The notes under the pieces: generated by a model
What the model saw: only the letters and a program-made list of their open reading frames with translations
Told to the model about the DNA's origin: nothing
Database searches by the model: none
Position numbers and translations under genes: made by a program
Shown here: one piece after another, positions 1 through 64,000 of the stretch
Layout: each line of letters begins with the position of its first letter
How positions within the stretch are numbered: the first letter of the stretch is position 1
Assembly (NCBI GenBank): GCA_965237955.1
Contig: OZ250169.1
Span: 4,352,001 to 4,416,000 of the forward strand
DNA length: 64,000 nucleotides
DNA from: Candidatus Marinacidobacterales bacterium
GTDB taxonomy: Bacteria > Acidobacteriota > Vicinamibacteria > Marinacidobacterales > SMYC01
Reading direction: 5' to 3'

Positions 1-68
1 TATTCGGTTAGTGGGTCAGCGCACCCAGTGAGAGCACACGCGGTAACGGCGAGCGCGATAAGACGCAT
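1..68 (-). CDS. Putative lipoprotein, N-terminus only (runs off the window)
   Basis: Manual translation from ATG at 68 gives MRLIALAVTACALTGCADPLTE, a signal peptide with lipobox LTGC. GAAGGAG RBS upstream. Confidence 0.6.
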   Translation of the reverse strand, partial: MRLIALAVTACALTGCADPLTE

Positions 69-492
69 CGCTGATCTCCTTCACAATGAAAGCGAATTAT
101 GAATACCATAGAAGTTGCATTTTTGGAAACGAGGGTATTGAACGCGAGCGAGCCGCGCGCGCAATCGCTGTAACTCACGCGTTCTCGGTAGGGGATCACC
201 CTTCAAAACGATTCGGGGGGGATTCTCGTGCGTCGTTTTTGGCGAAACGCGTGTCGCCGATGATGAGATCGGCTTACAAGTGAAAGCCGGGCGCCAGGAG
301 CGGGGTTAGCCTCGCTCCGGCTCGGCGTGACCATTTCGTGACCATTTGGGCTTTTGCCCGGTGCCCGCTAATCCAGCGTATCTCGGTAATTCACTCTAAG
401 CTCACTGTTTATGTTACGGATCCGGTCCGTGGGGCGCGAATGGCTGCCGAAGTCGCAGTTCGCGAATCGAACTGGATGCTGGATGCGGAATG

Positions 493-1395
493 CTACTTAC
501 TCTGCGAGATCACATCTTCGAGCGCGTCCGACAGATCCGGATACTTGAACTCGTAGCCGGCGAAGAGGAGCTTTTTGGGAAGTGCCCGTTGGCCCTCGAG
601 GAGGATTTGGGCCATTTCGCCGAACAGGATCTTCAGGGCGAATGCGGGGGCGGGCAGGAACGCCGGTCGGTGAAGCGCCCGGCCAAGCGCTTTGGAGAAA
701 TCCGCGTTGGTGGCCGGGTTTGGTGACGTTCCGTTCACGGCTCCCACGAGGTCGTCGTTGGCCATCACGTAGCGGAACGCGCCGACGATGTCGTCGATAT
801 GGACCCACGGCATCCACTGCTTGCCGCTTCCAATCGGTCCTCCCACGCCGAGCTTGAAGGGCAGGAGCATTTGTCCGAGGGCACCACCTTTCGTCGACAA
901 AACGATGCCGGTACGCATGCACACGGCGCGGATGCCGAGCCCGAGCGCGTCCATCGTCGCTTTCTCCCACTCCCGGCAGACATCCGGCAGAAATCCTTCA
1001 CCCGGCGGGGCGGATTCGTCGAGCTCGGTGTCGCCGCCATCACCGTAGAAGCCCACGGCGGACGCCGACACGAGAAGTTTTGGCGGGTTCTTCAGGCTCT
1101 TGAGCCCTTCCACGATAAGCTTCGTCCCACGAACGCGGCTTTGTCGAATGGCCTGCTTGCGTGCTTCATTCCATCGCGTGGCTACCGGCTCGCCGGCGAG
1201 ATGGATCACGGCGTCGACGCCCTCGAGACCGCTCGCGTCGAAACGACCCTTGTCCACGTCCCAGGTGATCGTCTCCAGAGGCGGGAGGCTCGCCCGACGC
1301 GTCAGCGCAGCCACCTCATGCCCGTCGCTCGTCAAGCTCGAACGCAGCGCCGTTCCAATAAGGCCGGAAACGCCGCTGATCACGACTTTCATCAC
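493..1395 (-). CDS. TIGR01777/YfcH-family NAD-dependent epimerase/oxidoreductase
   Basis: GxSGLIG Rossmann start, IHLAGE, SASAVGFYG, GSGKQWMPWVHIDD, C-terminal DUF1731-like tail. Confidence 0.92.
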   Translation of the reverse strand: MMKVVISGVSGLIGTALRSSLTSDGHEVAALTRRASLPPLETITWDVDKGRFDASGLEGVDAVIHLAGEPVATRWNEARKQAIRQSRVRGTKLIVEGLKSLKNPPKLLVSASAVGFYGDGGDTELDESAPPGEGFLPDVCREWEKATMDALGLGIRAVCMRTGIVLSTKGGALGQMLLPFKLGVGGPIGSGKQWMPWVHIDDIVGAFRYVMANDDLVGAVNGTSPNPATNADFSKALGRALHRPAFLPAPAFALKILFGEMAQILLEGQRALPKKLLFAGYEFKYPDLSDALEDVISQSK

Positions 1396-1678
1396 GGACG
1401 TCCCGGGCCTGCTTCTACCGCTCCGCTCACAACGGCAACGATACCACGCCCACGGGCTGGCCGATGGCCGATGGCGCAGCTAGAACAGACTCACAAAGCT
1501 CACGGCAAAGACAGGCCCCGCCGGCCAATTCCGACCCCGCACGGAGACTGGTACGGTAACTTCCACGTAGCATCGAGGCGGCATTATCCTGTGAGCGCCG
1601 GGCAAGCCGGTGTGAGGAACTTAATACAGGTTCGTTTGCGAGCGCGATAGTGTCGAAGGCAAAGGGAGTCTACATCTG

Positions 1679-2736
1679 ATGCTGAAACGTCTCGTGCCCT
1701 TATTTGTTGTCGTCATCGGCGTCGCCGCGACCGCGATCGCCCAATGCCTCATCCCGCAGAATCTGATCGTGAGCGGTGGGCTCGGCAAAGACGGCATCCC
1801 TGCCTTGACCAACCCGGCAGTCGTACCGGCGGAGACCGCCACCACGTTTCTCGTGCCCGAGGATCTGGTGCTCGGCGTCGTCATCAACGGTGAAGCCAGA
1901 GCGTATCCGCACGGCGTGCTGTGGTGGCACGAGATCATCAACGACGTTCTCGGGGGCCGGCCGATCCTCGTGAGTTTCTGCCCGCTGACGGGAAGCGGCA
2001 TCGTCTCCGACCCCGACTTGAACGGCCAGCTTCATAACTTCGGCGTCTCAGGGCTTCTCTTCGACAACAACTTGATCATGTTCGACCGCACTACCGACTC
2101 GCTCTGGTCGCAGATGCGACTCGATAGTATTTGCGGCGATTTGTCGGGAACGCGGCCGCCGCTTCTTCCCGTCGTCCAGTCCACCTGGGCCGCGTGGAAG
2201 GCGATGCACCCGACGACCACGGCAGTGAGCTTCGATACCGGCTTCAGCCGGGACTACAACCGCTACCCCTACGGCGACTACGACCGCGTCGACAACGCCC
2301 AGCTGCTGTTCCCGCAAACGACCGTCGATCCCAGACTGCCGACGAAGGAGAACGTTCTCGGGATTACCCATGGCGGGATCTCGCGCGCGTACTCGATGAC
2401 CCGGATGGGGAGTGTTGCGGCGCGGGGCGCGATCAACGACGTGGTGAACGGGCTTTCGGTGCTGGTCGTCTTCGACGGCCCGTCCGAGCTCGCGATGCCG
2501 TTCGATCGTACCCGCGAGAGCGGAGAGGTGTTGACGTTCCAGCTCGCGGAAGACGCCGGCTTTCCGTTTTCGCTGCGCGACCAGGAAACGGGGTCGCTGT
2601 GGAACCTGAACGGTGTCGCCGTGTCGGGCCTATTGGAGGCGAGCGACTCAGGAAGATTCCTGCATTCACCGCGTTCTGGTTCGCCTGGGCGGCGTTCAAC
2701 CCTGGAACGGAGATTTACTCGTTAATAGGTGAGTGA
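1679..2736 (+). CDS. DUF3179-family secreted protein with a 1-nt frameshift near 2630
   Basis: KDGIPAL, RAYP..WHEIIND, FCPLTGSG, FGVSGLL..NLIMFDRTTDSLWSQ. The family C-terminus (FWFAWAAFNPGTEIY) lies in the frame ending at 2736. Confidence 0.82.
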
Positions 2737-4606
2737 TCGCTCGCACCGCAATTGGGATCGCGAGCACGAGAAAAAAGTACGCCGGCATTACGAAACGAGG
2801 CATCTCGCCTGAGGGGAAGTTCTGGATGTAAGCAAACGGGATGAGGTGACAAAAATAAGCGGCCGGCAGGAATCGATGCTCCGATCGAATACTGAGCAAA
2901 AGCCCGAGTGCTCCCAATCCAAGCGTTGCGGCGTTCAGGAACGGAAACAATTGTAGCCCTCTCCAAAACGTCTTGACGGGCAACGCTGTCAGGCCCAAGA
3001 AGCTTCCCTTCGCCACCGCTCCCGCTCGACCAAACTCCGTGAAGTAGCGACTGAAGGACACCGGGCCTTCGCTCGCATCGAGCCCCTCGGCCCGCATCCA
3101 AAACTCGGTGTGAAAACTCACCGCGTAGAACGGATCACCGTGTGCCACGGCGTTCGTCACCAGAAACGGGCCGACGAGCACCAGTAGTATGACGAGTGCG
3201 AGCCCGCCGTATTCGATCCGTTCGCGTCACGAAAGCGGCCAAAGCCTTAGTGCCAGAAGGGGCACGACCACGCTCAGCGCGCTCAAACGGATGAGACAGA
3301 GCAATCCAGACAGAGCACCCGACCACGCTCGGCCGCGCCGGCCCGCGGACAACAAGAACATCGCGGCCACCGCTGCGAGCAGGAAGAACGCATAGGCGCT
3401 CATGCGGTAACCGCTCGGCGCTTCGAGAATGAGCCATTCGTGGAGTGCTACCGGCACGAGAAGGCCTGTGGCCCACCAAATGCCGTGGAGCCTCTTTGCG
3501 ATCAAGAAGAACAGGACGAGGGCTGCGGAGGAGAAGAAAAAACTCTGGATGAGGATCCCGATCTCGCCGCCGGCAAGTTTCAGGAACGGTACGCTCAACG
3601 CGATGTAGAACGGCTCGCGGAACGAAGGCGCGTAAAATGAGCGCAACGAGAACGTCTCTGCCCTTTCGAGGTAGCTCCGGACGTCCGCGCGGTAGGGATC
3701 GTCGGGCGCGTTGGCGGGGTTGAACACGCCATAGTTCGGAACCCAGTGCCTGAGGTGCACGTGAGCGTCTTGACCCGAGTGGACCAAGAGAGCGTCGAAT
3801 CGCAAAAGGCTTCCATAAAGAATGATGACCGTGGCTGCGGTCGCCGGAACCCAGCGGCGCTCGAAAATCTGGACGCGGTACGGGGCGATCCGGGCGAGCC
3901 ATGTCGAAAACGCCCAGAACCAAAGGGTGAATAGCACGAGCGTCGCGTGGGCGCTCAGCCGTTGTGGCTTCCGGCTTTCCCCAGAGGGTGCCCGCAGGAA
4001 ATACTCCATCGGCAAGAGCTCGACAAAAGCCGGAGTGTTCCACCCGAATCGAAGCCGCGCGGGCCCACCGAGCTGTCGATAGACGAGAGAGAAGGAAAGC
4101 TCGCCGCGCTCGAGCACGAGCGTTTGGGTGCCACGAAAACGGGCTTCACCTATGACGATGTTGCATCCGTCGTCGCAGTCGACGTCGAATCGATAGTCGC
4201 CGTCTCCCGGAACTTCGAGCACGGCTTCCGACCGCAGCGTCACGTTGCGCCGGCGTCCGCTCAGACGTCTAAGATCGCGCCGTCGGTCGAGCTGCAGCGA
4301 ATCCGTAATCACGGTGCGATCACCATCCAGCGTCACCGCGAGCGAAAGGGGCGGGTGCAAAGCGCCGGCGCGCGCGAACGCGAGCACGGCGAACGAAAGC
4401 GCGAGCGCTGCGGCGAGGATCGAATCGCGTGCCCCGAGGCGCCTCCCGTTTTGCTTGGGCGTCAACAGGAAGATGGCCGCGAGGAGGAGCAGGATCCAGC
4501 GGAACGCAATTTCCGGAACGATGAAGGGACCGAACCGCGCTCCTTGCTGAGAGAGAAGTGCGACCGCCGCGAGAAGCGTCGGCGCCAGTATCCTCACTCG
4601 GTCCAT
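2696..4606 (-). pseudogene. Polytopic membrane protein (PA14-like loop plus GT-C/PMT-like glycosyltransferase) split by an in-frame TGA at 3227-3229
   Basis: ORFs 3227..4606 and 2696..3181 are in the same frame (LWPLS*RERIEYGGLALVILLVLVGP). Many TM segments and a PA14-like YRFDVDCDDG motif. Confidence 0.62.
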
Positions 4607-5322
4607 TGAGGCTCGCCGTCGGGGAGCTTTCTCTGGAAGTCCTCGAACGCGCGCTCCACGGTGTCGCGCTCCTTGCCGTCGAACGTTACCTTCGTCTCGT
4701 AGGTGGGATCTTGCCAGCGTGGATACGAGCCGATGTCGACGTTCGGGTGCTCGGCGACGGTGCTATCCAGGATTGGTTTCAAGCGCGCCTCGTCGAGCTT
4801 CGTGAACACAGCGCGGCTCACGAACGGGACGTCACCTTTCAGATGCTCGGCAACGATGTCGAGCTTCATCTGGAAGATTTCGGGAACTCCGGGGAGAATC
4901 CAGACGTTGCGAAAAACGGTGAGCGGCCAGGCAGAGCGGTCGATGTACAGCTGCTCGGCGCCCTCGGGGACGTTTGCAAGCAACAGGTGATTGTCGGTGA
5001 CTGCCGGACCGTAGTGGTCGCGGAGAAGCCTTTCCAGCCGCGGCTCGCGGACGACGTCCACTCCGAAAGCGCTTGCGATGGCGGCCATGGTGACGTCGTC
5101 GTGAGTGGGCCCGACGCCGCCGCTGGTGAAGATGTGGTCGAAGCCGTGCGAGAGTGCGAGGACCTCTTTGGCGATCGTCGACACATCGTCAGGAACGACG
5201 AGAACGCGCGCGAGCTCGACCCCGAGGCCGCGGAGCAACCGCGCCAGCGCGTAGACGTTCGTTTCTTGAATCTTGCCGCCGAGGATTTCGTTCCCGATGA
5301 TGAGCGCGGCCGCGGTCTGCAT
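4594..5322 (-). CDS. CinA-like molybdopterin-binding domain protein
   Basis: IIGNEILGGKIQETN, TSGGVGPTHDDVT, LPGVP motifs. Probable start is ATG 5322. Confidence 0.88.
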   Translation of the reverse strand: MQTAAALIIGNEILGGKIQETNVYALARLLRGLGVELARVLVVPDDVSTIAKEVLALSHGFDHIFTSGGVGPTHDDVTMAAIASAFGVDVVREPRLERLLRDHYGPAVTDNHLLLANVPEGAEQLYIDRSAWPLTVFRNVWILPGVPEIFQMKLDIVAEHLKGDVPFVSRAVFTKLDEARLKPILDSTVAEHPNVDIGSYPRWQDPTYETKVTFDGKERDTVERAFEDFQRKLPDGEPQWTE

Positions 5323-5355
5323 GGCGCACTCAGCGTACCGATAACGGACAGACAA

Positions 5356-6258
5356 TCATTGGGCTACTCGGCGGAGAACCGGTGGCGGCAGGCACGTGAG
5401 GGTGACGACGCTCCCATCCCGCGCGGGGTGGGGAAAGCGGATGGAACCTGCGTGAAGGAAATATCCCAGATCGCCGGGGAGCGAGCTCGTCGAGGCGTCC
5501 GGCACGCCGCCCGCCGGGTAGAGCGGATCTCCCTCGAGCGGATATCCCAGAGCGGCCAAGTGAATGCGAATCTGGTGGGTGCGACCGGTCTCGATCGTCA
5601 CTTCCACGAGCGATGTCGACTCGCGATGTTCCAGCAGCCGCACGTGGCTTGCGGCGTGCTTGCCGTCGGGGTTGACGGCGGCCACGCTCCCGAGACGCGC
5701 GTGGGGCACCGGGCCGATGGGCTCGTCGACACTAACCTCCCGCCACGGTGGCCTGCCGTCGACGAGCCCGACGTAGTTCCGCTCCACCGCGCCCGCCTGC
5801 CAGGCGTCCGTGAGGTAGCGGCGGGCAATCTTTCTGCGCGCAAAGAGAGTAATCCCCGAAGTGCCCCGCCCAAGCCGATGAAGCGGCGAAGCCGCTGGAT
5901 CGTACGCCGCCACGCGCCTTAAAAGCGTGCGCTCGAGAAAACCCCCGCCCGGCATCGCCGCCAACCCACGAGGCTTCGCCACCGCTAAAACGTCCGCATC
6001 CCGATAGAGCACGCCGAAGCTCGAAGGCGCCTCCGGCTCCACCCAAGGCGGCCGGTGCCACCCGAGAACCGCTCCAGGAGAGAGCTTCGTCGACGCCTCA
6101 ACCGGGGAGCCGTCCACGAACACACGCCCCGCCTCAATCCGCTGACCCCAAGCGTCCACAGAAGAATGCGGATACCGCTTGACGAGGTAGTCCAACACCG
6201 TGACCCCCGAAGCCGACCCATCCAGACGTTCCGAATAGCGATACCCGCCGTTGAGCAT
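5356..6258 (-). CDS. RluA-family pseudouridine synthase with S4-like N-terminus
   Basis: KPRGL, HRLGRGTSG, TGRTHQIRIHLA, GDPLY motifs. The usual catalytic HRLD reads HRLG here. Probable start is ATG 6258. Confidence 0.85.
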   Translation of the reverse strand: MLNGGYRYSERLDGSASGVTVLDYLVKRYPHSSVDAWGQRIEAGRVFVDGSPVEASTKLSPGAVLGWHRPPWVEPEAPSSFGVLYRDADVLAVAKPRGLAAMPGGGFLERTLLRRVAAYDPAASPLHRLGRGTSGITLFARRKIARRYLTDAWQAGAVERNYVGLVDGRPPWREVSVDEPIGPVPHARLGSVAAVNPDGKHAASHVRLLEHRESTSLVEVTIETGRTHQIRIHLAALGYPLEGDPLYPAGGVPDASTSSLPGDLGYFLHAGSIRFPHPARDGSVVTLTCLPPPVLRRVAQ

Positions 6259-6320
6259 GGCTAGATCCTGCGGAATCTGCACCGCGTCTGCAACCGACTG
6301 GATGCTGGATGCTAACGCAA

Positions 6321-7136
6321 CTAGGGCTTTTGCCCAATCACGTACGCAATCCAAGCCTCTTCGTCGCCCCCACGCTCGACGCGACGGAAAACGCCGTTCC
6401 CTTCATCCGTCTCTTTGTCCGTCCCTTCCCACAGAACGTGAATACCCTGGAAGCCCGCATCCTCCATGAGCTCCCGCATTTCCGGCAACGTCCACAAACG
6501 CCAATCGTAGATGAACGCGTTTTTCATCTTCGAACCGTCTTTGAACGCGAAGTGGATCTTGCACACGATGTGGTGGTTGATCGGGTCGAAATCCGCCTGG
6601 TGCCAAACATACGTGGCGCCCTTCACCTTTTTTTTCTCTTTCATGAGAAATTGAGCCTGGCCTCCGCCCCACGCGTCGAGCGCGAACAGACCTCCCGGCT
6701 TCAAGGCTTTGAAGGCGTTCTGGATGTAAGCGGCAAAGCCTTTTCGCGTCTTGAACACCGAGTAGCTGAAGTTCAAGCCGGCAATCACGTCCGCCTTCGG
6801 GTCTCTCACATCGAGGACGTTGGCCTGGACGAGCGAAATCCTCTTCTGCTGCTCGGGCTCGAGGGAGCTCACGTTGTGCTTGCGCGCCCACGCGAGCGTC
6901 GGGCCGTGGAGATCGACGCCGATGGCGTGGTTGTCACGATGCCGGCGGACGAACTCGCACGAGAGGATGGCGCTGCCGCAGAAGTCCTCACGAAACATAC
7001 GAAGTGGCCTTCCGGTGTACTTCTTGTAGTAGCGCGCGAAAAAGTGGGCATCTTCTTCCGGAGCCTGGACGCTTTCCTGATAGAGGATGTGTTTGTCGGC
7101 GGTGCGAGCGATTGGCTTGGCTTTTTTCTTGGCCAT
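6321..7136 (-). CDS. Class I SAM-dependent methyltransferase-like protein
   Basis: LYQESVQ, REDFCGSA, GVDL, AFIYDWRLWTLPE conserved blocks. Confidence 0.75.
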   Translation of the reverse strand: MAKKKAKPIARTADKHILYQESVQAPEEDAHFFARYYKKYTGRPLRMFREDFCGSAILSCEFVRRHRDNHAIGVDLHGPTLAWARKHNVSSLEPEQQKRISLVQANVLDVRDPKADVIAGLNFSYSVFKTRKGFAAYIQNAFKALKPGGLFALDAWGGGQAQFLMKEKKKVKGATYVWHQADFDPINHHIVCKIHFAFKDGSKMKNAFIYDWRLWTLPEMRELMEDAGFQGIHVLWEGTDKETDEGNGVFRRVERGGDEEAWIAYVIGQKP

Positions 7137-7154
7137 GAGGAAGCCCGAGGAGGA

Positions 7155-7571
7155 CTAGTGAACCGTGTAGGGCTCGCTCAACGTAAACGGTGCGATGGTC
7201 GCGTCGAAGGTCGCGCCGTCGTCGACCAGCATCTGATAGGTGCCGCGCATGGAACCGAACGGCGTCGACAGATGGCAGCCGGAAGAGTACTCGAACGCCT
7301 CACCTGCTTCGAGGGTCGGCTGCTCGCCGACAACGCCATCCCCTCTCACCTCATCGACGTCGCCATCGGCATTCTCGATGATCCAATGACGCGTGAGAAG
7401 CTGGACAGTCTTTTCGCCTTCGTTCGAGATGGTGACCGTATAGATGAAGAACCAGCGATTCTGCTCGGGATGCGACTGCTCTCGCGAATAGCGCGACACT
7501 ACACGCACCCGAACGCCGCGGGTAACGGCTTCGGAGGTGAACTCGTTCTGTCGTCGTTCTAGATTCGTCAA
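7155..7571 (-). CDS. apaG: ApaG (DUF525) protein
   Basis: YTVTISNEG..VQLLTRHWII, GDGVVGEQP, FEYSSGC, GSMRGTYQM. Confidence 0.95.
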   Translation of the reverse strand: MTNLERRQNEFTSEAVTRGVRVRVVSRYSREQSHPEQNRWFFIYTVTISNEGEKTVQLLTRHWIIENADGDVDEVRGDGVVGEQPTLEAGEAFEYSSGCHLSTPFGSMRGTYQMLVDDGATFDATIAPFTLSEPYTVH

Positions 7572-7774
7572 CGGCCGTGCATGCTATCACGGTAGGCACC
7601 AGTGCCCCAACCCGGCTAGTGCGTTCACGCCGTGCCCGTGCCAGATCGCCTCGGTTGCGCGCAGTTTACGTCAACACCGGGCACGTGGACCAGACCCACA
7701 GATCGTGTGGAAAACTTTGTGGAAAAGCTGTGGTGCTGAGGGTCCGCGACCCTATTGATAAGGGACTTATACCG

Positions 7775-8963
7775 CTAGTCCCATGGAACAGAAAAAGCTA
7801 GACAACACTGGCACTTCTGTGATCTGCTAAATGCATGAAACACAAGGGCCGGCGAAAAGCCGAATTGAAGCTGTCGTCTCAAGAAAGCGAAGCGCTGACG
7901 CGACTGGCGCGACGCAGCCGTAGTTCGCCGCACCAAGCCTTCCGAGCGAAGATCGTGCTGGATTGCGCGGCGGGTCTGACGAATATGGAAGTTGCTAGGA
8001 AGATGCACACCATGAGGAGCACGGTGGGCAAGTGGCGAAGACGCTTTGTAGAACAACGAATGGAAGGGTTGTACGACGAACCTCGGCCGGGAGCGGCTCG
8101 CAAAATCGGCGATGACCAGATCGAGGAAGTCGTGACCAAGACGCTGGCGACGACTCCAAAGGGGAGAACCCATTGGAGTACGCGCTCGATGGCCAAGCAT
8201 CTTGGGCTGAGTCATTCGACGATTGGACGTATTTGGCGAACGTTCGGGCTTCAACCGCACCGCTCGGAATCGTTTCGTCTCTCGCAAGACCCACAACTGG
8301 TCGAAAAAGTACGCGACGTTGTTGGCCTGTATATGAACCCACCGGATAACGCGGTCGTCCTGTGCGTCGACGAGAAATCGCAGATTCAAGCGCTCGAGCG
8401 TGCTCAACCTGTCCTGCCCATGAGCTTGGGCCAGCCCGAGCGACAAACCCACGACTACATTCGGCATGGAACGACTGACCTGTTTGCCGCACTCGACGCC
8501 GCAACAGGTGAAGTCTTCGGAAAGTGCTACGCGCGACATCGAGCGCTAGAGTTCAAGAAGTTCCTCGCTGAGATCGAAGCAGCCGTTCCCAGCGAGTTGG
8601 ACATCCACGTCGTGCTCGACAATCTCGCCACGCACAAGACACCGGCGATCAAACGCTGGCTTTCCAAGCGACCTCGGTTCCACTTTCACTTCACACCGAC
8701 ACACGCCTCTTGGCTCAACTTCGCTGAGCGCTTCTTTGGCTTGCTCACCGAACACGCCTTGCGACGAGGCTCGCACACGAGCGTGCCTCAGCTCCGCGTT
8801 GCGATACAAGACTATCTCGATGCTCACAACGAGAACCCAAAGCCGTTCAAGTGGACGAAATCCGCCGACCAAATCCTCGAAACCATCGCTCGGTTCGCCC
8901 AGCGAACGCTCGATACACATGGCAAATCGAATTTGGACAGTAATTAAAGATCCAGGGGACTAG
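7775..8963 (+). mobile_element. IS630-family insertion sequence, copy 1
   Basis: CTAG at both ends. Imperfect IRs CTAGTCCCATGGA / TCCAGGGGACTAG. Near-identical to 25639..26827. Confidence 0.95.
7835..8947 (+). CDS. IS630-family DDE transposase
   Basis: HTH N-terminus, [35 protein letters not shown]. Confidence 0.96.
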
Positions 8964-9092
8964 TCCCCTGGATCTTTGATTACTATACAAAGTTAGGCTT
9001 TTCGCCAGCCCATAATATTCATAAGATTCATGCACTTAGAAGGGTTCCGGCAAGCTCTGCTTTATCTAGTTTGTTCTGATACAGGGGACTAG
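8960..9092. mobile_element. 133-bp MITE with IS630-type ends, copy 1
   Basis: CTAGTCCCCTG...CAGGGGACTAG termini, AT-rich and non-coding. Second copy at 62800..62932. Confidence 0.85.
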
Positions 9093-9647
9093 CTTAACAA
9101 CCCCATAAGGGCGATAGTGGAACACGGAAGCCGCTAGGAAACAGGGAAATCCGCCGCCGCTACATGGCTGGGCTGCTGGCGCAGCCCACAGCGCCCGAAC
9201 TCACCGAGGCCGGGCTCGTCCGGCTGTCTCCCAACGGGAGACACGATGACTTATTACGATCCACACCGCGTACCTCAGCCGTTGTAAATAAACGACTTGC
9301 TTAGAAAACGCCCGCTACCACGCACCAAAAAAATCAAACCTAAGCCGCAGGACGGTGACGACGAGCGGAAGCGCCATGCCAAATCCAGCCTCGCCGCCCA
9401 CCGAAAGCGGCGGGCGCGTGTCAAGCCGTAGGTATAAGTCCCATTGATAAAGGCCGAGCAACAATCTGCACAGTTCTTGAGCAAATCTTCTTAGGTGGAA
9501 AGGGCGTGTTTCACGGGGTTTGTAAGGAGTAATCGCGTTTTGTGCGCGGGATCGAAAGCCACGCGTTCTTATCGTGACGGAACCAACCGAGGCCGGTTCT
9601 CTTGTGTAAAACTGCTCGGAAACCTGCGAATTTTCGGAGTACCGCGC

Positions 9648-10652
9648 CTACTCCGCCGCACGCTGTTCCTGGTCTTTCCGGAGCTCTTGGCTGAGCTGAT
9701 AAACGGCCATCGCGTAGTACGTGCTGTGGTTGTATCGCGTGATGACGTAGAAGTTATCGAACCCGAGCCAATACTCGGCACCGTCGCGGTTTTCGAGCGT
9801 GAGCGGGATGGCGCGTTTCGTGCCCGCAAACGCCCCTGGGGCGGTCACGCCTCGCCGCTTGAGCTCTTCCAAGCTGAAACGCGTCGACAGTTTCGATGCT
9901 TCGAATGGGGGTTTGGCTTGTGTGCCTTCGAGGATAGCGGGCGCTGCGACTGGCTCGTTCCGCTGCCACCCGTGAGCGGTCAGGTAGTTGGCAACACTAC
10001 CGATGGCGTCGGTGGTGTTGTCGAACAAATCGCGCTTGCCATCTCCGTCGAAGTCGACCGCGTAGCGCCGATAGCTTCCCGGCATGAACTGCGCGATGCC
10101 CATCGCGCCGGCGTACGAGCCGAGGGGAGTTCCGAGCTGCATCGACTCTTCGCGCGCCAAAAGCAGATAGTGCTCCAGCTCCAGGCGAAACAGGGAAGCC
10201 CTCGCGGGGTAGTCGAAGGCGAGTGTCGTCAATGCCTCGAGAACTTTGAAACGGCCAGTATGGCGGCCGTAATGTGTCTCGACGCCGATGACGGCGACGA
10301 CGATTTCTTCGGGAACCCCGTACTTTTCGCTAGCGAGTGCGAGCTGGGCGCGATTCGATTGCCAGAACCGGCGGCCTCCGGTGATTTTCTCGTTGTTGAT
10401 GAACAGAGACCGGTAGTCGTCCCAGGGCTTTCGCTTCGTCTGCTTGTTCATGAGCTCGACGATCCGGGGGCGAAAACGGGTGTCTCCGAACACTTCCTGG
10501 AGCTCAGCGTGGTCGAATCCGTGTTTGTCGGCCATTTCCGCGATGAACGACTGCACCGCCTGCGATTGCGAGCGTGTTTGGGAGATCGCGGGCGGAACGT
10601 TGCCAAGCGCCACCAGCGTGATGACGTAGATACTTCGTTGGAACATCATCAA
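9648..10652 (-). CDS. mltB: Lytic murein transglycosylase B
   Basis: IGVETHYG, GSYAGAMGIAQFMPGSY, DFDGDG, NFYVITRYNHSTYYAMAV. Confidence 0.93.
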   Translation of the reverse strand: MMMFQRSIYVITLVALGNVPPAISQTRSQSQAVQSFIAEMADKHGFDHAELQEVFGDTRFRPRIVELMNKQTKRKPWDDYRSLFINNEKITGGRRFWQSNRAQLALASEKYGVPEEIVVAVIGVETHYGRHTGRFKVLEALTTLAFDYPARASLFRLELEHYLLLAREESMQLGTPLGSYAGAMGIAQFMPGSYRRYAVDFDGDGKRDLFDNTTDAIGSVANYLTAHGWQRNEPVAAPAILEGTQAKPPFEASKLSTRFSLEELKRRGVTAPGAFAGTKRAIPLTLENRDGAEYWLGFDNFYVITRYNHSTYYAMAVYQLSQELRKDQEQRAAE

Positions 10653-10779
10653 CGGTGGCTCAAACAGCGGCGCAGTCCTCTAAAGCCCTTGTATGGTTGG
10701 CTTGTACGTATTATAACTCACGATTCATGGAGATCATCCCGACCGGTGGCGCGCTCGGCGACGCTCCCTTTCTCGAGCT

Positions 10780-11295
10780 GTGACCGTCTACCCAGCCCGG
10801 ATGGACGGCTTCGTTTTCTGGATGACGACGTCCGTCCTCGTCGTGCTCGGGTTCATCGTGTTCGGGATTCTGACGGCCGCGGCGACGCGCGCCGGCGGCA
10901 CCATCCTGAACGTCGGGCTGGTGGCGGCGACGATCTTCATCGTCGGCATTGCCGTGTACGCATATGTCTACACTCCGAAGGCGTTTCACCTTGGGGAGGG
11001 CGTGCTCCGGATCGAGCGGCCCGCCGGGGACGTAACGATACCGCTCGCGTCCGTCTCTGAAGTGAAGCCACTCGACGTGTTCCTCGGCCTCTCGCTGAAA
11101 GCACCGCCCGGGGGCAACAGCGGTCTGTTCGGCATTTACGGGACGTTCTATCGTAAGGATATCGGCAAGTATCAGCTATACGGCCGCGCGGCGAATCAAA
11201 CGGTGCTCTTGGTGACGACCCATGGCACGGTCGTTGTGGCTCCGGAGCGACGCGATGAGTTCATCGCTTCCGTGCGACAGGAGATCGGCGCGTGA
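10780..11295 (+). CDS. Membrane protein with bacterial PH-like domain
   Basis: Two TM helices followed by GxxGLFGIYGTF. Confidence 0.65.
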   Translation: MTVYPARMDGFVFWMTTSVLVVLGFIVFGILTAAATRAGGTILNVGLVAATIFIVGIAVYAYVYTPKAFHLGEGVLRIERPAGDVTIPLASVSEVKPLDVFLGLSLKAPPGGNSGLFGIYGTFYRKDIGKYQLYGRAANQTVLLVTTHGTVVVAPERRDEFIASVRQEIGA

Positions 11296-13196
11296 GACGA
11301 GTGCTACTCCTAGCGGCGGCGTGCCTCGTTGGGGCGGCGAGCGCGAGCGCGCGCCCGCGCGTCGTTCTCGTTTCCTGGGATGGAGCCGGCTACGCGATGA
11401 CGTCGCGGCTCCTTGCCGAGGGACGCATGCCCAATTTAACGCGCATGCTTCGAGAGGGAGCGTGGACGGACGGGATGGTTTCCAGCTTCCCCACCAAGAC
11501 CGCCGCGGCACACGCAGTGCTGTTCACGGGCTACTACGGTCACCAGAGTGGCATCACCGGAAACTCGGTCCTCATGCTTCCGGCGTCCGAGCATGATCGT
11601 CTCGAGACCTCGAACGGCTATTTTTCGACGGCTCTTCGAGTGGATCCGGTGTGGGTGCGCGTGGCGCGAGCGGGTCTCGATGCCTACGCCGTGCACGCGA
11701 CCCAGTCGTATCCTTTCGAGACCGCGATTCGAGATCTCGATGCGGACGAACAGAGACACCTCTTTTTGATCCACGGTTATACCGAAGTCCAAGAGCGGGG
11801 CGAGACCTGGAATGAACGCACCGCGCCGCTCAAGTTTCCGTCCGGCTGGGCGATTCCAGAAGCGCACGGTGCCGAGGCGCGCGCGTTTCGTTTCACCGTC
11901 GGGGACACGAGTTTCTGGGGACTTTTCTTCGATGACCCCTTGGACCCCGCGGAGGGCGTGGATACGCTCGGTGTCGTCCGTCATCGCGATGACACCGAGT
12001 TCGAAGCTCGCGTCAACACGGGAACCGACGCTGGGTTTTCGATACCGATCGTTGCTGCGACCTCCGGTACCAACGTCTGGTTCTCGATCCGTGTTTTCGA
12101 AGTCTCGACGAATGCCGATCGGTTTCTCTTGTATCGCTCCGGCGCGGTCGAGATGGCGCTCTCGAACCCGGACACACCGAGGGCGGACCTTCTCGTCATG
12201 CAAGTCTATGCGGGCCACAGCGCGACCCGATCGTACTCGAGGAGTGATTTCGGACCGACACGGAGCGCCGGCGGTGACGGCACTGCCGAAGCTCGTTTTC
12301 ACGAAACACTCGCGCATCTTCAAGAACAAATCATTCGCCAGGCGTCGGTCGCGCTCGACCAAGACTACTCGATCGTTGTGCTCTATAGTCCCGTCACCGA
12401 CGACTTGGCCCACGAGCTGACCGGCCTCGTAGACCCGACCCTCGCCGGCTTTGACCAAGAGCGCGCGGCAGCTCACTGGGAAGATATTGCCAAGGGATTC
12501 GAGCTGCAGGATCGCTATCTGGGCGCTATTCTCGAGGCGGCGGAGCGCGATTCCGCCCACGTGATCGTCGTGAGCGACCACGGGATGGCGGGAACCGATC
12601 GCCTCGTTCATCTCAACGTTGTCCTCGAGCAAGCCGGGCTACTCTCGCTCAACCCCGACCGTTCGATCGATCTTACGGCAACGCGGGCGCTCGCCCTGCC
12701 ACTCGCCGACGCGTCGATCGCGGTCAACACCACCGACCGCGCGGGAGGCATCGTAGTGCCCGAGGAACGCGACGACGTTCTTCGACTCGCTCGCGAAGCT
12801 TTGAGCGCGTTAACGGACCCTGAGACGGGGGAGAGCGTGATCACGGCGTTTTTCGAGCCAGCGTGGAATGGCTTGCTCCAGCCGGGAGGTGCGTCGACAG
12901 GAGATCTCTTCCTCGAGTTTGCGCCTGGCTACTACCCGACGGAGTGGACGGATGGGAAAGAGGTGATAGAGCGAACCGAGCCACGCGGGAACCACATCTT
13001 TGTCCCCACGCGCCGGGAGATGTTGTCGATTTGCGCCGCGTGGGGACCGCGGGTTCGAGCGGGCATCAACTGGGGCAAGGTGCGCTCGATCGATATCGTC
13101 CCCACGGTGCTCGAGCTTCTCGAGCTCGAAATCCCAGCCGACCTGCCTGGCCGAAGCCTCGTTCCCGCCCGAACGCTGCTCGATACGGCCCGCTGA
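11292..13196 (+). CDS. Secreted alkaline phosphatase superfamily / nucleotide pyrophosphatase-phosphodiesterase
   Basis: Signal peptide, VLVSWDG, FPTKT nucleophile region, VVSDHGM, DIVPTVL. Confidence 0.85.
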   Translation: MRRVLLLAAACLVGAASASARPRVVLVSWDGAGYAMTSRLLAEGRMPNLTRMLREGAWTDGMVSSFPTKTAAAHAVLFTGYYGHQSGITGNSVLMLPASEHDRLETSNGYFSTALRVDPVWVRVARAGLDAYAVHATQSYPFETAIRDLDADEQRHLFLIHGYTEVQERGETWNERTAPLKFPSGWAIPEAHGAEARAFRFTVGDTSFWGLFFDDPLDPAEGVDTLGVVRHRDDTEFEARVNTGTDAGFSIPIVAATSGTNVWFSIRVFEVSTNADRFLLYRSGAVEMALSNPDTPRADLLVMQVYAGHSATRSYSRSDFGPTRSAGGDGTAEARFHETLAHLQEQIIRQASVALDQDYSIVVLYSPVTDDLAHELTGLVDPTLAGFDQERAAAHWEDIAKGFELQDRYLGAILEAAERDSAHVIVVSDHGMAGTDRLVHLNVVLEQAGLLSLNPDRSIDLTATRALALPLADASIAVNTTDRAGGIVVPEERDDVLRLAREALSALTDPETGESVITAFFEPAWNGLLQPGGASTGDLFLEFAPGYYPTEWTDGKEVIERTEPRGNHIFVPTRREMLSICAAWGPRVRAGINWGKVRSIDIVPTVLELLELEIPADLPGRSLVPARTLLDTAR

Positions 13197-13720
13197 TTTC
13201 GCGGCCCCAAGGGGAGCTTGGCGATATCTAAATGACCAACAAACCCGAACCCATCCGAACGGCGCGGCTCGATCTCGTCGCGGGCCGCTGACTGCGTTGC
13301 CGCATTGTGGCAGTTCGGTGTAGCCCGCTCGACAGGCTCGCTGCGGAAGCCGGCTCGAAATATCTAGAGATGACTTCGTCGGAGCGCCTTAGCAGCACCA
13401 AAAATAGCCTCGAACGCACGCGCTCACACGTGTGCAGAGACGAGTCACGTGCTCCCTGGGCCCGAACCCGCTTTTCCTGTCGGGCGAATCCCAGCGTTGG
13501 ACATAGGGGGCGAGTGTAGTGACGTCCCAGAACATGCAGCCGCGCATTCCGTTGGTCGTCCCAGCCCTGGTGGTTGCAGCCGTCTGAACAGAGTCCGCGT
13601 GGTCCAACTGCTCCGAAATCAAACATCCGCGTCTTCGCCCTCGTATGGTGTCAACGCCGGCCGAAAACTGCGCATTCATGGCGGATGAAAATTACACACC
13701 CGAGCCATGGGTGGCGAACC

Positions 13721-14560
13721 CTATGACGCCGTCGCCTCCGTGTATTTCCTATGAGATTTAGCCGGCGGGTGAGGTTCGTCCGAACCCGCCGGATGGAGCG
13801 CTCGCCACAGTTCGGAGTGCTCTCTCATGCGGTAACTGTTTCCTCGGATGTTGACGAGGTGGCAGTGGTGCAGAATGCGGTCGATGAGAGCGGCGGCCAT
13901 GACTTCGTCGCCAAGGATCTCGCCCCATTCCTCGAAACTTTTGTTAGAGGTGAGCACGGTCGAAGCGCGCTCGTATCGCCTACTTATGAGCTGGAAAAAA
14001 AGCACCGCGCCGGTCTGGGTGACGGGTAGGTATCCGATTTCATCGACAACAAGCAGTGACGGATAACTGAGAACCGCGAGTCGACGAGTGAGGCGGCCCG
14101 CGTCACGAGCCTCTTCGAGGGAGGTGATGAGCTCAGCCAGGGTGCCGTAATAGACGCGCCGTCCATTCTGGGCAGCGGCGATGGCAAGACTAATCGCGAG
14201 ATGAGTTTTGCCCACACCAGGAGGTCCCAATAAGACGACGTTCTCCTTACGTTCAACGAACCCGAGCTCGTGAAGGTTCTCAATCTGCTCGCGTTTGATC
14301 GATGGCTGGAACGAAAAATCGAACTCATCGATTGTTTTGACCGCGGGGAGTCGTGAGGAGCGCATCGCCGCTTGGAGACGACGGTTGTTTCTCAACGTGA
14401 TCTGCGCTCCAAGAAGGTTCTCGATGGCCTCCGCCGTTGTGACCGCACCGCCATCGGCATCAGATAGTACGCGGTCGACAGCTTCGAGCGCGCCAGGCAT
14501 CTTTAGGTCGGCCAGCATCGTACGGATCTGCTCACGTCGCGATATTGTGCTCGCCTTCAT
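13721..14560 (-). CDS. istB: IS21 helper ATPase IstB
   Basis: GPPGVGKTHLA Walker A, LLVVDEIGYL, LTSNKSFEEW, DRILHH, GNSYR. Confidence 0.96.
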   Translation of the reverse strand: MKASTISRREQIRTMLADLKMPGALEAVDRVLSDADGGAVTTAEAIENLLGAQITLRNNRRLQAAMRSSRLPAVKTIDEFDFSFQPSIKREQIENLHELGFVERKENVVLLGPPGVGKTHLAISLAIAAAQNGRRVYYGTLAELITSLEEARDAGRLTRRLAVLSYPSLLVVDEIGYLPVTQTGAVLFFQLISRRYERASTVLTSNKSFEEWGEILGDEVMAAALIDRILHHCHLVNIRGNSYRMREHSELWRALHPAGSDEPHPPAKSHRKYTEATAS

Positions 14561-15612
14561 TGTCCACCTCCAACGAGCCGCGTGTAGACTTCGAGGGGAC
14601 GATGCTCGACATCCATCGAAGGCAGTGTGGTTAAGCAGGCTTTTGGAGTTCTTCTCGCGGGTTGGTTTGGCAGTACAAGAGAGCGATATGGCCGCTCAAC
14701 GAGCGGTCTCAGAGTGGCCCTTTCACCGCGCGCGAATCGTTCTATCGGTCGTTCGTTGGTTGTGCGATGGAGTCGGACGTTGGCGACGTCACTCAGCCAA
14801 CGCTCGAGCTGAGCATCGAGGTCGTCATCGTTGATAAAGTGGCGACCGTAGAAGAAGCTTCCTCTCACATAGCGGATTGGCCTTTCCACTTTGCCCTTGG
14901 TCTTCGCCCGATACGGGCGACACGCTCTTGTTCGAAACTCCCAGTGGTGGGCGAAGCGGACGAACTCTGGGTTCTCAACGAGAGGGCCACCTTCCCGGCG
15001 GTGATCCTCGACGATGACCGAACGCATCTGGTCAAAAAGGAGCTCTTTGGGAACTCCTCCAAAAAATAGGAAGGCCTGCTCAAGCCCCGCGAACAACGTC
15101 CGCATGTCCTGTCGCTTGAAAAACCGAAGCCATAGCAGCCTCGAGTATCCGAGCACCACGAGAAGTGCCCACCGACGACCCCATGGCAAACGAAAGTGTG
15201 CAAAATCGACCTGAGCTTGGTGGCCTGGTGGGGTCTCGAAACGCACCAGCGGCTCCGCCGGTGGCTGTGGGCGAATCTGCCGCACGTACTCCTTGACCTG
15301 CGTGTAGCCGCCTTCATAGCCCGCGGCACGGATCTCATCATGCAGGCGTACTGAACTCAGCTCCGGGAACTCGTGCAGGCGCGAATGAAGGATCTCCCGG
15401 TACGGGTCGATCCTGCGCTCGATCCGCGGACGCTTCTTGTAGCGCACCGTTTCCTCGTCCAACTCTCGGTCCAGTTGACCCGTCTTTATCCAGTGGTGGA
15501 CCGTTCGGCGGCTGATTCCTAGCTTGTCTGCTAGCGCCGCCTTCTTGATTCCCTGCTCCAAATACTCTCGTAGTAACACTCGTTTCTCCCTTCCGTACAT
15601 CGGCGCCTCCAC
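14557..15612 (-). CDS. istA: IS21 transposase IstA
   Basis: RFETPPGHQAQVDF, LGYSR, PYRAKTKGKVERPIRY. Confidence 0.96.
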   Translation of the reverse strand: MEAPMYGREKRVLLREYLEQGIKKAALADKLGISRRTVHHWIKTGQLDRELDEETVRYKKRPRIERRIDPYREILHSRLHEFPELSSVRLHDEIRAAGYEGGYTQVKEYVRQIRPQPPAEPLVRFETPPGHQAQVDFAHFRLPWGRRWALLVVLGYSRLLWLRFFKRQDMRTLFAGLEQAFLFFGGVPKELLFDQMRSVIVEDHRREGGPLVENPEFVRFAHHWEFRTRACRPYRAKTKGKVERPIRYVRGSFFYGRHFINDDDLDAQLERWLSDVANVRLHRTTNERPIERFARGERATLRPLVERPYRSLVLPNQPARRTPKACLTTLPSMDVEHRPLEVYTRLVGGGQ

Positions 15613-15759
15613 TCCGGAAACGCCATTCTGATTGAAGGCGCGCCGTCATGTCTGGCACTCCAGACACACGACAACGGCCTCCTTTTACGGATGGCCGAGT
15701 GTGCAATTTACGCCCGCCGCTAACATATGGGACAGTCGAGTTTGTTCGGGGGATCGTCG

Positions 15760-15870
15760 TTAGGTGTTCGGATTCGGACACTTTCGGGGTAAGACGGTGT
15801 GAGAGAACTAGTGTTAAGTATTGTGATTGAAAGAGTTGGCTCGAGCACAGCCTTTGGCGTCAAACTTGCT
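15760..15870 (+). promoter_or_regulatory. Sigma54 promoter (15854-15870) with upstream palindromic activator site
   Basis: TTGGCGTCAAACTTGCT has exact GG-N10-GC spacing. Near-palindrome GTGTTCGGATTCGGACAC upstream. A sigma54 response regulator is encoded downstream. Confidence 0.7.
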
Positions 15871-15901
15871 TTTATGAAGGTTGTTCGGGGAGCCTATTAA
15901 T

Positions 15902-16236
15902 ATGGATGTGAAACGGGAAGGCGTCGTCGAAGCGCGCCAGCGCAAACAGCGATCCTGTATGCGGTCGGTGCTGTCCTGTTTCTGATCCATCCTCGCACGG
16001 GTCCTGCAGCTCGAGCCGGCGGCTCCATCGGTCGATCGGTCGCAGGTGTGGATGGACACGGTCGCTCGGGGGCTGATGCGCCGTCAAGTGCGCGGCCCGG
16101 GCACCCTCGTTCCTGTAGAAATCCGCTGGCTCGCCGCGAGCACGGAAGGGCGAGTCGATCGCATCCTCGTGCTTCCGGGATCAAACATGGCAACCGCATC
16201 GTCAGGCTGAAGGACGGGTGGGTCGAGAGAAATTGA
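15902..16236 (+). pseudogene. Deletion fusion of an efflux periplasmic adaptor N-terminus to a MacB/LolD-type ABC ATPase C-terminus
   Basis: MDVKREGV...EPAAPSVDRSQVWMDTVARG..VRGPGTLVPVEIRW..EGRVDRILVLPG, then HGNRIVRLKDGWVERN*. Confidence 0.72.
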
Positions 16237-16237
16237 C

Positions 16238-17606
16238 GTGAACGTGAGCCGCGCGAGTCCAAGGGTCCTCGTCGCCGACGACCAGCCCGACGTGCGCGAA
16301 GCGTTGCGGCTCTTGCTGAAAGCAGAAGGCTACAGCACCGAAGCGGTCGACAATCCGAACGCCATCGTCAAAGCGGTCGAAGGCCAGGATTTCGATTTGC
16401 TGCTGATGGACTTGAACTACACGCGCGACACGACTTCGGGTCGTGAGGGCCTCGACTTGCTCGAGCGATTGCAGAACGTCGATGACACGCTTCCGGTCGT
16501 GGTCATGACCGCTTGGGGAAGCGTCGAGCTGACGGTCGAGGCGATGCGTTCCGGCGCGCGCGACTTCGTGCAAAAGCCGTGGGACAACGCGCGTCTTCTC
16601 AGCATTCTGCGGACTCAGATCGAGCTCGGCCAAGCGCTTCGTCGCGGAGATCGACTCCAGCGCGAGAACGAGCTCCTCCAGCAAGACTCGCCGAAGCTCG
16701 TTGCCGATTCCGCTGCGATGAAGCCGGTGTTGGAGCTCATCGAGCGAGTCGGTCCGTCGGATGCGAACGTACTCATCACCGGTGAGAACGGCACCGGCAA
16801 GGGGGTCGTCGCCCGGCAGTTGCATGCCTCGTCTCGGCGCGCGTCGAGAGCGATGATCCAGGTCAACGTCGGCGGTCTGTCCGAAGGAGTGTTCGAGAGC
16901 GAGCTCTTCGGGCACATGAAAGGCGCTTACACCGACGCCAAGGCCGACCGTGTCGGCCGTTTCGAGCTCGCCGACGGGGGAACGTTGTTTCTGGACGAGA
17001 TTGCGAACGTGCCCCATTCTCAGAAGAGGAAGCTCCTGCGCGTTCTCGAAACCGGGGACTTCGAGCGCGTCGGCTCGTCGAAGACGAAACGTGCCGACGT
17101 GCGGATCCTATCGGCCACCCATTCGAACCTCGGTCAAGACGTGGGCGAGGGACGCTTTCGCCAGGATCTGCTATTTCGGCTCAATACGATCGAGATCCAT
17201 TTGCCGCCGCTTCGCGATCGACGCTCGGACATCAAGCCTCGCGCGACGACGTTTCTCGATCACCACGCGCGGCACTACCGCAAGAATATCGGAAGCTTCG
17301 ACGACAAAGCGCTCTCGGCACTCGAGGATTTTCCCTGGCCCGGCAACATCAGAGAGCTCGACCACGCGATCGAGCGGGCCGTGTTGATGGCGCAAGGGAC
17401 GAACTATCAAGGTCTCGGACCTGGGCCTGCGAGCCGTTTCGGAGGACGATGTTGGTACGCTCGAGGACATGAGCCTCGATGAAGTGGAGCGCCTGCTGAT
17501 CCAAAAGGCGTTGGCTCGATACAATGGAAACGTCAGCCACGCGGCCAAAGCACTCGGCTTGAGCCGCAGTGCTTTGTATCGCCGCATTGAGCGATATCGG
17601 CTGTAG
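16238..17606 (+). CDS. Sigma54-dependent NtrC-family response regulator with a 1-nt frameshift near 17397
   Basis: REC domain, GENGTGK, ELFGHMKGAYTDA, FRQDLLFRLN, WPGNIREL. The Fis HTH (GNVSHAAKALGLSRSALYRRI) is in the shifted frame ending at 17606. Confidence 0.9.
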
Positions 17607-17633
17607 CGTGCTGGGCCGGCTCCCGGCCGCCGG

Positions 17634-18047
17634 TTGTCCCACGACGTTCACATCCTCCTCCTGACGCTCACACTGTTCATCGTTGGTGGCTGGCACGGGT
17701 TCTCGTGCGTGGTCCGGGAGCGCGTGGTCACCCCGCTGCAAACGCTATCGAATCTACTCGCGGCCCTGAGAGAAGGGGACTACTCGATCCGGGCGCGGGG
17801 TGCGAGCACGAAAGAACCTCTCGGCCAAGTCATGCTCGAAGCCAACGTGCTCGGGGAAACGCTCCACGATCAAAGACTCGGGGCGCTCGAAGCGACGAAC
17901 CTTGTCCGTACGGTGATCAGTGGTAGTGGCATCGGCCGCGTCCTCAGTCCCCAAATCGCGGAGGCGCATGGCGGGACGTTGGAGTTGGAGACTCGAAACG
18001 ACCGGCCTGGCTGCATGGCGCGACTAGAGCTTCCAATCCGCACCTGA
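17634..18047 (+). pseudogene. Sensor histidine kinase remnant (HAMP region joined to HATPase tail)
   Basis: PLQTLSNLLAALREGDYSIRAR followed directly by GSGIGRVLSPQIAEAHGGTLEL. HisKA is absent. Confidence 0.75.
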
Positions 18048-18063
18048 TAGAATTCGCGGCACG

Positions 18064-18428
18064 ATGACGCGCATCCTTTTGCCCACCGACCTTTCCGAGT
18101 CCGCCGATCATGCGATGCGGCAAGCTGTCGAGCTTGCCGTGCAACTGCAGGCGCGGCTCGATGTGTTCCACGTTGTCACGCTGCACGCGGCAGACCCTGG
18201 CAAGCTGAAAGACTCCCTCGAAGAAAAACGCTCTACGACGGGCCGGGCGAGCTCGTCGTCACCGAGGGCGAAGCGGCCCAGGAGATTCTCGACGCGGCCG
18301 CAAGCCGCAAGGTACAGATGATCGTCATGGGAACGCGCGGGCTCAGCGGTCTCGATCACGTGCTCTTGGGAAGCGTGACCGAGAGAGTGATTCGAAAGGC
18401 CAAAGTTCCCGTTCTTGCAGTGAAATAG
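18064..18428 (+). pseudogene. Universal stress protein, frameshifted/deleted
   Basis: RILLPTDLSESA N-terminus. MIVMGTRGLSGLDHVLLGSVTERVIRKAKVPVLAVK lies in another frame. Confidence 0.8.
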
Positions 18429-18463
18429 CGTCGTCTGACTCACCTGTGGGGGTGTGCTCCGAC

Positions 18464-18480
18464 TTGGTACGGAGCCTGCA
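18464..18480 (+). promoter_or_regulatory. Probable sigma54 promoter
   Basis: TTGGTACGGAGCCTGCA (GG-N10-GC), about 27 bp upstream of the USP start codon. Confidence 0.55.
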
Positions 18481-18506
18481 CTGTTTCTTATCGGAGAACA
18501 AAGGCG

Positions 18507-19418
18507 ATGATCCGATTCAAGCGTATCCTCTGCCCCACGGATTTTTCGAAGTTTTCGTTTCGTGCTGCTGACTACGCGGTCGCGTTAGCGAAGCACTACG
18601 ATGGCGAGGTGCACTTTGTTCATGTCGTGCCCGAAGTGCTGCTCCATCCGGACCAATATCCCTATCTGGTCGAGCCGGTGCGCACCGAACCCGAAGTACG
18701 ACAACGCGCTCATGATCGCCTCGATGCTTTTGTCGCGCTGACCCGTGCGGAGCAGATCCGATCGCGCTTCAGCGTGAAAGAAGGCGCGCCGGTGACGACG
18801 ATTATGAGCTCGGCAGAGGACGCCGACGCCGATCTCATCTGTCTTGGAACGCATGGCCGAGAGGGCTTCGAGCGGTTGGTGCTCGGTTCGGTCGCCGAAA
18901 AAGTCCTCCGCAAAGCCGCGTGCCCGGTACTGACGATCTCCGAACCGGGCGAGGAAGGTGTGATTCAGCCTGCGGTTTTCCGGAGCATCCTTTGCGCCGT
19001 CGACTTTGCGCGACCGTCGCTGCGCTCGCTCGACTACGCTCTGTCGCTCGCCCAGGAAGCCGGCGGTAAGCTTCTTCTCCTCAACGTGGTGGAATGGTTT
19101 TCCGAAGAGCCCGGGTGGGAGACTCAATTCAACGTCGACGCGTACCGCACCGAGATGGAGAACAACGTCCGCAAACGCCTGGACGAGGTCGTTCCCAAGG
19201 AGGCTCGCGATTGGTGCGACAACGAGACGGTTGTCAAGTCGGGCAAACCCTACCGAGAGATCCTCCGGCTCGCGCACGAGCGGAGCGTCGACCTCGTGGT
19301 CATGGGTGTGCGCGGGCGCAATCCGCTGGATATGATGCTCTTCGGTTCGACGACCACACACGTCGTACGACATGCGGAGTGCCCCGTCCTTACGATCGCG
19401 GGAGGTGAGCGCCAATGA
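18507..19418 (+). CDS. Tandem-domain universal stress protein (intact)
   Basis: Two USP domains: ILCPTDFS..GTHGREG..LGSVAEKV and ILCAVDF..GVRGR..FGSTT..CPVLTI. Confidence 0.93.
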   Translation: MIRFKRILCPTDFSKFSFRAADYAVALAKHYDGEVHFVHVVPEVLLHPDQYPYLVEPVRTEPEVRQRAHDRLDAFVALTRAEQIRSRFSVKEGAPVTTIMSSAEDADADLICLGTHGREGFERLVLGSVAEKVLRKAACPVLTISEPGEEGVIQPAVFRSILCAVDFARPSLRSLDYALSLAQEAGGKLLLLNVVEWFSEEPGWETQFNVDAYRTEMENNVRKRLDEVVPKEARDWCDNETVVKSGKPYREILRLAHERSVDLVVMGVRGRNPLDMMLFGSTTTHVVRHAECPVLTIAGGERQ

Positions 19419-19486
19419 CAGAGTTCGCAAAAATTCTATGCCCGGTCGACTTCTCCGACAATTCCCAGTTGGCCGCGGAGGAGTAA
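19415..19486 (+). pseudogene. USP N-terminal stub (23 aa)
   Basis: [23 protein letters not shown], coupled to the previous gene by ATGA overlap. Confidence 0.7.
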
Positions 19487-19490
19487 CGCA

Positions 19491-19705
19491 TTGTTCGAAC
19501 GTATCCTTGTTCCCGCCGACCTCACCGAAAGGAACCGTGAAGCCGTCGCGATGGCGAGTCGCGTGGTGGCGCCGAACGGAAGCATTTGCCTGCTGCACGT
19601 GATCCAGACGATTCCGGGTGTAGGCGTGGACGAAGAAAAAGAATTCTACGAGAGGCTGGAGCAAAAGGCATCGACGTTTCTCGGGGAGCAGGGCAATGAG
19701 CTCGT
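19491..19705 (+). pseudogene. USP, 3'-truncated
   Basis: MFERILVPADLT..CLLHVIQTI. The GxxG/GS C-terminal motif is missing. Confidence 0.7.
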
Positions 19706-19843
19706 GGTCTCTTCAAAGCTGGCGGAGCCGAAGCCGCGGCAACGCCAACCCCGTAACCGCAGGTGCGGCCAATACGAAAGCGAGCGCGAAACCTCGATGT
19801 GCGGTTGGACCTTCATCCTTGCGAGCCTTTCCTGCAACCGCGA

Positions 19844-21124
19844 TTAAAGCGCGTGACAATACAACCGGTAGACGTGCACTTGCTTGGATACGAACGCCCC
19901 CGAGATCCCGGCCAGGAAGACTCGCTTGGCACGAAAGACTCGCTCACCCACCAACCGCACCATCTCCGACCGATTGGCCATCATCCGTTCGTACCACGCC
20001 GCCGTCGTCTTGGCATAGTGCGCTGAGAGGTTGACGGCGCGTTGTACTTCGAACCCGTTCCGCTCGAGGGCGCGCACATGGGTGCCGAAGGTGAACCAAT
20101 GAAAGCCCGGCCACATGTATCGTTTGTTGAACGCGAGGCCAACCTGGAGATCGTGAGGGGTCGAGTCATGCGCGATCATGATGGCGTGATGAACGTATCT
20201 TCCACCACTTCGCATAAGGGTGCGGACCCTTCGTATATAGGGCACTAAGCCGCGTGGCCCGACGTGACTCACCATCCCCACCGAGCTGACGTGATCGAAG
20301 ACGCGAGACTCCTCACGATAATCTCCTTCGTGAAGCTCCCACCTGCCACGATCGTAACCTTCGAGTGAGGCCGTGCCCAACTTCGCCTGGTTCGAGGAGT
20401 GTGTCCAGCCGACCACCTTTCCGAACGGAGCCGTGTCCAGAGCGACCCTCAGCTGACCGCCATACCCGCAGCCGACGTCGAGGTAGGTTTCGCCTGCCGC
20501 GGGGGCGATGAAATCGACGACGACGTGGAACTTCCGCCATTGGGCCTTCTCGAGAGAATCGAAAGCGTCGTCCCTTCCGGTCCCCACGCGCAGGAGCTCG
20601 TCCCGTCCGAGGATCTCCGGATTCTCGAACATGGCGCAGGAATAGGACCGGTAGCTCTCGTCCAGGTAGAGATCGAGGGCCTCTTGAGGGATGTCGTAGT
20701 GGCTCTGGACATTCAACCGCGCCCGGACCTGGTTCTGGAACGCATTGTTTTTCAACATCGTCCAGAGACCGTGGAGGAATTTCATGGGAAATATTCCCGT
20801 TTGTGCAATATCAGACAGGATATAGAGATTCCCGTCGAGGTCCACTTCTCCTTTCAGGAAGCACTCGAGGAAACGGAACGCGTCGAGAGCCAAAAGCTTC
20901 CCGCCGGCGCGATCGCTCTTGATGGTGATTGTGAGCGGCTCGCCGCACCAATGCTGATGCTCGCCTCCGATTGCATACGTGGCGCCCGTCCAGTCGTAGA
21001 TCAGAATCGCCCACGGAAACTTCGAGAACCGGGTCTCGAGCATCTCACGAAGTCTCTCCGCACGGTCGCGTCGATGAAACGTCCAAGTCGGAAACCGCGG
21101 CACTCTCTGGGATTCTTCCGTCAT
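19844..21124 (-). CDS. cfa: Cyclopropane-fatty-acyl-phospholipid synthase family methyltransferase
   Basis: NVQSHYD, YSCAMF, LEKAQWRK, LDVGCGYG, SVGMVSHVG, HYAKT..W. Confidence 0.85.
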   Translation of the reverse strand: MTEESQRVPRFPTWTFHRRDRAERLREMLETRFSKFPWAILIYDWTGATYAIGGEHQHWCGEPLTITIKSDRAGGKLLALDAFRFLECFLKGEVDLDGNLYILSDIAQTGIFPMKFLHGLWTMLKNNAFQNQVRARLNVQSHYDIPQEALDLYLDESYRSYSCAMFENPEILGRDELLRVGTGRDDAFDSLEKAQWRKFHVVVDFIAPAAGETYLDVGCGYGGQLRVALDTAPFGKVVGWTHSSNQAKLGTASLEGYDRGRWELHEGDYREESRVFDHVSSVGMVSHVGPRGLVPYIRRVRTLMRSGGRYVHHAIMIAHDSTPHDLQVGLAFNKRYMWPGFHWFTFGTHVRALERNGFEVQRAVNLSAHYAKTTAAWYERMMANRSEMVRLVGERVFRAKRVFLAGISGAFVSKQVHVYRLYCHAL

Positions 21125-21216
21125 GTTCCACCTCCTCTCGATTGGCCGGATCAGGACTCTCCTTTTTCCAGTTGGAGGTCCGACGCCACCTATCGCGCGA
21201 GAATAGGGGCCAACAA

Positions 21217-21452
21217 CTGCTGCTAGATATCTGTTTCTATTTACTTATATCTGTTCAGTTTGATCAGATTTCTGATTTCTTGACATACTCCTAACATTTT
21301 ACTTATGCTGCTGATCCCGTGAAAGCGCTGCACTGCACACGCCCAACGACGCTCAGCCACAAGATACAGCTCGATCCTACACCGCAACAGGAAGTCTACC
21401 TCTATGAAGCAGGAACTTGGGCCTGATCAGATTTGAGGTTTCGGAGAGCGGG
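21217..21452 (+). mobile_element. Internally deleted IS607/TnpB-type non-autonomous element
   Basis: AT-rich left end, TGATCAGATTT directly repeated at 21261 and 21424, TnpB-like N-terminal peptide LSHKIQLDPTPQQEVYL, right end AAGCAGGAA...GAGAGCGG. Confidence 0.6.
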
Positions 21453-21613
21453 ACCCCTAGTTGAAGAATCCAAATGCCCTAGGACTTTGCCCGCCCGCCG
21501 CAGACGTTCTCTGGCTGGCACATGGCGCGTCGAAACGCCCGCCTCGTCGACGAAATGACACAGCCGTGGCCCGCCAACGTACGACAACGGACGGTCAAGG
21601 CCAGCGAGCATAG

Positions 21614-21883
21614 TTGGCCCGGTTCGTGACTGCAAGGGAGCCCGGGCTGCGCGAGAAAACCGTCGCAGCACTGACCGACACGTTGGGCGAGACCGAAGCG
21701 GAAGTCGCCGCGGTCGACGGGTCGTCGTCGTCGGGAGCTATTCTCAATTGGCGGGAGAAATTGGACGCGCGCCTCGTTGTCATGGGGAGTCGCGGACTCA
21801 CGGGCCTTCCGCACCTCCTCGTGGGAAGCGTAGCGGAGAAAGTCGCCCGATTCTGTGAAGTCCCGGTCATCATCGTGAAGTAG
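21614..21883 (+). pseudogene. USP C-terminal fragment
   Basis: [36 protein letters not shown] with no N-terminus. Confidence 0.78.
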
Positions 21884-21989
21884 TGGCTATCTCCTGCTGA
21901 TACTGTCGTAGCTCCCGCGCGCGATGTAGAATTGAAACAGATCCACGCCACCAATCGAAACTCGACAAAATCCAATCTGGAGGCCGTTC

Positions 21990-22988
21990 ATGCTGGGTTT
22001 TTGGTCTGGCGTCATCGCCGGAGTGTTTCTCTACCTCGCCGTGCGGGTCGTGCTTGCCGGCTTTTTCACCGTTCAACAGAACGAGCGTGCGGTATTGTCG
22101 TCGTTCGGCAGGGCCGATCGCATCGAAGGCCGCACGAGCCTGGACTCGCCGGTGGCCGAGCACCTCAATGAAGAGCAGCGGGAGCGTTACCGTTACCCGA
22201 TGGTACGCGTCATCGGTACCGGTGGGCCTTACTTCAAGTGGCCGTGGCAACGAGTCCACACGGTCGACGTCGCCATCCAGACGGTCAACGCTGCCTTTGA
22301 TCCCGAGGTGCCCTCGGCAAATCACAACAACACCATGCTCGATGCCGTCACCAAGGATCAGCTGAACATCGGGATTCGCGGTCAGCTTCGCTACAAGCTC
22401 AGTGAGGACAACCTGTACGCGTATTTGTTCGGAGTGAGTTATCCCATCGCTCACGTGATGGGCTACTTCGTCTCGGTGCTCCGCGAGCGCATTGCGACGT
22501 TCCAGGCCAAACAGGAAAGCCAAGAACCCGCGCCGGTCGACGGTGTGGCAGATACGCCGGCGATCGAGGGCATCTCGATCAACGACTTGCGCAAGAACCT
22601 GAACGAGGTGAACCTCGAAATGGATCGCGAATGCCTTTCGTCGGCTGCCCGCTACGGCGTCGTTTTGGACGCGTCCCTCATTACCGGTATGGATCCACCC
22701 GACGAGATCGAGTCTGCACTCGCCGCCATCAACACCGCGCACAACGAAGTGTCGGCGGCGGTGAGTCTGGCGCGTGCTACTGCGGACCAGAAGATCGAGC
22801 AGTCGAAACGGGCGGTCGAGATCGAGACCATGCGCGCTCGAGCCGAGGTCGAGCCGCTCCTCCGACTTTCGGAGCAACTTGCCGAGCTGAAGCAGCGTAG
22901 CGGCGAAGCCCTCGCGGCGTACCTTCGCAAGATCGAGCTCGACTTGTTGTCGCGTGCGAAGCGGATCATTGCCGAGGTGCGGTCATGA
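21990..22988 (+). CDS. SPFH/band-7 domain protein
   Basis: N-terminal TM, FFTVQQNERAVLSSFG, GPYFKWPWQRV, AVTKD, helical C-terminus. Confidence 0.82.
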   Translation: MLGFWSGVIAGVFLYLAVRVVLAGFFTVQQNERAVLSSFGRADRIEGRTSLDSPVAEHLNEEQRERYRYPMVRVIGTGGPYFKWPWQRVHTVDVAIQTVNAAFDPEVPSANHNNTMLDAVTKDQLNIGIRGQLRYKLSEDNLYAYLFGVSYPIAHVMGYFVSVLRERIATFQAKQESQEPAPVDGVADTPAIEGISINDLRKNLNEVNLEMDRECLSSAARYGVVLDASLITGMDPPDEIESALAAINTAHNEVSAAVSLARATADQKIEQSKRAVEIETMRARAEVEPLLRLSEQLAELKQRSGEALAAYLRKIELDLLSRAKRIIAEVRS

Positions 22989-23875
22989 TCTTCATCGTGA
23001 CGACGTTCATCGTTTTCTTGATGTCGTTCATCGGAGTTCCGATTGGACTCGCGATGGGCCGCCTTTTCGGGTTCTACGCCATCGTTCACGAATGCCACGC
23101 GAAGGTGTACATCCTTTTCGGAAAGGTGCTCGGTGTCCTCGACGAGCCCGGGCTGCATTTCCCTATTGCGACGTTTGGCCCGCACGCCTGTCTGGTCTTT
23201 TTCTTCGGACGCGTCGCCGAAATCGACCTTCGGCTCGACCAGGTATATCTTCGAAGCCAGCCGGTGAACACGGAAGAAGGCACGCCGATGGGAATCGGGG
23301 TGTGGTACGAAATGCGCGTTCGCGAAGCGGTGGCGTTCCTCTTCGAGAACGCGGATCCTGCCGGCTCGCTTCGCGCCAACGTGGCCAACGCGACAGTGCG
23401 AGAGCTATCGAACCTGCCGCTGTCGGACATGTTGGAGGATCGACACGCGATGAGCCGCTCGGTCCGAAAGGACGTCACCCCGAAAGCGGCGGCGTGGGGT
23501 TACGAGATCGGCTCGGTCTATATCCGCAAGGTCCACTTTCGCGATCAACAAATGATCGACCAGATCGAGCAGAAAGTGGTCAACCGCTTGCGGCAGGTGA
23601 CGTCCGCCATACGCCAAGCGGGCGAGAATCGAGTCAACGTGATCGAGAGTACCGCTGAGAGAGAAGCAGCGGTCGAGTTCGCGCGAGCGGCTGCGGTCCG
23701 CCCACAGTTGGTCGGCGAAGCCTTCGGCGAGATCGCCAAAGACCAAGACGTGGTCACAGCACTCCTACGCGTCCTCGAAGTCAACAAACTACTCGAGACC
23801 AGCGGCGAGATCACTCTGATACCCGGAGGCGAAAGCGCAACGCTGCTGAGAGACCTAGTCGTCGCAAAAAATTAA
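22985..23875 (+). CDS. SPFH/band-7 domain protein (second of a coupled pair)
   Basis: TM helix, FGKVLGVLDEPGLHF, IDLRLDQ, WGYEIGSVYIRKV. ATGA overlap with the previous gene. Confidence 0.85.
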   Translation: MIFIVTTFIVFLMSFIGVPIGLAMGRLFGFYAIVHECHAKVYILFGKVLGVLDEPGLHFPIATFGPHACLVFFFGRVAEIDLRLDQVYLRSQPVNTEEGTPMGIGVWYEMRVREAVAFLFENADPAGSLRANVANATVRELSNLPLSDMLEDRHAMSRSVRKDVTPKAAAWGYEIGSVYIRKVHFRDQQMIDQIEQKVVNRLRQVTSAIRQAGENRVNVIESTAEREAAVEFARAAAVRPQLVGEAFGEIAKDQDVVTALLRVLEVNKLLETSGEITLIPGGESATLLRDLVVAKN

Positions 23876-25594
23876 GGTTCTCCTGTCGTTTCGGGGGATC
23901 TGATTTGTGTTGGAGGGCATGGCCTATGGACGCTGCCGCGATTGTGGAAAACGCCGGAAACTCCGGGCGAGAGAGGCGTTTAGGGAAAGGTTGTGAGCAC
24001 GTACAAACGTGGAGCGGCGTTTTCCACAATCGCTTGGAAAACGCTTCGCGTTTCCCACGAGCGCCCACAGGCCCCTCCTGATATATATACAAGAAAGATT
24101 AATTCATATGGAATAAGGAAGGGGGGGCTCGATTAGTGGAGGCTATGGAAAACGCCCTTCCAGGCTTCGAAGAGAACTCAGTCGTGAGCAAGGTCTGAAC
24201 GACCAGAACCGTGGGGGCGTTTCCCACAGCCTTGTCTCCCGCTGAGGGGCAGTGGCATTTGGTGAGGCCCGTGGGTTGAGAGGGTAAGCCATGTGTAGAT
24301 GCGCATCGGCGAGAACGCTAGAATCTTTTTTCCCGAAAGAGAAAAGAGCGTTCCCGCGATGCGCGTTACTACGTTAGTCAACAAGCTCATCGGATTGCAA
24401 GGCCTGTGGGTCCGAGGTTTCCACTTCCAGGCGGACAAAGCCAGAGTGGTGGTGGATGTAGTACCACGGAGGAGGAAGCCTCTGTGCGGGATTTGCGGAC
24501 GAAAGGTCCGCAAGAACAAAGATCGCTACAATCGCTACTGGCGGCACTTGGACCTGTTCGGAGTCCGGACCTATCTTCGCTACTCGATCCGACGAGTGGT
24601 ATGTCGGCGGTGTGGAGTGGTCAGAGAAAAGGTGCCTTGGGCAGACAAGGGAAGCCGCTTTACCAAAAGCTTCGAACAAGAGGTAGCGTGGCTGGCACAG
24701 AGGACGGACGTCAGCGCCGTAGCGAACTATTTCCGAGTGACGTGGCGTTCGGTGCGACGGATCATCCAGCGAGTGGTTGCCGAGCAGCGGGATGAGCGGC
24801 GCGAGCTCGATGGATTGCGGGTGATTGGGATGGACGAGATCAGCTACCGCAAACGCCACAAGTACTTAACAGTGGTAATAGACCATCTCAGCGGCCGGGT
24901 CGTCTGGGCGGGAAAGGAGCGCAAGGCCAAGACGCTGCTGCGGTTTTTCCGCAAGCTCGGACCACAAAGAGCCGCGGAGCTCGAAGCGGTCAGCATGGAC
25001 ATGTGGGAGCCGTACATAACTGTCGTCGGCAAAAAGGCTCCTCAGGCACGGGTGATCTTTGACCGCTTCCACATCGTCAAGCATCTGAACGAGGCCGTGG
25101 ATAAGACCCGGCGCGAGCTGGTGCGCGAGCTCAAAGGGACTGCCCGGCGCAACCTCAAGAACACCAAGTTTCCCCTTCTCAAGGCCAAACACAACCGCAG
25201 CGCGAAAGACAAACGGGTGCTCCGCGAGCAGGTGCGAGCTAATCGTCGCCTCTACCGCGCCATGCTTCTGCGCGACGACTTCATGGACCTCTACACCTAC
25301 AAAACCGAGACATGGGCCAAGAAGTTTCTCCGAGGATGGCTGCGGCGCGCTATGAGCTCGAGGATAGAGCCCGTCAAACGCGCGGCGAAGATGATCCGCA
25401 GCCACTTCGATGGCGTCATCGCGTGGGTCACGTGGAGACTCAGCAACGGCCGACTCGAAGGAATGAACAACAAAATCCGGCTGCTGAGCCACCGCAGCTT
25501 TGGACTCCACTCTGCCGAAGCTCTCATCAGTCTCGTCTACCTAAACTGTGGCGGTCTCACCCTCGAGAGGATCCACTGAAATGGCAGGAGAGGC
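23876..25594 (+). mobile_element. ISL3-family element, complete copy
   Basis: IRs GGTTCTCCTGTCGTTTCGGGGGATC and (rc) GCCTCTCCTGCCATTTCAGTGGATC. Flanks AAAATTAA / AAAATTAG. Confidence 0.92.
24299..25579 (+). CDS. ISL3 transposase (true start may be ATG 24359)
   Basis: CxxC zinc finger, IGMDEISYRKRHKY, SMDMW, FDRFH, SNGRLEGMNNKI. Confidence 0.95.
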   Translation: MRIGENARIFFPEREKSVPAMRVTTLVNKLIGLQGLWVRGFHFQADKARVVVDVVPRRRKPLCGICGRKVRKNKDRYNRYWRHLDLFGVRTYLRYSIRRVVCRRCGVVREKVPWADKGSRFTKSFEQEVAWLAQRTDVSAVANYFRVTWRSVRRIIQRVVAEQRDERRELDGLRVIGMDEISYRKRHKYLTVVIDHLSGRVVWAGKERKAKTLLRFFRKLGPQRAAELEAVSMDMWEPYITVVGKKAPQARVIFDRFHIVKHLNEAVDKTRRELVRELKGTARRNLKNTKFPLLKAKHNRSAKDKRVLREQVRANRRLYRAMLLRDDFMDLYTYKTETWAKKFLRGWLRRAMSSRIEPVKRAAKMIRSHFDGVIAWVTWRLSNGRLEGMNNKIRLLSHRSFGLHSAEALISLVYLNCGGLTLERIH

Positions 25595-25638
25595 AAAATT
25601 AGAAATAGTCGGGTGAGAGCGGCGACTCCCAACTCGCC

Positions 25639-26827
25639 CTAGTCCCATGGAACAGAAAAAGATAGACAACACTGGCACTTCTGTGATCTGCTAAATGCAT
25701 GAAACACAAGGGCCGGCGAAAAGCCGAATTGAAGCTGTCGTCTCAAGAAAGCGAAGCGCTGACGCGACTGGCGCGACGCAGCCGTAGTTCGCCGCACCAA
25801 GCCTTCCGAGCGAAGATCGTGCTGGATTGCGCGGCGGGTCTGACGAATATGGAAGTTGCTAGGAAGATGCACACCATGAGGAGCACGGTGGGCAAGTGGC
25901 GAAGACGCTTTGTAGAACAACGAATGGAAGGGTTGTACGACGAACCTCGGCCGGGAGCGGCTCGCAAAATCGGCGATGACCAGATCGAGGAAGTCGTGAC
26001 CAAGACGCTGGAGACGACTCCAAAGGGGAGAACCCATTGGAGTACGCGCTCGATGGCCAAGCATCTTGGGCTGAGTCATTCGACGATTGGACGTATTTGG
26101 CGAACGTTCGGGCTTCAACCGCACCGCTCGGAATCGTTTCGTCTCTCGCAAGACCCACAACTGGTCGAAAAAGTACGCGCCGTTGTTGGCCTGTATATGA
26201 ACCCACCGGATAACGCGGTCGTCCTGTGCGTCGACGAGAAATCGCAGATTCAAGCGCTCGAGCGTGCTCAACCTGTCCTGCCCATGAGCTTGGGCCAGCC
26301 CGAGCGACAAACCCACGACTACATTCGGCATGGAACGACTGACCTGTTTGCCGCACTCGACGCCGCAACAGGTGAAGTCTTCGGAAAGTGCTACGCGCGA
26401 CATCGAGCGCTAGAGTTCAAGAAGTTCCTCGCTGAGATCGAAGCAGCCGTTCCCAGCGAGTTGGACATCCACGTCGTGCTCGACAATCTCGCCACGCACA
26501 AGACACCGGCGATCAAACGCTGGCTTTCCAAGCGACCTCGGTTCCACTTTCACTTCACACCGACACACGCCTCTTGGCTCAACTTCGCTGAGCGCTTCTT
26601 TGGCTTGCTCACCGAACACGCCTTGCGACGAGGCTCGCACACGAGCGTGCCTCAGCTCCGCGTTGCGATACAAGACTATCTCGATGCTCACAACGAGAAC
26701 CCAAAGCCGTTCAAGTGGACGAAATCCGCCGACCAAATCCTCGAAACCATCGCTCGGTTCGCCCAGCGAACGCTCGATACACATGGCAAATCGAATTTGG
26801 ACAGTAATTAAAGATCCAGGGGACTAG
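25639..26827 (+). mobile_element. IS630-family element, copy 2 (no adjacent MITE)
   Basis: Same CTAG-bounded 1189 bp as copy 1, with about 3 substitutions. Transposase at 25699..26811. Confidence 0.95.
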
Positions 26828-27282
26828 CTACTCAACGCCCGCTCGGTCTCGACCAATTTCTCATCGTGTCCCATGAGCACGAGCACATCGCCGCCCATAA
26901 GCTGCTCTTGCGAACCCGGGTTGAACAGCATGTCATCGTGCCCGCGTCGTATGGCGACGATGATGACTCCGAAGTCGGCGCGAAGCTGGGCGTCGGCGAT
27001 CGAAAGCCCTGTCAGCTTCGAGGTTTCGGACACCTTGGCTTCGATGAGGCTCATCTCCATGTAGTGCCGGTCGGCGACGTGCTTCATGAACTGCAGCACC
27101 GTGGGGCTTGTGGCGGCTTGAAGAATGCGATGACTCGCGAGGTTATACGGCGAGATGACCTCGTTCGCGCCACCTCGTCTCAACTTGACTTCGCCGCGCT
27201 CGTCTAAGGTCCGTGCGAGTAACGTCCACAAGACGAGCATGGCGACGCCCAAGCGAAGTTCATATCGCCACCACCGTATGAC
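26824..27282 (-). pseudogene. Potassium channel remnant (first TM joined to TrkA-C/RCK-C)
   Basis: KLRRGGANEVISPY...GLSIADAQLRADFGVIIVAIRR..FNPG..GDVLVLMG. The pore and most of TrkA-N are missing. Confidence 0.75.
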
Positions 27283-28142
27283 CGGGCGGTTCTCCCACCG
27301 TCGCTTCCTCATCGACCGAAAGCATATCGCATCGGCGGTGCCCTCTCGGTGCGGACTTTGCCGCTTTGCTGTGGTAAAACTCGCTCAGTCCGCCATGCGA
27401 CTCCAGTTGGATCGGATCCCCCGGGTGGACGACAGTGATGGATTGCGGGCTGCTCGAGCACAGAATCGACCACTTGGCGAGCGAGCTGGATGCGGCGACA
27501 CAATACCTGTCCGTGGATGGCGGCGGTGATTGAGCACGAGTCCAAGAGGTGATTGTGTGACGACTCCCCACAAGAGCATTCTGTGCCCGGTTGATTTCTC
27601 GGACATTTCTCGGATGGCCGTGAGCTGGTCTTGCCAGCTCGCCAAAGAGCTCGAGGGCGAGCTCACCGTGCTCCATGCGCTCGACACGGCGTTGTTGAAC
27701 GTCGGGAATCTCGTGGCGGCTCCGGATAGCGCGGCCGAGCTGCGGAGCCAGGCGGAGAACGAGATGGCGGCGTGGGCCGACGAGCTGGACCTTGCGGGCT
27801 CGCGCGTTGTGATCGAGGACGGCGTTCCCGCGGACGTGATCGTCAAAGCGACCGAGGAACAAGACGTCGACTTGCTCGTGATGGGAACCCACGGGCTCTC
27901 GGGGCTCCAGAAACTGCTCCTGGGCTCGGTCATGGAGAAAGTGCTTCACCGCGTCCAGGTGCCGCTCCTGTCGTTTTCTCCCAGATCACGTAATGCCCCG
28001 TACGCCCCGAAGAACATCTTGCTCGCCGTTGATTTTGGTCCGGAAACGAAAGGGAATTACATCCAATCGTAACCAAAAACCCTCGACATCCTAGCCTCGC
28101 CATGTTACGATTAGACATTAAAATTAGACGAGGAGGTTAAAG

Positions 28143-29108
28143 ATGGTGCGGCAAGCACCGGGCAAACATTTTAGGAAGGGGCTTTCGCTAGTTGAGATCA
28201 CGCAGATGTTTCCGAACGATAGTGCAGCGGAAACATGGATCGCAAAAGCCAGGTGGGGGAACGATCCGGCTTGCCCGCATTGCGGAAGCCTTAACGTCCA
28301 GGTCGGTGCGAAACACCCATCCCAGAACTACCGTTGCAGGGAACAGCAATGCCGGAAGTTCTTCGGAGTGAAAACTGGGACCGCGATGGCTGGAAGTAAT
28401 CTAGGATTGCAAGTCTGGGCCATCGCCACGTATCTTCTCGCCACTGGCCTCAAGGGTCGGGCGAGTATGCAACTCCACCGCGATCTAGGAATCGGGCAGA
28501 AAGCCGCTTGGTTCTTGGCGCACAGACTCCGAGAAGCTTGGGGAGATAACCAACCTACATTCTCAGGTCCGGTGGAAGTGGACGAGACTTACATCGGTGG
28601 CAAGGAGCGGAACAAGCACTCCCACAAGAAGCTGAATGCCGGGCGCGGGACCGTCGGCAAGACGGCCGTCGTAGGCGTGAAGGACCGCAAGACGAACCGA
28701 GTCTCTGCTGCCGTCGTGGAGAATACAGATGGCCCAACGCTTCAAGGTTTCGTCAAGTCTCGGGTTGCCGAGGAAGCCACGGTCTACACCGACGACCACG
28801 GAGGCTACCATGGACTACCGAATCACGAATCGGTCCGGCACAGCGTCCGCGAGTACGTCAACGGACAAGCCCATACCAACGGGATCGAGTCCTTTTGGGC
28901 ATTGCTCAAACGTGGCTATTATGGTACGTACCATCGCATGAGCCCAAACCACCTTGGGCGTTACGTCTGCGAGTTTGAGGGCAGACACAACCAGCGTGAG
29001 TCTGATACGATCGATCAGATGACCGCCATGATTCGCGGCATGGACGGGAAACGGCTACGGTATCGAGACCTCACGGCCATCAAGCCCGGCGGACAAGTCG
29101 CTGGCTAG
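28143..29108 (+). CDS. IS1595-family transposase
   Basis: CPHC..C..C zinc finger, VEVDETYIGG, YTDD, HTNGIESFWALLKRG. Confidence 0.95.
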   Translation: MVRQAPGKHFRKGLSLVEITQMFPNDSAAETWIAKARWGNDPACPHCGSLNVQVGAKHPSQNYRCREQQCRKFFGVKTGTAMAGSNLGLQVWAIATYLLATGLKGRASMQLHRDLGIGQKAAWFLAHRLREAWGDNQPTFSGPVEVDETYIGGKERNKHSHKKLNAGRGTVGKTAVVGVKDRKTNRVSAAVVENTDGPTLQGFVKSRVAEEATVYTDDHGGYHGLPNHESVRHSVREYVNGQAHTNGIESFWALLKRGYYGTYHRMSPNHLGRYVCEFEGRHNQRESDTIDQMTAMIRGMDGKRLRYRDLTAIKPGGQVAG

Positions 29109-29111
29109 GCC

Positions 29112-29924
29112 ATGCCAAAACCAGAAGTTCAGACGGAACTTGGTCGCCTCTATCACGCCGACTGTCTCACGGTTCTACCGGAGATACCAGCCGGTATCGT
29201 AGATACCGTTTTTGCCGATCCACCGTTCAACCTCGGCAAAGAGTACGGTCCAAGCGTCAATGATAATCGATCGAATTCAGAGTATGTGCAATGGTGCGAG
29301 ATGTGGATTCGAGAATGTGTGCGCGTGCTGAAATCGGGTGGGGCGTTCTTCCTCTACAACCTGCCGCGCTGGAACGTCACTCTCGGCACTATTCTCCAAA
29401 AGCATGGACTCTCGTTTCGCCACTGGATCGCTATTGAGCACACCGGGCGGTTACCGATTCAGGGGCGTCTGTATCCCTCACACTATTCTTTGATCTACTA
29501 CACGCTAGGCAAGCCTGCGACGTTTCGCCGAATTCGGACTCCTGTTGAAACTTGCCGTCACTGCGGTTTGGAGATCAAGGATTACGGAGGTCATCGTCCC
29601 GCGATGAATCGAAACGGAGTAACCCTCAAAGACGTGTGGACTGATATACCGCCAGTTCGTCATGCGAAGTATAAGCCAGAAGGGCGTTCAGCTAATGCGC
29701 TCAGCACAAAAATCGTCGAGCGCGTGATCGAAATGAGTACTGATCCAGGCGACCTTGTATTAGACCCATTCGGCGGAAGCGGAACGACGTATGCGGTTTG
29801 TGAGCAACGCGGTCGGCGCTGGATCGGTGTGGAGCTTGAAGATCTTGAACCGATCCGGCAGCGTCTCGATGGTCAAGTTCAAAATCACGCGAACAGCGAC
29901 TATGTTGAAACATGCCGATCCTGA
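29112..29924 (+). CDS. Beta-class N4/N6 DNA methyltransferase, M.BamHI-like
   Basis: DPPF motif IV precedes DPFGGSGTT motif I. LPIQGRLYPSHY, KDYGG and DVWTDIPPVRH blocks recall M.BamHI. Confidence 0.88.
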   Translation: MPKPEVQTELGRLYHADCLTVLPEIPAGIVDTVFADPPFNLGKEYGPSVNDNRSNSEYVQWCEMWIRECVRVLKSGGAFFLYNLPRWNVTLGTILQKHGLSFRHWIAIEHTGRLPIQGRLYPSHYSLIYYTLGKPATFRRIRTPVETCRHCGLEIKDYGGHRPAMNRNGVTLKDVWTDIPPVRHAKYKPEGRSANALSTKIVERVIEMSTDPGDLVLDPFGGSGTTYAVCEQRGRRWIGVELEDLEPIRQRLDGQVQNHANSDYVETCRS

Positions 29925-30400
29925 CGGACAGCCGCGACTATAACGGATTTCTAGCGAAGGTCCAGCGTCTCGGACTGGATCGCCTTGTTGACGATATAGA
30001 AGCTGCGGTGACCGGTTTCCGGCTTCGCGTATTGGAAGAACGCCACGCGAACGGAACACGACAGATCCGGCAACAAATCGACGACCAGATCGAGGCTTTA
30101 GACGGTTGGCGTAAGCTAACGGTCGGTGGGGTAGACTGGACAAAGGGGAATGAGCAAGGTAGCAAGATTGGCGCAGAGATTCAGGTTTCTGGACGTAGTG
30201 ACCTTCTGGCCGTTGACGTACTGCACCTTCGCGAGGAGCTTATAGCTGGGAACCTTGATGCCGGAATTATCATTGTTCCAGACGATAAGCTGTCAAGGTT
30301 TCTGACAGACCGCACGCCGAACTTTCGAACAGCACGGCGACACAGAGAACACCGGAGACACTTAAATCAGAAGCATGGTTTACACCCGACACCGCTCTAA
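29912..30400 (+). CDS. Putative type II restriction endonuclease of the BamHI/BglII/BstYI fold, C-terminus possibly truncated
   Basis: VD...EIQ catalytic-like motif and GIIIVP...FLTDRTPNF, resembling BamHI YLTDRVTNF. Overlaps the MTase stop. Confidence 0.65.
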   Translation: MPILTDSRDYNGFLAKVQRLGLDRLVDDIEAAVTGFRLRVLEERHANGTRQIRQQIDDQIEALDGWRKLTVGGVDWTKGNEQGSKIGAEIQVSGRSDLLAVDVLHLREELIAGNLDAGIIIVPDDKLSRFLTDRTPNFRTARRHREHRRHLNQKHGLHPTPL

Positions 30401-30409
30401 GGAGGAAAC

Positions 30410-30586
30410 ATGAAGCGCACGAGGGAGAAGTCGAAGAAGCGCAGAGGCCGCCCGGTCACCTACCCCATACCAGAGCCAATTCCAGACACGCCCGAGAACA
30501 TCATGAAGGCGATTCTGGCTACCCCACCGAAGGGCCGTGACGAGTGGAAATTCATGCAGGAACGGAAGCGGAAACGAGCTCGCTAG
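30410..30586 (+). CDS. 58-aa basic protein inside the IS1595 right end (below the ORF-track cutoff)
   Basis: AAGGAGG RBS. MKRTREKSKKRRGRPVTYPIPEPIPDTPENIMKAILATPPKGRDEWKFMQERKRKRAR. Confidence 0.7.
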   Translation: MKRTREKSKKRRGRPVTYPIPEPIPDTPENIMKAILATPPKGRDEWKFMQERKRKRAR

Positions 30587-31167
30587 AAGACCTGGTTACG
30601 ATTGGATGTAATTCCCAAACGAAAAGCGTCGTCCGCCACGGACCACGGAGTGTGGCTCGCCGAGCACTTCGGAGCCAGGCTTTTCGGTGCGCACGCCGTG
30701 CCGGTGCCGTACGTCGTGCTCAACGATCGATCGATGGAACGGCTGACACCCGAGCAGCTCGAGCGATTGAAGGACACGCTCACTGCCGAGAGAAGGGAGG
30801 AGCTCTCCGAGCTTTTCCCCGATTCGTCGTTACCGGTCGAGGTCGTCTCCACCGTGGGCTCCGCCTATCGCGCGATGCTGGACGCCGTCGAACAGCACGA
30901 CATAGACCTCGTCGTCATGGGACGCGGCGGGCACGGCCGGCGCAATCTCGGCTGGGTTGGCTCGACCTGCCACAAGATGGTTCGCTCGTCGCCGTGCCCG
31001 ATTCTCATCGTGCCGGAATGATGGCGAGAGCGGCGGTGGTGGCGTTTCTTCATTCGTGCTACCCGCTGGTTCCCGCCGCTCCAGTGCGTTAGCTGGCGCT
31101 GCCTACCAGCTCCACGAATCAGCTGCTTGCCGCCCGGCCGCGACCTAGCTCTGGTGCGGGAGCAAAA

Positions 31168-31510
31168 TTACGAATTCGGTACCCCCTCGGCGGGCGAGAC
31201 CACGGAAAGCGACCCGCCGTGAGCGTGGACGAGGGTTCGGGTGATCGCGAGCCCGAGGCCGAGCCCGCATTTTGCCAAGAGGCGCACGTCATCACCGCGG
31301 TCGCGGAGTCGGGGAAGCGAGATGGTGATGACGTTTAGCCGGTAGAACAGATCGCGTCGGAACGTCTCTGCCTCGATCATTTTCTTCAAGTCGCGGTTGG
31401 ATGAGGCGATCACGCGGACATCTACTTTGACGTCTTGCACGCCGCCGACTCGTACCGCTTCTTGGATGGCATCGGACTCGCCGACGATGTTCTCGAAGGA
31501 CAACCCGTCA
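31168..31510 (-). pseudogene. Chimeric remnant of a sigma54 activator AAA+ domain and a histidine kinase HATPase tail
   Basis: [12 protein letters not shown] | [29 protein letters not shown] | [18 protein letters not shown]. Confidence 0.75.
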
Positions 31511-31692
31511 CGAGCATCGTCGTCCGCGAAGGCGACGTGTACGCGGAGATCGAAGATATCCGCAAAAACGTCGATCCGCAGCTCGTGGTCATGGGCACGC
31601 GGGGGCTCACCGGGCTGGACCATCTCCTGGTCGGGAGCGTGGCAGAAAAAATGGTGCGCATATCCGAGATTCCGGTGCTGACGGTGCATTAG
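31511..31692 (+). pseudogene. USP C-terminal fragment
   Basis: [46 protein letters not shown]. Confidence 0.78.
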
Positions 31693-31704
31693 AATCAAGC
31701 GGCC

Positions 31705-32550
31705 ATGTTGCCGAAAGTACGCTACGTCCTCATCGTGGAGGGCGCCTGTAACTTCGCCGTTCTCGTCGCCAAGGCCACTGTCGGGTTCACCACCGGCTCG
31801 TTTGCGGTCCTCGGCGATGCCCTTCACTCCCTGGCGGACCTCGCCAACAACGTCGTCGCCTTGATCGTCGTGAAGATCGCGAGCGAGCCGCCCGACCGCG
31901 AGCACCCCTACGGACACCAGAAGTTCGAGACGCTGGCCGTCTTCGGTTTGGCTGTGCTCCTCGCGGTGTTGGCGTTCGAGATCGTCGTGCGCGCCATCGA
32001 GAGCCATGACCGCGAGGTGCTCGAGAACGACTGGGCTCTGGCGGTCATGCTCGGCGTTTTGTGCGTGAACGCCGGACTCTCGTATTGGGAACGTCGCTGG
32101 GCGAAAAAACTGGGCTCCCAGATTCTCGCCGCGGACGCACAGCACACTTTTGCCGACGTCCTCACCACGATTGCGGTCATCGTGGGTTGGCAGTTGTCCG
32201 CCCGGGGTTATGCCTGGCTCGACACCGTGTTCGCGCTCCTAGTCGCGTGCCTGGTCATGTATCTCGCCTACGGGCTTTTTCGTCGCGCGATTCCCGGACT
32301 CGTCGACAGCATCTCGCACGAACCGGAAGAGATTGCCGCCGCGGTCGAACCAGTTGACGGCGTTCGGAAGGTCCACCGCGTGCGCTCGCGTTGGGTGGGA
32401 TCGAAACCGGCGGTCGACGTCGTCATCACCGTCGCCCCCGACATGCCGACGAGCGAAGCTCACGACGTCGCCGACGCCGTCGAAGAGGCGCTGCTAACGA
32501 CGCTATCGATCGAAGACGTCACCGTCCACATAGAACCCGACGACGACTAA
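31705..32550 (+). CDS. Cation diffusion facilitator (FieF-like) transporter
   Basis: [42 protein letters not shown]. Confidence 0.93.
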
Positions 32551-32568
32551 GCAAATCTTGAAAAGATC

Positions 32569-32647
32569 AACGCAAAGGCGCAAAGACGCGAAGGCGCAAA
32601 GTGTTGGTCAGGCTCTTGGCGTCTTTGCGCCCTTGCGTCTTTGCGTT
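32569..32647. repeat. Hairpin built of 8-bp CGCAAAGR units between convergent genes
   Basis: CGCAAAGG CGCAAAGA CGCGAAGG CGCAAAG, then complementary CTTTGCG units. Confidence 0.75.
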
Positions 32648-32655
32648 ATTTTTTC

Positions 32656-33324
32656 CTAGCGCCGTGGTATTCGTGGCGTAGTCAGCGGCTGCCGAAACCC
32701 AAAAAAGATAAGCGCAAACGATTCCACCGCTCGCCCGTCATACCGAGCAGCTCGAAATCGGAACGCGCCCGCGGCATCGAGAGCCGCTTCGTCATAGCCC
32801 TCCTCTCGACTCAGCATCTTCGCCTCGACCACCGCGCCGGCTGCGTCGATCGCAACTTCCACGACCGCGACCCCTTCGTAGAGCGCATTTGGTGGATACT
32901 CGGGCATCGAGGTCGCGGTGGGGTAGGGAACGCCATCCGACGGTGGTCGCACTGACCTCGGTTCGGGCAATCTCGCTCCCATCAAGACCGGTGGACGAAA
33001 AACACCGATGACCAGAGCCTTCGAGGGGATGGCGGCACCGTCGATCTCGGCCGGGCGATACCTCCACAAAACCGCTGCCTTCTGGATGACTTCGGTGAAC
33101 GGAGAGGCCTCATCGAGCACGATCGCATCGGTCGCGATCCCAGACGGCGCGATGTCGAGCTCGAGGATCGTGAGCCCGCCGGTCGAGGCCAGGGGCGGCT
33201 GCTCCGGTGTCTTGCCGCTCAGAAAACGTGGAGCGTCGTACCCGAAAGAGTCGTCGCGCGCGCTATGTTGCGCGGCCGCGACAGCCGCCACCGATATCAA
33301 CAATACGACCGTAAGAGCTCTCAT
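32656..33324 (-). CDS. Secreted protein with two TonB C-terminal domains
   Basis: Signal peptide, WRYRPAEIDG, PEYPPNA..GVAVVEVAID..FRFRAARYDGRAV. Confidence 0.75.
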   Translation of the reverse strand: MRALTVVLLISVAAVAAAQHSARDDSFGYDAPRFLSGKTPEQPPLASTGGLTILELDIAPSGIATDAIVLDEASPFTEVIQKAAVLWRYRPAEIDGAAIPSKALVIGVFRPPVLMGARLPEPRSVRPPSDGVPYPTATSMPEYPPNALYEGVAVVEVAIDAAGAVVEAKMLSREEGYDEAALDAAGAFRFRAARYDGRAVESFALIFFGFRQPLTTPRIPRR

Positions 33325-33359
33325 ATCGATCCCTCACTCCATTTTGCTACAATTCCGGC

Positions 33360-33689
33360 GTGAAGTACGACTCTTTCGAGGAGATTCGTGGACTCGATTT
33401 CTCGCCGAGGGCCGATGTCTATCGCACGCCCAGCGGATGGGTCGTGAAGTTCGACCTGGCCGGGGTCAACCCTCGAGACATCGAGATCGAAGCCGAAGGC
33501 TCCGTCATCCGCGTAGCCGGCGTCAGGCGCGATCAATTCATCGAGCGTGGCTATCGCCATCATTCCATGGAGATTTCGTACTCGCGTTTCGAGCGCACGC
33601 TCCATTTGCCCTGTGTATGCGAAGGAGCGTCGATCACCACCGAGTACATGGACGGTCTACTGATCGTGACGATCGAGGCGGGGGAGTAG
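33360..33689 (+). CDS. Hsp20/alpha-crystallin small heat-shock protein
   Basis: PRADVY, DLAGV, MEISYSRFER, YMDGLLIV. Confidence 0.88.
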   Translation: MKYDSFEEIRGLDFSPRADVYRTPSGWVVKFDLAGVNPRDIEIEAEGSVIRVAGVRRDQFIERGYRHHSMEISYSRFERTLHLPCVCEGASITTEYMDGLLIVTIEAGE

Positions 33690-33696
33690 GTTTATC

Positions 33697-36111
<2,415 letters not shown>

Positions 36112-36305
36112 GGGTGTCACCAAATAACTAGCGCCCTCACTCATAGCGCAACGCGACCATCGGGTCCACACGAGCCGCCCGCCATGCGAATGGCGATCTC
36201 GTGCGTGCGCTGGCCAACCGTATACGCCAGCAAACTGGTTCCATTCATGGCGTTTTAGACGATCCGGGGGCACGGAACGTTGCGTCGTGATAGCGTTTTC
36301 CGCTC

Positions 36306-38222
36306 ATGCGGGAGAACCTGAACCCCACCCAACGCGAGGCGGCCGAGATTCTGGAAGGGCCTGTCCTGGTCATCGCCGGCGCGGGGACGGGGAAGACCCA
36401 CACGCTCGTCCATCGCCTGGTGAAGCTCGTCGAATCTGGCGTAGCGTCGGAGGCGATCCTCCTTCTCACCTTCACGCGCCGCGCCGCCGAGCAGATGATT
36501 GCCCGAGCTTCCGAGATCGTCGGGGGCGAGCATGAGCCGGCCGCCGGTGGCACCTTTCATTCCTTCGCAAATCTTGTTCTCAGACGTTACGGCCGCGATA
36601 TCGACGTCCCTCCCGATTTCACCATCCTGGATCAGGGAGATACCTTCGAGGTGTTGAGCGGCATACGGACCGATCTGAAGGCGACCGATGCCTCAGTGCA
36701 GCTGCCGCGCCGCGAGACGATTGCGTCCATCATTAGTAAGGCGACGAACAAGCAGGCCCCGATCGAGGACATCGTTTCGGAGGAGTACCCTCAGTTTTTC
36801 GGGGTCACCGAATATCTCGATGTGGCCGCCTCTCGCTACGAAAAATACAAGAAGGAGCGGAACCTCGTCGATTTCGACAACCTGCTGGTGCTTCTCATCC
36901 GTCTTCTCGAAGAGAGCGACGAGGCGCGCGCGAAGGTCCATCACCGCTACCGCTACCTGATGGTCGACGAGTATCAGGACACGAACGTGCTCCAAGCGCG
37001 CATTACCCATCTGCTCGCGGGAGAATCGCAGAACGTGATGGTTGTCGGCGACGATGCCCAAAGCATCTACGCGTTCCGGGGTGCGAACCACCGCAACCTC
37101 TTCGATTTCAAAGACAGCTTCCCCGATGCGAAGGTCGTGACCCTCGAAGAGAACTACCGCAGCACGCAGCCCATTCTCGACGTAGCGAACGCGCTCATGG
37201 TCCAAATGTCCGAGGCGTTTCGAAAACGCCTGTTCACCGAACGACAGGGCGGAGCGCGTCCGCTTCTCGTCGAGGCGTTCGACGAGCGCGAGCAAGCGGC
37301 ATTCGTGGCTACTGAAGTAGAGCGATTGAGAGACGAGGGCGTGCGTCTTGCCGAGATCGCCGTCTTGTTCCGTGCGAGCCGGCACGCGTTCGCGCTCGAG
37401 GTCGAGCTCGCCAATCACGGCATTCCTTTTGTGAAATACGGCGGCTTCCGCTTCATGGAATCGGGACATATCAAGGACGTCCTTGCCCACTTGAGACTCG
37501 TCGAGAAACCAGAGGACGATTTGTCACTCTCACGTGTTCTTCTGATGAGAGGCGGGATTGGCAAGAAGGGCGCCCGCCAAATTCAGGAGTCGCTTCTAGG
37601 CACTCCTCCCGTTCAGGGCTTGAGAAACTACAAGGCAAGAGGGAAAGTCCGTGCGAGTCTGGATGAGCTCGCGGAGTTCCTCGCGACGATTCAAGAGCTG
37701 AAGTCCGAGCCCGCGAGATGTCTCGAGGCGGCCGTCGAAGCCTACGATCCGCTTCTAGTAGACCGCTATGACGATTGGCCACGACGCAAACGAGACCTCG
37801 AAACCTTGGTCGGTCTCGTCGAGCGCTACCGAAGCCTGAGCTCGATGCTGTCCGACCTGACCCTCGATCCCCCGAACATGTCCCGCGAGGACGGCCTCGC
37901 GACATCCGCATCGAGCGGTGAGCTCGTTCTCTCGACGATGCACTCCGCGAAAGGACTGGAGTGGAAAGCAGTCTTCGTGATCCAGGCGCGGGATGGGTAC
38001 ATCCCGATGGTCGTGAACTTCGAGGACGACGAAGACGAGGAAGCACTCGACGAAGAGCTGAGGCTTCTCTACGTCGCCGTGACCCGCGCCAAAGATTCTC
38101 TCTACGTGGTATGGCCCCGAGAAACCGCAAGATCCCGCTACGCCTGGCCCATGCCCTCCCGCTTCATCGACCGAGCCCCCCAAGAGTACTTCGACCACCA
38201 AACTGCCGAAGATCTAGCATGA
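36306..38222 (+). CDS. UvrD/Rep/PcrA-family helicase
   Basis: AGAGTGKT, VDEYQDTN, VGDDAQSIY, LEENYRS, STMHSAKGLEW, LYVAVTRA. Confidence 0.95.
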   Translation: MRENLNPTQREAAEILEGPVLVIAGAGTGKTHTLVHRLVKLVESGVASEAILLLTFTRRAAEQMIARASEIVGGEHEPAAGGTFHSFANLVLRRYGRDIDVPPDFTILDQGDTFEVLSGIRTDLKATDASVQLPRRETIASIISKATNKQAPIEDIVSEEYPQFFGVTEYLDVAASRYEKYKKERNLVDFDNLLVLLIRLLEESDEARAKVHHRYRYLMVDEYQDTNVLQARITHLLAGESQNVMVVGDDAQSIYAFRGANHRNLFDFKDSFPDAKVVTLEENYRSTQPILDVANALMVQMSEAFRKRLFTERQGGARPLLVEAFDEREQAAFVATEVERLRDEGVRLAEIAVLFRASRHAFALEVELANHGIPFVKYGGFRFMESGHIKDVLAHLRLVEKPEDDLSLSRVLLMRGGIGKKGARQIQESLLGTPPVQGLRNYKARGKVRASLDELAEFLATIQELKSEPARCLEAAVEAYDPLLVDRYDDWPRRKRDLETLVGLVERYRSLSSMLSDLTLDPPNMSREDGLATSASSGELVLSTMHSAKGLEWKAVFVIQARDGYIPMVVNFEDDEDEEALDEELRLLYVAVTRAKDSLYVVWPRETARSRYAWPMPSRFIDRAPQEYFDHQTAEDLA

Positions 38223-38303
38223 ACCTCTCCCCCCGACCCGATAGGGGGGTGTGACCAGACAGCTTGACGCAGCAAACGCGTCTCCGTCCCCTTAACGACG
38301 GCA

Positions 38304-39095
38304 TCAACCCCCCTGACGAGCAACCCGAAACATCTTCAAATTCCACCCCAATTCAAGATCGCACCGAAGACGAGCCAGCTGCTGAGACGTACGCGCCTGC
38401 TTCATTCCATCGCGCAGCCGTTCCCCGAGCTTTCCACTCACTGTCTCGGAAGCCGCGAGGACCCCCTCGAGACTCCCATGCTCCTCCAGTAACTTCGCCG
38501 CCGTCTTCGCACCGACTCCCGGCACACCGGGAATGTGCGTCGACGCATTGCCAGCGAGCGCCCAAAAATCCACGAGCAGCTCCGGTCCAACCCCGAACTT
38601 CTGGGTGACATGGCCGCGATCGAGATCCTGTTTCAGAAAGTGATCCCGGATGGTGATGCGCTCGGAGATCAGCTGACAATACACCTTGTCCGTGGCAAGG
38701 ATCACAGCCTGGCCGTTGTGCTCGGCGACCTTCGTCGCAAGCGTCGCCGCGATATCGTCCGCCTCGAGTTCGGGCTTGCTCACCGAAGAGACGCCGAGCT
38801 CTTCGAAAGCGACTCGATACTGATCGAGGCCGTCTCGCAGCGGCTCCGGCATCGGCTTCCGCCCGGCCTTGTAGTCCTCGTACAGCTCGTGACGCCACGT
38901 GGGCTCGGTTCCGTCGAACGCAGCAACCGCATGCGTCGGCCCGGCGTCTCGAAGCGCCCGGCGAAGCGATTGCACCGTCGCTTGCAGTGCTCCCTCGAAA
39001 TGCTGAGGTCCTTCATCCTCGGGCGTCGCGGCGTACACGCGGCGAATTAGGTTCAGCGCGTCGACAACGAGAAAGCGAATGCCCACGCCCCCCAT
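38304..39095 (-). CDS. xni: Flap endonuclease Xni/ExoIX-like 5'-3' nuclease
   Basis: VDALNLIRRVYAA, YKAGRKPMP, EADD, ATDK, IPGVPGVGAKTA, LGWNL. Confidence 0.82.
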   Translation of the reverse strand: MGGVGIRFLVVDALNLIRRVYAATPEDEGPQHFEGALQATVQSLRRALRDAGPTHAVAAFDGTEPTWRHELYEDYKAGRKPMPEPLRDGLDQYRVAFEELGVSSVSKPELEADDIAATLATKVAEHNGQAVILATDKVYCQLISERITIRDHFLKQDLDRGHVTQKFGVGPELLVDFWALAGNASTHIPGVPGVGAKTAAKLLEEHGSLEGVLAASETVSGKLGERLRDGMKQARTSQQLARLRCDLELGWNLKMFRVARQGG

Positions 39096-39126
39096 TCTAG
39101 AGCCTCGGCGCGCGGCGTGCAGACGA

Positions 39127-39398
39127 GTGCTTCGGTTGCCACTTCTACGTCGACGGTGGCTCGAGACCGGCGAGGTAGCGTCTTACTGAGCCAAGGAGTG
39201 GGACGCCGTGCTCTCACGCTCCGTCGAAGAAATCTGTGCCTGGTTGGTGGACGAAGGCGAGCACGCACGGGCGATGCGCCAAGTAACGCCGTTCGCGGGC
39301 GCGATCGATCCGCGTACCCGGTGGCGTATTTCGCGAGAGATTCGCGCAGCACTGGAGAAAGCCGGGTGAAGCGAGTCGACCTCGAGCACGCCTTCTAG
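39127..39398 (+). pseudogene. Remnant of a putative antitoxin / nucleotidyltransferase-like toxin pair
   Basis: RRWLETGEVASY*AKEWDAVL..RAMRQVTPFAGAIDPRTRWRI.., then a GTGA-coupled stub MKRVDLEHAF*. Confidence 0.45.
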
Positions 39399-39440
39399 TT
39401 CGCCTGGCGGAAAAGCAATGTCTATCTTGACTCAAGCCCG

Positions 39441-40844
39441 TCAGTGTGGCGCGCCCGCCTGGGAAACGATCTCGTAGGTGCGGCGCTGCGGCGGTGGATA
39501 AACGTAGGAAGAAACCAGACTCTCTTGACCGTCCCGGTCCACCGCCATGACACCGAACGTCCAGTCGTCGATGGAAACGTCGGGTAACACGAGCTCGGTA
39601 TTGTTCCCCACCGACCAGGACCTCTCCCAAAAAGGCGACGTGGTCTTCCGCATGACCACGATGTAGCCCGCGATGTCGGGCTCCGGGTTCGGTTCCCAGC
39701 GTACGTGAGCATCGTAACGGCTCTCGCCGCGGCCGAGCAGGGGCCGACCGTCGTCGCTGGTGACGCGCGGCGGCGAAGGGGCGTTGGCAAGAGAGGCCAG
39801 AGCCACCGCATTGACTCGCGCCACGGTGGCGATGTAGTCGAAGTCGACGTACTCGAGCTTGTCCTCGACCGTGTGCTGGCGGGCGTAGAACTCGTGGCTC
39901 TCGGTGATCCGTACACCGTAGTAGCCCTCCTGCACGAAGGGCGTGTGATCGCCGCCTCGGCCGAAACGGTCGTAGCGGAAGATCGTGTCGACTTCGATGG
40001 ACGGAAGGTACGCGACCGCGCGCCGCCGGATGTAGCGAGCCAGGCTGCGGGAACCCGAATCGGCAGGTCCCGCCGAGAAGATCCTCACTCGCGCGTTGTC
40101 CACCTGCCCGTCGCCGCCTTCCGGGGAGCCCACGATATCGTTGGTGATCATCGCCTCGATGGAAGCTCCCTCACCCGCCATTCGCTGCGCCATCAACGTC
40201 GAGCCCACCAGACCTAGCTCCTCGCCGGCGAACGCCACGAACATGACGGTCGCCTCGGTTGGATAATCGGCCATCACGCGAGCGAGCTCCATCACGACCG
40301 CGGTTCCCGAGCCATCGTCGTCCGCTCCCGGCGCCGGCGAATCTCCTCGCGGCCACTCGCTTCCCTCGAGAGCACGAGCGGAGCTGTCGTAGTGTCCCCC
40401 GACGATGAGTATCCTCTCCCGGCCACCGGGATGGCTGCCGGGAAGAACCGCCACGACGTTTCGCAGACCGACGTCCCGGAACACGCCGCGTCCGTCCCCC
40501 TTGACCTGGTAGCGGTCAAAATCCACTTGCAGTCTGCCGCTGTAGCTCCGGAACGTCTCGAGAATGTAGTTGCGGGCCGCACCGATGCCGCGGTTCGGGT
40601 CCTCGGTCGAGGACATCGTGTGGCGCGTCTCGAACGAGACCAGGCGGGTGAGAGTCGAGCGGAGCGAGTCCGGAGAAACCGCGTCGACGATCCTCTGGAC
40701 CTCTGCCTGTACCGCGGGCGGACCCGCCGATTGCATCGTAGCCGTCACCGGCCTGGGGGATGAGCCGAAGCTGCCGGCGACCCCGACCAACAGAACAACG
40801 ACGGGAAGCAAGAAGCGGATGACGCTTGCTCTCCTAAGAACCAT
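39441..40844 (-). CDS. M28-family metallopeptidase with C-terminal FN3-like domain
   Basis: GGHYDS, PGADDDGSG, AGEELGLVGS, GGDHTPF. Confidence 0.9.
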   Translation of the reverse strand: MVLRRASVIRFLLPVVVLLVGVAGSFGSSPRPVTATMQSAGPPAVQAEVQRIVDAVSPDSLRSTLTRLVSFETRHTMSSTEDPNRGIGAARNYILETFRSYSGRLQVDFDRYQVKGDGRGVFRDVGLRNVVAVLPGSHPGGRERILIVGGHYDSSARALEGSEWPRGDSPAPGADDDGSGTAVVMELARVMADYPTEATVMFVAFAGEELGLVGSTLMAQRMAGEGASIEAMITNDIVGSPEGGDGQVDNARVRIFSAGPADSGSRSLARYIRRRAVAYLPSIEVDTIFRYDRFGRGGDHTPFVQEGYYGVRITESHEFYARQHTVEDKLEYVDFDYIATVARVNAVALASLANAPSPPRVTSDDGRPLLGRGESRYDAHVRWEPNPEPDIAGYIVVMRKTTSPFWERSWSVGNNTELVLPDVSIDDWTFGVMAVDRDGQESLVSSYVYPPPQRRTYEIVSQAGAPH

Positions 40845-41099
40845 GTTCTCCTCCTTTCTTCCGTTTCATCGTAGATGCGCCCTGTCTCTCATCATTATTA
40901 ATCCGGACGGGTCCTATCTCGAGTCCGGCTCCTGGCGCCGCATCGCGGCCTCCGTCGCCACCGCGCTCAGCCAACTCAATGCGACGTTTGCTCGTCGTTT
41001 CGAGAACGAACGAGATTCGCTCTCGACACGGCTCCCGCGCTCGCGCCGGCTGATAACTCTGAGCGCTACTGATATCACAAAGTCATGGCACGGACTGGA

Positions 41100-42186
41100 T
41101 GCCTTGGTGCACAACTCCGATAGAGGCCGAGAGCTCGCTTGGCCCCGACTCCCATCATCCGATCATCTCGCTATCAGGCATCCCGAGCGCCGTCATCGTG
41201 TTGAGAATCTTGCACCCGATCCTTGCCTCGACTCTCTGTGCCGCCAACCCTCTCGCTCGCATCGCTGAGCCCACGATAGCCTTGTAGCGATGGAACGTTG
41301 TCTCGACTTTGCTCCGTTTGCTGTAGCCCGATTCTGTGTGCCACTTTCGTTTGCCGAGCCGAGCTTGTGCTGCAATGTTGCGATTGCGCTGTCGGCTGCT
41401 CGCCGGCCCCGATGCGAGCTGGGCGCCCTTGCGCGGCGGTATCAGCACCCTCGGCGAGCAATGAGCGCTGTGATTCTCGATTGCCTCATAGACGCCGCCG
41501 GCGTCGTATGCGGTGTCAGCTCTGGCCGATGAGATGGGACTGTCGATCTGTCCGACAAGCGATGCAACCCGCGATGAATCGCGGGCTCTTTTGCTCGTCA
41601 GCTCGCCGGCGACGACTTCGCCACTCTGCTCGTCGACACACAGATGGAGCTTGCGATAGTCCCTGCTCTTTGGTGCTCTGCGCAGCTGGCCGGCGTGGAC
41701 AGCGAGACCGCTGCTGTCGATCAAGATGTGCAACGGCGTCTTCTGCTTGTCTTGGTAGAAGGGGACCTTACCCAGCTTCGCCTTGCGCCTCGAGATCGTG
41801 GTGTGATCGGGCACATCATTGTCTAGCTTCATCAGAGCGAACAACGATCGCAGCAATCCCTCGCTCTGCCTAGATGACAGATGAAACACCATGCCCAGGG
41901 TGACAGCCGTCTCGATGGCGTGGTTCGAGTACTTGCGTTGACGGCCCGGTTTCCTCCTCCTCGGCCGGGGCGCGTCCCAGTTCACAAGCTTGCCGGCGGT
42001 GAGCGAGATCCAGACGGTCAGGCTCCCACGGTTGCGTAGACCCGCCTCATATTCACGCCAATTCCTCACGCGATAGGCCTTCTTCACATACTTCCGCTGA
42101 GTGCGTTTGAAAATGCTCATGGGGAACCTCGAATCCGTGAGTAAAGGACAATTGTGGACCGAGATCGCGAGTTGTGCACCAAGGCA
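41100..42186 (-). mobile_element. IS5-family (IS903-like) element, copy 1
   Basis: 18-bp IR TGCCTTGGTGCACAACTC. Transposase 41155..42120 (NWREYEAGLRNRGSL, PDHTT, IDSSG, RSKVET). No TSD. Confidence 0.93.
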
Positions 42187-42625
42187 GCACGATGGCACCT
42201 TCGGGGACGGGACCGTTCCGCTCCTCCCACGCGGTCACCGTGTCCAGACGGAGTTGCGCATCGGTATCCTTTTCTGCGTCTTGTGACATGTCGATGACGA
42301 TCCCGGGAGCGATGAGCTGGCGCACGGGAATCTCTGCGGTCGTGCGGCCGCCTTCGGCGAAGTGAATCGGCGCATCGAGATGTGTGCCGCCGTGCTTGGG
42401 CGTACAAAAGGAATACGCCGAGTAAAAGTAGCCGGCCTCGTTGACGCCGTAGGCGAGCTCCTCGAGCTGGAAGCTCGTCGGCGACGTCGGCCAGTAGAGC
42501 GTCTCGTCGTCGTAGGTGTAGGAGAGATCGATGAGCCGTGCGCTGGCGAGATCGAGGCCAGGCGGCGATTCGGGCGCGCCGGCGCACGCGGTGACGGCCA
42601 AGAGTAACCAAACGGAGTTCTTCAT
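42187..42625 (-). pseudogene. Cyclase/kynurenine formamidase family lipoprotein truncated by IS5
   Basis: IDLSY, HGGTHLDAPIHF. Ends at PEGAIVL on the IS boundary. Confidence 0.85.
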
Positions 42626-42699
42626 GACGCACTTTTCTCGCAACTGCGACGCGGAGTCAAGGCTGTCCCTACGCTAGAATCGCGCTGAGGAGGATCCTC

Positions 42700-42894
42700 A
42701 TGCGCAGCTTTCTATGCATCCTGACTGTTGGCTTTCTTACCTTCTCGACCCTCGGCATTGTCCGTGCGCAGCCGTACGAGAACCTGCAAGTGCTCCCCTG
42801 GGACATTTCTCAGGACTCCCACGTCGGCAGAACGAGGGTTGCCTCCACTGTCATGTCGGCGAGGCGTCTCGGGACGCTCCGGAGCCGACTGTAG
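42700..42894 (+). pseudogene. c-type cytochrome remnant
   Basis: Signal peptide plus ENLQVLP..ISQ. GCLHCHVG (CxxCH) lies in an adjacent frame. Confidence 0.55.
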
Positions 42895-42928
42895 AGCTTT
42901 GGCCCCTCTCCCCGATAAGATAGGGGCT

Positions 42929-43173
42929 ATGAAGCTTCCATTAATACTGGCGTTCTCGCTGTTCGCCTCCCGCCGCGGCCTCCCAAGAGCCCATCCGGGT
43001 TTTCATCTCCGTCGACATGGAAGGCATCTCCGCCATCGAAGGCGCGCGGGAGGCGGGTGCGACCGAATTTCTCGTGAACGACTCGCACGGCAGCAGCGGT
43101 GACTTTCGAGGTAGATGACTACGTGCTCGCCTACCAGATGATCCGCGTGCTCTATCGCAACTTGAACGAGTAG
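42929..43173 (+). pseudogene. M55 D-aminopeptidase (DppA-like) remnant with internal deletions
   Basis: VFISVDMEGIS | AIEGAREAGATEFLVNDSHG | VTFEVDDYVLAYQMIRVL. Confidence 0.75.
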
Positions 43174-43184
43174 GTCCTAGAGAC

Positions 43185-43838
43185 ATGCGCCCCTTCACGC
43201 TGGCCGGCTTCCCCATCCAAATCCACTGGTCGTTCTTCCTCGTGGCGGCGCTTCTCGGGCGCAGCCGCGATCTGTACGTCCTGCTCGTCTGGATGGGCGT
43301 CGTGTTCGTGTCGGTGCTGCTTCACGAAATGGGCCACGCTCTCGTCGGACGCCGCTTCGGCATGCACCCCGAGATCTTCCTGTACGCGATGGGTGGGCTG
43401 ACGTCGTGGCGAACCGGGCGGCGTCTCACGCGCGGGCAGAGTATTCTCGTCAGCGTCGCGGGCCCGGGCGCGGGGCTTCTGCTGGGCGCGGTCGTTTGGG
43501 GCATCATGTTGATCGACATGCCCGAGCTCAACCCGCTCGGCCAGTTTGCGCTTGGACGTCTCCTCGTAGTCAATATCTTTTGGAGCCTCGTCAACCTGCT
43601 GCCGATTCTCCCTCTGGACGGCGGGAACGTGATGCGATCGCTCGTCCACATCTCCCGAGGCGGTGTCGACGAGCGGCTTCCCCGTCAAATCTCGATCGCA
43701 TTCGCCGCGGCCGGTGCCGTAACCGCGCTCTTGTACGGCTACCCGCTAGCGGCGCTTTTCGCGGCGTACTTTGCGTTCACGAATTACCAGGCATTGCGCG
43801 GAATGCCCATGCCGGGGTTTCCCGGCGTGAGACGCTAG
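43185..43838 (+). CDS. Site-2 protease (M50)
   Basis: HEMGH, AGP, NLLPILPLDGG. Confidence 0.9.
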   Translation: MRPFTLAGFPIQIHWSFFLVAALLGRSRDLYVLLVWMGVVFVSVLLHEMGHALVGRRFGMHPEIFLYAMGGLTSWRTGRRLTRGQSILVSVAGPGAGLLLGAVVWGIMLIDMPELNPLGQFALGRLLVVNIFWSLVNLLPILPLDGGNVMRSLVHISRGGVDERLPRQISIAFAAAGAVTALLYGYPLAALFAAYFAFTNYQALRGMPMPGFPGVRR

Positions 43839-43906
43839 CTTTCTCCCTTTCCGTTCTCCGCCGCGTATGCGACACTGAATTATTCCCTGATAACCTGGAG
43901 GCAAGC

Positions 43907-44836
43907 GTGGATTCCGAGATCCAGGAAGTGGCGGAGCTTCTCTTTTCCCGCAGGCTCGAGGCATTTCGCCACGCGATCGATGCTGATACCAACGCCGCGG
44001 CCGGGGACGATTCGTCGGCGATGGCGCGGGGCGCACGGGTGGCCGCCTGTGGAGACCTGTTCCGAGGCCATTGTGCGCGGGTGTTACGGGACTACATCGC
44101 CCTTCTTGCGATCTTCGACGCGCTCGCGGTTCCCGACGGGCTCGGCTCGACGTTCGAGGCACACGTAGACGAAGCCGCATCGGAGCTTCTCGCAACGCTC
44201 GGCGCCACCGGCCAAGCGGAGCGGAATCGAGTCTCGAATCAAGCGGCAAGCATCAAAGCCGAAACGGGGGCCGAGCTCCGCGAAGAGATGGAGCGCGCAC
44301 GCAAAGCGAAAGAGCATAACGAACAGGGCGCGAGCGCCCCTATCGATCCTGTCGAGCTCGACGATCGACTCCCCCTCGGCCGTCGCGGTGCCTTCGACCG
44401 TGACCTCGCCCGCGCGGTGGCAGAGGCCGAGCGCGACGGCGAGCCGTTCGCGCTGGTGATGATCGACATCGACCACTTCAAGCAGGTCAACGACGTTCAC
44501 GGGCACCCCGTCGGCGATGAAGTACTCCTCGAACTGGCCAAGCTCGTTGTGAACCGAACGGTCCGCAAAGGAGCCGCCTACCGGTTTGGCGGTGAGGAGT
44601 TCGCGCTCCTTCTACCTGGATATTCGGCAGAAGAAGCCGTGGGCCTCGCCGAGCGGATCCGCAAAGATCTCGAAGTAGCCACCCTCAGCAGCAAGAAGCT
44701 GCGGGTGACGGCGAGCTTCGGCGCCGCCAGCGTTCCCGCGCACGCCACAAAGGCCCAGGCGCTCCTCGAACAAGCCGACGCCGCACTCTACGAAGCCAAG
44801 CGAAGCGGCAGGAACCGCGTCGTGACCCCCGGTTAG
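43907..44836 (+). CDS. Diguanylate cyclase (GGDEF) with helical N-terminus
   Basis: DIDHFKQVNDVHGH, RFGGEEF, ADAALYEAKRSGRN. GGAGG RBS before GTG 43907. Confidence 0.88.
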   Translation: MDSEIQEVAELLFSRRLEAFRHAIDADTNAAAGDDSSAMARGARVAACGDLFRGHCARVLRDYIALLAIFDALAVPDGLGSTFEAHVDEAASELLATLGATGQAERNRVSNQAASIKAETGAELREEMERARKAKEHNEQGASAPIDPVELDDRLPLGRRGAFDRDLARAVAEAERDGEPFALVMIDIDHFKQVNDVHGHPVGDEVLLELAKLVVNRTVRKGAAYRFGGEEFALLLPGYSAEEAVGLAERIRKDLEVATLSSKKLRVTASFGAASVPAHATKAQALLEQADAALYEAKRSGRNRVVTPG

Positions 44837-44845
44837 CGGACGCGA

Positions 44846-45838
44846 CTATCCGGTCGGCTCGGGCACGTCCTTGATGATCTCTTTGAGGATGTCGTCGGTG
44901 TCGACGTGCTCGGCTTCACCTTCGAAGTTGAGAAGGATACGGTGCCGAAGGGCGGGCATGACGACGTTGCGGATATCCTCGCACGCCACGTGGACCCGAT
45001 CGTTCAGGAGCGCTAGCATCTTGCCGCCGAGAACGAGCGCTTGGGTTCCGCGAGGGCTCGCCCCGAAGCGCGCGTACTTGTTCGTCAGAGCGTGCGCGTG
45101 GGTTGAGTTCGGGTGTGTTGCGAGCGTGAGCCGGATGGCGTAGTCCTGCACCGGCTTCGCGATCGGCACCGAGAGCACGGTCTCGCGCATCTGCATGACC
45201 TCGCCGTGCTCGAGCACGGCTTGTGCCTGCGCCTCGCCCACTTGCGTGGTGCGGTCCATGATCTGGTGCATCTCGTCGATGTTGGGGTATTCGATCTTGA
45301 GCTTGAACAGGAAACGATCCATCTGCGCTTCCGGAAGCGGGTAGGTACCTTCGAGCTCGATGGGGTTCTGTGTCGCCATGACGAAGAACGGCTCCTCGAG
45401 CTTGTGGGTGATGTTGCCGACGGAAACGCTCTTTTCCTGCATCGCCTCGAGCAACGCTGACTGCGATTTCGGCGTGGCGCGGTTGACCTCGTCGGCGAGC
45501 ATGAGGTTGCAAAAGATCGGTCCTTGCTGGAAGTCGAGGTATTTCTCGCCCGTCTCGGTCTCGCGGAGGACGTTGGTGCCGATGAGATCACCCGGCATGA
45601 GATCGGGAGTAAATTGGATACGGTTGAACTTCAAGTTCATCACGTCGGCGAGCGTCTGAACGATCAGGGTTTTCCCGAGTCCGGGGATACCTTCGAGCAG
45701 GACGTGCCCGCGGGTGAGCAAGCACGACAAGATGCTCCCGATGACCTCGCGGTTGCCGACGACGACGCGGCCCATCTCCTGCTGAACGGCTTCATATTGT
45801 TTGTGGAACTGGCCGATTTTTTTCTCGATCGCGATCAT
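44846..45838 (-). CDS. MoxR-family AAA+ ATPase
   Basis: EGIPGLGKT, RIQFTPDLMPGD, DEVNRA, ATQNPIELEGTYPLPEAQMDRF. Confidence 0.94.
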   Translation of the reverse strand: MIAIEKKIGQFHKQYEAVQQEMGRVVVGNREVIGSILSCLLTRGHVLLEGIPGLGKTLIVQTLADVMNLKFNRIQFTPDLMPGDLIGTNVLRETETGEKYLDFQQGPIFCNLMLADEVNRATPKSQSALLEAMQEKSVSVGNITHKLEEPFFVMATQNPIELEGTYPLPEAQMDRFLFKLKIEYPNIDEMHQIMDRTTQVGEAQAQAVLEHGEVMQMRETVLSVPIAKPVQDYAIRLTLATHPNSTHAHALTNKYARFGASPRGTQALVLGGKMLALLNDRVHVACEDIRNVVMPALRHRILLNFEGEAEHVDTDDILKEIIKDVPEPTG

Positions 45839-47406
45839 GGCTCTGAGGTCGACTCCGACGAATGGGTGAGAATGGACAAAAAGTAACGTTTCACTAGAGA
45901 CCGGTACTGCCACGGGACGCTGTCGCGCTCCATGGCACTTTCTTCCGCGTAGCTTCCAGGCGATTGGACATCCTCGTAGTTGAGCGTGGACTTCTCTTCC
46001 CGGGACAGGCGCTCGAATATTTCTTCGGGGACAGGCTCTGCTTGCTCATCGGGGCTCAGGACTTCCATCTCCAACTGTACATCGAGCGTCGTCGCTTCAC
46101 CGAGAACCTGATCCTCGCCCGGACCTCCCTGCCCGGCGGTATCGCCCGCGGGTCCGGCGTCCACGGGGACGGCACTCGAAGGGTCGCCCTGCATCTGAGC
46201 CCCGGCCTGGCTTTGCGCCTGACCCGGCGCTTGCTGCTGTTCACCCTGTTGCTGTTGCCCGGCCTGCTGTTGTCCGAGTGAAGCTTGGAGCTGCTGCATC
46301 TCCTGGCCCATCTCGTCCATATCCTGGCGGGCGGCCATTTGCTCGCCCAGGTTCTCCATCTGCTCGGCCATGGCTTCGAGGGCTTGTACCATCTGAGCAA
46401 GGTCTTCGGCCGTCAAATCACCGGCGGCTTGCTCGAGGTTCTCCATCATTTCGGCGAGCTCTTCGCTCTGTATGTTCGAGTTCTTGAGCGACTCGAGAAG
46501 TGCCTGGAGCTCTTCCGACGACTGCGCATCGGCGAGCCGCTCGGCGAGCTCTCGCAAAAGCTCCGCGGCTTCTTCGGTGTTCTGTGACTTCAGCGCTTCG
46601 GACAGCTCGGCCAGGGCCGGCACGGATTCCATTTGCGCTCCGAGCTCTTCGAGATCCATCTCGAGCCGCTCCATTTCCGCTTGGCTCGCCGCCAACGCTT
46701 CCTGCGCCTCGCTCAGCTCCTGCAAGGCTTCGGAGAGCTCGATGTCCCGCCGGCGCAACCGCTCCAACGCATCCGACAGCTCTTCGAGTTTTTCCTCTTC
46801 GGGTGCAAGAGCTCGAGCTTGATCGAGAAGCTCTTCGATGTGCTCGACTTGGCCCTGCTGCGATGCCGTGAACAACTCCGCTTGTTCGAGCTCCTGGAGC
46901 CATCCCGGGTTCCATGCGTAAAGCGAGACGAGCGCGACGCCGATGCCGCTCGCGTAGAAGAGAGGTCGGGGCACAACGGTGGGGGCCATGTCCGGGGGCG
47001 ACAACGCGTCGGCGGTGTCCGCGCTTCGCTCGATCTGGACGACCATCCACTCGGTGCGCTGATCCAACCCGAGGAACGCGAGCGCGCTCTTGAGGGCGTC
47101 CTTGAGACCTGCCACGGAGTCGGCCACTGCCGCAGAGCGAGCGAGGTTTCGCTCGCGCCTGGGCCACAGGATGACGCGCCACAGGATGACCCCGGCAACC
47201 ACAATAACGTACGCGACCAGGAGCACCGAGCGCGTGGTCGGGGAATCCCACCATCCGGCGAGCTTCAAGATGACGAGCAGGCCTACGAGCCCCCAGAGGC
47301 CGCGTGTCAAGAGCTCGAGCGCATCGTTTCCGCGCAGGCGCCGGTCCACCCGGCCCAGAAAGTCGACAATCCGCTTGCGGTTTACCGGGTCCTGGTCACT
47401 TCGCAT
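45835..47406 (-). CDS. Membrane-anchored coiled-coil protein coupled to MoxR
   Basis: Three TM segments, long E/Q/L heptads, Q/G-rich linker, C-terminal VPWQYRSLVKRYF. Confidence 0.75.
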   Translation of the reverse strand: MRSDQDPVNRKRIVDFLGRVDRRLRGNDALELLTRGLWGLVGLLVILKLAGWWDSPTTRSVLLVAYVIVVAGVILWRVILWPRRERNLARSAAVADSVAGLKDALKSALAFLGLDQRTEWMVVQIERSADTADALSPPDMAPTVVPRPLFYASGIGVALVSLYAWNPGWLQELEQAELFTASQQGQVEHIEELLDQARALAPEEEKLEELSDALERLRRRDIELSEALQELSEAQEALAASQAEMERLEMDLEELGAQMESVPALAELSEALKSQNTEEAAELLRELAERLADAQSSEELQALLESLKNSNIQSEELAEMMENLEQAAGDLTAEDLAQMVQALEAMAEQMENLGEQMAARQDMDEMGQEMQQLQASLGQQQAGQQQQGEQQQAPGQAQSQAGAQMQGDPSSAVPVDAGPAGDTAGQGGPGEDQVLGEATTLDVQLEMEVLSPDEQAEPVPEEIFERLSREEKSTLNYEDVQSPGSYAEESAMERDSVPWQYRSLVKRYFLSILTHSSESTSEP

Positions 47407-47484
47407 AAAAACAATTATTCAGCCGCCTGCATAATACACCATCCACTTGGGCTCCGCCGGGTGACCTGGTAATCTCTCCGGAGC

Positions 47485-48216
47485 ATGCGGCTGCCGCTCC
47501 TTGCTGTTCTGATTGCGATCCCTGGCTGCCGCTCCGATGGCAACGTGCCGTCGACGGCGCCACGGGCGACCACATCGATCGCGCAAGCACCAACCCAGAC
47601 GGTGCGGATCATGCCGCTCGGCGACTCGATCACCCAGGGCGATGCGGACCACAACACCTACCGGCTTCCGCTTTGGAAAAGTCTCGAAGCGGACGGCTAC
47701 GACGTCGATTTCGTCGGGAGCCTGCGAGCCCACCACCGAGGTCCGCCGCCACGCGACGACTTCGATCGAGATCACGAAGGACACTGGGGCTGGCGTGTCG
47801 ACGAGATCCTCGATCGTATCCGGGGCTGGGTCGAAGACAGCGAGCCTGACATCATTCTGATCCACCTCGGATCCAACGACGTGTTCCAGGGCGAAGACGT
47901 CGAGAGCACGCTCGACGAGCTCGGCGAGCTCATCGACGCTGTCCGCGAGTCGCGACCCGAGGCCACCTTTCTCCTCGCGCAGATCATCCCAACGACAATG
48001 GCTAACGCCAACGCTGGGATCCGAGAGCTCAACGCTCGCATCCCCGAGTTCGCCGCTTCGAAGTCAGAAGCGACATCGCGCGTCGTCGTCGTCGATCACT
48101 TCACCGGCTTCGACGCGACCCGACAAACCTACGACGGTGTCCACCCGAACGCAGACGGCGAGATCCACTTGTCTGATCGGTGGCTCGCGGCGCTAATAGA
48201 CGTGCTCGCACCGTGA
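47485..48216 (+). CDS. SGNH/GDSL hydrolase lipoprotein
   Basis: MPLGDSIT, HEGHWG, GSND, DGVHPN. Confidence 0.9.
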   Translation: MRLPLLAVLIAIPGCRSDGNVPSTAPRATTSIAQAPTQTVRIMPLGDSITQGDADHNTYRLPLWKSLEADGYDVDFVGSLRAHHRGPPPRDDFDRDHEGHWGWRVDEILDRIRGWVEDSEPDIILIHLGSNDVFQGEDVESTLDELGELIDAVRESRPEATFLLAQIIPTTMANANAGIRELNARIPEFAASKSEATSRVVVVDHFTGFDATRQTYDGVHPNADGEIHLSDRWLAALIDVLAP

Positions 48217-49271
48217 AAGCGGTTACGTTCCAAGGCACGCGGCGCGTTGCGGTGGAATCGGTTCCGGATCCCGCGATCGAAATGCCGAGCGACGTCGTCG
48301 TACGAACCCGTCTCACTGCAATTTGTGGATCGGATTTGCACGTCTACCTCGGCCGGGAGACGGGAAACGATCTGGGAACGCCCATGGGCCACGAATTCCT
48401 CGGTGAGGTCGTGGAGCTCGGCGCCAACGTCACGAAGTTGAAGCGCGGCGACGTCATCGTGTCGCCGTTCACGACGAATTGCGGCGCGTGTTTTTACTGC
48501 GAGCAAGGCCTGACGTGTCGGTGCACACGGGGGCAGCTCTATGGCTGGGTCGAAAACGGCGACGGACTTCCCGGCGCACAAGCGGAGTACGTTCGCGTTC
48601 CCCTCGCGGATGCGACCGCGTTCAAAATTCCGGAAGGTGTGCCGGACGGTGTGGATGCCGAGCCGGCATTGTTTCTCGGAGATATTCTCGCGACCGGCTT
48701 CTACTGCGCCGAGATGGCGGACGTCTCGCCCGGGGGCACCTACGCCGTGATCGGTTGTGGTCCCGTAGGCTTGCTCGCGATCGTCGGCGCCCGTGAGCTC
48801 GGGGCCGAGAAGGTGATCGCAGTCGACGTTTTGCCCGAGCGGCTCGCTCTCGCCGAAGCCTTCGGCGCAACGCCGGTCCATGCCAACGAGCAGGATGCTC
48901 GGGAAGTCTTGGACGACGCAACCGAAGGCCGTGGCGCGGATGGCGTCCTCGAGGTCGTCGGGAGTCCCGACGCGACCCGCCTCGCCGTCGATCTCGTCCG
49001 TCCCGGCGGCGTCGTGTCCGCGGTCGGCGTGCACACGGAGCCGAAATTCGCGTTCTCGCCCGGCGACGCCTATGACAAGAACCTCACCTACCGAGCCGGG
49101 CGGTGCCCCGCGCGACATTATATGGAGCGGCTCCTCCCTCTCGTCCAGAGCCGGAAATACGACCTCGGCGCCATCGTCTCCCACCGGCTCCCGCTCGCCG
49201 ACGGCGTCCGGGGCTACGAGCTTTTCGAGCAAAAACTGGAAAGCTGCACCAAGGTCATTTTGTCGCCCTGA
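48213..49271 (+). CDS. Zn-dependent alcohol dehydrogenase family
   Basis: ICGSDLH, GHEFLG, four-Cys structural Zn site, GCGPVG. Confidence 0.92.
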   Translation: MKAVTFQGTRRVAVESVPDPAIEMPSDVVVRTRLTAICGSDLHVYLGRETGNDLGTPMGHEFLGEVVELGANVTKLKRGDVIVSPFTTNCGACFYCEQGLTCRCTRGQLYGWVENGDGLPGAQAEYVRVPLADATAFKIPEGVPDGVDAEPALFLGDILATGFYCAEMADVSPGGTYAVIGCGPVGLLAIVGARELGAEKVIAVDVLPERLALAEAFGATPVHANEQDAREVLDDATEGRGADGVLEVVGSPDATRLAVDLVRPGGVVSAVGVHTEPKFAFSPGDAYDKNLTYRAGRCPARHYMERLLPLVQSRKYDLGAIVSHRLPLADGVRGYELFEQKLESCTKVILSP

Positions 49272-49349
49272 CGGCATCGCACATCCGCGCCGCTCTTGGT
49301 AGCATAGATCTATAGACCCGAAAACTCGGTACAAGCTGTACTGGCAGGG

Positions 49350-50436
49350 TGCCTTGGTGCACAACTCCGATAGAGGCCGAGAGCTCGCTTGGCCCCGACT
49401 CCCATCATCCGGTCATCTCGCTATCAGGCATCCCGAGCGCCGTCATGGTGTTGAGAATCTTGCACCCGATCCTTGCCTCGACTCTCTGTGCCGCCAACCC
49501 TCTCGCTCGCATCGCTGAGCCCACGATAGCCTTGTAGCGATGGAACGTTGTCTCGACTTTGCTCCGTTTGCTGTAGCCCGATTCTGTGTGCCACTTTCGT
49601 TTGCCGAGCCGAGCTTGTGCTGCAATGTTGCGATTGCGCTGTCGGCTGCTCGCCGGCCCCGATGCGAGCTGGGCGCCCTTGCGCGGCGGTATCAGCACCC
49701 TCGGCGAGCAATGAGCGCTGTGATTCTCGATTGCCTCATAGACGCCGCCGGCGTCGTATGCGGTGTCAGCTCTGGCCGATGAGATGGGACTGTCGATCTG
49801 TCCGACAAGCGATGCAACCCGCGATGAATCGCGGGCTCTTTTGCTCGTCAGCTCGCCGGCGACGACTTCGCCACTCTGCTCGTCGACACACAGATGGAGC
49901 TTGCGATAGTCCCTGCTCTTTGGTGCTCTGCGCAGCTGGCCGGCGTGGACAGCGAGACCGCTGCTGTCGATCAAGATGTGCAACGGCGTCTTCTGCTTGT
50001 CTTGGTAGAAGGGGACCTTACCCAGCTTCGCCTTGCGCCTCGAGATCGTGGTGTGATCGGGCACATCATTGTCTAGCTTCATCAGAGCGAACAACGATCG
50101 CAGCAATCCCTCGCTCTGCCTAGATGACAGATGAAACACCATGCCCAGGGTGACAGCCGTCTCGATGGCGTGGTTCGAGTACTTGCGTTGACGGCCCGGT
50201 TTCCTCCTCCTCGGCCGGGGCGCGTCCCAGTTCACAAGCTTGCCGGCGGTGAGCGAGATCCAGACGGTCAGGCTCCCACGGTTGCGTAGACCCGCCTCAT
50301 ATTCACGCCAATTCCTCACGCGATAGGCCTTCTTCACATACTTCCGCTGAGTGCGTTTGAAAATGCTCATGGGGAACCTCGAATCCGTGAGTAAAGGACA
50401 ATTGTGGACCGAGATCGCGAGTTGTGCACCAAGGCA
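49350..50436 (-). mobile_element. IS5-family (IS903-like) element, copy 2
   Basis: Same IRs, near-identical transposase at 49405..50370, no TSD. Confidence 0.93.
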
Positions 50437-50489
50437 GCGAGACAGTGCAATTCGCCGACGGCGATGCCGCCGTCACTTCAGATCCCGAT

Positions 50490-51332
50490 ATGAGCGCGCC
50501 TGATGGCGACCGCACTGACATCCACGTCATCATCGAGCCCGGAGGTCGCGCGCTCGAGGACGAGCTCGAGGATTTACTTCACTACCGCGATCTTCTCTAC
50601 TTTCTGGTGAGACGAGAGATCACCGTCCGGTACAAGCAAACGCTCCTCGGTGCTGCCTGGGCGGTGCTCCAGCCGCTCATGACCATGGTGGTGTTCAGCG
50701 TTTTCCTCGGGCGGCTCGCCGGGATTCCGAGCGACAACATTCCTTATCCGGTCTTCGCGTATCTCGGGCTTTTACCGTGGACGTACTTCTCGGGTACGGT
50801 GAGCCGATGCAGCGCCAGCATCGTTGCGAACCAGAGCCTCCTCGGCAAGGTCTACTTTCCGCGCGTCTTGATCCCGCTGAGCTCTACGCTCGCGGCTCTC
50901 GTGGATTTCGCCATCGCCGCGTGCGTTCTCGTCGGTCTCATGCTGTGGTTCGGGCTTCCTCCCGCCGCGAGCTGCCTTCTCTACGTGCCGTTAACCGCGC
51001 TCACGGCCACACTCGCGCTGGGTGTGGGGATGTGGCTCGCATCGCTCAACGTGCAGTTCCGCGATGTCCAGCAAGCGACGCCGTTCCTATTGCAGATCTG
51101 GATGTTCGCCACTCCGATCGTCTACCCGGGAAGCCTCGTGCCCGAACGCTATCGTTTCGTCTACGAGCTCAATCCCATGGCGGGCGTCATCGCCGCGTAC
51201 CGGGCGTCCGCACTCGGGACACCCATCAATTGGCAATCGCTCGGCGTTTCAGTGGTTGTGGCGATCGTGTTCCTTGCCACTGGTTGGTGGCAGTTTCGCA
51301 GAATGGACCGCCATTTTGCCGATATCGTGTGA
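50490..51332 (+). CDS. wzm: Polysaccharide ABC transporter permease (Wzm)
   Basis: RYKQTLLGAAW, KVYFPR, FRDVQ, ATPIVYP, LNPM. Confidence 0.9.
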   Translation: MSAPDGDRTDIHVIIEPGGRALEDELEDLLHYRDLLYFLVRREITVRYKQTLLGAAWAVLQPLMTMVVFSVFLGRLAGIPSDNIPYPVFAYLGLLPWTYFSGTVSRCSASIVANQSLLGKVYFPRVLIPLSSTLAALVDFAIAACVLVGLMLWFGLPPAASCLLYVPLTALTATLALGVGMWLASLNVQFRDVQQATPFLLQIWMFATPIVYPGSLVPERYRFVYELNPMAGVIAAYRASALGTPINWQSLGVSVVVAIVFLATGWWQFRRMDRHFADIV

Positions 51333-51335
51333 CTC

Positions 51336-52651
51336 GTGACCGAGCCTGTCATTCGTAGCCAGCACCTCTCGAAACGATACCGCGTGGGCGGTGCACCTCG
51401 CCGCCACGGCGACTTTCGCGAGGCCTTCGACAATTTGCTGAAGGCGCCTTGGCGGCGACTTCGCTCGATGCGAATCGAGCCGACGCAGGAAGACGAGACG
51501 TTCTGGGCGATCAAAGATTTGAGTTTCGAAGTCGCGCCTGGTGAGATTCTTGGCATCATCGGACCGAACGGCGCCGGGAAGAGTACGCTGCTCAAGATCC
51601 TGTCGAGGATTACATCGCCGACGGAGGGCCGAATCGAGCTTCGTGGAAGGGTGGCAAGCTTGCTCGAGGTCGGGACCGGATTTCATCCCGATTTGACCGG
51701 CCGCGACAACATCTACCTGAACGGCACGTTTCTCGGAATGCGAAAACGGGAAACCGATCGTAAGTTCGACGAGATTCTTGATTTCGCGGAAGTGGAGCGC
51801 TTCATCGATACGCCGGTGAAACGCTATTCGAGCGGGATGTACGTCCGACTTGCTTTCGCCGTAGCAGCTCACCTCGAGTCGGAGATTCTTCTCGTCGACG
51901 AGGTGCTCGCCGTCGGGGATGCGAACTTCCAACGCAAGTGCCTCGGCAAGCTCGACGATATTGCCCAGCTCGGACGCACCGTGCTGTTCGTCAGTCACAA
52001 CCTCGCAGCCGTACAGCGTCTCTGCAAGCGGGCGATCTTGCTACAAAACGGCCGTCTCGCCGACCAAGGTCCGGTGACAAACGTTGTCAGGGAGTACCTT
52101 CGAGCGTCGGCCGCGGACACGGACGTCGCACGGTTTCCACCGACACGCGGCAAGGCGCGGGATGGGCGCGCGTCGTGAACGTAAAGATGGTAGACGAGGA
52201 CGGACGCGCTGTCGGCTCTCGCCCATGCGACAAAGACCTCAATCTGGTCATCGACGTGGAGACGACGAACGCGATGGGAAGCCACACCCTCCGCGGCTTG
52301 GTCCTCGAGCTGATGTTTCTCTCGGAAGAGGGGCAACCGGTCACGAGTGTGATGAACGTGGACGACGGTGCCGCCGAGTTTCCGTCCGCCAAGCGCTGCC
52401 GGGTTCGGGTGCAAATCCCGAGTCCCACGTTCATGCCCGGCCGCTACCGGCTGAGGATCTTTCTAGGTATTCCGTTCCTGCAGCACGTCGACGATATCGA
52501 CAATGCGTTGAGCTTCGAGATCCTGCCCCCAGAAATGCCGTGGCGCCCCTACGAGCTGCACCCGAGCCGTGGAGTCGTGTGCCTCAAAGCCGAGTGGCAG
52601 TGCGAAACAGATCTTTCTACGACACGAAGTTCAACCCGCGTTTCCTCCTGA
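51336..52651 (+). CDS. wzt: Polysaccharide ABC transporter ATPase (Wzt) with a 1-nt frameshift near 52135
   Basis: GPNGAGKST, YSSGM, DEVLAVGD. The Wzt_C-like domain continues in the frame ending at 52651. Confidence 0.88.
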
Positions 52652-52674
52652 ACGTACGAGCTAGTTGTTAATGT

Positions 52675-53974
52675 GCCTCTCCTGCCATTTCAGTGGATCC
52701 TCTCGAGGGTGAGACCGCCACAGTTTAGGTAGACGAGACTGATGAGAGCTTCGGCAGAGTGGAGTCCAAAGCTGCGGTGGCTCAGCAGCCGGATTTTGTT
52801 GTTCATTCCTTCGAGTCGGCCGTTGCTGAGTCTCCACGTGACCCACGCGATGACGCCATCGAAGTGGCTGCGGATCATCTTCGCCGCGCGTTTGACGGGC
52901 TCTATCCTCGAGCTCATAGCGCGCCGCAGCCATCCTCGGAGAAACTTCTTGGCCCATGTCTCGGTTTTGTAGGTGTAGAGGTCCATGAAGTCGTCGCGCA
53001 GAAGCATGGCGCGGTAGAGGCGACGATTAGCTCGCACCTGCTCGCGGAGCACCCGTTTGTCTTTCGCGCTGCGGTTGTGTTTGGCCTTGAGAAGGGGAAA
53101 CTTGGTGTTCTTGAGGTTGCGCCGGGCAGTCCCTTTGAGCTCGCGCACCAGCTCGCGCCGGGTCTTATCCACGGCCTCGTTCAGATGCTTGACGATGTGG
53201 AAGCGGTCAAAGATCACCCGTGCCTGAGGAGCCTTTTTGCCGACGACAGTTATGTACGGCTCCCACATGTCCATGCTGACCGCTTCGAGCTCCGCGGCTC
53301 TTTGTGGTCCGAGCTTGCGGAAAAACCGCAGCAGCGTCTTGGCCTTGCGCTCCTTTCCCGCCCAGACGACCCGGCCGCTGAGATGGTCTATTACCACTGT
53401 TAAGTACTTGTGGCGTTTGCGGTAGCTGATCTCGTCCATCCCAATCACCCGCAATCCATCGAGCTCGCGCCGCTCATCCCGCTGCTCGGCAACCACTCGC
53501 TGGATGATCCGTCGCACCGAACGCCACGTCACTCGGAAATAGTTCGCTACGGCGCTGACGTCCGTCCTCTGTGCCAGCCACGCTACCTCTTGTTCGAAGC
53601 TTTTGGTAAAGCGGCTTCCCTTGTCTGCCCAAGGCACCTTTTCTCTGACCACTCCACACCGCCGACATACCACTCGTCGGATCGAGTAGCGAAGATAGGT
53701 CCGGACTCCGAACAGGTCCAAGTGCCACCAGTAGCGATTGTAGCGATCTTTGTTCTTGCGGACCTTTCGTCCGCAAATCCCGCACAGAGGCTTCCTCCTC
53801 CGTGGTACTACATCCACCACCACTCTGGCTTTGTCCGCCTGGAAGTAGAAACCTCGGACCCACAGGCCTTGCAATCCGATGAGCTTGTTGACTAACGTAG
53901 TAACGCGCATCGCGGGAACGCTCTTTTCTCTTTCGGAAAAAAAGATTCTAGCGTTCTCGCCGATGCGCATCTAC
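52675..53974 (-). mobile_element. ISL3 copy 2, lacking the left end and leader
   Basis: Right IR at 52675, transposase 52690..53970. Identity to copy 1 stops at 53974. Confidence 0.92.
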
Positions 53975-54483
53975 TGGGCGCAGTACAATCCCCGTCGACT
54001 TACCCGCTCATCGGGCAAAGGCGCCTTCTGCAAGTGCTAGCGGAAGCGGGAAGCCTCGCTCCGAATGCGGGAAAGACGCTCTACGTGTTTCGCCAGACGC
54101 CCGACGGGCGAAGCGCACGGCTCACCGTGCCCTTGAACGAGTTGCTTCTGCAGGGCGATCCCCGGTGGAACATCGCTCTGATCCCCGGTGACGTCGTGAG
54201 CGTTCCCCCGGAACAAGCCATCGCCGTTTCAGTGCTCGGCGCAGTCAACTCTCCGGGCGTCCACAAACTTCCCGTCGGTGACGAAGCGACGCTACTGAAA
54301 GCAATCGCTCTGGCGGGAGGCCTCAACGAGCGCGCCTCCAAAAAGGGGCTCCAGATCAAACGCCGCGTCCGCGACGGCGACACGGCCATCAAAGTGAACC
54401 TCGGCGACATCCTCTCGGGAAAAGTGCCGGACGTGATTCTCGTCGAAGGCGACGTCGTCGTGGTCAACGAGAGTTTCTTCTAA
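53975..54483 (+). pseudogene. Polysaccharide export (Wza-like) SLBB-domain protein, 5'-truncated
   Basis: PGDVVSVP, VSVLGAVNSPG, AIALAGG, GDVVVVNESFF. Confidence 0.78.
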
Positions 54484-54757
54484 GAGTTGTACGATGAGTA
54501 TCACTCGCATTAATCTCGCCCTCGTCCGCCGCCCGGTGAGCCCGGTGAGAATCAGCCGAGCGAGCCGTCTCGGCTTCCCGAAGCCAACTTGAGGCGGCTC
54601 CGGCACGCGTTCGCTTCCGAAGAGTACACCGACGATCTGCAACCGTACCTCGAGCGCGCGCTCGCACAAGCGCCTTCCTGCCTTCCTGACCGAAAACAGT
54701 ACCCAATTTCCTGGGGCTTGACGGCGAAGTAGCGGTTCCTCTACGCTCGTCGCATTC

Positions 54758-55810
54758 ATGACATCGTTACCCGACGGAAAGCTCCCCAATAAGCTGCTAA
54801 AGGAGCTGTTGTCGAGACTCTCGTTCGATGACGTCAGCATCAAGGTAGGCCCCGCTCCCGGTGAAGATGCTGCGGCGATCGATCGCGGCGACCACTACCT
54901 GCTGCTTGCCGCCGACCCGATCACGTTCCTGCCGAAACGTATCGGCTGGTACGCGGTTCAGGTCAACGCCAACGATATCGCAGCGATGGGTGGCAAGCCC
55001 CAGTATTTCCTGTCGACGATCTTGCTGCCCTCGGGCAAGGCAACGGACGAGATGGTGCGTGAGATCCTCACTGACATCGCGAGTGCGTGCCGCGAGATTG
55101 GTTGTCTCGCCGTAGGAGGCCACACCGAGGTCACCGGTGGCATCGACCGACCCATCGTGGCGGGCGCCATGGTCGGCGAAGTCGAGCGCGAACGGCTCAT
55201 CACCTCGAGCGGTGCTCGTCCCGGCGACATGTTGCTGCTAACGAAGGGCGTCGCGATCGAAGCGACCGCGATCCTGGCCGAAGAGCGCGCCGACGAGATC
55301 CGCGCGGAGTTCGGCGAGGCATTTCTCGACAAAGCGGCTCGCTTTCTCGACGATCCCGGTCTTTCTGTTGTCCCCGATGCGCGCGCGGCCGCAGATGCGG
55401 GCGGCGTCACCGCGATGCACGACGTCACCGAGGGCGGCGTGGCTACCGCCCTGTGGGAGATGGCGGATGCGTCGGGCGTCGGGCTCGTCGTCAGCGAGTC
55501 GGAGATACCGCGTTTTTGGGAGTCCTCCCAGCTTGCCGAGCGATTTCGATTCAATCTCTTGGGAGCGATCGGCTCGGGGGCGCTCGTTCTGACCGTCGGC
55601 GAGCCGGACACCGAGGGCGTTCTCGAAAGCCTCGAAGAGCAAGGTGTCGAGGCGTTCGTGATCGGGCGGGCCGTAGAACGAGACCACGGCGTGAAAATGC
55701 TCCGGGGGCAAGAGCGAGTAGAGCTCCCTCGTTTCGTCACCGACGAAATCTCGAGAGTTCTCCGCACCAATGAAGCCAATGCAGAACGCCACGAAAGTGA
55801 AGAACGTTGA
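54758..55810 (+). CDS. AIR synthase-family (HypE-like) protein
   Basis: GEDAA, DPIT, NDIAAMG, GGHTE, MHDVTEGG. Confidence 0.88.
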   Translation: MTSLPDGKLPNKLLKELLSRLSFDDVSIKVGPAPGEDAAAIDRGDHYLLLAADPITFLPKRIGWYAVQVNANDIAAMGGKPQYFLSTILLPSGKATDEMVREILTDIASACREIGCLAVGGHTEVTGGIDRPIVAGAMVGEVERERLITSSGARPGDMLLLTKGVAIEATAILAEERADEIRAEFGEAFLDKAARFLDDPGLSVVPDARAAADAGGVTAMHDVTEGGVATALWEMADASGVGLVVSESEIPRFWESSQLAERFRFNLLGAIGSGALVLTVGEPDTEGVLESLEEQGVEAFVIGRAVERDHGVKMLRGQERVELPRFVTDEISRVLRTNEANAERHESEER

Positions 55811-55835
55811 CGCCGGTATGACTGAGGTCATGTAG

Positions 55836-58382
55836 TTGCGTCGACTCCGGCGCCTCGCACCGCTTGTTGCTCTCGTCGTCCTCCCGTTCGCGTTGCACTG
55901 GAAGCTCTTCGCGCTCGATCCCGGAGACCGCAAGATCTTTCGCGGCGATTTCCTGAACCAACATTTCGTGTGGAAGAGCTATGCGCTCTCTCGAGTGGCG
56001 TCCGGCGAGCTCCCGCTGTGGAACCCCCATGTTCTAGGCGGCGTCGCCATCCACGCCAACCCGCAGGTCGCGATCTTCTACCCGCCGACGTATCTCCTCC
56101 TGCCGTTCCAAGTCGATGGCCGCGTGAACTACATCGCTCTCGAGGCGTACCAGCTCGGCCACCAGGTATTCGCCGGCCTCGGCATGTGGCTTCTCATGCG
56201 TTCGTTCGGCGTTTCCACTCTGGGCGCGTTCTTCGCCGCACTCGTTTACACGTTCACCGGGTTCTTCACGACACCGGGGCACCATGCCATCGTCCTCACC
56301 GCTAGTTGGATTCCGTGGACGCTGTACGCAGTCAAAAAGGCGATGCTCGGGACAGGCACCGTTTCCATCGGGGTGGCATCCCTCACCCTCGCCGGGATGA
56401 TTCTCGCGGGGCACCCGCAAGTCGCCTACTACGGAATCGTACTCGCGAGTACTTTCGCGCTCGCCACCGGCGGCTTCAAGAGAACGTTGACGCGATTCGC
56501 TCCCGCAGCGGTGTTGGCCGTGGGCATCAGCGCCGTCCAACTTCTCCCGACGTATCAGCTCGCCGCTGACTCCTCCCGGGCGGAGCTCGGCTACGAGTAC
56601 TCGTCATCGTTCGCGTTTTCACCGTACTTTCTTGCGTCGGCGTTCGTTCCGCGTGGACAAGTCGGACTCCCCGGCCAGATCGATGCGGCGCCGCTGCATT
56701 TCTACGTAGGCATCGGAACGCTCCTACTCGCCGCTATCGGTCTCACGCTCGCGCGCGAGCGATGGCGCTTGTTCTTTGCCGCATCCGCTCTCGTTGCACT
56801 CTTTCTTTCGTTCGGGCGCGACTCACCGCTGTTCGACTGGTTCTACGCCGGCGTTCCCGGTTTCGAGAAGTTCCGCGTTCCCTACCGCCTTCTCGGCGTC
56901 TACACGTTGGGGATGGCGGTATTGGCGGGGCTCGGTGTTCAAGTGCTCGAAGACAGAAGCCGCAAGACCCGGGTGCGTCTACGGGGAATCCTCAAAACGG
57001 CGTGGGTCACGCTCGCGCTCTTAGCCGCGTGGGCAGCTTACCTTCACACTCGGGTCGTGCAGCCGGGTGCGTTGGAGCCTGCGCAAATGGAGCGGCTCGT
57101 CGGCGGCGCGTACTGGGCGGTTCTTCTGGGCACGCTGAACGTCGTCTTGCTCGTCATGGTGTTGTGGCGTCCCAAGGAACGCTGGGTCATTCCCATGATC
57201 GCCGTCGTCGCCGTTTTTGATCTCGGTGCGTTCGTAAAGGATCGCGGCGAGCGTCCGTACCGAAGCCTTGCCCGCGCGCAAGAGCGAGCGGTGCACCGCA
57301 TCGTTCGCGCTCAAGGTTACCGGAGCCGCTACGTTTCCGAGTCTAACCTCGAGAACTACGCGATGATCCACGGCGTAGACTTCGCGGGAGGCCATGCCGC
57401 GCTAATAGACGCGCGCTATGCCGAGCTTCTCGATTTGAGTCACTCGAGCGCCAACGCGCTCGCTCTCCTCAACGCCAAGTTCATCGCACGCGGCGCCGCT
57501 GCGACGAACTATCCATGGTGCGGTGCACGTTTCGCGTCACCGCGCCCGCTTCTCGACATTTCTCCCGAGATCGCGCCCGCTAAGATTCGGCTGATCCCGG
57601 CGGTAACGGCGTCGAGCTTTCGGCTCGACTGGCAACCACTCGATGGATCCGCGCTCGGTGAAGTCGAGCTACGCGGTGTCCGGCACCGTCTCGAACCGGA
57701 TCGTCCGCTCGATGTGCGCTTCGACGAGCCCACGCTCATCGATAGCTTCACCGTCCGGGTCGATCCCGGAAGCGGCGGTGTCCGGCTCGACGCGATCGAA
57801 GTCGACCTCAACCCGCTCGGGCTCAAGGCCGACTTCCTTTCCCTGGACAACGTGAACGTGAAAATCAACTTGCACGCCTTGCCGCGCACGTACTTTACCG
57901 TGCCGTCGCCGGTCCCGAACGAGCTTCAGACCCTCGAGAGCCTCGAGTGCTGGAGCGTGCACCAAGGAGTTCAAGTCCAGAATCCCGAGACCGGCGAAGG
58001 CGCGTCGGGCTTTTTCCGCAAGAACGCCGCCGAGCTCACGCGCTACGAGCCCGAGCTCGTCGAGCTCGAGACGAGCTCGCCGCGGGATGGCTTTGCGGTG
58101 CTTACCGATACGTTCCGCCCCGGCTGGGTCGCGGAGGTCGATGGCGTGGCAAGTCCGGTCTTGCGGGCTCAGTGGGCGATGCGCGCGGTGGCGGTGCCGG
58201 CGGGCGAGCACGTCGTAACGTTCCGCTATCAGCCTCCGTCGCTCCGAACCGGAGCTGCCACGACTGCAGCGTCCTCGTTCATCACGTTAGGCCTCCTGGC
58301 TTTTCCCTGGTTTCCTTGGCGGCCCAGAAAACACGGGCAAGACGGCCCGCCACCGGACGATGACTTCGTCCACGAACGTTGA
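55836..58382 (+). CDS. YfhO-family membrane protein (GT-C glycosyltransferase-like)
   Basis: GELPLWNPH..G, AGHPQ, FRVPYR, PGWVAEVDG..RAVAVPAGEHVV. Confidence 0.85.
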   Translation: MRRLRRLAPLVALVVLPFALHWKLFALDPGDRKIFRGDFLNQHFVWKSYALSRVASGELPLWNPHVLGGVAIHANPQVAIFYPPTYLLLPFQVDGRVNYIALEAYQLGHQVFAGLGMWLLMRSFGVSTLGAFFAALVYTFTGFFTTPGHHAIVLTASWIPWTLYAVKKAMLGTGTVSIGVASLTLAGMILAGHPQVAYYGIVLASTFALATGGFKRTLTRFAPAAVLAVGISAVQLLPTYQLAADSSRAELGYEYSSSFAFSPYFLASAFVPRGQVGLPGQIDAAPLHFYVGIGTLLLAAIGLTLARERWRLFFAASALVALFLSFGRDSPLFDWFYAGVPGFEKFRVPYRLLGVYTLGMAVLAGLGVQVLEDRSRKTRVRLRGILKTAWVTLALLAAWAAYLHTRVVQPGALEPAQMERLVGGAYWAVLLGTLNVVLLVMVLWRPKERWVIPMIAVVAVFDLGAFVKDRGERPYRSLARAQERAVHRIVRAQGYRSRYVSESNLENYAMIHGVDFAGGHAALIDARYAELLDLSHSSANALALLNAKFIARGAAATNYPWCGARFASPRPLLDISPEIAPAKIRLIPAVTASSFRLDWQPLDGSALGEVELRGVRHRLEPDRPLDVRFDEPTLIDSFTVRVDPGSGGVRLDAIEVDLNPLGLKADFLSLDNVNVKINLHALPRTYFTVPSPVPNELQTLESLECWSVHQGVQVQNPETGEGASGFFRKNAAELTRYEPELVELETSSPRDGFAVLTDTFRPGWVAEVDGVASPVLRAQWAMRAVAVPAGEHVVTFRYQPPSLRTGAATTAASSFITLGLLAFPWFPWRPRKHGQDGPPPDDDFVHER

Positions 58383-58415
58383 CGCCGTGCCCACGTCGAG
58401 AGATCGGTAAGAGCG

Positions 58416-58475
58416 GCAGAAAGGCAGGAAGGCAGGAAAAAGACCTGGCGTTTCTGCTCTTCCCGAGTTCCCGTG
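58416..58475. repeat. Degenerate 8-bp-unit (GCAGGAAG) hairpin repeat
   Basis: GCAGAAAG GCAGGAAG GCAGGAAA, then partly complementary TTCTGC and TTCCCG units. Confidence 0.45.
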
Positions 58476-58618
58476 CTCCAAACTGCTCGGTGCCCGGCTT
58501 CCTGGCCTGGGGGGTTGATCCCTCGAAACGACAAAAAGCGTCACCTGAAGGCCGTTTCATTTCTTAACGTTTTTCTTCCGCTAGACCTTTGTTTACAACA
58601 CTTAACGGCCGAGCAGGA

Positions 58619-58635
58619 CTGGTCCGGATATTGCT
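58619..58635 (+). promoter_or_regulatory. Probable sigma54 promoter
   Basis: CTGGTCCGGATATTGCT (GG-N10-GC) about 30 bp before the HEAT gene, with an AT-rich IHF-like tract upstream. Confidence 0.55.
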
Positions 58636-58665
58636 AGTTTTACCGCCGGAGGATTCCCCCTCAAA

Positions 58666-60408
58666 TTGGCCACCGAGAAAGCACTGTCAGAACGACTCGT
58701 TCCCGAAGGGTCCGAAGCGCCCGAAGCTCCGGAGGTCGCACGTCAGGCCGCGGTTCGCGAGCTGATGCGCTTGCTCGTGAAAGCACAGAAGGCGCAGCGG
58801 CTCTATGACCGCAAGAACGCGATCTCAGAGAAACTCGAGACGGACCTCTTCAATCGCTTGTCGCACTTCCTCGAGAGCGATGGCGCCATCAATCTGGTCG
58901 TGCTCGAGTTCCACCTCAAGTTCGAGGACGACGTTGTCTACGACAGCCAGGACCGAAATGACAGCCTCGCGTTCCTGCTCTACCGCGACGGGGTACGACG
59001 TCTGAGTTTTCATCCCGGGCTCGAGCCCGAAGAGCTGCAAGCGTTCCTGACCTGTCTCAATCGGGTAGCGGTGCTCGCAAACGAACAGGACGATCTGGTG
59101 ACGCTTTTTTGGGAGCAAGATTTCCATGGGATCCGCTACTTCGCCATCGAGGAGCTCTCGACCGGCGATACCTACCCCCGCCTGGAGGAACAGCTCGCGA
59201 CCGAAGATCTCTCGTGCGAAGGCGCCGAAGGTCGAGCCGAAGGCGTCAGCCTCGATCTCGAGCAGCCGGTAAGCACCGTTCCCGTCGAGGCGTGCCGCCT
59301 CGATGACGCCGAGCTCGAGGCACTACGAGCCGAGCTCGCAAGCGAAGTCGCGATGCCCTTCCAACACGTCGTGACCGAGCTTGCGATCGAGCTCACCTTC
59401 CTCGAAGAAAACGAAGACGAGAGAGCCGAGCTCATCAGAAACCTCGTCGCAATCAGCGATCGCCTCATCGCCGACGGAGATCTCGAAGAGCTCGCGGCGA
59501 TGGAAGAGCATCTGGACGGCCTCGCAACGATGGTCTTTCGCGACGACGAGCGCGTGAGAAACCTGGCGGCGACATTTCTGAAACACCTGTCGGAGCCGGC
59601 GAGAGTCGAAGCGTTTCTCGGTAAAGTCGATGAACATCACGCGCCCAAACCCGAGGTCCTCACCGCGTATCTCGCTCGGATGGGAAACGAATGCACGCCC
59701 ACGCTTCTGAAGTGGATGGGCCGGCTTTCTTCGTCAGCGTATCGACGCGCGGTGACGAACGCGCTTCTGGTCTCGGAGGACGGCGGGGTGGCCGCGCTCG
59801 CCGACAACCTTCCACTAGGCGCGCCGGGTGCGAGCCGGAACGAGCAGTTGGAGCATCGGCAGTTCGTCCGTGAGCTGCTACACGCGATATCGCAGCACCC
59901 GGGAGAGCGCGCGTTACCCGTGCTCGAGCGGATACTCCACGCCCACGATCCGGAGACACGCCGCGAGAGTTTCGTTGCCATCAGCCGCTATCCTGAGGAT
60001 AGCGTCGACGCGCTCTTGTTGGACCGGCTTTCGGACCGCGATCCGGAAATACGAGCCACCGCCCTCGATACTGTGGTACGTCGAGGTAAAAAGGAGCTCG
60101 GGCAGCAAGCGCTCAACCGCTTGCTCGGCACGAGCGGATTGGCGGAGCAGAGCTCCAACGAGAAGCGCCGCTTTTTTGCGGCCGTGGCGAAGTTGTGTGG
60201 CGAGTCGGTACTCGATCAGTTGGGTGGTGAGCTCACTGGCAAGGAAGATCGCTGGTTCACATCAAGGAAAGACAAAGAGCTCGCCGAAGCAGTGAGTCAC
60301 GGGATCCGAATGATCGGAACCGATGCCGCCCTCGCGTTCCTCGAACGCCTCGCCGGCGACGGAGCGCGCTTCGTGAAAGCCGCGTGCGCGAAGGAGCTCG
60401 GGCGATGA
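58666..60408 (+). CDS. HEAT-repeat protein
   Basis: C-terminal DPETRRE and DRDPEIRATA helical repeats. Confidence 0.78.
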   Translation: MATEKALSERLVPEGSEAPEAPEVARQAAVRELMRLLVKAQKAQRLYDRKNAISEKLETDLFNRLSHFLESDGAINLVVLEFHLKFEDDVVYDSQDRNDSLAFLLYRDGVRRLSFHPGLEPEELQAFLTCLNRVAVLANEQDDLVTLFWEQDFHGIRYFAIEELSTGDTYPRLEEQLATEDLSCEGAEGRAEGVSLDLEQPVSTVPVEACRLDDAELEALRAELASEVAMPFQHVVTELAIELTFLEENEDERAELIRNLVAISDRLIADGDLEELAAMEEHLDGLATMVFRDDERVRNLAATFLKHLSEPARVEAFLGKVDEHHAPKPEVLTAYLARMGNECTPTLLKWMGRLSSSAYRRAVTNALLVSEDGGVAALADNLPLGAPGASRNEQLEHRQFVRELLHAISQHPGERALPVLERILHAHDPETRRESFVAISRYPEDSVDALLLDRLSDRDPEIRATALDTVVRRGKKELGQQALNRLLGTSGLAEQSSNEKRRFFAAVAKLCGESVLDQLGGELTGKEDRWFTSRKDKELAEAVSHGIRMIGTDAALAFLERLAGDGARFVKAACAKELGR

Positions 60409-61889
60409 GCTTGGCTCTCGCCATGGAAACGTCGGCAACCGCCATGGATAGTCGCGTGTTCGTCGAGCGCTCGCGCGACGCGCTTCAGCAACTCGCGGTC
60501 CTCATCCGCAACTCCTATCTCCACGACCTCGGCAACCAGGTTTTCGAAGAGCCGCTAGCGAAGCTCGAACAAGTCCTCGGGCGCCTGCTCCAGGCCGAAG
60601 GGCGGTTTCGACTCGAGCGTGGAGGGGAAGAGTTCTTCGCCAACGGCGTGCGGCTGCGGATGGAGATCAGGACCCTACACGCTTACAAATACGTTCTGAC
60701 CGAGTTTCAAAAGCGCGACATGGGCGGGATCGCGTTCGAATCCAAGCCGACCGTCGCGACCCTGAGCGGACTCCTCGAGGTGCTGTCGCGCCACCGTGGC
60801 TCCGATGCGGATGACGAGTCGGCTCCGCACGGGCTCGCCGTGATCGACATCCTCAACGGGGCGCTCTCCGAGCGCGGCATCACCAGCATCAAGCTCCTCG
60901 ACCTTCGGGAGGAGACGCCGGTTCCTGACGACGAGGCTCGCGCCCCGGATCGGCGAGAACGTGCCGTGAACGCGTATCAACAAGCGCTCGATTTCATCCG
61001 CGACTCGATGCTAAGCATCGACTCGCCTGCTCAAGTCAACCTTAGAAAAGCCAAGCGGACCGTTCAAAAACTCGTCGATCTGAGTTACGAAGAAGGCGGT
61101 GGCTTCTCGCTCGCGGGAATGGCGTCGATCAAACAACACGACGACTATACCTTCAACCACATGGTGAACGTTTGCGTTCTCGCCATTGCCTTCGGTCAAC
61201 GCCTCGGTCTGAGGCGGCAAGATCTTGCGCAGCTCGGGCTGTGCGCGCTATATCACGACATGGGAAAGCTCCACATTCCCCTCGACGTTCTGAACAACCA
61301 CACCAATCTGTCCGAAAAAGAGTGGGCGGTGATGGGCAATCACACGGTGTTCGCCGCGCGAACCCTCTTTCCGCTGATCGAGATCGATCGGGGAACGGTG
61401 AACCGCATCCTCACCGCACTCCAACATCACCTCCGCTTCGATGGCACCGGCTATCCCCGGCTTCGTATTCGGACGACGCAGAGTCTCTACGCCCGGATTA
61501 CCGCGATCGTGGACACCTTCGACGCGATGACGACGAAGCGGATCTATCAACGCCAATATCTTCCCGACGAGGCGATTGCCCTCATGCACCGCTTCGCCGG
61601 TGAGCGCTACGACCCCCTTCTCGTCAAAGCGTTCGTCAACTGCATGGGAATCTATCCGATTGGCTCGACGGTCGCGCTCTCGACGGGAGAGCTCGCTGTC
61701 GTCGTCGAATCCAATCCCGACCCCGAACACATCCATCAACCCAAAGTTCGTATTGTGACGGACAACACCCGGCAAACGGTGCCGGCGCTTCTCGCCGATC
61801 TGTCCCATCCTGACCACAAGGGACGGGCGATCCGGCACTGCGTCGACCCGGAAAAGTACGGCTTCAACAGCGCACACTATGTCCTCTAG
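60405..61889 (+). CDS. HD-GYP cyclic-dinucleotide phosphodiesterase
   Basis: [37 protein letters not shown]-coupled to the HEAT gene. Confidence 0.9.
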
Positions 61890-62207
61890 GAAGAAATCCT
61901 CATCGCAGTCGATCGACCGGCGCTCGCATCGTCCCATCCTATGGATTGGCGGCCGCGGGCTCCCGAGTGGATCGGTGGGCACGCAACTCGTTGCACTCGG
62001 GTATCCCCTTCACTGGGAGCCGCCGTCGATGAACGCGGCGCGCTCCGTGGCAACCCTGCACCCGGTGTTGGTCATCATCGGGTCGGAGAGGATCACCGAC
62101 TCGCTCAAGGGGTTCTTGTTCACCCTGTCGCAGCTCAGAACCACGATCGACATGGTCGTGTTTCAGGTGCGAAAGAGGGAGCCGCGACACGCAGTTTCCG
62201 GTGTCGA
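61879..62207 (+). pseudogene. Receiver-like protein truncated by the IS630 fragment
   Basis: Overlaps the HD-GYP stop. Its reading frame runs into IS630 sequence at VDDEKSQ. Confidence 0.4.
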
Positions 62208-62803
62208 CGACGAGAAATCGCAGATTCAAGCGCTCGAGCGTGCTCAACCTGTCCTGCCCATGAGCTTGGGCCAGCCCGAGCGACAAACCCACGACTACAT
62301 TCGGCATGGAACGACTGACCTGTTTGCCGCACTCGACGCCCAACAGGTGAAGTCTTCGGAAAGTGCTACGCGCGACATCGAGCGCTAGAGTTCAAGAAGT
62401 TCCTCGCTGAGATCGAAGCAGCCGTTCCCAGCGAGTTGGACATCCACGTCGTGCTCGACAATCTCGCCACGCACAAGACACCGGCGATCAAACGCTGGCT
62501 TTCCAAGCGACCTCGGTTCCACTTTCACTTCACACCGACACACGCCTCTTGGCTCAACTTCGCTGAGCGCTTCTTTGGCTTGCTCACCGAACACGCCTTG
62601 CGACGAGGCTCGCACACGAGCGTGCCTCAGCTCCGCCGTTGCGATACAAGACTATCTCGATGCTCACAACGAGAACCCAAAGCCGTTCAAGTGGACGAAA
62701 TCCGCCGACCAAATCCTCGAAACCATCGCTCGGTTCGCCCAGCGAACGCTCGATACACATGGCAAATCGAATTTGGACAGTAATTAAAGATCCAGGGGAC
62801 TAG
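62208..62803 (+). mobile_element. IS630 copy 3, 5'-truncated, with two 1-nt indels
   Basis: Matches the 3' half of copies 1 and 2 from CGACGAGAAATCG to the right-end CTAG. Confidence 0.92.
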
Positions 62804-62932
62804 TCCCCTGGATCTTTGATTACTATACAAAGTTAGGCTTTTCGCCAGCCCATAAGATTCATAAGATTCATGCACTTAGAATGGTTTCGGCAAGCTCTGC
62901 TTTGTCTAGTTTGTTCTGATACAGGGGACTAG
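62800..62932. mobile_element. 133-bp MITE, copy 2
   Basis: Same termini as 8960..9092, with 4 substitutions. Confidence 0.85.
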
Positions 62933-63146
62933 AGGTAAATGTTCGCGTAAGCCACTGCCAATATTAGCTTTACATGACTCGGCTCCCCGGACCCAACCAC
63001 GTTTGCGTCCGGCGTATTGCGCCGAATGGGAACAAGTCGGTGTTCCAGCGGAACAAGAACAAGGCGAAGCGCTGGTCGTCGGCGGCCCTGAAAGTTTGCC
63101 CCGTCGGAAAATTCGTACTAGCATCGACCAGGAGGACAACTACAAC

Positions 63147-63611
63147 GTGCGCTTTCGAACACCTATGGTTCTTCTAGCCATCGTCGCCGTAACCATCCTA
63201 TGGGGCTGCACCGGACGCACTACCCCAACGTTCCCCGATGCCGATTTCTTCGCGGGGGAAGGCTCGCCCTTCGTCCTTCGTCTGGGTGACACGGTCGCGG
63301 TCCAGACGCCGAGCACCACCGTCATCGTGCAAATGAGCGACGTGCTCGGGGATACTCGATGCCCCGAGAACGTCACGTGCGTCGAGGCGGGTCACGTCAC
63401 TCTCAGGCTCGCCGTCCAGACGGCGTTAGCCGTTCAGGACGTGGAGGTCGAGGTACCGCCCGAAGGAACGGTGCAAGTGATCGTCGAGGAGGTTACCGTC
63501 GACATCCTCGAAGTGCGCCCGGCTGCCCAAGAGGGCGTAACCATCGAGATACTCGACTACCAGTTCTTGATGAGCGTGGCCGAGACCGGCGACATCGGAA
63601 TCCCTCAATAG
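63147..63611 (+). CDS. Conserved hypothetical lipoprotein
   Basis: AGGAGG RBS, lipobox LWGC, DTRCP..CVEAG motif. Confidence 0.7.
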   Translation: MRFRTPMVLLAIVAVTILWGCTGRTTPTFPDADFFAGEGSPFVLRLGDTVAVQTPSTTVIVQMSDVLGDTRCPENVTCVEAGHVTLRLAVQTALAVQDVEVEVPPEGTVQVIVEEVTVDILEVRPAAQEGVTIEILDYQFLMSVAETGDIGIPQ

Positions 63612-63625
63612 CCGAGAAACGAACG

Positions 63626-64000
63626 TCAAGCTTCGACGACTTCGAGCGCGCGCTCGAGGGGGTCCCTGAGATCTTGGAGATCCTCGGCGCGGTGGCGCGC
63701 CCAACAGCCGACACGAACGAGGGTGGTCGGCGACGTGTCGACGTCGAGCAAAGCTTTCACGACTTCGATCGGCTTGAGCGAAGGTGCACTGCTCGATTCC
63801 GCGAGGTGCAGCTCCAGTACGAGCTCGTCAGGAGCCCCGCCCCAGAGCGCCGCGGTTTCGCCCGCGGCGGTGAGGGTCGCTCTGAGAACCACCGTCTTGG
63901 CATCGACCGAGCGTCGCTTGCCTTTCCTCGTTACGTCGACCGGCAAGCTGGGTGCCCGCTCGAACGCGTCCAAGCGAGCACCATAGCTCAACGCGTCAGG
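63626..64000 (-). CDS. C-terminus of a radical-SAM-linked DUF2344 (TIGR03936)-like protein, partial
   Basis: VTRKGKRRSVDAK..LKPIEVVKALL. Confidence 0.55.
   Translation of the reverse strand, partial: PDALSYGARLDAFERAPSLPVDVTRKGKRRSVDAKTVVLRATLTAAGETAALWGGAPDELVLELHLAESSSAPSLKPIEVVKALLDVDTSPTTLVRVGCWARHRAEDLQDLRDPLERALEVVEA

Follow-up and report, generated by a model that had tools for sequence, protein, structure and literature searches.

The window, a stretch of 64,000 nucleotides, carries a transporter insertion sequence (tIS) of the IS1595 family inside a gene for a universal stress protein (USP). Its cargo consists of a methyltransferase that looks intact and a nuclease whose ~30 conserved C-terminal residues are missing and which is probably inactive; therefore, this copy probably moves a lone methylase and not a working restriction-modification (R-M) system (probability about 0.8). 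Since the nuclease is truncated here and intact siblings exist, the element is best described as a transporter IS for an R-M family with a BamHI-fold nuclease, present here as a decayed copy. The first-pass annotation had proposed a working R-M system and had named homologues with a longer conserved C-terminus as the finding that would speak against it; such homologues were found. The locus is probably no defence system, which corrects the earlier reading. The features are collected in Table 1.

Table 1. Features of the element and its insertion site (window coordinates)
Feature	Position	Strand	Details	Profiles
USP gene (two-domain, interrupted), 5' part	27557..28051	+		PF00582
Target-site duplication, left copy	28044..28051	.	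8 bp, AAACGAAA	
Transposon, IS1595-family transporter IS	28052..30616		2,565 bp between outer IR ends	
Left terminal inverted repeat (IR)	28052..28075	+	24 bp, 100% complementary to right IR	
Predicted sigma-70 promoter	28083..28115	+	TCGACA-17-TACGAT, extended -10	
IS1595-family DDE transposase	28143..29108	+	321 aa, zinc ribbon, D147/D217/E249	PF12762, PF12760, NF033547
M.BamHI-type DNA methyltransferase	29112..29924	+	270 aa	PF01555, PDLC03238
BamHI-fold restriction nuclease, native part	29912..30343	+	residues 1-144 (homology possibly to 148)	
Non-homologous segment in place of conserved nuclease tail	30344..30409	+	~66 bp	
Small ORF	30410..30586	+	58 aa, RGRP...PEPIPDTPENI...W	
Right terminal inverted repeat	30593..30616	-	24 bp, 100% complementary to left IR	
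Target-site duplication, right copy	30617..30624	.	8 bp, AAACGAAA, identical to left copy	
USP gene (interrupted), 3' part	30625..31021	+	contains frame-shifting 7-bp tandem duplication 30636-30649	

The conserved C-terminus is kept by 118 of the 119 homologues and is absent from the window nuclease. The lengths of 118 homologues ranged from 173 to 210 aa; the remaining row, of 150 aa, ends within this region, too, and is apparently a fragment. A strict tail pattern was found in 112/119 homologues and an evident variant in six more, and the seven tail columns conserved in at least 90% of the homologues are changed or absent in the window. In DNA alignments to five relatives, similarity ends past codon 144-148. 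The segment that follows ends the nuclease prematurely (stop at 30398-30400) and contains AAGGAGG, which serves the small ORF as ribosome-binding site. The suspicion that the tail is non-native was thus confirmed, as homology ends at residues 144-148 and the homologues differ there. An assembly artefact was rejected, since the truncation is present in contigs of five runs (X1, X2, X3, X4 and X7) from three studies, one of which is possibly the source. A native tail hidden by a single frameshift was rejected as well, because 30344-30412 does not code for it in any of its three frames. In the retained part, two of the 44 columns conserved at 99% or above deviate (F60I and V88A, the latter adjoining the catalytic E89). 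At the same columns, no deviation was seen in 106 of the 119 homologues, one in 12 and two in a single homologue.

The proposed BamHI likeness of the nuclease was borne out by fold matches with both models. For a full-length homologue, the AlphaFold model (pLDDT 91.5) matched BamHI with a TM of 0.84 (E 1e-10). The window model, with a confident core (mean pLDDT 80.7), gave TM values of 0.68-0.73 and found BamHI by fold at E 2e-6. The profile scores stayed below their cut-offs, with 14.1 bits for the BamHI family PF02923 (cut-off 22.8) and 14 bits for the BglII/BstYI family PF09195 (cut-off 26; full-length siblings reach ~20). The ORF is open for 162 codons and retains the catalytic and N-terminal recognition residues D75, E89, Q91, R95, D97, D133 and R134. 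BamHI D94 corresponds to D75, E111 to E89 and D154/R155 to D133/R134. By contrast, Q91 stands for E113, N116 aligns with G94 or R95, and R122 with V101; of the BamHI base readers N116/R122/D154/R155, only D154/R155 are kept. The BamHI fold is present, and the E-x-E active site together with the full set of four readers expected of a GGATCC isoschizomer is not. From the combination of a BamHI-like block with E-I-Q, a possibly new specificity had been proposed; E-x-Q is the family norm and no mark of this copy, being invariant in 61/61 aligned members. BglII likewise has Q at the last catalytic position (PMC4081073, in the available text), and both BglII (PDB 1D2I) and BstYI (1VRR) share the fold family, although they are structurally farther than BamHI (TM 0.61-0.66, E 1e-5 to 7e-4).

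The models also indicate what was lost. In the full-length homologue, strands are found at 3-10 and 154-160; both are missing from the window model, in which residues 147-162 fall below pLDDT 50. In alignment, the lost tail motif K-x-x-T-N-L-G falls on the P-K-G-x-D-G-M arm that two BamHI-type enzymes possess. According to the available text of PMC3025578, the C-terminal arm of BamHI and OkrAI reads the minor groove, and in OkrAI the fold tolerates the loss of terminal helices while the arm is retained. This tolerance, the retained residues, the open frame with its overlap of the methylase gene and the confident core model speak against an inactive nuclease. The family has the fold of these Type IIP enzymes (PDB 1BAM, 3BAM, 3ODH; the TM of 0.84 refers to the full-length family model), with a nuclease identity of only 16-20%. 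The arm is found in intact family members too, whereas the window copy is without the conserved C-terminus, which comprises the last strand of the sheet and the arm, the latter likely binding DNA. Judged as a functional Type II R-M system, the locus shows adjacent, separate methylase and nuclease genes and the methylase motifs, and lacks a complete nuclease fold.

The methyltransferase looks intact and its activity may be presumed from the sequence. The DPPF motif lies ahead of FGGSG, which is the beta order. The assignment as M.BamHI-type held: PADLOC gave an MTase_II match (PDLC03238, E 8e-103), and the protein is 54% identical to the methyltransferases of two R-C-M systems on plasmids, one of which bears the annotation 'Restriction endonuclease BamHI'. 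Both this enzyme and its close relative P0123 lack the ~110 aa by which the BamHI-type enzymes are extended at the N-terminus. No deviation was detected at 107 columns conserved in at least 97% of 119 homologues, nor at the 87 columns conserved at 99% or above. Compared with two plasmid BamHI-type loci, the cassette has tandem M-R genes without an HTH controller gene. A methylase match was found in 74/81 homologous loci. The modification made by the enzyme would likely be N4-methylcytosine, with GGATCC or a close variant as its site. The GATC core (NGATCN) suggested for the R-M system found no support: following the residue-to-base-pair assignments in the available text of PMC3025578, the nuclease has in common with BamHI those residues that contact the outer G:C pair, and the readers of the inner pair differ. 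The family thus combines inner-base readers unlike those of BamHI with a BamHI-like methylase, which offers a direct test of a specificity shift in a classic fold. In 64 coding pieces of the close family, which are non-independent sequences, GGATCC had a z of -2.3 (rank 4 of 64 palindromes).

IS1595 elements with passenger genes are a known class, and the present element may belong to the ISNwi1 subgroup. The first-pass description of its architecture was accurate: the 24-bp IRs are perfect, the 8-bp flanks are identical, the methyltransferase starts 3 bp past the transposase stop, and the nuclease ORF (29912-30400), placed between methyltransferase and small ORF, overlaps the methyltransferase gene by 13 bp; an overlap is seen in the related locus L015, too. 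The view of a single-IS vehicle of the IS1595 family is backed by the transposase profiles, the IRs, the duplication and the empty site. The zinc-ribbon DDE transposase, the IR length (24 bp for ~25 bp) and the 8-bp duplication that is single at the empty site fit this family, and non-transposition passenger genes within the IRs of one IS correspond to a tIS as defined in the available text of the TnCentral preprint (10.1101/2021.05.26.445724). The IS1595-family tIS MTnSag1/tISSag10 and tISCpe8 share with it one DDE transposase, ~25-bp IRs, the 8-bp duplication, the AT-rich target and passengers within the IRs (PMC5704250; 10.1101/2021.05.26.445724). As far as these texts were available, the examples carry a resistance gene and not a methylase-nuclease pair, and the window element differs further by its 58-aa ORF, a conserved backbone gene close to the right end. 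The units described by Furuta, Abe and Kobayashi (2010; PMC2853133) likewise have R-M genes within ~26-bp IRs, an 8-bp duplication and an empty site, and a Neisseria example combines a transposase-motif gene (COG3677) with a truncated R-M gene. In contrast to those units, in the available text, the window transposase appears intact, and two genes of a BamHI-fold system make up the cargo in place of their Type IIG or IIP.

The element is a real transposon insertion, beyond chance. In contigs of X8 and X9, two runs that come from separate studies, 28043 is followed directly by 30617; 2,573 bases are missing, and 8 letters can be assigned to either side. This is the empty site, and it carries one AAACGAAA copy. 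It had been stated that the USP gene reassembles across the duplication. This is not the case: without the element and one duplication copy, the frame is lost ~8 codons further on, where CCACGGA is present twice (30636-30649). The 3' half is in frame only when one CCACGGA copy is removed as well, and the USP so restored aligns without gaps to the USP of a family relative (79.5% over 298 residues). The 7-bp duplication was considered as an excision footprint predating the IS and rejected, as it is absent from both empty-site contigs and from an X7 contig with the IS right end, the latter being one contig of depth 2.6 and weak evidence. The IS would have inserted first, and the 7-bp duplication would have followed in the dead USP gene. 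The claim of a recent insertion holds relative to strain divergence only: the insertion predates the flanking 7-bp duplication. The nuclease truncation predates this duplication too. Three alleles are seen across public runs: empty, inserted, and inserted with later decay.

The transposase appears intact by sequence. It scored 132.9 bits with PF12762 (E 1e-38, cut-off 27), 34.1 bits with the zinc ribbon PF12760 (cut-off 25.4) and 174.8 bits with NF033547 (cut-off 75), and no deviation was found at 55 columns conserved in at least 97% of 40 relatives. At 28104-28115, the inner segment of the IR recurs in inverted orientation; this copy overlaps the predicted promoter and is likely the transposase operator, a self-repression site. 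The promoter lies just within the left end and may drive all four genes as one operon; the transposase would bind both IRs and likely repress the promoter via the extra copy. No paper on promoter autoregulation by an IS1595 transposase was found in a literature search that covered few subscription journals, and the copy provides a testable lead on self- and cargo control by these elements. The 58-aa ORF recurs as a backbone gene in this IS group and does not belong to the R-M cargo. It had no match in Pfam or NCBIfam, and the protein atlas search gave only hypothetical clusters without names (0.88-0.90). Several further IS1595 copies of the same genome are frameshifted or interrupted.

An alternative that we consider rather unlikely holds that the cargo as a whole is inert, the methylase being intact only because the decay is recent, and barely expressed from an operon repressed from the left end. 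The operator-like repeat would agree with this, as would the single copy of the element in its genome (the left IR has no second match there at up to 5 mismatches) and the damaged state of the other IS1595 copies. The genomic GGATCC count is also compatible, with an observed/expected ratio of 0.90 (rank 18 of 64) and no depletion beyond other palindromes. On the other hand, conserved sites have changed in the nuclease but not in the methylase or the transposase, which, on small numbers, fits selection on the methylase after loss of the nuclease.

The relatives bear on how the tail was lost. Three other IS1595 elements (G337/L185, L015/L016 and L038/L039) hold this cassette with the nuclease at full length, and one of them, in a genome of the same phylum, is fully intact. 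The G337/L185 element has 3,092 bp, an IR of 23/26, CAAGTAAA twice as target duplication and a nuclease of 179 aa, whose stop overlaps the ATG of the small ORF. An ancestral element with a full nuclease may have lost the tail when a deletion or an exchange affected the point where nuclease and small backbone gene meet. It is less probable still than inert cargo that the nuclease was clipped when the M-R pair entered the cargo slot, so that the lineage never restricted and was always a methylase carrier. Consistent with such a swap, the tail was exchanged for unrelated DNA and not simply deleted, other cargo occupies this slot in sibling elements, module identities are discordant (the small ORF is nearest L038, 73%; the cassette nearest L015, 65-70%), and GC3 is lower in the cargo (0.53-0.55) than in the backbone genes (0.65 and 0.74). 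However, the 66-bp segment could not be traced to any sequence of the genome or the fetched loci, and all IS-borne cassettes form one 7-row clade (SH-aLRT 91) in a quick tree of 48/86 loci, from which partial, stop-containing and duplicate rows had been dropped; this suggests that a full nuclease has long been associated with the IS. A working Type II system, in which the short nuclease still forms dimers and cuts DNA, possibly with low activity or relaxed specificity, for defence or addiction, is very unlikely: the catalytic triad, dimer helices and open frame remain and BamHI is found by fold, but the model strand and the nearly universal arm are gone and near-invariant sites have changed.

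The lone-methylase reading makes the locus a snapshot of how such methylases can arise, with intact siblings for comparison. Speculatively, and with low probability, intact siblings such as G337 could be self-transposing R-M units with an E-x-Q nuclease of new G....C specificity, in which the transposase at the inner-IR copy replaces the controller and times M and R on arrival; the window unit would have shed its nuclease and become a mobile methylome writer. The testable value lies in the relatives, since the database searches made returned no close named or solved member of this BamHI-fold family. At least 319 such nucleases were counted, the closest (P0002-P0006) being 72-78% identical. None matched among 72,556 plasmid records. 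The family was detected in 2/301 genomes of the class (the second weak), in 5/401 of the phylum (G000 included), at one locus at least in a single-protein scan of genome contigs, and in two viral contigs.

The element was confirmed as a genuine transporter IS and belongs to a known class, that of IS with passenger genes (tIS), which the TnCentral preprint confines to IS1595 and IS66. The transposase exceeded the IS1595 cut-offs in both Pfam and NCBIfam, as the first-pass annotation had assigned it, and showed no deviation at the 55 columns conserved in at least 97% of 40 relatives. The IRs are complementary throughout and AAACGAAA lies directly outside both as the target duplication, which agrees with the perfect ends and intact duplication described earlier. 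Contigs of two public sequencing runs from different studies (X8 and X9), about 1.4% diverged from the window (X8: 12 other letters in about 870), run straight from 28043 to 30617, and the 8 letters fit on either side. This is the empty site, and the ends and the duplication are therefore observed rather than inferred. A single copy is present in the 8.13-Mb genome. Similar dimensions are given in a section of PMC5704250 for MTnSag1 and tISCpe8 (IRs 25 bp, duplications 8 bp). PMC2853133 describes R-M genes that are enclosed by IRs and 8-bp duplications; one case combines a truncated R-M gene with a gene bearing a transposase motif.

Features of the element and of related IS1595 elements
Feature	Position	Strand	Description
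Left IR	28052-28075		24 bp
Right IR	30593-30616		24 bp
Transposase ORF	28143-29108	+	321 aa
Methylase ORF	29112-29924	+	270 aa
Nuclease ORF	29912-30400	+	162 aa
Small ORF	30410-30586	+	58 aa
Sibling cargo, related genome	L102:3298-6018		906-aa N6-methylase/Eco57I-domain protein
Sibling cargo, related genome	L101:4342-5886		methylase-HNH fusion
Sibling cargo, related genome	L107:4027-5430		similar methylase ORF
Further element, same genome	G000:C1 1023418-1024840	+	IS1595
Further element, same genome	G000:C1 2525674-2528416	+	IS1595
Further element, same genome	G000:C1 5934808-5942024	-	IS1595

The homologue search for the nuclease returned 319 proteins, of which 120 listed, including the window's own, formed the comparison set. 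Among the 119 listed homologues, 118 measure 173-210 aa and share a conserved tail (consensus IxAFxHDGxGPALxKxRTNLG). This is the longer C-terminus that had been named as counting against a working R-M system, and such a system is unlikely in this copy. The window nuclease diverges after H144 (perhaps R148), as the suspected non-native tail after TARRH had implied, and the conserved tail was not found in any frame of the DNA downstream of the divergence point. The same truncation appeared in contigs of X1, X2, X3, X4 and X7. The Pfam BamHI and BglII models matched the nuclease only below cut-off. Structure prediction upheld the BamHI-like assignment: the model of a full-length homologue was confident and matched BamHI best (TM 0.84, E 1e-10), followed by OkrAI, BglII and BstYI. 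The window nuclease model still matched BamHI, more weakly; both strands located at 3-10 and 154-160 of the full-length homologue were missing and the last 16 residues had pLDDT <50, so that the complete fold of a functional Type II system was not obtained. In alignment, the lost end corresponds to the BamHI-type arm; in both BamHI and OkrAI this arm touches the minor groove (PMC3025578). The retained part is altered at two near-invariant sites (F60I and V88A), which is equalled in one of the 119 listed homologues. Activity would be favoured by the catalytic residues, which are all retained; nevertheless, the sequence and the models together give a probability of about 0.9 that the nuclease is inactive. 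One depth-3 contig of X7 showed one extra base at the nuclease stop codon (window 30397), which may be an error.

The methylase is a PF01555 enzyme in which DPPF precedes FGGSG; its top PADLOC model was PDLC03238 (E 8e-103; runner-up 6e-40). No deviation was detected at the 107 columns conserved in at least 97% of 119 homologues, and the enzyme is likely active. Six plasmid records matched it at E < 1e-30 and four of these loci were inspected. In those of Geobacillus and Desulfocapsa, an HTH gene accompanies a restriction gene, and a 54%-identical methylase diverges from both; one of the restriction genes is annotated as 'Restriction endonuclease BamHI'. The remaining two hold a methylase with no annotated nuclease. 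The similarity to plasmid BamHI-type methylases covers the catalytic and target-recognition regions. M.BamHI served as an m4C control in PMC3459991. The product of the window enzyme would likely be m4C, either within GGATCC or within a close variant of it. Of the two loci without annotated nuclease, the one on an Acetobacter pasteurianus plasmid (L121:2381-3322) holds a 60%-identical methylase, with another methylase and Cas genes of type I-F beside it. The cargo is likely a live methylase with a dead nuclease, and the element resembles a decayed mobile R-M unit rather than a functional Type II system as judged by the complete fold.

Regarding recognition, D133/R134 of the nuclease correspond to BamHI D154/R155, the outer G:C readers, which argues for a retained outer G:C in the putative site, the argument covering the outer pair and not the core. 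BamHI N116 aligned with G94 or R95 in two alignments and R122 with V101; therefore the middle and inner readers differ from BamHI, and the NGATCN specificity proposed at first was not supported. E89-x-Q91 was invariant in 61/61 aligned family members, and Q at that catalytic position is noted for BglII and NotI in a paragraph of PMC4081073.

In order to place the cassette among its relatives, 81 nuclease loci were fetched, with a methylase match in 74 and more than 1 kb upstream of the methylase in about 37. Most of the family lies outside IS1595 elements. An IS1595 transposase and the small ORF flank the methylase-nuclease pair in 4 of the 81, equal to two distinct pairs, both with a full nuclease: L015/L016 have IRs matching at 23/24 and no target duplication, and L038/L039 have an N-terminal transposase fragment, the element ends not being found. 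At L039:2321-5750, cassette and small ORF lie behind a 140-aa transposase fragment, directly after a 406-aa ORF that looks by inspection like an integrase, and near a relaxase-like ORF; this stranded copy may ride another mobile element. A genome of the same phylum (G337) has an element of 3,092 bp that is fully intact, its 8-bp duplication perfect and its nuclease 179 aa long. In a quick tree built from 48 rows that each combined methylase and nuclease, the five IS-borne rows fell in one 7-row clade (SH-aLRT 91) alongside two rows without transposase. Three label changes were required, hence a single capture was neither shown nor excluded by a formal test.

The suggested search for the same IRs with other cargo was successful, since siblings with the same GGGRATTA ends carry different cargo, such as an N6-methylase/Eco57I-domain protein or a methylase-HNH fusion, in the slot behind the transposase. 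The three further elements of the window's own genome (G000) have GGGAATTA ends, 8-bp duplications, the small ORF and differing small cargo ORFs. The transposase is frameshifted in one, IS21-like and IS630-like elements are inserted in one, and one lies within a unit whose IRs are 37 bp long. The small ORF recurs as 16 distinct sequences, three in these other elements, and is therefore backbone, not cargo. Its N-terminus bears a basic RGRP motif (alignment A3), which may resemble an AT-hook. Eight perfect target duplications in the IS group were 78% A+T, and the small ORF could help to choose targets. The remaining discovery potential lies in the intact siblings and in an operator-like repeat.

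This repeat, an inverted copy of the inner IR at 28104-28115, covers the -10 box of a promoter-like site at 28083-28111, which is weak alone (4 sites in the region vs 1.2 ± 1.4 in shuffles). From 62 loci, 40 recognisable left ends were obtained, 31 of them distinct. A match to the own leader at at least 9 of 11 bases was observed in 11/31 distinct ends vs 15/688 cross-comparisons with dissimilar ends, related elements not being independent. In the leaders of sibling elements (L015, L131, L136, L151, L157, L171 and others), an inverted copy of the element's own inner IR segment likewise lies over the predicted transposase promoter, and it co-varies with the IR. L126 and L132 apparently have a direct copy instead, and many non-matching left ends contain TTGACA within the IR itself. 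The copy is likely an autoregulatory operator, through which the transposase would repress its own promoter and hence the downstream cargo. The cargo has no controller gene.

The insertion target is a two-domain USP gene. Its halves were said to reassemble across the target duplication; across this alone they are out of frame, owing to a tandem duplication of 7 bp (30636-30649). When these 7 bp are removed, the reading is gapless at the junction against the USP genes of 7/7 family relatives examined (best 79.5%). The 7-bp duplication is missing in the empty-site contigs and in one low-depth X7 contig carrying the IS right end, and thus probably postdates the insertion. In the empty-site strain, a separate 11-bp deletion at 27594, between short direct repeats, would frameshift the same gene. 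The gene is therefore broken independently in both alleles and seems dispensable. The neighbourhood, in which gene fragments lie among ISL3, IS630 and IS21 elements, is a region of decay. The stretches 13721-15612, 24299-25579, 25699-26811, 26824-27312 and 31168-31692 hold IS21 (istB and its transposase), transposases of ISL3 and IS630, a short TrkA-C ORF, and pieces of a sigma-54 activator and of a further USP that abut each other.
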